Below, piece by piece: positions 1-32,000 of a stretch of 32,000 nucleotides of DNA (its first letter is position 1; each line of letters opens with the position of its first letter). The notes below the pieces were generated by a model. That model worked only from the letters and a program-made list of their open reading frames with translations, was not told the origin of the DNA and ran no database searches. The stretch lies in NCBI RefSeq assembly GCF_043950625.1, contig NZ_CP171007.1, one strand, 5' to 3'. Origin of the DNA: Alkanindiges sp. WGS2144. Its GTDB lineage: Bacteria > Pseudomonadota > Gammaproteobacteria > Pseudomonadales > Moraxellaceae. The position numbers and the translations under genes are program-made.

Positions 1-890
1 TGCGCCTACCACTTACTGTAGCAGTAACAGATGCCTTGATGGTGCGTGTGGCAGAACGCCAGTTTGCTATTCCACTGGCTCATATTGAGCGTATTGTCCG
101 GGTATCTCCGGTGGCGCTGGAGCAATATTACCATAGCAATAATGAGCAATTTGATATTGATGGCCAGTCCTATCGATTAAGGTATTTGGGCGAGTTTACA
201 CAGGGTATCAAAGCGCCTCACCTACAGTCGCAAAGTATGTCTTTACCCGTACTGCTGGTGAAGAGCATGGGTAAGTTCACCGCAATTCAGGTTGACCAGC
301 TGGTGGGTTCCCGCTCAGAAATTGTCGTTAAACCGGCAGGGCAGCAACTGACCTCTATCGATATGATCTCTGGTGCCACCATTCTTGGTGATGGCTCGGT
401 CAGTATCATTCTGGATGCACAGGCTTTGGCGCGTCGCGCAGCGGCAACCGAGCGTATGCAGGTGATTCCAGCTCAGGAAACTGCGTCCGTAACTAGCCGT
501 GCTGATCATAGAAAACAACTGGTCATGGTAGTTGATGATTCTGTAACGGTGCGTAAGGTAACCACACGCTTGCTGGAACGTCAGGGTTATGAAGTGGTCA
601 CGGCCAAAGATGGTGTGGACGCCATAGAAAAACTGGAAGAAGTCACCCCGGATATCATGCTGCTGGATATTGAAATGCCGCGCATGGATGGTTTTGAGGT
701 GGCAAATCTGGTACGACACAATGACCGTATTAGTGAGTTGCCTATTATCATGATTACTTCAAGAACCGGCGAGAAGCACCGTGAGCGTGCTTTCTTGACA
801 GGAGTGAACTGCTACATGGGCAAACCTTTCCAGGAACTGGAATTATTGCAGAATATTGAAGAGCTGCTTGAAACTGCCAGTAATGGTTAG
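1..890 (+). CDS. chpA: ChpA/CheA-type histidine kinase, C-terminal part (CheW-like domain plus C-terminal receiver domain). The 5' end lies outside the window.
   Basis: The reading frame is open from the window edge (RLPLTVAVTDALMVRVAERQFAIPLAHIERI...). This is a CheW-like regulatory domain pattern followed by a receiver domain (VMVVDDSVTVRK...DIMLLDIEMPRMDG...ITSR...KPF). A CheB-like and a CheW-like gene follow, as in Pil-Chp clusters. Confidence 0.8.
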   Translation, partial: RLPLTVAVTDALMVRVAERQFAIPLAHIERIVRVSPVALEQYYHSNNEQFDIDGQSYRLRYLGEFTQGIKAPHLQSQSMSLPVLLVKSMGKFTAIQVDQLVGSRSEIVVKPAGQQLTSIDMISGATILGDGSVSIILDAQALARRAAATERMQVIPAQETASVTSRADHRKQLVMVVDDSVTVRKVTTRLLERQGYEVVTAKDGVDAIEKLEEVTPDIMLLDIEMPRMDGFEVANLVRHNDRISELPIIMITSRTGEKHRERAFLTGVNCYMGKPFQELELLQNIEELLETASNG

Positions 891-932
891 GTTTGGGTTT
901 AAAACTGCGATACGGTCTGTTGTAGTAAACTG

Positions 933-1910
933 ATGACTCCAAAGTTAATCATCATTGCTGATGATGCACGACAACGCCATGCGCTGACTGATGTCAGCCA
1001 GTCTTGTGGTTTTGAAGTACTGCATTGCCTGGCGTCGCGGCAACTCAGTGCAGAACAGCTGAATCACCAGCCAGATTTATGGATCATCGACGTTGAAAAA
1101 GAAGATGATTTACTGGAAGTCATTGGCTTTGATCAGCCTTTTTTAGTCGGGCTTACTACCGCACCATCGTTTACCGAGCAGGTGATGTATAAGCGCTGGA
1201 AGCAGGCAGTGAGCCGCAAGCTGCTTAAGTTGTTGAGTAATGATGTTCCTATTCTAACCAACCGGGTAGTATCAGGTCTTACTCATGGCCGGGTAACGCC
1301 AAGTAAGGTTTTACCTGATGCCTGGCGGGTAGTATTGCTGGCGGCCTCAATGGGTGGCTTAGAAGCGGTTAAAGCGTTTCTGGATCAGTTGCCTACTGAT
1401 TTACCTGTGGTTTTTTTACTGGTACAGCATATTGATCCTTATATGCAGGTACAGCTTCCCCGGATTTTAAGTCGGCATAATCAATGGCCTATTGTCATAC
1501 TGGACGAACCGATAGAACAGCTAGAATGTAGCAAGGTATATATTGTGCCAGCGCTTCATCAGATCAGTTTTACGCAGCATGGTGGCGTGCAGCTATTGTC
1601 GGAAAACTGGCCCGGTGCTTACCAGCCGTCTATTACCGAAATGATGCATCGTGCCAGTAATCTATTCAGGCAACAATTGCTGACTGTTGTTTTTAGTGGG
1701 ATGGGTGATGATGGCAGCCATTCAGCAGCGCACCAGATTGCCTGTGGTGGTATGATTTGGGCACAGATTGCTGATAGTTGTGCCTGTCCAAGCCAGCCAG
1801 ACCAGATGCGTGCCACAGGGCAGGTTAGTTTTAACGCTACACCGGAAGGGCTGGCAGAGCAACTTATGAATGAATATCAACAAAGCAGGGAGAAAAGCTG
1901 TGAAGGCTAA
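933..1910 (+). CDS. chpB: CheB-like protein-glutamate methylesterase (ChpB-like) with a short N-terminal receiver-like region
   Basis: The 325-aa ORF carries the CheB catalytic-triad contexts: LLAASMGGLEAV (Ser), LLVQHI (His) and FSGMGDDG (Asp). The N-terminus (IIIADD...DLWIIDV) is receiver-like but short. Confidence 0.75.
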   Translation: MTPKLIIIADDARQRHALTDVSQSCGFEVLHCLASRQLSAEQLNHQPDLWIIDVEKEDDLLEVIGFDQPFLVGLTTAPSFTEQVMYKRWKQAVSRKLLKLLSNDVPILTNRVVSGLTHGRVTPSKVLPDAWRVVLLAASMGGLEAVKAFLDQLPTDLPVVFLLVQHIDPYMQVQLPRILSRHNQWPIVILDEPIEQLECSKVYIVPALHQISFTQHGGVQLLSENWPGAYQPSITEMMHRASNLFRQQLLTVVFSGMGDDGSHSAAHQIACGGMIWAQIADSCACPSQPDQMRATGQVSFNATPEGLAEQLMNEYQQSREKSCEG

Positions 1911-2343
1911 TGCAAATTATCAGGATGCTAGTCATACCATGAGCTTGCTCACGACAACCACAGGCTTTGTCGATGTGTACATGATCGAGGCGCATGATCA
2001 ATTGCCCTGGCTTATTCCGCAGAATCTGGTACTGGCGGCTTTAAGTGCGCCTGCGACCAGTCACGAAATTGAATGGCGTGATTTGCACCTACCGGTTTTG
2101 TCACTGGTAGATACGCAGCAGGAAAATCCAGTTGCTCTGGTGCTGGAAGGTTTTAACCAGTACCGTTTTGCACTACTCACCGCTAGAATGCCTGAAGCAC
2201 AGCGCGTGCGTATTTCCAGTCTGCATGATGAAGACCAGGAACCGGGTGATAAGCGCTTTAACTTCCAGACAGTTAGAATGGCAGAGCAGCTTTATCAGGT
2301 GCCGGACTTTGAAAAAATCCAGCAGCATTTAACCAGTAAATAA
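1900..2343 (+). CDS. CheW-like coupling protein (ChpC-like), divergent
   Basis: The ORF follows chpB directly. A GTG at 1900 sits 7 nt after AGGGAGA and overlaps the chpB stop; alternative starts are ATG 1870 and ATG 1939. Its pattern (IEWRDLHLPVLSL...VALVLEG...FALLTARM) resembles a degenerate CheW fold, and its position matches chpC in Pil-Chp clusters. Confidence 0.45.
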   Translation: MKANANYQDASHTMSLLTTTTGFVDVYMIEAHDQLPWLIPQNLVLAALSAPATSHEIEWRDLHLPVLSLVDTQQENPVALVLEGFNQYRFALLTARMPEAQRVRISSLHDEDQEPGDKRFNFQTVRMAEQLYQVPDFEKIQQHLTSK

Positions 2344-2370
2344 TACAGTCGGCACAACACAGCGATGCTG

Positions 2371-3540
<1,170 letters not shown>

Positions 3541-3595
3541 TCATAACATTAATCAGGTGCTTTGATATGCAGGCGCATAAGACGAGCTAAAAAAT

Positions 3596-3633
3596 TGCAA
3601 AAAATAAAACCTGCTACCAGATCTGATAGCAGG
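3596..3633 (-). terminator. Intrinsic terminator downstream of the entericidin-like ORF
   Basis: Hairpin CCTGCTA-N10-TAGCAGG at 3610-3633. On the minus strand it is followed by TTTTATTTTTT. The plus strand also has a T-run, so it may act in both directions. Confidence 0.55.
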
Positions 3634-3658
3634 CTTATTTTTAAACAGAAAAGGTAAA

Positions 3659-3796
3659 TTACATTTTCTGTTGAGTATCGGCAGCGGTATCAGTTACTTT
3701 ATCGCCAGCACGTGAAACGTCCTGACCAAAACCTTTCATGGTGTTACAGCCAGTTAATACCACGCCAATCAATGCAAGAGCAGCAAGTACTTTCAT
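3659..3796 (-). CDS. Entericidin A/B-family small lipoprotein (45 aa). It is below the ORF-track size cutoff.
   Basis: My hand translation is MKVLAALALIGVVLTGCNTMKGFGQDVSRAGDKVTDTAADTQQKM. It has an LTGC lipobox followed by NT-x-(K/R)GFG-(E/Q)D, as in E. coli EcnA/EcnB. A GGAGA RBS lies ~8 nt upstream and a terminator lies downstream. Confidence 0.75.
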   Translation of the reverse strand: MKVLAALALIGVVLTGCNTMKGFGQDVSRAGDKVTDTAADTQQKM

Positions 3797-3903
3797 ATTT
3801 TCTCTCCAGAAATACAATATAGTTTGTAGTTTTAAACTTATAGGAGTGCTATCTGTTTGAAAATATTAGCTGCGTAATTTTTGAGTTTCCAAGTGTTAGT
3901 TTT

Positions 3904-4770
3904 TTAGAGTGGTTTATGCCTTTTGTCAGCAATGCGTAACATATATTGAGTAACCACTTGATTTTGGAAGTTAAGCAGAAAATATAAACCGCTGGTCCAG
4001 TAAGTTAGTGAGGCCGCAGGGCGCTCCACATATTGCGGTACTATCCACTCGGGGCGACTGGCTCGCCGCCATATATAGTGAGAAGGGGTGGAAGGAATAT
4101 TATTTCCCCAGTTGCCATGCAAGTGCTGTTTGGCTACCCAGTCAGGCACCCTAAGAGAACCTGGCGGATAAAACAATCTACCTTTGATAATGGCTCGCCG
4201 CGTGTTGATGGTTATGTCATTGACTTGGTTTACATTAAACTGATGCTGTTGCAGGTGGTTAATTTTTCTTCCCAGACTATCCCGGCGATTAAGCCCTAAC
4301 CAGTCCTCTGCAAAGAAACCTGCTTCGCCCAGATAAAATTTGATCGCAACTTCCCAGTGTTCAATCAGCCCAGTGTCCTGATTGTGGATTAAAAAATCCA
4401 GTTCACCTACCGTACGTTGTCCTTCCATGCGCTTAACGCTTTGTCCTATCAATTTAAAAGGATGATAGCTGTCATCTTGTAACCAGAAAGTTAGCAAATG
4501 CTCAAAGCGGATACCAAGCCGGGTACTGCGCAGCTGCAACATATGCTGCTCTAAGGGATGCGGATTTTGATCCAGTTGTTTTAGGCGCGGTAAATATTGC
4601 TCAAACTGCATACGCCAGAAATGAGCATCCGGTAGATTGATTGGCTCAGTAAGGTCTGGTGTATTAGGCCAGCTGTGCAACAGGGGAGGGCTGGCAATGC
4701 TAAAAGCCAATTCTCTAACGATGGGATGCTTAAATTGTAGCCAGGGCGGTGATATCAATTGAGCGTTCAT
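3904..4770 (-). CDS. DUF1853-like protein (putative PD-(D/E)XK-fold)
   Basis: I prefer the start at ATG 4770 (MNAQLISPPWLQF...). The track's longer start at 4884 would run into the tRNA-operon terminator region. The core GELDFLIHN...HWEVAIKFYLG resembles DUF1853 from memory. This is not verified by search. Confidence 0.55.
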   Translation of the reverse strand: MNAQLISPPWLQFKHPIVRELAFSIASPPLLHSWPNTPDLTEPINLPDAHFWRMQFEQYLPRLKQLDQNPHPLEQHMLQLRSTRLGIRFEHLLTFWLQDDSYHPFKLIGQSVKRMEGQRTVGELDFLIHNQDTGLIEHWEVAIKFYLGEAGFFAEDWLGLNRRDSLGRKINHLQQHQFNVNQVNDITINTRRAIIKGRLFYPPGSLRVPDWVAKQHLHGNWGNNIPSTPSHYIWRRASRPEWIVPQYVERPAASLTYWTSGLYFLLNFQNQVVTQYMLRIADKRHKPL

Positions 4771-4887
4771 GCATATAGCAAGCAGCAGCCAAGTTATGGG
4801 GAATGAAAAGCCAGTATAGGGACTAAAATTGCAAAAGCCTAATCGATAGAACCAGGGTCTAATTAAAAATAAAAATTTTAACAATAA

Positions 4888-4922
4888 AAAAACCGCTGGC
4901 CTTTTAAAGACTAGCGGTTTTT
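4888..4922 (-). terminator. Intrinsic terminator of the tRNA-Cys/tRNA-Leu operon
   Basis: Hairpin ACCGCT-N15-AGCGGT flanked by A/T runs. On the minus strand the stem is followed by TTTTTTTATT, just 3' of tRNA-Leu. Confidence 0.6.
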
Positions 4923-4928
4923 AAAATA

Positions 4929-5015
4929 TGGTGCCCCGGGCCAGAATCGAACTGGCACGCCCGTGAAGGCGAGGGATTTTAAATCCCTTGTGTCTACCGA
5001 TTTCACCACCGGGGC
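4929..5015 (-). tRNA. leuZ: tRNA-Leu (anticodon UAA), 87 nt with encoded CCA
   Basis: The reverse complement reads GCCCCGGTGGTGAAATCGGTAGACACAAGGGATTTAAAATCCCTC...GGTTCGATTCTGGCCCGGGGCACCA. It has a long variable arm and is near-identical in its core to E. coli tRNA-Leu(UAA). Confidence 0.95.
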
Positions 5016-5034
5016 AATACTTCTTCAAAGAAGA

Positions 5035-5108
5035 TGGAGGCGCGATCCGGAGTCGAACCGGACTAATCGGATTTGCAATCCGGTGCATAACCGCTTTGCT
5101 ATCGCGCC
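5035..5108 (-). tRNA. cysT: tRNA-Cys (anticodon GCA), 74 nt with encoded CCA
   Basis: The reverse complement reads GGCGCGATAGCAAAGCGGTTATGCACCGGATTGCAAATCCGATTAGTCCGGTTCGACTCCGGATCGCGCCTCCA. It closely resembles E. coli tRNA-Cys, and the cysT-leuZ order matches E. coli. Confidence 0.95.
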
Positions 5109-5170
5109 ATTGCAAACATGATTGCTCGCGCTACACGGCTAAAAGCATTGCTTTTGTGAGTGCCGTTTAG

Positions 5171-5205
5171 GCCGACAATATTAGCAGCCTGAAAAAAAAT
5201 TACAA
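5171..5205 (-). promoter_or_regulatory. Putative sigma70 promoter of the tRNA operon
   Basis: On the minus strand: TTGTAA (5205-5200), a 16-nt spacer, TAATAT (5183-5178), then a GC-rich discriminator (TGTCGGCC). It lies ~60 nt upstream of tRNA-Cys. Confidence 0.45.
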
Positions 5206-5309
5206 GTAAATCAGACCGACATTATGGCTAAAAAGACAGCAAACACATCAAAACAACTGCTTTCATTTAATGTATTATGCGCACATTATTTATCGCCGGA
5301 GAATTTGTT

Positions 5310-6158
5310 GTGGCAACTTTGCTAGATGGCCGTGCCCTGGCCGCAAAAATAGAACAGGATTTAAGCCAGCGCGTTGCAGCATTAAAACAAAAAACGGGTC
5401 GCACGCCAATTCTGGCTACTATTCTGGTGGGCGATGACGGTGCTTCGGCCACCTATGTGCGTATGAAGGGCAATGCCTGCCGCCGTGTAGGCATGGATTC
5501 CTTAAAAATAGAGCTGCCACAGGCCACCACAACTGCGCAGTTACTGGCCGAAATTGAAAAGCTTAATGCCAATCCGGATGTACATGGTATTTTGTTGCAA
5601 CACCCTGTACCTGAGCAAATAGACGAACGTGCCTGCTTTGATGCTATTCAGTTGAATAAAGATGTGGATGGCGTGACCTGCCTGGGTTTTGGTCGTATGA
5701 GCATGGGCGAAGCGGCCTATGGTTCGGCAACCCCGCAAGGAATTATGACCATTTTAAAGGAATACGGCATTGAAATTGCTGGTAAGCATGCCATAGTGGT
5801 GGGGCGTAGTGCCATTTTGGGTAAACCCATGGCGATGATGCTGCTGGCAGCCAATGCCACGGTAACTATTTGTCATTCACGCACCCAGAATCTGGCGGAG
5901 CTGGTTAAACAGGCCGATATTATTGTCGGGGCGGTAGGCAAGGCAGAGCTGATTCAAAAAGACTGGATTAAGGCGGGGGCGGTGGTTGTAGATGCAGGTT
6001 TTCATCCTCGCGCGGGGGGCGGTGTGGGCGATATTGAATTAACGGGTATTGAGCAAATTGCCAGTAGCTATACGCCTGTTCCGGGCGGTGTAGGACCCAT
6101 GACCATTACTACCCTAATTCGTCAAACCGTAGAAGCAGCTGAAAAAGCGTTGGGTTAA
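5310..6158 (+). CDS. folD: Bifunctional methylenetetrahydrofolate dehydrogenase/cyclohydrolase
   Basis: A GTG at 5310 lies 7 nt after GGAGA and gives [14 protein letters not shown]..., the typical FolD N-terminus. The track start at 5277 is probably over-extended. It shows full-length FolD similarity ([39 protein letters not shown]). Confidence 0.9.
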
Positions 6159-6161
6159 CCC

Positions 6162-6836
6162 ATGAGTTGTACTTTTCAGCTAACCAAAGCGCCTGTGGAG
6201 TTGTTGCAGGCGCTCAATCAGGTGATTCCCGATACCCAGCTACTAGCGCAGCAATTGCCGGATACGGCCATACATTTATGGCTGATACCACCGGTATTGC
6301 CAACTGAACGTATGGATGATGAGGTAATACGCCGAATCTGGAATGATACGCCATACTGGATTTTTTGCTGGGCATCGGGGCTGGCAATGGCGCAGTGGCT
6401 GCTGACTAATCCGCAACAGGTTAGGGGGAAAGTAGTGCTGGACTTTGGTGCCGGTTCGGGCGTAGTCGCTATTGCTGCCAGGCTTGCCGGTGCAAAACGG
6501 GTGATTGCCTGTGATATTGATCCGGTAAGTCTAGCTGCTTGCCGGGAAAATGCCTTGCTCAATGAGGTTGAGCTGGAGTACCTGGATGATTTATATGCCT
6601 GTCCGGAGAGGGTCGATGTGCTGCTGGCCGCAGATGTACTCTACGATCAGAGCAACCGGTTTTTCCTGGATGAGTTTTTAAAGTTTGCGAAAGAAGTGTG
6701 GGTTGCAGATTCCCGGGTTAAAAACTTCTCTCATCCTATGTATATCAAAGTGAATGAGCAGAGCGCCAGCACCTGGCCAGATCTGGATGAGGCCAGGGAA
6801 TTTAGAAATGTCAGCTTTTATCGTACCCGTGACTAG
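6162..6836 (+). CDS. Class I SAM-dependent methyltransferase (PrmA/Nnt1-like)
   Basis: Motif I is VLDFGAGSGVVAIAARLAGAKRVIACDIDP, followed by the post-I acidic residue and LLAADVLYD. The gene starts 4 nt after the folD stop. Confidence 0.7.
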   Translation: MSCTFQLTKAPVELLQALNQVIPDTQLLAQQLPDTAIHLWLIPPVLPTERMDDEVIRRIWNDTPYWIFCWASGLAMAQWLLTNPQQVRGKVVLDFGAGSGVVAIAARLAGAKRVIACDIDPVSLAACRENALLNEVELEYLDDLYACPERVDVLLAADVLYDQSNRFFLDEFLKFAKEVWVADSRVKNFSHPMYIKVNEQSASTWPDLDEAREFRNVSFYRTRD

Positions 6837-6865
6837 GAACACGCCCTAAACAACCTTAGCTTATC

Positions 6866-7327
6866 TTAAGATGAACATTCGGCTGTAACTTGTTTTAAAA
6901 CCTGAGGCCGGGTGTTTAGCATGTCCAGGTTTGCAGGATTGCTATTATTGGACAGTCTGGGGGTTGCTGACAGCCCAAATGAAGTACGTGAGCTGTTGCC
7001 AAGAGCAATACTATTTTTGCTGCTATTAACCTCATCCTGCGGGGTTGGTCGGGCAAATTCTTTTTGATTGACTATATTTACCTTAACTGAGGTATGGGTA
7101 GTTAGTCCCAGCTCCTGGGCGCAGGCTTTTTGCAGTTTTTTTTGTAGTGCGGTATCTGTGGTTTTGCTGTCCATAGTATAGCTAATAACCAGCGGCTGTG
7201 AATTGCCGGATAGACGCTGATAACCGGTTTGGCCGTTATAAGACTGTATGCTTTGACAGCCAGTAAGTACAGTGAGCAGCCCAGCGTTTAGTAATGTTAT
7301 TGCGCTTTTCATATCAGTGTTTTTCAT
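6866..7327 (-). CDS. Hypothetical lipoprotein
   Basis: An ATG at 7327 lies 7 nt after AAGGA. The signal peptide has a lipobox (LLTVLTGC|QS). The mature part is Ser/Asn/Thr-rich and I recognise no family. Confidence 0.6.
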   Translation of the reverse strand: MKNTDMKSAITLLNAGLLTVLTGCQSIQSYNGQTGYQRLSGNSQPLVISYTMDSKTTDTALQKKLQKACAQELGLTTHTSVKVNIVNQKEFARPTPQDEVNSSKNSIALGNSSRTSFGLSATPRLSNNSNPANLDMLNTRPQVLKQVTAECSS

Positions 7328-7458
7328 GCTCAAATCCTTATATCCCCTAAAATTATCTATTGAAATTATGACATAGCCTGAGGCACTCGGCTGCCTTTAA
7401 TTGTGCATTTGCTGTAGTGCAAAACCTTTAGGAATCGCTTTATAAAAATAAACTGGTA

Positions 7459-7485
7459 TAAAAAAAGAGCCGCCGGGGCGACTCT
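7459..7485 (-). terminator. Intrinsic terminator downstream of pckG
   Basis: On the minus strand, the GC-rich hairpin AGAGTCGCCCCGGCGGCTCT is followed by TTTTTTT. Confidence 0.55.
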
Positions 7486-7512
7486 CTATGTAAGCTGCTT
7501 ATGGCTTAAACA

Positions 7513-9345
7513 TTAGGCAGCACTTTCTGCATTAACAGCTTCTACCAATGCTTCACGACGTGCTTTAAGTGCTTGTGGCAAGCGGTCACCAATTTTTTCA
7601 AACAACTCTGCATGGCTTTGCAATTCTTTATTCCATTGCTCAGCATTTTGCGAAGTGACTTGTTCAAACTGTTCAGGGCTAAAGTCAGAACCAGTCCAGT
7701 TGAGCTGCTCATAGCTGGGTACATAGCCAATTGGTGTTTCAGTGGCGTCTACACGGCCTTCGCAACGGTCGATCATCCATTGCAGAACACGCATGTTTTG
7801 ACCAAAACCAGGCCAGATAAAGTCACCATTTTCGTCACGACGGAACCAGTTTACGTTGAAAATCTTGGGCAGCTTGGCACCGGATTTTTCCAGTTTCTCA
7901 CCCAGGTTTAACCAGTGCTGGAAGTAGTCGCCCATGTTGTAACCGGCAAACGGCAGCATGGCAAACGGGTCGCGACGGACAATGCCTTGCTGACCGACAG
8001 CCGCAGCGGTGGTTTCAGAGCCCATAGTGGCTGCTTTGTACACGCCATCTACCCAATCAAAGGCTTCTACCACTAAAGGGACAGTGTCGGCACGACGGCC
8101 ACCAAAGATAAAGGCAGAAATAGGCACGCCAGCTGGATTTTCCCAGTCAGCATCAATGGATGGGCACTGGCTGGCAGATACAGTAAAACGTGCGTTTGGA
8201 TGCGCTGCCTTGGTACCAGATTCAGCAGTCCATGGCTTACCAGTCCAGTCAGTTAAATTGGCAGGTGCTTCTTTGCTTAGACCTTCCCACCATACTTCGC
8301 CATCATCAGTCACTGCCACGTTGGTATAGATTACGTTTTCGTTTAAGGTTGCCATGCAGTTGGGGTTGGTTTTGGTATTCGTACCCGGTGCAACGCCAAA
8401 GAAGCCGGCTTCAGGGTTAATGGCGTATAGGCGGCAATCTTCACCAGGTTTAATCCAGGCAATATCATCACCCACGGTTTCTACTTTCCAGCCTTCAAAG
8501 CCAGCAGGTGGAATCAGCATGGCAAAGTTGGTTTTACCACAGGCAGACGGGAAGGCAGCCGCCACGTAGTGTTTTTCACCTTGTGGGTTGGTTAAGCCCA
8601 GAATCAGCATGTGCTCGGCCAGCCAGCCCTGATCACGACCCATCACAGAGGCAATACGTAGCGCCAGGCACTTTTTACCCAATAAGGCATTACCACCGTA
8701 ACCTGAGCCATAAGACCAGATTTCACGGGTTTCTGGATAGTGAACAATGTATTTGGTGTCATTGCATGGCCAGGATACATCTTTTTGACCGGCTTCCAGT
8801 GGCATGCCAACAGAGTGAACGCAAGGCACAAACTCACCATCAGTACCCAGTACGTCGTACACTGCCTTGCCCATACGCGCCATAATACGCATGTTGACCA
8901 CCACATAAGGAGAGTCGGTTAACTCAATCCCGATGTGAGCAATATGGCTGCCTAAAGGACCCATGGAAAAAGGCACCACATACATGGTACGTCCGCGCAT
9001 ACAGCCTTCAAACAGACCATTTAAGGTTTGACGCATTTCTGCTGGCGCCATCCAGTGATTGGTTGCGCCGGCATCTTCCTGTTTTTCTGAGCAAATAAAG
9101 GTACGGTCTTCAACCCGCGCTACGTCAGATGGATCGGAGCTGGCAAGATAAGAATTTGGATGCTTTTCTTGATTTAATTTTTGCATGGTGCCGTTTGCAA
9201 CCATCAGGTCGAGCAGGCGCTGGTTTTCTTCACTGCTGCCATCGCACCATTCGATACGGTCAGGTTGCGTTAGTGCTGCGATTTGTTCCACCCATGCGAT
9301 CAGTTTAGGGTGGCGAACGAATTCAGGTGCGTTCACTTGGGTCAT
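7513..9345 (-). CDS. pckG: Phosphoenolpyruvate carboxykinase (GTP)
   Basis: The start at ATG 9345 ([15 protein letters not shown]...) gives ~610 aa. The GTP-PEPCK kinase-1a motif FPSACGKTN is present, with family-wide similarity. The track's 19-codon N-terminal extension is unlikely. Confidence 0.92.
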
Positions 9346-9776
9346 GGTGAGGCCTATCTTTGATGCGTACAATACGTACAAAACAGCGAGCTTTCGGATC
9401 ACGAAAGAATCGCCACAAAAATGATGCGCCTATTAAACCACAAAAGCGCTTATATTTTAAGATGTAACTTTTTATAACTTTAGGCTGGAATATGTTATTT
9501 AATATTTAATTAACAAAAGCTTAGCTATAAAATATAAGAGGGTATTCAGGCTAAATATGAAATTTTAATACTCATCATTTTTATTTATGATGTTATTAAT
9601 GTATTGAAAAGTATTGCTTTTATTTAAAAAATAAAAGAAAGGTAAATATTTGTAGTGAGCTGCCTTAGCACTTGTACGTATAGAGCTGGTAATTAATGCT
9701 AATTCATTTTTGCTGCACATCAGCTATGATTTTTCGGTTTTTGATCGTTCATAATAATGCTTAAAAGGAGCATACC

Positions 9777-10559
9777 ATGCAGTTGGAGAATAAGGTAGCC
9801 ATTGTGACAGGTGGCGCTTCAGGTTTAGGACTGGCAACAGTTGAAGCGTTTGCTGCCAAAGGGGCAAAAGTGGTTATTTTTGATCTTAACCAGCAACAGG
9901 GTGATGAAGTTGCCCAGCGACTCAATATTCAGCATGGTGACTGCGCGCGTGCTCTGTCTGTAGATGTGAGCGACGAAACTGCTGTACATGCTGCAATCCA
10001 GCAGACAGTGGCCTTATTTGGCGGCTTACATATTTGTGTGAATTGTGCAGGCATTGGTTCGGCTACCCGCACTGTGGGGAAAAATGGGGCGCATCCTTTA
10101 TCCAGTTTTAGCAAAGTGATTCAGATCAACCTGATTGGCACTTTTAACGTGACCCGCCTGGCAGCCGAAGCCATGCAACATAATAGCCCAGTCACAGAAG
10201 ATGGTGAGCGTGGCGTGATTATTAATACGGCATCGGTTGCGGCTTTTGATGGACAGATTGGACAGGTGGCTTATTCTGCATCCAAAGGTGGCGTTGTGGG
10301 TATGACTCTACCACTGGCACGAGATCTGGCAGTCATTGGTGTGCGGGTAAATACCATTGCACCGGGTATTTTTAACACACCGCTGATGAATAGCTCACCT
10401 GATTCCGTAAAAATGCCATTAATAGAAATGACCCAGTTTCCCAAGCGTCTGGGACACCCTGAGGAATATGCGCAACTGGCGATCCATATGGTAGAAAACA
10501 GTTTTATGAATGGCGAAACTATTCGCCTGGATGGAGCAATTCGTATGGCTCCGCGCTAA
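9777..10559 (+). CDS. Short-chain dehydrogenase, 3-hydroxyacyl-CoA dehydrogenase type (HSD17B10/FadB2-like)
   Basis: An AAGGAG RBS lies 6 nt upstream. It has the TGGASGLG cofactor motif, the YSASKGG catalytic Y-x3-K, and [15 protein letters not shown]. Confidence 0.85.
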
Positions 10560-10731
10560 TTGTTGCGGTAAATATTGACCTTCAAGGCAATGGGGCTTGT
10601 TGCCTCATTGCAATTTAGAGATGACTGATTTTTTTGACGCTTTCATCAATCCTTTAATTTATGATAAACCTTGAATTGTCTTTTATCAGCGCCTCACTTA
10701 AGCTTGCCTGAATTGGTTAATTGCTATTTTT

Positions 10732-11217
10732 ATGACACAGTCACTACCTGCTCCCGCTTTCCAGCTCTGGATTGATGCTGATGCGATTCCGCGTATCCTG
10801 CGTGATATTATTTTTAGAGCGTCAGATCGTCATTTATTAAACGTCATTTTTGTGGCTAACCAGCCTCTGGGCATTAAACCTTCGGTGCGGATTAAGTCCA
10901 TTCAGGTGATGCATGGGGCGGATAGTGCAGACTGTGAAATTGTTGAACGGATGCAAAAAGGTGATATCGTGGTGACGCAGGATATCCCGCTGGCCGCTCA
11001 GGTGATTGAAAAAGGCGGGACAGCCATTCATCCGCGTGGAGAGATTTTTACCCCTGATAATGTCAGGGCACGCTTGCATTTACGTGACTACATGGAAGTA
11101 TTGCGCGGCGCAGGGGTGCAAACCGGCGGGCCGCCACCAATTTCGGATAAAGAGAAAAAGGCCTTTGCGGATTCTCTGGAAAAGACGATTCAAAAAGAGA
11201 AACGAAGAAAGCCATAA
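10732..11217 (+). CDS. yaiI: YaiI/YqxD family protein (UPF0178/DUF188)
   Basis: [19 protein letters not shown]...VANQ...VTQDIPLAA matches the characteristic YaiI N-terminal IWVDADACP pattern. The size is ~160 aa. Confidence 0.75.
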
Positions 11218-11245
11218 ACGACGAAAAATTAGTTGAGATCACATC

Positions 11246-11449
11246 TTGGAAACTTCACAACTCTTGCTTGGCGTTATCTTTAGCTCTATTGGTTTAGGCT
11301 ACCTGATTTACGGTGCTAAACAGCGGGTCAGTGTGCCATTTGTATGTGGGCTAATATTGATGATTTTTCCCTACTATGCGGGGAGCATTGGCGTGCTGGT
11401 TTTAGTGGGTGCCGTGCTATCTGCCACCCCTTATTTTGTTAAAATTTAA
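11246..11449 (+). CDS. Small predicted two-TM membrane protein (hypothetical)
   Basis: The 67-codon ORF has only a TTG start and a weak RBS. It contains two hydrophobic, Gly-rich helices. Support is limited to ORF length and hydrophobicity. Confidence 0.35.
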   Translation: METSQLLLGVIFSSIGLGYLIYGAKQRVSVPFVCGLILMIFPYYAGSIGVLVLVGAVLSATPYFVKI

Positions 11450-11587
11450 ATGGTTAAAGGATTAAAAAGTAATCATAAAAAATATATGTAATCGCAGCCT
11501 AGCTCCTACAACCCACAACAAGCCATCAATTGAGATCAAATTTTCAGCCCCCATTAAAGCAGAGTATGTTTTTCACTTAGGGCTATT

Positions 11588-12190
11588 GTGAACCACAATT
11601 TTCGTATTCCAACCATTGATGCGCTTTTGCAGGATGTGCAGGGCTGTAATTTGTGTGCCGAGCAGTTGCCGTATACTCCCCGTCCTATTTTGCAGGTTAA
11701 TCCACAGGCAAAAATTTTAATTGCCTCGCAGGCGCCGGGGCGAAAAGCGCATGATAGCGGCACGCCTTTTAATGATGTGAGCGGAGATCGCCTGCGGCAC
11801 TGGTTGGGCATGAGCCGTGAAGCATTTTATGATGCCAGTAAAGTGGCGATTGTGCCGATGGGTTTTTGCTATCCGGGCAGGGGAAAATCGGGCGATTTAC
11901 CACCCAGACCTGAATGTGCTGCCAGCTGGCATGAGCGATTATTTAAGCTTATGCCCAACATTGAGCTGACGGTGTTAATTGGTCAGTATGCTCAGGCTTA
12001 TCATTTGCAGGCGGCGCATGATTCGGTGGCTCACAATGTCATGAACTGGCGTGAATTCTGGCCGCATACTATTCCATTGCCACACCCAAGCCCGCGCAAT
12101 ATTTTCTGGTTGCGGCGTAATCCATGGTTTGAGACAGAAGTGGTTCCTGCATTACAGCAGCGTGTGAGAGAAGTACTGGCTAAGGCTTAG
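11588..12190 (+). CDS. Uracil-DNA glycosylase superfamily protein
   Basis: It has a GTG start. The N-terminus has C-x2-C, then ILIASQAPGRKAHDSGTPFNDVSGDRL (a UDG motif-A-like xQAPG) and a C-terminal HPSPRN motif-B-like segment. Confidence 0.7.
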   Translation: MNHNFRIPTIDALLQDVQGCNLCAEQLPYTPRPILQVNPQAKILIASQAPGRKAHDSGTPFNDVSGDRLRHWLGMSREAFYDASKVAIVPMGFCYPGRGKSGDLPPRPECAASWHERLFKLMPNIELTVLIGQYAQAYHLQAAHDSVAHNVMNWREFWPHTIPLPHPSPRNIFWLRRNPWFETEVVPALQQRVREVLAKA

Positions 12191-13082
12191 CGCTATTGGC
12201 ATCAATACGCGCACTTAAATTGCCCTGCAAGCCGCCAGTATGAATCGCAAGAATTTGACTGTTTGCTGGAAAAAAACCTTTTTCAATCAGATCAAAAATA
12301 CCGAATAGCATTTTGCCAGTATAAATTGGCTCAATTTCGATGCCGGTTTGCCGTTTAAAATCCTGTACAAACGCTAAAAGCGCGGGCGTGGTTTTGGCAT
12401 AGCCGCCGAAGTGATAGTCAGGAATTACTTGCCAATTGGTTTTCTGCGTCCACTGCTGGATTTCTGTTTGTAAAAAATCACCCTTCAAGGCGGAAAAACC
12501 TAAAACAGTTTGCTGCTCCGTACTGGATTCAATAATGCCTGCAATAGTGCCGCCAGTCCCTACCGCACAGCAGATATAATCAAATTGTTGTTTGTCTTGT
12601 GGCGTTAATATTTCGGTACAGCCTTGCACTGCCAGCAGATTGGTTCCCCCTTCGGGAACTAAATAAAAATTGCCAAACTGGTGTTGCAACGCTTGAATAA
12701 AGCTGGGTTCGGTTTTGCGTCGATAATCCGCGCGGCTGATAAACTTAAACTGCATTCCATATTGCTGTGCCAGCTTAAGCGTTGGGTTGTCATTAAGTTT
12801 ATGGACTAGCTCTTCGCCACGAATAATACCAATCGTATTAAAACCAAATTCATGCCCGGCAGCAGCAAGCGCAGCAATATGGTTAGAATATGCACCGCCA
12901 AAGCTGAGCAGTGTAGTATGTTTGAGTTTTTGTGCCTCAAGCAAATTGTATTTCAATTTGCGAAACTTGTTACCGGAAATCTGCGGGTGTAGTAAATCCT
13001 CACGTTTCATAAAAATACGGATATTGTTGGGGAAATTGACTGCTAATTGCTGGATTGGACTACTGGCCTGAGGATTAAGCAT
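12180..13082 (-). CDS. PLP-dependent D-cysteine desulfhydrase / ACC deaminase family protein
   Basis: SGNKFRKLKYNL carries the PLP-lysine motif. A fold-type II layout follows (GGAYSNH, CAVGTGGT, GGY). I prefer the start at ATG 13082 (MLNPQ...); alternatives are 13094 and 13127. Confidence 0.8.
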   Translation of the reverse strand: MLNPQASSPIQQLAVNFPNNIRIFMKREDLLHPQISGNKFRKLKYNLLEAQKLKHTTLLSFGGAYSNHIAALAAAGHEFGFNTIGIIRGEELVHKLNDNPTLKLAQQYGMQFKFISRADYRRKTEPSFIQALQHQFGNFYLVPEGGTNLLAVQGCTEILTPQDKQQFDYICCAVGTGGTIAGIIESSTEQQTVLGFSALKGDFLQTEIQQWTQKTNWQVIPDYHFGGYAKTTPALLAFVQDFKRQTGIEIEPIYTGKMLFGIFDLIEKGFFPANSQILAIHTGGLQGNLSARIDANSAKP

Positions 13083-13173
13083 ATAAAAAAGCATATTTTG
13101 GTGATAGAAGTTTAAAAAACTCCACAAGGGTTGGCTACAATACGTCTATATGAATTAATAAAGCGACTGCGTA

Positions 13174-13665
13174 ATGCTCAATGTATATTTAACTGACCTT
13201 GAAAAGACTGTAGAGCTTGATTTGGGTCGCGGTAAGGATGATTTTAAGCATATTATGGCGCTTAAAAAAATCTTTTTAAGCACTGCCGACTTGCTCGAGC
13301 CGATATTGCCTGAACAGGTGAGTGGTAAACTGGATTCAGCACAAATTGGCTGGCGCACTACGCAGCCTGATCTGGACATTTTTAAAAAACTGGCTAGCAA
13401 CTGGCACATGCTTGAACTTCGCCTACAGGCTTATGCAGTATTTGCCGGCAATGAAGCCATGGCGATTATTGTGCAAGGTGCCCAGCAGCAGCGTCAGGCC
13501 TGGCACAAGGAAAAAACCAGTGCTGATCATAAACTGATTGACCTGGACATTGGTCTGCTTTATGTCATTCACCAGCAACTGGATCAGTTACTGCGTAAAG
13601 AGCCACCTTATGCCGATATGTTTTTGCAAGAATGGCCAGAATTTAAAATACCAGCAGTAAAGTAA
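13174..13665 (+). CDS. Hypothetical protein with no recognisable family
   Basis: This 163-codon ORF sits in an otherwise empty interval and is predicted all-helical. It has no clear RBS, so the start is uncertain. Confidence 0.45.
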   Translation: MLNVYLTDLEKTVELDLGRGKDDFKHIMALKKIFLSTADLLEPILPEQVSGKLDSAQIGWRTTQPDLDIFKKLASNWHMLELRLQAYAVFAGNEAMAIIVQGAQQQRQAWHKEKTSADHKLIDLDIGLLYVIHQQLDQLLRKEPPYADMFLQEWPEFKIPAVK

Positions 13666-13755
13666 AAAATATTAAGGCTTAAAAAATAAGGTGTAGTGAA
13701 GTGATCAATACCTTAGAATAGCGCGATTTTTGGTTTTGGTTAAACAGGAAAAACA

Positions 13756-14472
13756 ATGAGTACATTTAATTTAAAGCGGGGGCTGCCTATATTGGCGGTG
13801 GCAGTGCTGACAATGGCAAGTATGAATGCCAACGCTGATTTTGTGGGTTTATATGCTGGTGTGGATGGCATGTATACCAAGGCAGATGACAGCGCCGGGC
13901 AGTCAAAGGATAAATTCAACGCGGTTTATAATCTGGCTTTTGAGCATCCAGTACCGTTTTTGCCTAATGTAAAACTACGCTATAGCGACTTTAGCAATAC
14001 TGAGAGTGACGGCAACGCGCTATATGTTGTGGATCAAACAGTTGGTGTGCAAACGCTGGACGCGCTGGGCTACTATGAGATTCTGGATAATATCGTGAGC
14101 GTGGATGCTGGTCTTGGCGTAAAGCGGCTAAATACCAAAGATGCCGTGCGTGTGAGTGTTGCTAATTTGGCCGCTGTGGCAAAAAGCAAATATGACGAAA
14201 CCATGCCTGCGTTGTATGTCGCGGCTGGCGGCAAAATGCCATTTACTGGCCTGAGTGCCAAAGCAGAAGTGATGGCTGGCAAGAGCAGTGATGCGGACTT
14301 TAGCGACATTAATGCTGAAGTAAAATATAACTTTATTGAGAATATTGCACTGGATTTAGGCGTGAAGTTTGGCTATCGTGCCATGACCATTAATTTTGAT
14401 GACGATGCCAAAACTGCGTTAAGAGAAGTAAAGGCGAAGGGGCCTTATTTGGGGTTAGAGGCGCATTTTTAA
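13756..14472 (+). CDS. Outer-membrane beta-barrel protein
   Basis: An AGGA RBS lies upstream. It has a signal peptide ending MNANA|DF, alternating beta-strand pattern, and a C-terminal GLEAHF (terminal Phe) typical of BAM substrates. Confidence 0.65.
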   Translation: MSTFNLKRGLPILAVAVLTMASMNANADFVGLYAGVDGMYTKADDSAGQSKDKFNAVYNLAFEHPVPFLPNVKLRYSDFSNTESDGNALYVVDQTVGVQTLDALGYYEILDNIVSVDAGLGVKRLNTKDAVRVSVANLAAVAKSKYDETMPALYVAAGGKMPFTGLSAKAEVMAGKSSDADFSDINAEVKYNFIENIALDLGVKFGYRAMTINFDDDAKTALREVKAKGPYLGLEAHF

Positions 14473-14491
14473 TCATTGCATGATTTTTACT

Positions 14492-14527
14492 AAGCCGATT
14501 GCTTCTTGAGATAATCGGCTTTTTTAT
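14492..14527 (+). terminator. Intrinsic terminator after the OMP gene
   Basis: AAGCCGATT-N12-AATCGGCTT followed by TTTTTAT. Confidence 0.6.
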
Positions 14528-14545
14528 TGGTATTTTTTTGAGAAG

Positions 14546-14968
14546 TTATTCAAACCAATTAATAAGCCGTAGCCCTGTAATTGTTTCAAAATCTTTAGTA
14601 TTACGAGTGACTAGGCTTAAACCCTGCGACATTGCAATTGCAGCAATCTGACCATCTGCAAAGGGCAGGGTGTGACCAGTTTTTTGTGCCTCAACTCTAA
14701 TTTCTGCGTGAATTTTTGCCGCCGCCGTGTCATACGGCAAGATCGGTAGCAAGCTCACTACATCATGCAGAAATAGACCAATAGATTGCTTACGTTTGCT
14801 GTCGGGCATTCTTAACCAGCCAAAACGCAGTTCATGCCAAACCAAACTTGGAATGGCAATTTCGTTTTTATAAGTCTGGAATTGCTGGAATACATGCGTG
14901 TTAGGCTCAACTTTGACCAGTTCTGAAATAATATTGGTGTCCAATAAAAGGCTAACGTGACTTACCAA
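14546..14968 (-). CDS. vapC: VapC-family PIN-domain toxin (type II TA)
   Basis: LLLDTNIISEL..., FADGQIAAIA and VTRNTKDF supply the conserved PIN acidic residues. A TTG start overlaps the antitoxin stop by 7 nt. Confidence 0.85.
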   Translation of the reverse strand: MVSHVSLLLDTNIISELVKVEPNTHVFQQFQTYKNEIAIPSLVWHELRFGWLRMPDSKRKQSIGLFLHDVVSLLPILPYDTAAAKIHAEIRVEAQKTGHTLPFADGQIAAIAMSQGLSLVTRNTKDFETITGLRLINWFE

Positions 14969-15234
14969 GAGAAATCCCGCCCTTCAGACTGATCGCGTTC
15001 AACGATAAAATCCTCGTCAGAATCGCTCAGCTCATCTTTAAATTTTTCCCGCCAAGCGTTAAGGCTCTCCGCAATATCTGAGGGCTGACCCGTTAGTTTT
15101 TGATACTCTGGAACAGACATCAAAACCGCAGTGGTTTGCCCACGCTGAGAGATGAAGACTTTCTCACCTTGTTTGCTCTGGTCGATGAGATCGGCAAGGT
15201 GGGCACGTGCTTGAGTGAAGGGAATGGAGGTCAT
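14962..15234 (-). CDS. Phd/YefM-family antitoxin paired with VapC
   Basis: MTSIPFTQARAHLADLIDQS...VFISQRGQTTAVLMSVPEYQKL is a typical Phd/YefM N-domain, followed by an acidic C-terminal tail. An AAGGAG RBS lies 6 nt upstream. Confidence 0.85.
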   Translation of the reverse strand: MTSIPFTQARAHLADLIDQSKQGEKVFISQRGQTTAVLMSVPEYQKLTGQPSDIAESLNAWREKFKDELSDSDEDFIVERDQSEGRDFSW

Positions 15235-15251
15235 GGGTAGCTCCTTTTAGG

Positions 15252-15291
15252 TGTACGTTTTAATTGTACATCTAGTGATGGATTTTCTCAA
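15252..15291 (-). promoter_or_regulatory. Putative vapBC promoter with an overlapping operator palindrome
   Basis: On the minus strand: TTGAGA (15291-15286), a 17-nt spacer, TACAAT (15268-15263). The inverted repeat TGTAC-N9-GTACA (15252-15270) overlaps the -10 and the transcription start. Confidence 0.5.
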
Positions 15292-15326
15292 ATTTTAAAA
15301 AAGAATATCTATTAGTACCTCAAAAG

Positions 15327-15342
15327 GTGCTTTTAAGAGCAC
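15327..15342 (+). promoter_or_regulatory. Near-perfect 16-bp palindrome upstream of the relBE-like operon (candidate operator)
   Basis: GTGCTTTTAAGAGCAC has 7 of 8 symmetric pairs. It lies ~40 nt upstream of the antitoxin RBS (GGAGGA at 15374-15379). Confidence 0.35.
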
Positions 15343-15383
15343 TAAAAAATGTTATTATTAATAGAGATTCTATGGAGGATAAA

Positions 15384-15635
15384 ATGATGACTCAAATGAT
15401 TCATGCACGAATGACTGCAAGCATTACTGAGTTGAAAAAAAGCCCAATGGACACTGTTTTGTCGGGTCATGGTGAAACAGTTGCTATTTTGAACCGCAAT
15501 ACGCCAGCTTTTTATTGTGTTCCTGCTGATCTATACGAACAAATGATTGAACAGCTTGAAGATTTAGAATTAAACGCAATTGCTGATGCGCGTGGGAATC
15601 AAAGACGCATTCGAGTAAACATTAATGACCTATGA
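15384..15635 (+). CDS. Phd/YefM (StbD/RelB-like) antitoxin
   Basis: The start at ATG 15384 lies ~5 nt after GGAGGA. ITELKKSPMDTV...ETVAILNRNTPAFYCVPADLYEQMIEQLEDLEL is typical of StbD/YefM. Its end overlaps the downstream toxin start by 11 nt. Confidence 0.8.
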   Translation: MMTQMIHARMTASITELKKSPMDTVLSGHGETVAILNRNTPAFYCVPADLYEQMIEQLEDLELNAIADARGNQRRIRVNINDL

Positions 15636-15909
15636 GCTTGATTTTGTTGAAGCAGCGTTAAAAGAATGGAAGAAGTTGAATCCATCAGTCCAGCAGCAAT
15701 TTAAAAAGAAACTGGTTAAAATTCTGGATAATCCGGAAATTCCTAAAAATCGACTTTCCGGACATCCAAACCGTTATAAAATTAAGCTACGAAATATTGG
15801 CTATCGCTTAGTGTATGAAGTGATTAACCAAGAAGTAGTGGTTTTGGTAATCGCAGTAGGTAAGCGAGAGAATAACTCGGTTTATTTGGCTGCCGAAAGC
15901 GATAAATAG
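15625..15909 (+). CDS. relE: RelE/StbE/ParE-superfamily toxin
   Basis: 94 aa. L-x-F-x5-A-x-KEWKKL...YKIKLRNIGYRLVYEV...VVVLVIAVGKRENNSVY is the classic RelE/StbE pattern. Confidence 0.85.
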   Translation: MTYELDFVEAALKEWKKLNPSVQQQFKKKLVKILDNPEIPKNRLSGHPNRYKIKLRNIGYRLVYEVINQEVVVLVIAVGKRENNSVYLAAESDK

Positions 15910-15911
15910 AA

Positions 15912-15941
15912 TAAAAAAGAAGGGCAACAAAAGTTGCCCTT
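15912..15941 (-). terminator. Intrinsic terminator of valS
   Basis: On the minus strand, AAGGGCAAC-TTTT-GTTGCCCTT is followed by CTTTTTTATT, directly 3' of the valS stop. Confidence 0.6.
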
Positions 15942-15957
15942 TGCAGTATCTGCTGAT

Positions 15958-18915
15958 TTACAACGCCTCTAACTGACTCTTCTGCCCATTTAACTTCTGC
16001 AACTGATCGCCTAAATCTGCAAGCACGGCCTTTTCACTTTCTACCACATTGGCTGGCGCTTTAGCCAAAAAGCCCTGATTGGAAAGCTTGGTATTCAACT
16101 GATCAAACTGCTTTTGCAGCTTCTCAATCTTTTTACTCAGGCGGCCAATTTCAGCTTGTGGATCAATTAAGCCCTTCATCGGTACAAAAATGGAAACCTG
16201 ACCTACCACACTACTGGATGACAGCGGCGGTTCCTGATCATTGGCTAAAAACTCAATGCTTTCTACTTTGGACAAGACTTTAAACAACGGCTCAATACGG
16301 TTTAGCTGCTCGCGTTCCTTGTTGCTCACGTTTTTCAGCAATACAGGCAGCAAGCGTGCATTACCCAAGCCCATTTCACCGCGAATATTACGCACTGCAC
16401 CAATCAAACCTTGCAGCCAGGTCATGTCAGCTTCGGCTTGCTCATTCACTTTGGTCTGATCAGCCACAGGGTAAGGGGCGAGCATAATACTGTTTTTATC
16501 TGCCGCGCCTTGTCGACCGATCATCGGGGCAAGGGTTTGCCAGATTTCTTCAGTCAAAAATGGCATCAGCGGATGCAGCAAACGCAAGCTAGTTTCCATG
16601 GTTGCTAATAACACACGACGCACTTCGGCTTTGCGCTCTTCGCTCACATCTTCACCATTTAATACAGGTTTAGCCAGTTCCACATACCAGTCGCAGTATT
16701 CGTTCCAGACAAAGTCATACATGGTTTGTGCTACCATATCCAGACGATAATCAGCAAAGGCTTTATGAACGGCGGCTTCGGCTTTTTGCAAACGGCTAAC
16801 AATCCACTGTTCCGGCAGTTCCCATAGGTCAGTGCGTGGAGCTTGACCAACGGTTTTACCTTCCACATTCATTAACACAAAACGGGTGGCGTTCCAGATC
16901 TTGTTGCAGAAGTTACGATAGCCTTCCACGCGCTTCATATCAAACTTGATATCGCGGCCAGTGTTGGCTAAAGCACAGAATGTAAAGCGCAGGGCATCAG
17001 TGCCGTAAGCCTGAATGCCATCCGGAAATTCTTTGCGGGTAGCTTTTTCAATTTTGGCCGCATCTTTCGGGTTCATCAAGCCGGTAGTGCGCTTTGCCAC
17101 CAGCGTTTCCAGATCAATACCATCGACCAAATCCAGCGGGTCTAACACGTTGCCTTTGGATTTAGACATTTTCTGGCCTTCGCTATCACGCACCAGACCA
17201 TGCACATACACGGTTTTAAACGGCACTTGTGGCGTACCATCTTCATTTTTGACAAAGTGCAGGGTCATCATAATCATGCGGGCAACCCAGAAGAAAATGA
17301 TGTCAAAACCAGTCACCAACACATCAGTAGAATGGAAAGTATTTAAAAAATAGTTTTCCGCATCTTTGGCGGCATCACCTGTCCAGTCCAGTGTTGAGAA
17401 TGTCCACAGCGCAGAGGAGAACCAAGTATCTAAAACGTCTTCATCCTGATTCAGTTGAATGTCTGCACCCAGATTATATTTCTGGCGCACTTCGTCTTCA
17501 GAACGGCCAACATACACGCTGCCGTCCTGCGCATACCAGGCCGGAATGCGGTGTCCCCACCAGAGCTGACGGCTAATGCACCAGTCCTGAATGTTGTTCA
17601 TCCAGGACATATACATATTGCTGTATTGCTCTGGTACAAATTTGATGTCGCCATTTTGCACCGCTTGAATGGCAGGCTCGGCCAGCGGCGCAATTTTCAC
17701 GTACCACTGGTCAGTCAGTAACGGTTCAACAATCACGCCGGAACGGTCACCGCGCGGTGCTTTAAGCGTATATGGCTCGATTTTTTCTAGCCAGCCCTCA
17801 CTCTCAGCCTGTGCCACCAGCTTTTTACGCGCAGCAAAACGCTCAAGTCCAGCATAATCAATTGGTGCGGCAAACTGGTTGCTAATCGGTTGACCTGCTG
17901 CTTCAATCCAGTCAAATTCCTGCAAAACTTCGGCATTTTTATTAAAAATATTAATGAGCGGCAGATTGTGGCGCTTGCCAACTTCGTAGTCATTAAAGTC
18001 ATGTGCTGGGGTGATTTTGACGCAACCCGTACCAAAGTCTTTTTCAACATAGTCATCGCCCACAATGGGCACTAGGCGGTTGGTAATTGGTAGGCGGATA
18101 TTTTGACCAATTAGGTGCTTGTAACGATCATCGTCAGGATGCACGGCAACTGCGCTATCACCTAGTAAGGTTTCAGGGCGTGTGGTGGCAACCACCAGAT
18201 AATTGTTGCCATCGCTGGTTGTGGTGCTGTCATTTTCAAAGAAATATTTGAAATGCCACAGCGAGCCTTGTTCCTCATTGTTTTCAACTTCAAGGTCGGA
18301 CAGGGCAGTGTGCAGTTTCGGGTCCCAGTTGACCAAGCGTTTGCCACGATAAATCAGGCCGTCTTCATGTAGCCGTACAAACACTTCTTTCACTGCATTG
18401 GACAAGCCTTCATCCATAGTAAAGCGTTCTCGAGACCAGTCGACTGAAGAACCCAGACGACGGATTTGCTGGGTAATGGTGCCGCCGGATTTTTCCTTCC
18501 ATTCCCAGATTTTTTCAATGAAGTTTTCACGGCCAAGGTCATGACGGCTGATGTTTTGTGCGGCCAGTTGACGTTCTACGACCATTTGCGTGGCGATACC
18601 AGCGTGGTCAGTTCCTGGTTGCCATAAGGTATTGTCGCCCAGCATGCGATGATAACGAACCATGGCATCCATAATGGCATTGTTAAAGCCATGACCCATG
18701 TGCAGGCTACCGGTCACATTGGGCGGTGGAATCATGATGGTAAATGGCTTGGCGGTTGAATTTTCTTCAGTGCCTTGAGGTTTAAAATAGCCTTGTTTCT
18801 CCCAGACGTCATACCAATGCGCTTCAATGGCGGCTGGATCATAGGTGGTAGAAATATTTTGCTGGCTCTCTGCTGAACTATTATCTGCTGCGCTGTTGTC
18901 AACTGTATTGGTCAT
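15958..18915 (-). CDS. valS: Valine--tRNA ligase
   Basis: About 985 aa, with the HIGH-type motif ([13 protein letters not shown]), KMSKS ([10 protein letters not shown]), an editing domain and a C-terminal coiled coil. I prefer ATG 18915 over the track's TTG 18921. Confidence 0.95.
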
Positions 18916-19074
18916 CGACAAAAATCCAAAAATTAAATGAAAAAAATTGCCGTTATTGTAGCGGATTTTGCGGGCGATTTGCGATCAAAACGCAATTGAG
19001 TCAGACCGCAAGATGTTGTAGGTTTAAGCGGTACATAATGAATGACTCACTGGACAATAGCGAAACAGGAAACA

Positions 19075-19884
19075 ATGCCCATGGCGACACATTCACTGAC
19101 AGGGAAAGTAGTCTGGATTACAGGTGCATCCAGTGGGATTGGCGAGGCACTGGCACACCAATTTGCCAAACATGGCGCACAGGTCGTATTAAGTGCCCGA
19201 AGATTAGATGAGCTGGAGCGGGTAGCCCGTCACTTACGAAACCCTGAACAGCATATGATTTTGCCACTGGATGTGACAGATTACCCAGCGCTAGCTGCTG
19301 CTTATGGTGAAGTCATTCAGAAAAAAGGTCGGCTGGACTGGCTGATCAATAATGCCGGCATTAGCCAGCGTGCCCTGATCCATGACACCACTGAGCAGAC
19401 TGACCGCAAGATTATGGAAATTGATTATTTTGCCCCTGTAGCAATAACGCGTCAGGTATTGCCCAGTATGCTTAAGCAAGGTTCAGGACATGTGGTTTTT
19501 GTGTCCAGTGTAGCGGGGCTATTGGGCACCCAGTATCGGGCTAGCTATGCAGCGGCTAAAGGGGCTATTCATTTGTGGGCCAATAGCTTAAGGGCAGAAA
19601 TGGCAGATCAGGGCTTAAAGGTAGCCATTATTTTTCCGGGGTTTGTTAAAACCAATGTATCTGTAGCAGCGCTAACAGGAGATGGCCATGCTTTGGGCAC
19701 AATGGACGATGCTCAGGCTAACGCGATGAGCGCAGATGAGTTTGCCAAACAAGCTATTGAAGCCCTGGTAGCCGGTCAGGAATATATTGTGATTGGTGGT
19801 TTAAAGGAAAAACTGGGCGTGTGGCTGTCGCGCATTTATCCGCCCTTGATGTATAAAATGATCCGTAAAAGTAAAGTGCGTTAG
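19075..19884 (+). CDS. SDR-family oxidoreductase
   Basis: An ATG at 19075 follows AGGAAACA. It has ITGASSGIGEALA (TGxxxGxG), NNAG and YRASYAAAKGA (Y-x3-K). Confidence 0.8.
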   Translation: MPMATHSLTGKVVWITGASSGIGEALAHQFAKHGAQVVLSARRLDELERVARHLRNPEQHMILPLDVTDYPALAAAYGEVIQKKGRLDWLINNAGISQRALIHDTTEQTDRKIMEIDYFAPVAITRQVLPSMLKQGSGHVVFVSSVAGLLGTQYRASYAAAKGAIHLWANSLRAEMADQGLKVAIIFPGFVKTNVSVAALTGDGHALGTMDDAQANAMSADEFAKQAIEALVAGQEYIVIGGLKEKLGVWLSRIYPPLMYKMIRKSKVR

Positions 19885-19919
19885 TTAAAGGTTAAAAATA
19901 ATACTCAGGATGGGAAAGC

Positions 19920-20624
19920 ATGACTTATTATTGTATTGCGCTGCCTTTGAGCCAGAGTTTTGAGCAAGAACTTAGCCGGTTAAGCCAGCAGCTCAATGCA
20001 GGGGAGAAACGCTCACTGTCAGAGCAAACCGGTAAACTGATGGGGGAGGCATCCTGCCAGATTATTGATGGTGTATTTCAGCACATGGTTGAGCAACTAT
20101 TGCAAATACAGGGCTTAACAGAGCCAAAGTGTGCCAGTCTGCTGGCCTCTCTTGAGCATATCAGTGCAGTAAAAGCAGTTTTACGCAAATACACGGGCTG
20201 GGCAGTATCGTGGTTTGGTAATGAGCGCCTGACGCCGGTAGTGAATATGTATGCCAGCATGATTCAGCGGGCAGAAAATGGTCAGCCTTATTTGATGTTT
20301 GACTTGCCGCAGTCTACTGCTGAACGGGCGCTGCTGGCGCTATGCAGTCTTGAGCATGGCAAGGTGAGTAATGCTGAAGGCGCTATGGAAAGTCTGGTTG
20401 AAGTCACAGATATTGGGGTGGATGCGCTCATTCGCCAGCCAAAAAAACTGCTTCATTTTAACTTTGTCGCGGATAAAACCTTAAATGGCGTGATCAATAT
20501 GACCACTGCCATGGCCTACAAAAACCTGCGTAAGTTAGGCCAGCAGCTTGATCCACTGCTATTTAAAGCCGTTGCCACGCATTTACAGCAGTTTATTCAG
20601 GAGAAAAAAACTGACACGCTTTAG
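19920..20624 (+). CDS. Hypothetical protein with no recognisable family
   Basis: A 234-codon ORF starts 35 nt after the SDR gene on the same strand. It is predicted helical and I recognise no motifs. Confidence 0.5.
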   Translation: MTYYCIALPLSQSFEQELSRLSQQLNAGEKRSLSEQTGKLMGEASCQIIDGVFQHMVEQLLQIQGLTEPKCASLLASLEHISAVKAVLRKYTGWAVSWFGNERLTPVVNMYASMIQRAENGQPYLMFDLPQSTAERALLALCSLEHGKVSNAEGAMESLVEVTDIGVDALIRQPKKLLHFNFVADKTLNGVINMTTAMAYKNLRKLGQQLDPLLFKAVATHLQQFIQEKKTDTL

Positions 20625-20688
20625 CTATGACAGACGCAACACGGGCATTTGAGCTGGCTATGTTAAAGAAAGCTTAAGACATAAATAT

Positions 20689-21708
20689 TTAAAGTGTATT
20701 ACTACCATGCAGTTGCCGGTATAGGCCGGGCGTTACACCGGTCCACTTTTTAAAGGCACGATGAAACGTACTGGTCTCGCTAAAACCAACCTGTTGTGCT
20801 ACTTCCTCTAATGATAAATCCGGCTTTAGCAGTAAGTGAATGGCGGTATCCCGGCGCAGATTGTCTTTAACGCCCTGATAGCTTTTGCCCTCGCTTGCCA
20901 AGCGGCGGCGCAGGGTTTGTGGAGACAGATACAGCATGGAGGCCACTTCATTTAAAGTGGGCATTTCTTCACCAATATGGCTTTTTAATACCTCACGGAT
21001 TCGTGAGGTGAGCGAACTGGCATTTTTAAATTTGACCAATAATTGCGCGGGCGCACTCTTTAAAAACTCTTGCAGACTGGCTTCGGTCTGTCGAATGGGC
21101 AAGTCCAGATAATCAGCTGCAAAAGTAATCTCGGTACGTGGCGCATCAAACTTGATCACTGGTGAAAAGAACAGCGCATCATATTCTTCGGCATGTTTAG
21201 GCTGAGGATAGGCAAATTGTACACGCTCTAGCGGAATGCGGCGCTCAATGAGCCACGATGCCAGACCATGCCAGATCATGAGCATACTTTCAGTAATAAA
21301 ATGATCTGGATCACGCTCTGGTGGAATATGGGTAACCAAGCGTGCTTCGTGAGTATCACGTTCAATACTCACCGCCCAGTCATCGCCAAAAAGACGATAG
21401 AACTGTGCACTTAAATCCAGTGCTTTGCCCAGTGTTCCAGCATGAATAATCAGTTGGCACATAATGGAGAAGGTGCCCAGTCGTCGCGGCTGGGTATCAA
21501 AACCCAGGTGTTCATCCTGAGTAACCAGCCAGAGCGTTTGAGCAAGGCGGGTATACTGATCCGGTGAAACGCGGGCTTTTGGCTGGTGAAGTAACTCAGG
21601 CTCAATACCAACACGGGACAGTAAAGCATTCACATCTAGACCCATACGCCGTACCCCGGTTAAGGCGGCATTGACAAAGTGAATGCTAATGGTATCGCGG
21701 TTCATCAT
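20689..21708 (-). CDS. AraC-family transcriptional regulator (N-terminal AraC-type effector-binding-like domain plus C-terminal double HTH)
   Basis: The C-terminus LNEVASMLYLSPQTLRRRL...EEVAQQVGFSETSTFHRAFKKWTGVTPGLYR is a canonical AraC/XylS HTH. The gene is divergent from the CoA-transferase operon. Confidence 0.85.
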   Translation of the reverse strand: MMNRDTISIHFVNAALTGVRRMGLDVNALLSRVGIEPELLHQPKARVSPDQYTRLAQTLWLVTQDEHLGFDTQPRRLGTFSIMCQLIIHAGTLGKALDLSAQFYRLFGDDWAVSIERDTHEARLVTHIPPERDPDHFITESMLMIWHGLASWLIERRIPLERVQFAYPQPKHAEEYDALFFSPVIKFDAPRTEITFAADYLDLPIRQTEASLQEFLKSAPAQLLVKFKNASSLTSRIREVLKSHIGEEMPTLNEVASMLYLSPQTLRRRLASEGKSYQGVKDNLRRDTAIHLLLKPDLSLEEVAQQVGFSETSTFHRAFKKWTGVTPGLYRQLHGSNTL

Positions 21709-21940
21709 CGTCCTCTAATTAGTATTTAAGGCCACGCGCCCCGCATTGGGGACTGCTTAACATAACATATATGGTTGATTAAGCTGGTATCATTTTTAGG
21801 ATAAATTAAAAACTGACGCGTTTGTTCAGACAAACTGGTAGCAATCGTCATTGTCTGCCAAACCTATGCATTTTAGGCTGTTCAGCTTATTAAATAAATG
21901 CCCTTTTTTTATAACCTGGCTTATTGTCTGGAATTTTTTC

Positions 21941-23101
21941 ATGAAACAATCTACTGCTAACCTTGCTGGTGCACCGCTTGCCGGTCTAAAAGTTCTGGAT
22001 TTTTCCACCCTGTTGCCGGGACCTTTTGCCACTTTAATGCTGGCTGATCTGGGAGCAGAGGTAATTCATGTTGAATCCCCAACCCGTGTAGATCTGGTAC
22101 GCGTGATGCCACCTTACGCCGATGGGCAGGCCACCGCGCATGCTTATTTGAACCGCAACAAGAAATCTCTGGCGGTTGACCTTAAGCAGGCGGATAATAT
22201 TGAAAAAATTAAAGCATTGCTTAATGAGTTTGACATTATTGTGGAGCAGTTTCGTCCGGGCGTCATGCAGCGTCTGGGGTTAGGCTATGACGATTTAAAA
22301 GCCATTAATCCACGCCTTATTTATTGCTCCATTACCGGTTATGGCCAAACTGGCTCGCATAAAGACCGGGCAGGTCACGATATTAACTATATGTCGCTTG
22401 CCGGAGTGGCAGGGCATAGTGGCCGCAAGCACAGTGGCCCGCCAGCTTTGGGTATTCAGGTGGCAGATGTAGCGGGTGGCTCATTGCATGCGGTGATTGG
22501 TATTTTGGCTGCGGTGATTGAGCGTAACCACAGCAATCAGGGTCAACATATTGATATTTCCATGACCGACTGCGTATTTACCCTAAATAACATGGCAGCC
22601 TCGGCGCAGATTGCTGGCGGGGAAAATCAGGCACCAGAGGCGGCTACCCTAAATGGCGGCAGTTATTATGATTATTTTAAAACCTCCGATGGTCGCTATA
22701 TCTCCGTAGGAAGCCTTGAGCCACAATTTATGATGGGCTTGAGTGCAGCATTAGCACTGCCAGTTTTGGCACAAAAAGGCGCTTCCATGTTTGAGGAAGA
22801 CCGCCGAGAAGTTAAACAGGCAGTCGCTGATGCGATTGCTGCCCAGTCATTTAGCCACTGGCAGCAGGTGTTTGCTAAGCTTGATGTATGCGTAGAACCG
22901 GTGCTTAGCTTAAAAGAAGCGGCGGAGTCTCAACTGGCTAAGGAGCGTGGCTGGGTAGTGCCAGTGCCATTAAAAGAGGGCGATACAAATACAACCCAGC
23001 CCCAGTTGGCCTGTCCGATCAAGTTTTCCAGAAGTAGTGCCCGCTATGAGTATGTCGGCCAGCAGTTAGGGGAAGCCAATGACAAACTGGGAGAGGTATA
23101 A
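21941..23101 (+). CDS. Family III CoA-transferase (CaiB/BaiF; alpha-methylacyl-CoA racemase-like)
   Basis: The start at ATG 21941 gives MKQSTANLAGAPLAGLKVLDFSTLLPGPFATLMLADLGAEVIHVE, the characteristic family III N-terminus. The track's 30-codon extension is unlikely. Confidence 0.85.
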   Translation: MKQSTANLAGAPLAGLKVLDFSTLLPGPFATLMLADLGAEVIHVESPTRVDLVRVMPPYADGQATAHAYLNRNKKSLAVDLKQADNIEKIKALLNEFDIIVEQFRPGVMQRLGLGYDDLKAINPRLIYCSITGYGQTGSHKDRAGHDINYMSLAGVAGHSGRKHSGPPALGIQVADVAGGSLHAVIGILAAVIERNHSNQGQHIDISMTDCVFTLNNMAASAQIAGGENQAPEAATLNGGSYYDYFKTSDGRYISVGSLEPQFMMGLSAALALPVLAQKGASMFEEDRREVKQAVADAIAAQSFSHWQQVFAKLDVCVEPVLSLKEAAESQLAKERGWVVPVPLKEGDTNTTQPQLACPIKFSRSSARYEYVGQQLGEANDKLGEV

Positions 23102-24141
23102 TGGAATCAATAAAAGTGCTGATGAAACAATTGCTTGAGCAACCCATAGATCCCAATGAATTACGTGAGCGTTGGAACATTGATGCACCTTGGCAGTCCA
23201 CTGGCGTACTTGAACCATTAAATATCATTACTGGTAAATTAATGTACCGCCAGGCTATGTATCGTGAAAGCCGCTTTTATGGTTTTAAGCTGAAGCATCA
23301 TCATATTGATGGCTTTAATATATATTGGTTATGCAATGAAAAACCTAAAAAATCACGTGGTACCTTATTGCTACTCCATGGTTTAAGTGCTGAAAAAGCC
23401 CACTGGTTACGATTTGCACGCTACTTTGTGAAAGATTATCACATTGTGATTCCAGATCTGGCTGGACATGGCCAAACAGGTTATGTACCTGATGCCGATT
23501 ACAGCACAGAAGCACAAGCCAAACGTATGATTGAATTATTGGATCATTTGCACATTGATAAAGTACATGTGCTGGGTAATTCCATGGGTGGATTTATTGC
23601 TGCTCGTCTAGCCACCAAGTGGCCAGAACGTATTGCCAGTTTAGGTTTGATGAATGCAGCAGGCTTACAGGCGCGTACCCATAGTGTGTTAGTTCAATCG
23701 ATAGAAGCAGGTAGAAACCCATTTTTATTAAATTCACTAGCAGAGTTTGATGAGTTGATGAACCTGGCTGCTTTTAAACAGCAATGGCTGCCTTCTCAGG
23801 TTAAACTTATGCTGGCCAAGCAATACTCAGATCGACGCGAACGTTTGTTTAATATATTTTTGCAGTTGCAGCAGGAAATTTATCCACACGACTGGGTAAG
23901 TGAACAAATCGCCGAAGTTGATATGCCTGCTTTTGTGGTCTGGGGCGAATTTGATAAGCTGCTTGATATAGACATGCTTAAGCATTTTGCTGAACTCATA
24001 CCGCATGCCAAAACTGTTGCCATGCCGCAAACTGGACATATGCCAATGATCGAGCGTCCATTGCGCACTGCAAGGTATTACCGTAAGTTCTTAAAAGAAC
24101 TGAGTTTAAAGAGAAAAAGTGTGCTAGATGCAATTAAATAA
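23101..24141 (+). CDS. Alpha/beta-fold hydrolase
   Basis: The start is coupled to the upstream stop (TAATG). It has an HG oxyanion region (LLLLHGLSA), the nucleophile elbow GNSMGG, and a C-terminal TGHMPMIE (catalytic His). Confidence 0.8.
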   Translation: MESIKVLMKQLLEQPIDPNELRERWNIDAPWQSTGVLEPLNIITGKLMYRQAMYRESRFYGFKLKHHHIDGFNIYWLCNEKPKKSRGTLLLLHGLSAEKAHWLRFARYFVKDYHIVIPDLAGHGQTGYVPDADYSTEAQAKRMIELLDHLHIDKVHVLGNSMGGFIAARLATKWPERIASLGLMNAAGLQARTHSVLVQSIEAGRNPFLLNSLAEFDELMNLAAFKQQWLPSQVKLMLAKQYSDRRERLFNIFLQLQQEIYPHDWVSEQIAEVDMPAFVVWGEFDKLLDIDMLKHFAELIPHAKTVAMPQTGHMPMIERPLRTARYYRKFLKELSLKRKSVLDAIK

Positions 24142-24240
24142 TAAAAAGGAGGATGCAAAAAATTATATTTGTAGTGCAAGGTTAACATGGTTTGAAAGTA
24201 TGTGAGCTTGAGCAAATATTAGCTAAATAATGTTATTAAA

Positions 24241-24258
24241 TGTAATCCAGAGCGTACA
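24241..24258 (+). promoter_or_regulatory. GacA/UvrY-box-like palindrome upstream of the candidate sRNA
   Basis: TGTAAT-CCAGAG-CGTACA compared with the Pseudomonas rsmX/Y/Z upstream activating sequence TGTAAG-N6-CTTACA, with one mismatch per half-site. Candidate -10 elements are TAAAAT (24292-24297) or TATTAC (24305-24310), placing the box ~55-70 nt upstream of the start. Confidence 0.45.
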
Positions 24259-24304
24259 GTGATTGTCGCCCTAGCGACTATCTTCAGCCAGTAAAATACG
24301 CGAT

Positions 24305-24478
24305 TATTACTCCAGCGAAACAGGGATGACATGGCACGGAATGGTAGTTTACCAGCCACTAAGGATAGCCATTATCGCAGGGAAAGCCATTTGTAGGACT
24401 CAAATGGATAGATGACATGATGTCAGCAGGACGCTAAAAAATACCCGACCATTCAGGATGAATTCAGTCGGGTTTTTT
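24305..24478 (+). ncRNA. Candidate Csr/Rsm-family (CsrB/RsmY/RsmZ-like) CsrA-sequestering small RNA. The 5' end is approximate.
   Basis: There are eight GGA motifs in 135 nt on the + strand only, at 24324, 24338, 24363, 24381, 24396, 24406, 24429 and 24456. Several have CsrA-site contexts (CAGGGAUG, ACGGAAU, UAAGGAUA, CAGGGAA, GUAGGAC, GCAGGAC, UCAGGAUGA). Several fall in short predicted loops (CUA-AGGA-UAG, AGC-AGGAC-GCU, UUG-UAGGACU-CAA). The last lies in the apical loop of the terminator. No ORF is present, and the region sits between convergent genes. Confidence 0.55.
24443..24478 (+). terminator. Intrinsic terminator ending the candidate sRNA
   Basis: ACCCGAC-C-ATTC-AGGAT-GAAT-TCA-GTCGGGT followed by TTTTTTAT. 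Confidence 0.7.
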
Positions 24479-24599
24479 ATGCCTGAAATATTTGTGCTGG
24501 CATGGATTGAGCCAAATCATTGTAAGATTTATAGTGAAATCAATGTTAAATAAAAAGTATTTTATTGATGAGCTAAAGTCAGCGCTGTGGAAACTGCAT

Positions 24600-24634
24600 A
24601 AAAAAGCAGAGGTCAACATGACGTCTGCTTTTTT
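24600..24634 (-). terminator. Bidirectional intrinsic terminator, chiefly for the symporter/mini-ORF operon
   Basis: GCAGAGGTC-AACAT-GACGTCTGC has one mismatch. It is flanked by A6 on the left and T6 on the right, 18 nt past the mini-ORF stop on the minus strand. Confidence 0.6.
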
Positions 24635-24652
24635 AATGGGCTGGTTTTAAAT

Positions 24653-24784
24653 TTATACCAGATCTTCGCCGGTTCTTTTGGCTTCCTGGATGTCCTGGTA
24701 TAAGCTATAGCATAAAATGATCAGTAAAGTCGTAGCCACCATCGGCCAGAATAATACATAGATCGTTAATAAAGTAGCATTCAT
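24653..24784 (-). CDS. 43-aa single-TM membrane peptide translationally coupled to the symporter (possible symporter accessory subunit)
   Basis: My hand translation is MNATLLTIYVLFWPMVATTLLIILCYSLYQDIQEAKRTGEDLV. Its ATG overlaps the symporter TGA (ATGA). It has one hydrophobic helix plus a charged tail, and a terminator follows. It is below the ORF-track cutoff. Confidence 0.6.
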   Translation of the reverse strand: MNATLLTIYVLFWPMVATTLLIILCYSLYQDIQEAKRTGEDLV

Positions 24785-26433
24785 GCTTTATCTCCTTTTT
24801 TACTGTTTACGGTAATATCATGAAACTCAATGACCATTCTGTCGATTTGATTAAAATCAAATCGTGGTTTTGAACTTCTTAAAGTCAGTAATGTGCAGGT
24901 TAGCGCACTGGCGCCATAGGCAGTCAATGAGCTGAGCAGGACAATATGTTCGCGTAAAAAGCCAAAATAAACAGGCAGACAAACGACTGCGGTAATGCCG
25001 CCTACCCAAAGGCCTACTTTTTTGCCAAAGAAACCAAAACTCATTAGGCCCAGTACTACCCCTGTGCCAATAGCAGCGATGACTTCAAAGAAAGTGGCAA
25101 ATAAACCTGTTAAGGACAGCCATTCAAAGCGCACTAATAAAAAACTTAAGAATGCGACAGCCACTGACCAGTTAAATGCAGAGGCAGTGACTTTGTTCCA
25201 GTACAGGCTGGCAATCACCGGAAAGACGATAGCCCCCCATAACGCGCCAACAAAAATCAGCATCGACAAAATATCAAACTTGAAAGTAGCAAGAATAATG
25301 CCGGTCATGGTCGCAATGATCATGGTTACCCGTCCAATCAGCAGCATTTTCTTTGGGTTAGGCTGGTTCTTGGCAATCTGCTTACCATAGATATCCGTCA
25401 TTACAATGGCAGAAAGCGCAGATAAATCAGAGTCAGCCGTAGAGGATAGTGAACCAATGACCATTACAAATAGTAGCGCCACCATAAAAGGTGACAAATA
25501 GGTGGCAGCCATTTGCGGGATCAGGTTGTTTAAATCACCGTCAATGGGTTGAATACCGGCAAATAATGCGAGCATACCTAACATTCCCAGGCCAATAACA
25601 ATAGAAGCATAGCCAATGGTTGCAGTGATAAAGCTGGGTTTAATTAAATCTTCACGTACGGCAAATAAGCGCTGTGCAATGGTCTGGTTGCCGATGGCAT
25701 AGGCCAATACAGCCACAAAAAACGGTGCACCTTGTTCTAAAAAGGCAGTCTTGGAAAAAAAGCTAAGCTGCTCAGGTTGGAGATGGTGTGCACCTGTCTG
25801 GAATAGTGAAGGACCACCAAGGGTAAAAAACAACACCGGAATAATGATCACTGCTGCGATCATCATGGCCATAAGCTGACCAAAGTCGGTAAACACCGAG
25901 GAGCGAAAACCTGACCACAAGGTATAAGACAGCACACCTAGGCCGGTAATGAGCACACCCTGGCTAAAGCTAAGCGGAGATAATATTTCCACCAGCGTAC
26001 CAGCGGCAGTAAAATTTACCATCAGGCTGATGATACTCCCTACAATATTAGAGCCTGCCAGAATAAGCTGGCTTTGGTTGCCATGCCGTGCGTGCATGAT
26101 CTCTGCCAGAGTGTGGGCGTTAGGTGCAAGTTCCCGAAAACGCTTACCAAAAGGATAGATAAACAAAATCATGAGTGCGCCCCATAACCCATAATGGAGC
26201 GCCCCTGAAATACCGTATTTATAACCTGAGGAAGCAGCAGCATAAAATGAAGCGGCCCAGATCCAGGTGGCAGTCATACTGGCTGCTGACATACTAAAAC
26301 CAATAGAACCATTGGAGACCATATAGCCATCAACATTTTCATTTTTTCGGCCAATGCGTAATGCCATTAAAAAGGTCAGGCCATAAAAAAGAACCATCAA
26401 TAGTACAATTGCTGTACTAGAGAACTGAAACAT
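24781..26433 (-). CDS. Sodium:solute symporter (SSS/SSF) family transporter
   Basis: 550 aa with ~13 hydrophobic segments. The N-terminal pattern (GRKNENVDGYMVSNGSIGFSMSAASMTATWIWAASF) is typical of the SSF family. An AAGGAG RBS is present. Confidence 0.85.
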   Translation of the reverse strand: MFQFSSTAIVLLMVLFYGLTFLMALRIGRKNENVDGYMVSNGSIGFSMSAASMTATWIWAASFYAAASSGYKYGISGALHYGLWGALMILFIYPFGKRFRELAPNAHTLAEIMHARHGNQSQLILAGSNIVGSIISLMVNFTAAGTLVEILSPLSFSQGVLITGLGVLSYTLWSGFRSSVFTDFGQLMAMMIAAVIIIPVLFFTLGGPSLFQTGAHHLQPEQLSFFSKTAFLEQGAPFFVAVLAYAIGNQTIAQRLFAVREDLIKPSFITATIGYASIVIGLGMLGMLALFAGIQPIDGDLNNLIPQMAATYLSPFMVALLFVMVIGSLSSTADSDLSALSAIVMTDIYGKQIAKNQPNPKKMLLIGRVTMIIATMTGIILATFKFDILSMLIFVGALWGAIVFPVIASLYWNKVTASAFNWSVAVAFLSFLLVRFEWLSLTGLFATFFEVIAAIGTGVVLGLMSFGFFGKKVGLWVGGITAVVCLPVYFGFLREHIVLLSSLTAYGASALTCTLLTLRSSKPRFDFNQIDRMVIEFHDITVNSKKGDKA

Positions 26434-27118
26434 AATTACTCCTTAATTTAATCATCAGTTCTTCGGCAGCAAGCGCTGGACTGATGATGGACTAAGGCTC
26501 TTGTGGATGTAGAGCGTAGAAGCTGTAGTAAGTATAAAAAATCAAAGTGATGAATAAAGTATGCTATTCAAAACTACAGCAGATCAGGCGTGGCCTGTAT
26601 AGAGATAAGGAGAAGCTGAAAATACAGCCGCCCTTTGGAATAGTGCGAAGAATATTAACATAAAAACATCAACTATACTGATTAAGGCAAGAGGTTTTGG
26701 TGGTTTTACTAATATATCTAAATATCGATAAAGCTTATTTTTTTCTTATAAAATACTTAATTTGTTTGATTCCTATAAAGATTTTAAAAATAAAATTTTG
26801 CTATAGTCACCACATTTAAGTAAATGTAACAAAAATTATCTATGGCTGGTCAATAGCCAATTACTCTCTAAATTTCAGCTTTGCCTATAACCAGCTAATA
26901 ATACAATACTCCCTTTAGTAATATGCTGGGAGTCGAGCTGTTATCGAACAGTAGTTTTATGAATAAAGAATGAGATTGTGCAGGGGCAATTCATCATAAA
27001 ATCTTAAATCTTAATGATCTATCAATAAAATCGTTATTAGTTATGCAAAAAAAGCGTTTTATTGATGAAGCAAAGCTAGGTATGATGCGCGGCTGAAATA
27101 ATGAACTAGCCGTGAGCC

Positions 27119-28762
27119 ATGTATCAATATACCGAGTTTGACCAACAATTGCTCAATGAGCGTCTGGCACAATTTACCGACCAGATTCAGCGCTACCTTG
27201 CAGGTACTTTGTCTGATAGCGAACTGTTACCATTACGTTTGCAAAATGGCCTTTATATTCAGCGTTACGCACCGATGTTTCGTATTGCTGTACCTTATGG
27301 CTTACTGGCAAGCCGTCAACTGCGCAAACTGGCTTCCGTTACCCGCAAATATGACCGTGGTTATGCGCATGTCTCTACCCGGCAGAATTTCCAGCTCAAC
27401 TGGACAGCCCTGGAAGATGTTCCAGCCGCGCTGGGTGAACTGATGAGTGTACAGATGCACTCTATTCAAACCAGTGGTAACTGTATTCGCAATACCACCA
27501 CCGATCAGTTTGCCGGTGTTACTCCAGGTGAAATTATTGATCCACGGCCTACCTGTGAATTAATTCGCCAGTGGAGTACGTTTCATCCCGAGTTTGCCTT
27601 CCTGCCACGTAAATTTAAAATTGCCGTATCCGCATTGGCGGAAGTAGACCGTGCCGCCACCGCATTTCACGATATTGGCGTTTATATTGTTCAAAATGAA
27701 GCAGGTGAAATTGGTTATCGTATTTTGGTGGGTGGCGGTCTTGGACGTACACCAGTGATTGGCAGCTTTATTCGTGATTTCCTGCCACGTGAAGACTTAC
27801 TGGCCTATCTGGAATCCATTGTACGAGTGTATAATCTGCATGGTCGTCGTGATAACAAGTTTAAGGCGCGGATTAAAATTCTGGTCAGAGCCTTAACTCC
27901 TGAGGTATTTGCCCAAAAAGTAGAAGCCGAGTTTGCCCAGATTCGTGAGCAGCGTAAAACCGACCCTGAGCTCTTGGCGCGTATGGATGCTGTATTTAGC
28001 CAGCCGCCGTATGAAACACTGGACAATGTGGATTTATCCGAACAGTTTGCTGCTGACAAGGCATTTGCCAACTGGTTTAGGCATAACACCCACGAACATA
28101 AAATGCCGGGTTACCGTATTGTGACCATCTCCTTAAAGCGGGCGGGGGTAGCACCGGGCGATATTACCGACGATGAACTGGAAATGGTAGCTGACCTGGC
28201 TGACCGCTACAGTTTTGGTGAAGTACGCAATACGCATGAGCAAAACATGGTGCTGGCAGATGTGCCACAAAAAGATTTGTATGCGGTGTATCAGGTATTA
28301 AACCAGCATAATATGGCACGCGCTCATATTGGACTGGTGACTGATATTATTTGTTGCCCGGGTGGCGATTACTGTGCACTGGCCAATGCCAAATCCATTC
28401 CTATTGCCGAGGCCATCAGTCGCCGTCTGGACGATCTGGATACGGTGTATAACCTGGGCAAAATTGATCTTAATATCTCTGGCTGTATGAATGCCTGTGG
28501 CCATCACCATGCCGGTCATATTGGTATTCTGGGCGTGGACAAAAAAGGCGCTGAGTTTTATCAGGTTACGCTGGGTGGTAATAGTGACCATGATGCCAGC
28601 ATTGGTAATATTCTGGGGCCATCATTTGCTGCACAGGATATGCCGGATGTGATTGAGGAAGTTTTAAATACCTATCTGGATTTAAGAACCCCGGACGAGC
28701 GCTTTTTGGATACGTATCGCCGTGTTGGTATTCAACCGTTTAAGGAGCGTGTCTATGCCTAA
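27119..28762 (+). CDS. cysI: Assimilatory sulfite reductase hemoprotein (NirA/CysI-type, siroheme/4Fe-4S)
   Basis: The N-terminus MYQYTEFDQQLLNERLAQFTDQIQRYLAG...LRLQNGLYIQRYAPMFRIAVPYG matches the Pseudomonas-type CysI as I remember it. Cluster/siroheme cysteines are CPGGDYCALA and SGCMNACGHHH. An in-frame TGA lies 6 nt upstream of the ATG. Confidence 0.9.
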   Translation: MYQYTEFDQQLLNERLAQFTDQIQRYLAGTLSDSELLPLRLQNGLYIQRYAPMFRIAVPYGLLASRQLRKLASVTRKYDRGYAHVSTRQNFQLNWTALEDVPAALGELMSVQMHSIQTSGNCIRNTTTDQFAGVTPGEIIDPRPTCELIRQWSTFHPEFAFLPRKFKIAVSALAEVDRAATAFHDIGVYIVQNEAGEIGYRILVGGGLGRTPVIGSFIRDFLPREDLLAYLESIVRVYNLHGRRDNKFKARIKILVRALTPEVFAQKVEAEFAQIREQRKTDPELLARMDAVFSQPPYETLDNVDLSEQFAADKAFANWFRHNTHEHKMPGYRIVTISLKRAGVAPGDITDDELEMVADLADRYSFGEVRNTHEQNMVLADVPQKDLYAVYQVLNQHNMARAHIGLVTDIICCPGGDYCALANAKSIPIAEAISRRLDDLDTVYNLGKIDLNISGCMNACGHHHAGHIGILGVDKKGAEFYQVTLGGNSDHDASIGNILGPSFAAQDMPDVIEEVLNTYLDLRTPDERFLDTYRRVGIQPFKERVYA

Positions 28763-29234
28763 TATTGTACTGTTTAAAGATGGCAGCATCTCTGAGGATG
28801 AGTATGTCATGATCGGCGAAGATGGCCGTTTGCCTATGGGGAATGTGCTGCTGCGTGCGAGTGAACTGGATCGTCTTAGCGAAGTGCAGGGCAAGAAAGC
28901 TTTACTGGTAACAGTAGATTCTTCACCAGAAGATCACCAGTTTCCACTGGATCAACTGGATATGATTGCAGTGGAGTTTGCAGCATTTACCGATGGCCGA
29001 GGCTATTCTTATGCGGCTTTGCTGCGACGCCAGGGTTTTGTGGGAGAATTGCGTGCAGTGGGTGATGTATTTAAAGATATGCTTAACTACCTAAAGCGAG
29101 TGAGCTTTGATTCCTTTATCCTAAAACAGGGTAAAGATATTAATGAGGCCATTAGCGGACTAAATACCTTTACGGCTCCGTATCAGGCATCGGTAGCAGT
29201 TCCTGATAGTCACTATCAGACAGGAAGCAACTAA
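28755..29234 (+). CDS. DUF934 family protein (sulfite-reductase-associated)
   Basis: An ATG at 28755 lies 7 nt after AAGGAG and overlaps the cysI stop by 8 nt. FTDGRGYSYAALLRRQGFVGELRAVGDV is the characteristic DUF934 core. This gene pairing is conserved in Pseudomonas/Acinetobacter-type genomes. Confidence 0.8.
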   Translation: MPNIVLFKDGSISEDEYVMIGEDGRLPMGNVLLRASELDRLSEVQGKKALLVTVDSSPEDHQFPLDQLDMIAVEFAAFTDGRGYSYAALLRRQGFVGELRAVGDVFKDMLNYLKRVSFDSFILKQGKDINEAISGLNTFTAPYQASVAVPDSHYQTGSN

Positions 29235-29252
29235 ACCTAAGGGCTTAGTGGT

Positions 29253-29290
29253 TGCCGGGCTGCGAAATATGTTTTATAAGCAGCCCGGCA
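29253..29290 (+). other. Perfect 11-bp-stem hairpin without a U-tract
   Basis: TGCCGGGCTGC-N16-GCAGCCCGGCA lies 19 nt after the DUF934 stop. No T-run follows on either strand. Confidence 0.3.
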
Positions 29291-29405
29291 GCGTCTTGTA
29301 GTTAAAAATCATAAGAAAAATCCTACATTAGCTTATTTTAAAAATTGCCAATGCAGAGTATGCTAAGTTTGGCGCTATCGCTGATTACTAATGCTAACGG
29401 ATAAT

Positions 29406-30200
29406 ATGCTGATTTTAATTTCTCCTGCCAAAACGCTGGATTTTGAAAGTCCCTTATCTACCACTGAGCACACCCAGCCACAATTACTGGATAAAAGCCA
29501 GCAGTTGGTTGACGTGTGTCGCCAGTTAAGCAGTGATGATTTATCAGAACTTATGAATATCAGCCCTAAGCTGGCTGAACTTAATAATCAACGGTTTTGC
29601 AATTGGCAGCCAATTTTTAATCTGGAAAATGCCCGTCAGGCTATTTTGGCTTTTAAAGGGGATGTGTATGCAGGTTTGCAGGCACAGGACTTTACTGAAG
29701 CGGACTTTGAGTTTGCCCAAAAGCACTTGCGTATGCTGTCTGGCTTGTATGGCTTGCTGCGTCCTCTGGATTTAATGCAGCCCTATCGACTTGAAATGGG
29801 CACTAAATTAAACAACCCGGCTGGTAAGGATTTATACAGTTTTTGGGGTGAAACTATTACCGACCATGTCAATCAGGCATTAGCGGCACAGGGGGATGAG
29901 ATTATCGTTAATCTGGCTTCTGATGAATATTTTAAGGCAATAAAGCTCAACCAGCTTCAAGGGCGTATGGTCAAGCCGGTGTTTCTGGATGAAAAAAACG
30001 GCCAGTTTAAGGTCATTAGTTTTTATGCCAAAAAAGCCCGTGGCCTGATGAGTCGCTATATCATTAAAAATAAACTGACTCAGGTGGAGCAACTCAAGCA
30101 ATTTGACCTGGAAGGTTATGCGTATTCCAGTGAGCACTCTACAGAAGATGAGCTGGTGTTTTTGCGTGCTGAGCAGTGCAATTCATCTTTTACCGGTTGA
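29406..30200 (+). CDS. yaaA: Peroxide stress protein YaaA (UPF0246/DUF328)
   Basis: The start at ATG 29406 gives [16 protein letters not shown]..., the signature YaaA N-terminus, for ~264 aa. [14 protein letters not shown] is also conserved. Confidence 0.85.
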
Positions 30201-30243
30201 TCTTCTACCCTTTTAAAGTTTGTATTAGACTTCGCACCGGTTT

Positions 30244-30277
30244 TACCTGCTGCCTAGCATAAGGGGACGAGCAGGTA
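30244..30277 (+). terminator. Hairpin between yaaA and the porin gene (possible terminator)
   Basis: TACCTGCT-N18-AGCAGGTA is a perfect 8-bp stem. Only a weak or distal T-run follows (GGTTTAAGTGGTTTTT). Confidence 0.3.
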
Positions 30278-30311
30278 GCAAGCGGGGTTTAAGTGGTTTT
30301 TCAGGGGTATT

Positions 30312-31025
30312 ATGAATTTTTTACGAGTATGTATTGCCGTACTGGCTGCAGCAGCATTTGAGGTATCTGCCAAGCCTGTCTGGCAGGACTTTAGTATTAG
30401 TGGTTTGCATGGCGATCATTATAAGGTTGGCCCGGAAAAACGCGATGTGGTGACGCTGGAGTACGCTACCGGTTTAAGTTGGGGTGATACCTTCTTTTTT
30501 ATTGACCATAGCCGCTATAGCCAAAATGATGAAAAAGATAATTATTTTGAATTGGCACCACGTTTGAGTCTGTCTTATCTGTCAGGGCAGGCATTAACTT
30601 ATGGCATGGTAAAGGATGTTTATCTGGCGACCACCTGGGAATCTGGTGACAATTTTGACAATTATTTATACGGCTTGGGCCTCGGTTTTAATCTGCCTTA
30701 TTTTGATTATGCCAACGTTAATTTTTACCGCGCGCATAATGAAGCCACTAAAGATGACTGGATGACCACTATTACTTATGGCGCTCCATTAAAAGCAGCC
30801 GGGCAGGATTTTTTGTTTGATGGCTTTATTGACTGGTCAAGCAGTGCGTCGGATCATGCTGCTGAACTAAACTGGACGTCACAATGGAAGTGGAATGCTG
30901 GCAGGTTGATTAGCCCGGATACCCGTTTGTACCTGGGTATTGAGTATGCACACTGGATCAACAAGTTTGGCATTAAGGGCGTGGATGAAAAGAACGTGAG
31001 TGCGCTGGTAAAGTATCATTTTTAG
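30312..31025 (+). CDS. Tsx/OmpK-family outer-membrane channel (nucleoside-specific porin-like)
   Basis: The signal peptide is MNFLRVCIAVLAAAAFEVSA|KP. WQDFSISGLHGDHYK...TLEYATGLSWGDTFFFIDHS and FELAPRLS parallel E. coli Tsx (WWHQS...YLEYEAFAKKDWFDFYGY, MEIEPRFS). The C-terminus is KYHF. Confidence 0.6.
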   Translation: MNFLRVCIAVLAAAAFEVSAKPVWQDFSISGLHGDHYKVGPEKRDVVTLEYATGLSWGDTFFFIDHSRYSQNDEKDNYFELAPRLSLSYLSGQALTYGMVKDVYLATTWESGDNFDNYLYGLGLGFNLPYFDYANVNFYRAHNEATKDDWMTTITYGAPLKAAGQDFLFDGFIDWSSSASDHAAELNWTSQWKWNAGRLISPDTRLYLGIEYAHWINKFGIKGVDEKNVSALVKYHF

Positions 31026-31120
31026 GTAAACCATATCTTCTTAAGGTAAAAAAAGCTCAGGCCTTCTTTTTGGTTGTCGTATTTATAACCCAGAAGCGGA
31101 TACACGCCAGCTTTTAGCCA

Positions 31121-31672
31121 CTAGGGAGTGAAAAGATTTTCAAATAAACCGGCATATATCTGTCCGGCGCGTGTTTGCTTGCGTAGCTGCCAGTTTGCGG
31201 GTAATTCAAGTTGTTCCAATGGGCGGTCGGCTTCAACATAAATTTTGGCAGTAGGGTTAAGCAAGGGCTCAATGAGTGTGGCTAGAGTTGCCCATAAATC
31301 TAAAGTATAAGGCGGATCTAGAAATACCACGTCAAAACCAGTAGATAGCTGTTTTAAAGCCTGTTCGGCTTTGGCGGGCATAACCCTGGCGGTAGTGCAT
31401 TGTAATTGCATTAAATTGCTTTTAATTTGCCCGGCCTGCTTGGCGTCAGCTTCAATAAAAACGCACTGAGCCGCTCCGCGCGATAGGGCTTCAATGCCAA
31501 GAGCGCCAGAACCGGCACATACATCCAGTATATTTTTACCGGCAATATCCCACATCAGCCAGTTAAACAGGGTCTCACGCACTCGATCAGGTGTAGGACG
31601 CAAGCCTGAGGTTGATTCAAACCGGATAAGGCGACGTTTCCATATGCCACCAATAATACGTACCTGATTCAA
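31121..31672 (-). CDS. rsmD: 16S rRNA (guanine966-N2)-methyltransferase
   Basis: A TTG start lies 6 nt after GAGGAG. IIGGIWKRRLI...GLRPTPDRVRETLFNWL, LDVCAGSGALGIEALSRGA and FLDPPY are RsmD hallmarks. Confidence 0.85.
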   Translation of the reverse strand: MNQVRIIGGIWKRRLIRFESTSGLRPTPDRVRETLFNWLMWDIAGKNILDVCAGSGALGIEALSRGAAQCVFIEADAKQAGQIKSNLMQLQCTTARVMPAKAEQALKQLSTGFDVVFLDPPYTLDLWATLATLIEPLLNPTAKIYVEADRPLEQLELPANWQLRKQTRAGQIYAGLFENLFTP

Positions 31673-31675
31673 GGT

Positions 31676-32000
31676 TTACTCCTCACCATTAATAGTAGTA
31701 GGGGCACTGGCAGCAGGTGTGCTATTGGCAGTACTGGTGGACTGGCTCACCTGTTCAGAGATTTCCTGTGGTTTCATTCCGGCAGTCATCAGGCCGCCGT
31801 TGGCTATCGACTGGACAGGCTTTAAAGGATTTTTTTCCATCTGGTGCACCGCATAGTCAAACATGGGGCGGGAAAGTAAGGCTGCCGCTCCCCCGTGCTT
31901 ACCATTTTCCAAAATGACTGCGATGGCAATGGTTGGCTTATCCGCAGGCGCAAAACCTACAAACAGGCCATGATCCAGATGCCGGGCATCCAGTGCTGCC
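31676..32000 (-). CDS. Penicillin-binding protein 2-like transpeptidase, C-terminal end. The 5' part lies outside the window.
   Basis: The frame is open to the window edge. ...HLDHGLFVGFAPADKPTIAIAVILENGKHGGAAALLSRPMFDY resembles the PBP2 (MrdA) C-terminus (HAWFIAFAP...ILENGG...). A low-complexity Ser/Thr/Ala tail follows. Confidence 0.65.
   Translation of the reverse strand, partial: AALDARHLDHGLFVGFAPADKPTIAIAVILENGKHGGAAALLSRPMFDYAVHQMEKNPLKPVQSIANGGLMTAGMKPQEISEQVSQSTSTANSTPAASAPTTINGEE

Follow-up and report, generated by a model that had tools for sequence, protein, structure and literature searches.

Genomic context of the element

The DNA analysed here is a 32-kb stretch from Alkanindiges sp. 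WGS2144, referred to as a whole as the window. Gene calls place an AraC regulator gene first on the - strand, followed on the + strand by genes for a family III CoA-transferase and an alpha/beta hydrolase, the latter ending at 24141. Directly 3' of the hydrolase gene, at 24241-24478 on the + strand, lies the element that is the subject of this report. It is faced by a convergent sodium:solute symporter operon on the - strand (24653-26433), the last gene of which (24653-24784) encodes a transporter small subunit of 43 aa (NF038354, E = 7.7e-17). Beyond this operon, a nitrite/sulfite reductase gene (nirA/cysI-like; 27119-28762) is found on the same strand as the element. The gap between the hydrolase stop codon and that of the transporter small subunit is 511 bp (24142-24652), and the element is intergenic. 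A preliminary description had put this spacer at 640 bp, a figure that the 43-aa ORF corrects.

Alkanindiges is a genus in the Moraxellaceae, with Acinetobacter as a sister genus. The nitrite/sulfite reductase of the window is 100% identical to a protein of Alkanindiges sp. WGS2144, and the ValS protein encoded in the window is 79-81% identical to those of Acinetobacter species. In all relatives for which the locus was obtained, the hydrolase gene is followed directly by the reductase gene and no symporter operon lies between them. Because the hydrolase gene directly precedes the reductase gene in every relative, the symporter operon is best regarded as an insertion peculiar to the lineage of the window. 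Its 2.5 kb now part the element from the reductase gene, and the element itself is intact.

Density and strand asymmetry of GGA motifs

Eight GGA triplets begin on the + strand at 24324, 24338, 24363, 24381, 24396, 24406, 24429, and 24456. They fall within 135 nt (24324-24458), for which the GGA frequency over the window as a whole, 0.0113 per nt, predicts about 1.5. Eight GGA are attained in no further 140-nt stretch of the 32 kb, whichever strand is read, and the TCC maximum per 140-nt stretch in the window is six. The only TCC in 24300-24478 is at 24311, and 24320-24460 has none, so that a recount agrees with the earlier statement of eight GGA in 135 nt and a single TCC on the same strand. 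The resulting GGA/TCC asymmetry between strands is the strongest anywhere in the 32 kb. At the level of the predicted RNA it amounts to eight GGA versus no UCC, and the homologous RNAs described below hold zero or one UCC each.

Six of the eight motifs have the form AGGA or ARGGA, and the CsrA-type contexts quoted previously (CAGGGAUGA, UAAGGAUAG, and UCAGGAUGA) are present as described. Shuffles that preserve the RNA's own G-rich dinucleotide content already yield 5.0 +/- 1.5 GGA; the enrichment is therefore one relative to the genome background, and not relative to local composition.

Promoter region and upstream palindrome

At the 5' end of the element lies an imperfect palindrome, TGTAAT-CCAGAG-CGTACA (TGTAATCCAGAGCGTACA; 24241-24258, + strand), which is a candidate GacA/UvrY-type upstream activating sequence. 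The preliminary description had reported this box with one mismatch per half-site, and it was found exactly so: it differs at two positions from TGTAAG-N6-CTTACA, a consensus that comes from Pseudomonas. We know of no GacA binding motif that has been determined for Moraxellaceae. Matches with two mismatches or fewer number two in the window versus 1.49 expected per 32 kb, and the box sequence taken alone is statistically unremarkable. The box carries weight because of its position and its conservation, not because of the sequence match alone. Among eight relatives, 16 of its 18 positions are invariant or G/T (consensus TGTAAKCCNNAGCGTACA). The interval between the box and a conserved AGCGA has no gaps across eight aligned sequences, despite diverged sequence in between, and the centre of the box is always 64.5 nt 5' of AGCGA. 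No second GacA-like box was found in the window or in any fetched locus.

Several further positions in this region are conserved. A GTTA at 24232-24235 on the + strand, 6 nt 5' of the box, is unchanged in all eight promoter sequences and may be an extension of the activator site or a second site. Downstream of the box, a spacer block (ATTGTCGCCCTAGCGACT; 24263-24280, + strand) is partly conserved, with T65, G66, G69, T73, C76, C79, and T80 invariant (numbering of alignment A5). It contains the inverted repeat GTCGC-N4-GCGAC (24265-24278, + strand) and is possibly a site for an auxiliary regulator. It is followed by the -10-like hexamer GATTAT (24302-24307, + strand), which reads GAnnAT in all relatives (G103, A104, A107, and T108 of A5 are invariant). 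Conservation resumes 7 nt past this hexamer, where AGCGA starts.

No good -35 is evident, as expected of an activator-dependent promoter. Because GTTA, the box, the spacer positions, GAnnAT, and AGCGA are conserved at fixed spacing, we infer a putative transcription start at about 24314, at the conserved AGCGA, relative to which the box would span about -73 to -56. The box had previously been placed 55-70 nt 5' of the -10 elements. This distance needs correction, as the box centre is about 45-55 nt from the candidate -10 hexamers.

Predicted RNA architecture

From the putative +1 at AGCGA to the end of a U-tract, the predicted sRNA spans about 165 nt (24314-24478, + strand). Its first GGA site (ACAGGGAUGA; 24320-24329, + strand) has GGA in 7/7 sequences at alignment column 11. 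In the relatives this site reads ACAAGGAUGU (ACARGGAUGN near the 5' end) and matches the published SELEX consensus of CsrA, RUACARGGAUGU.

Stem-loop 2 (24332-24358, + strand) consists of an outer UGGC/GCCA helix around a variable inner hairpin, which is GGUA/UACC in the window. The outer helix is kept in 7/7 sequences with a single swap of A-U to U-A, and four pairs of the inner helix are altered on both sides. Its internal loop holds site 2 (CACGGAAU; 24335-24342, + strand), at which GGA is again present in 7/7 sequences (column 25). Site 3 (UAAGGAUA; 24360-24367, + strand) follows 3' of stem-loop 2 in single-stranded sequence, likewise with GGA in all seven (column 65). It is unpaired with a probability of 0.74 in the window and of at least 0.9 in loci L006 and L016.

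The centre of the RNA (24379-24407, + strand) is remodelled in a manner peculiar to the window. An additional CAGGGAAA is present (GGA at 24381), and a hairpin has arisen, CCAUUUG-UAGGACU-CAAAUGG, which has GGA 24396 in its loop and in whose stem the ancestral AAUGGAU (GGA 24406) now lies. The relatives carry CUCGAA-UGGAUnU-UUCGAG at the centre, with GGA in the loop and with compensatory changes in the stem. They also have a variable GGA-free hairpin that the window lacks. Similarly, their ACAGGAUGU site is missing in the window, which has ACAUGAUGU at 24416-24424.

The 3' portion is the most uniform. The hairpin AGC-AGGAC-GCU (24425-24435, + strand) presents GGA site 7 in its loop (GGA 24429; unpaired probability 0.78-1.0), and AGCAGGAYGCU is invariant in 7/7 sequences. 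It is followed by an intrinsic terminator (24438-24478, + strand), in which an A-tract and a U-tract flank ACCCGAC/GUCGGGU. Its stem pairs 24443-24449 with 24467-24473, with an inner AUUCA/UGAAU stem (24451-24455 with 24459-24463) and a U6 tail. The preliminary description had noted a strong terminator with an AGGAU apical loop, and this was borne out by a predicted energy of -13.4 kcal/mol together with the U6 tail. The apical GGA (24456-24458) is predicted to be unpaired in every sequence (probability 1.0), and a 29-nt block of the terminator is almost invariant in 7/7, with one compensatory change of G-C to A-U.

The independent minimum-energy folds of the relatives agree on one architecture. 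From 5' to 3', this comprises a long-range 5' GCGA/UCGC helix; site 1; the UGGC/GCCA stem, which encloses a variable inner hairpin and whose internal loop holds site 2 (CAMGGAAU); the single-stranded UAAGGAUA of site 3; the GGA-less variable hairpin; CUCGAA-UGGAUnU-UUCGAG with site 4 in the loop; the single-stranded ACAGGAUGU of site 5; AGC-AGGAY-GCU with site 6 in the loop; and the terminator, which presents site 7 apically. GGA triplets have a mean unpaired probability of 0.75-0.97, compared to 0.37-0.44 over all triplets. The earlier placement of GGA motifs in hairpin loops is thus upheld as far as preferential exposure is concerned, but the window's own fold leaves only about five of the eight clearly unpaired.

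Conservation among relatives

Orthologous loci were gathered via the hydrolase protein. A scan of genome contigs with this protein gave one locus, an exact look-up of the window's own hydrolase gave no record, and the other homologues came from protein-anchored contig look-ups. The element is present in seven distinct loci (the window and the Alkanindiges-like loci L001, L002, L006 from a Moraxellaceae MAG, L008, L015, and L016) and, in part, in the truncated locus L019. The hydrolases of the element-bearing loci are 64-94% identical to that of the window. In all of them, the element is situated after the hydrolase gene and before the nirA/cysI-like gene, and the gap in element-bearing loci is about 500 bp. 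The homologous RNAs in the six other loci are 160-186 nt in length. A covariance model (R1) scores 120-198 bits in these six loci, and it detects no second copy in the window or in these loci. A repeat or mobile element was also considered and rejected, as each locus has a single copy and the window has no other.

Seven alignment sites carry GGA in at least six of the seven sequences. Before the terminator, 16 of the 18 GGA columns are invariant, compared to 36 of the 131 other columns. The flanking spacer has diverged freely, while the box, the -10, the GGA triplets, and the helices have been retained without any shift in position. The preliminary description had proposed conservation of the GGA motifs and of the palindromic box as a check of its reading, and both are retained in relatives at fixed geometry.

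The helices were compared in two ways. In a model-fitted alignment, 88.9% of cells are paired, versus 27-43% with partners slid. Two-sided pair changes number 13 in this alignment, versus 6.4 +/- 1.8 in shuffles (0/500 attain 13) and 1-6 in slid controls, counts that derive from only seven sequences and from an alignment fitted to the model structure. With a plain MAFFT alignment, the covariation term of RNAalifold is +0.84, which is slightly unfavourable, and only three pairs are compensatory. Most GGA hairpins are too invariant for covariation. The variants of one GGA-presenting hairpin (CUGAA/UUCAG, CUCGAA/UUCGAG, and GUCGAA/UUCGAC) differ by an insertion that is itself paired and by a closing pair that is flipped.

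The element is missing in relatives L011-L014, L017, and L018, whose hydrolases are 57-69% identical to that of the window and in which the gaps are shorter or hold other inserts. The syntenic locus of A. baumannii, reached via the NirA orthologue, consists of genes for an AraC regulator, a CoA-transferase, OprB, a PQQ-dehydrogenase, and NirA; no such RNA, box, or GGA cluster is found there, and model R1 detects nothing in 17.6 kb. Because it is missing from the distant relatives and from the A. baumannii syntenic site, the element is either lineage-restricted or located elsewhere in those genomes. Exact-pattern scans of metagenome contigs with the terminator block and with a 5' block gave no match, nor did an exact-pattern scan of viral contigs or blastn of PLSDB plasmids.

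Comparison with known Csr/Rsm RNAs

At gathering threshold, Rfam models detect only two tRNAs in the whole window and no Csr/Rsm family. The best match below threshold is to CsrB (RF00018), with 9 bits in the window, 14.7 in L006 (E = 0.021), and 20 in L016 (E = 5.5e-4), compared to a threshold of 71; with the window trimmed to the RNA, CsrB is not matched. Scans of the window, L006, and L016 at a lax E-value returned only weak CsrB and terminator-like matches. In L016 there are two lower-scoring overlapping matches to families of clan CL00106, and otherwise RsmX/Y/Z and CsrC have no match at E <= 10 in these three sequences. The only weak Rfam similarity that recurs is thus that to CsrB/RsmB. 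As regards membership in CsrB, RsmY, PrrB_RsmZ, RsmX, and CsrC (clan CL00106), all scores lie below the gathering score, and the element is outside any recognisable Rfam family. The covariance-model check proposed in the preliminary description therefore gave no gathering-level match and only a weak CsrB similarity. This does not by itself refute the earlier reading, because a missing model match had been coupled there to an absence of conservation, and the element is strongly conserved.

Kulkarni et al. 2006 (PMC1488887) used five sequence criteria to recognise sRNAs that regulate CsrA, and the element displays all five. It is intergenic, in the 511-bp gap with no conserved ORF. Its density of AGGA/ARGGA is high, with six such motifs among the 8 GGA in 135 nt and with 7-9 GGA in the homologues. 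A Rho-independent terminator (hairpin 24443-24473 and U6) is kept in 7/7. The GGA triplets are in loops or free regions, as indicated by their unpaired probabilities and by the conserved loop positions. Finally, a conserved GacA/UvrY-type site is present upstream, with the consensus TGTAAKCCNNAGCGTACA at a fixed distance in eight sequences, although this site is insignificant by itself.

The element has a close likeness to RsmY, RsmZ, and RsmX of Pseudomonas (RF00195, RF00166, and the RsmX family; CL00106), which are of a similar size class (about 110-170 nt) and are also stand-alone intergenic genes with several GGA in hairpin loops and linkers and with an intrinsic terminator. Additionally, the element shares with rsmY an 18-bp palindrome like TGTAAG-N6-CTTACA about 65-75 nt 5' of the start, the GacA site of P. 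aeruginosa rsmY being at -75 (PMC4950607). The differences are equally clear. No sequence or structure homology to RsmX/Y/Z is detectable, since no covariance-model match is at or near threshold. Unlike in Pseudomonas, all relatives have CGTACA as the right half-site of the box and a conserved N6 (CCNNAG), the apical loop of the terminator itself bears GGA, and a long-range 5' GCGA/UCGC helix closes around a multibranch domain. The element may nevertheless work like RsmY and RsmZ, even though it scores short of membership in their Rfam families. With CsrB/RsmB (RF00018) and CsrC of the Enterobacteriaceae it shares repeated A(N)GGA hairpins and, putatively, UvrY/GacA-type control. However, it is at most half as long, has 7-8 sites rather than about 18-22, and scores far under 71 bits.

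Within the Moraxellaceae, Kulkarni et al. 2006 (PMC1488887) predicted rsmX/Y/Z RNAs in Acinetobacter sp. ADP1 and candidates in Psychrobacter arcticum, and more ADP1 candidates followed in 2017 (PMC5568370). These predictions resemble the element in their family of hosts, in the five criteria by which they were recognised, and in a Pseudomonas-type 'rsmY upstream site' (PMC1488887). Their flanking genes differ (ACIAD0938/0939, ACIAD0480/gltP, and ACIAD3594/3596 in ADP1). The literature cited here reports no experimental validation of any predicted CsrA-sponge RNA from this family, and such RNAs are absent from review lists (PMC11611043; bioRxiv 10.1101/2021.08.11.455981). In a 2022 review table, both the RsmA and the sRNA columns are blank for A. 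baumannii (PMC11611043), and a 2021 preprint leaves the inventory of CsrA-binding ncRNAs in that species unclear (bioRxiv 10.1101/2021.08.11.455981). CsrA of Acinetobacter is essential on rich medium (PMC12802169), and Acinetobacter has GacSA, which controls virulence. No csrA or gacA/uvrY was matched by tblastn within the window and the fetched loci, and the presence of csrA and gacA/gacS in the WGS2144 genome is assumed here from Acinetobacter.

Proposed function and alternative explanations

Judged by comparative sequence data, the element is a conserved, structured, non-coding element with its own predicted promoter. We consider it likely that 24241-24478 on the + strand is a stand-alone gene for a Csr/Rsm-type sRNA that is activated in the manner of GacA and sequesters CsrA. 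Under this reading, a phosphorylated response regulator of the GacA/UvrY family would bind the imperfect palindrome at about -73 to -56 and would switch on a weak sigma-70 promoter (-10 GATTAT, without a -35). The transcript, of about 165 nt, would start near 24314 and stop at the 24443-24478 terminator. It would show 7-8 GGA, most of them as A(N)GGA, distributed over hairpin loops, single-stranded linkers, and an internal loop. The exposed GGA could titrate several CsrA dimers, and such titration would lift CsrA control from target mRNAs. That the element is transcribed, where exactly its RNA begins, and the roles of GacA as activator and of CsrA as ligand are inferred by analogy. The preliminary description had likewise read the element as a CsrA sponge of the Csr/Rsm family, which is supported by the conserved GGA and box, the exposure of GGA, and the lack of a conserved ORF. 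The assignment of the element as a new member of the Csr/Rsm class is well supported, and its activation is probably by GacA.

Of the other explanations, the one with the best, albeit slim, prospects is that the element encodes an independent sRNA that acts in another mode, for instance by Hfq- or ProQ-dependent base-pairing, the GGA and AGGA motifs being structural features irrelevant to anti-Shine-Dalgarno pairing or sites for another protein. An own promoter geometry and a U-tailed terminator are typical of base-pairing sRNAs, and there is no Rfam Csr/Rsm match at threshold. However, selection on seven dispersed unpaired GGA triplets is unexpected for an RNA with a single seed, as is the replacement of lost sites by new GGA in the window, and a GGA-rich RNA would pair with UCC-rich targets rather than with ribosome-binding sites.

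It is very improbable that the element acts in cis on the nirA/cysI-like sulfite reductase operon downstream, as its 5' leader or as an attenuator. This possibility arises from its position, as in six of the seven loci it is 100-250 bp 5' of the reductase gene and on the same strand. Nevertheless, it is intact in the window despite the intervening convergent operon, and it ends in a strong terminator, beyond which the reductase gene has a separate conserved upstream element (27019-27093). This latter element is also found in relatives without the RNA and in A. baumannii.

We attach equally little credence to the view that the hydrolase operon simply has its 3' UTR and terminator here, in a functionless sequence whose GGA cluster arose by chance. 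The position does fit, directly 3' of the genes for the CoA-transferase and the hydrolase and in their orientation, and shuffles with the RNA's own dinucleotides yield about five GGA. Against this, the box, the -10, the GGA, and the helices have remained fixed while the flanking spacer diverged, compensatory changes occur in the helices, and nowhere else in the 32 kb is the GGA/TCC strand asymmetry so extreme.

A small-protein gene is scarcely credible: each sequence holds ORFs of 21-66 codons, and a gene caller predicts one of 80 aa across the L008 copy (likely a spurious call), but these vary in start, frame, length, and sequence among relatives and indels of 1, 2, and 5 nt disrupt every frame. 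The earlier finding of no convincing ORF therefore stands, as no ORF is conserved among relatives.

The Csr/Rsm-type sRNA reading involves no new mechanism, and a CsrA sponge is expected in a gammaproteobacterium. Its interest lies in CsrA being a global post-transcriptional regulator, for which sRNAs that join it to GacSA are only predicted in Moraxellaceae, and in the fact that automatic annotation based on Rfam overlooks this sRNA class outside Pseudomonas and the enterics. With its covariance model, its variant of the box, and its promoter geometry, the element can serve as a concrete template for searches, and as a regulatory module it is small and testable. A bolder proposal, which we regard as tentative and on balance unlikely, is that it is the first comparatively supported member of an unrecognised, fast-evolving Rsm family of the Moraxellaceae that is absent from Rfam, and that the box variant (TGTAAK-N6-CGTACA at -65) together with the GGA-loop terminator could locate the CsrA sponges of A. 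baumannii.

The manner in which the GGA sites have been exchanged also bears on function. In the window, one ancestral site has been lost and another buried, and two new ones have been gained, one of them in the loop of the new hairpin; in every lineage the total is 7-9. This turnover at a steady number looks like selection on the count of exposed sites and not on sequence. Under the bolder proposal above, the replacement of GGA sites at a steady 7-9 would directly attest that selection acts on the capacity of the sponge and not on its sequence.

Symporter operon insertion downstream of the sRNA

A sodium:solute symporter gene and a gene for the 43-aa small subunit (NF038354), together spanning 24653-26433 on the minus strand, are present only in the window lineage when the window is compared with the orthologous loci L001-L016. 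Because all of these relatives have the nirA/cysI-like nitrite/sulfite reductase gene directly after the hydrolase gene and the GGA-rich sRNA, gene order indicates that the symporter operon is an insertion, placed after the sRNA terminator and ahead of the reductase promoter.

The reductase gene is itself preceded by a conserved element of ~75 nt (27019-27093, containing ATCAATAAAAnCnTTAT...GCAAAAAAAnnGTTTTATTGATGAAGC...), which is found in all relatives, from Alkanindiges through A. baumannii, with or without the sRNA at the locus; in the relative locus L020, for instance, its counterpart lies upstream of the reductase gene at ~7900-7990. It probably combines a promoter with a binding site for a regulator, perhaps of the CysB type. 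Just 3' of the sRNA, a 27-nt segment (24552-24578) is a partial copy of this element, matching 27049-27075 with a local alignment score of 32, compared to 17 ± 2.4 (maximum 28) for shuffled sequences. The symporter insertion probably left this copy behind, as a scar or a duplication. Another strong hairpin, AAAAAAGCAGAGGUCAACAUGACGUCUGCUUUUUU, follows at 24598-24640; with A- and U-runs on its flanks, it looks like a bidirectional terminator at the end of the symporter operon, and it explains the lax Rfam matches to Atu_C9 and GibS.

Other features of the locus and its relatives

Within the sRNA promoter region, a partly conserved block (24263-24280) between the candidate GacA/UvrY-type box and the -10-like hexamer holds the inverted repeat GTCGC-N4-GCGAC, and a second regulator might bind there. 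At L017, a relative locus that lacks the sRNA element and has a 69% identical hydrolase, three short ORFs of 90, 85 and 57 aa (L017 1615-2300) fill the sRNA position. None of them has a Pfam match, and the insert may be toxin-antitoxin-like.

At L008, an orthologous locus with the sRNA element, a gene caller predicted an 80-aa protein (L008 5318-5560) that overlaps the sRNA homologue at the 3' half of the RNA. This call is likely spurious, since the reading frame is not conserved in the other relatives. Elsewhere in the window, a 234-aa ORF (19920-20624, plus strand) without a Pfam or NCBIfam match lies between the SDR and AraC genes, and relatives conserve it in this interval as genes of 238-261 aa, likewise without a Pfam match.
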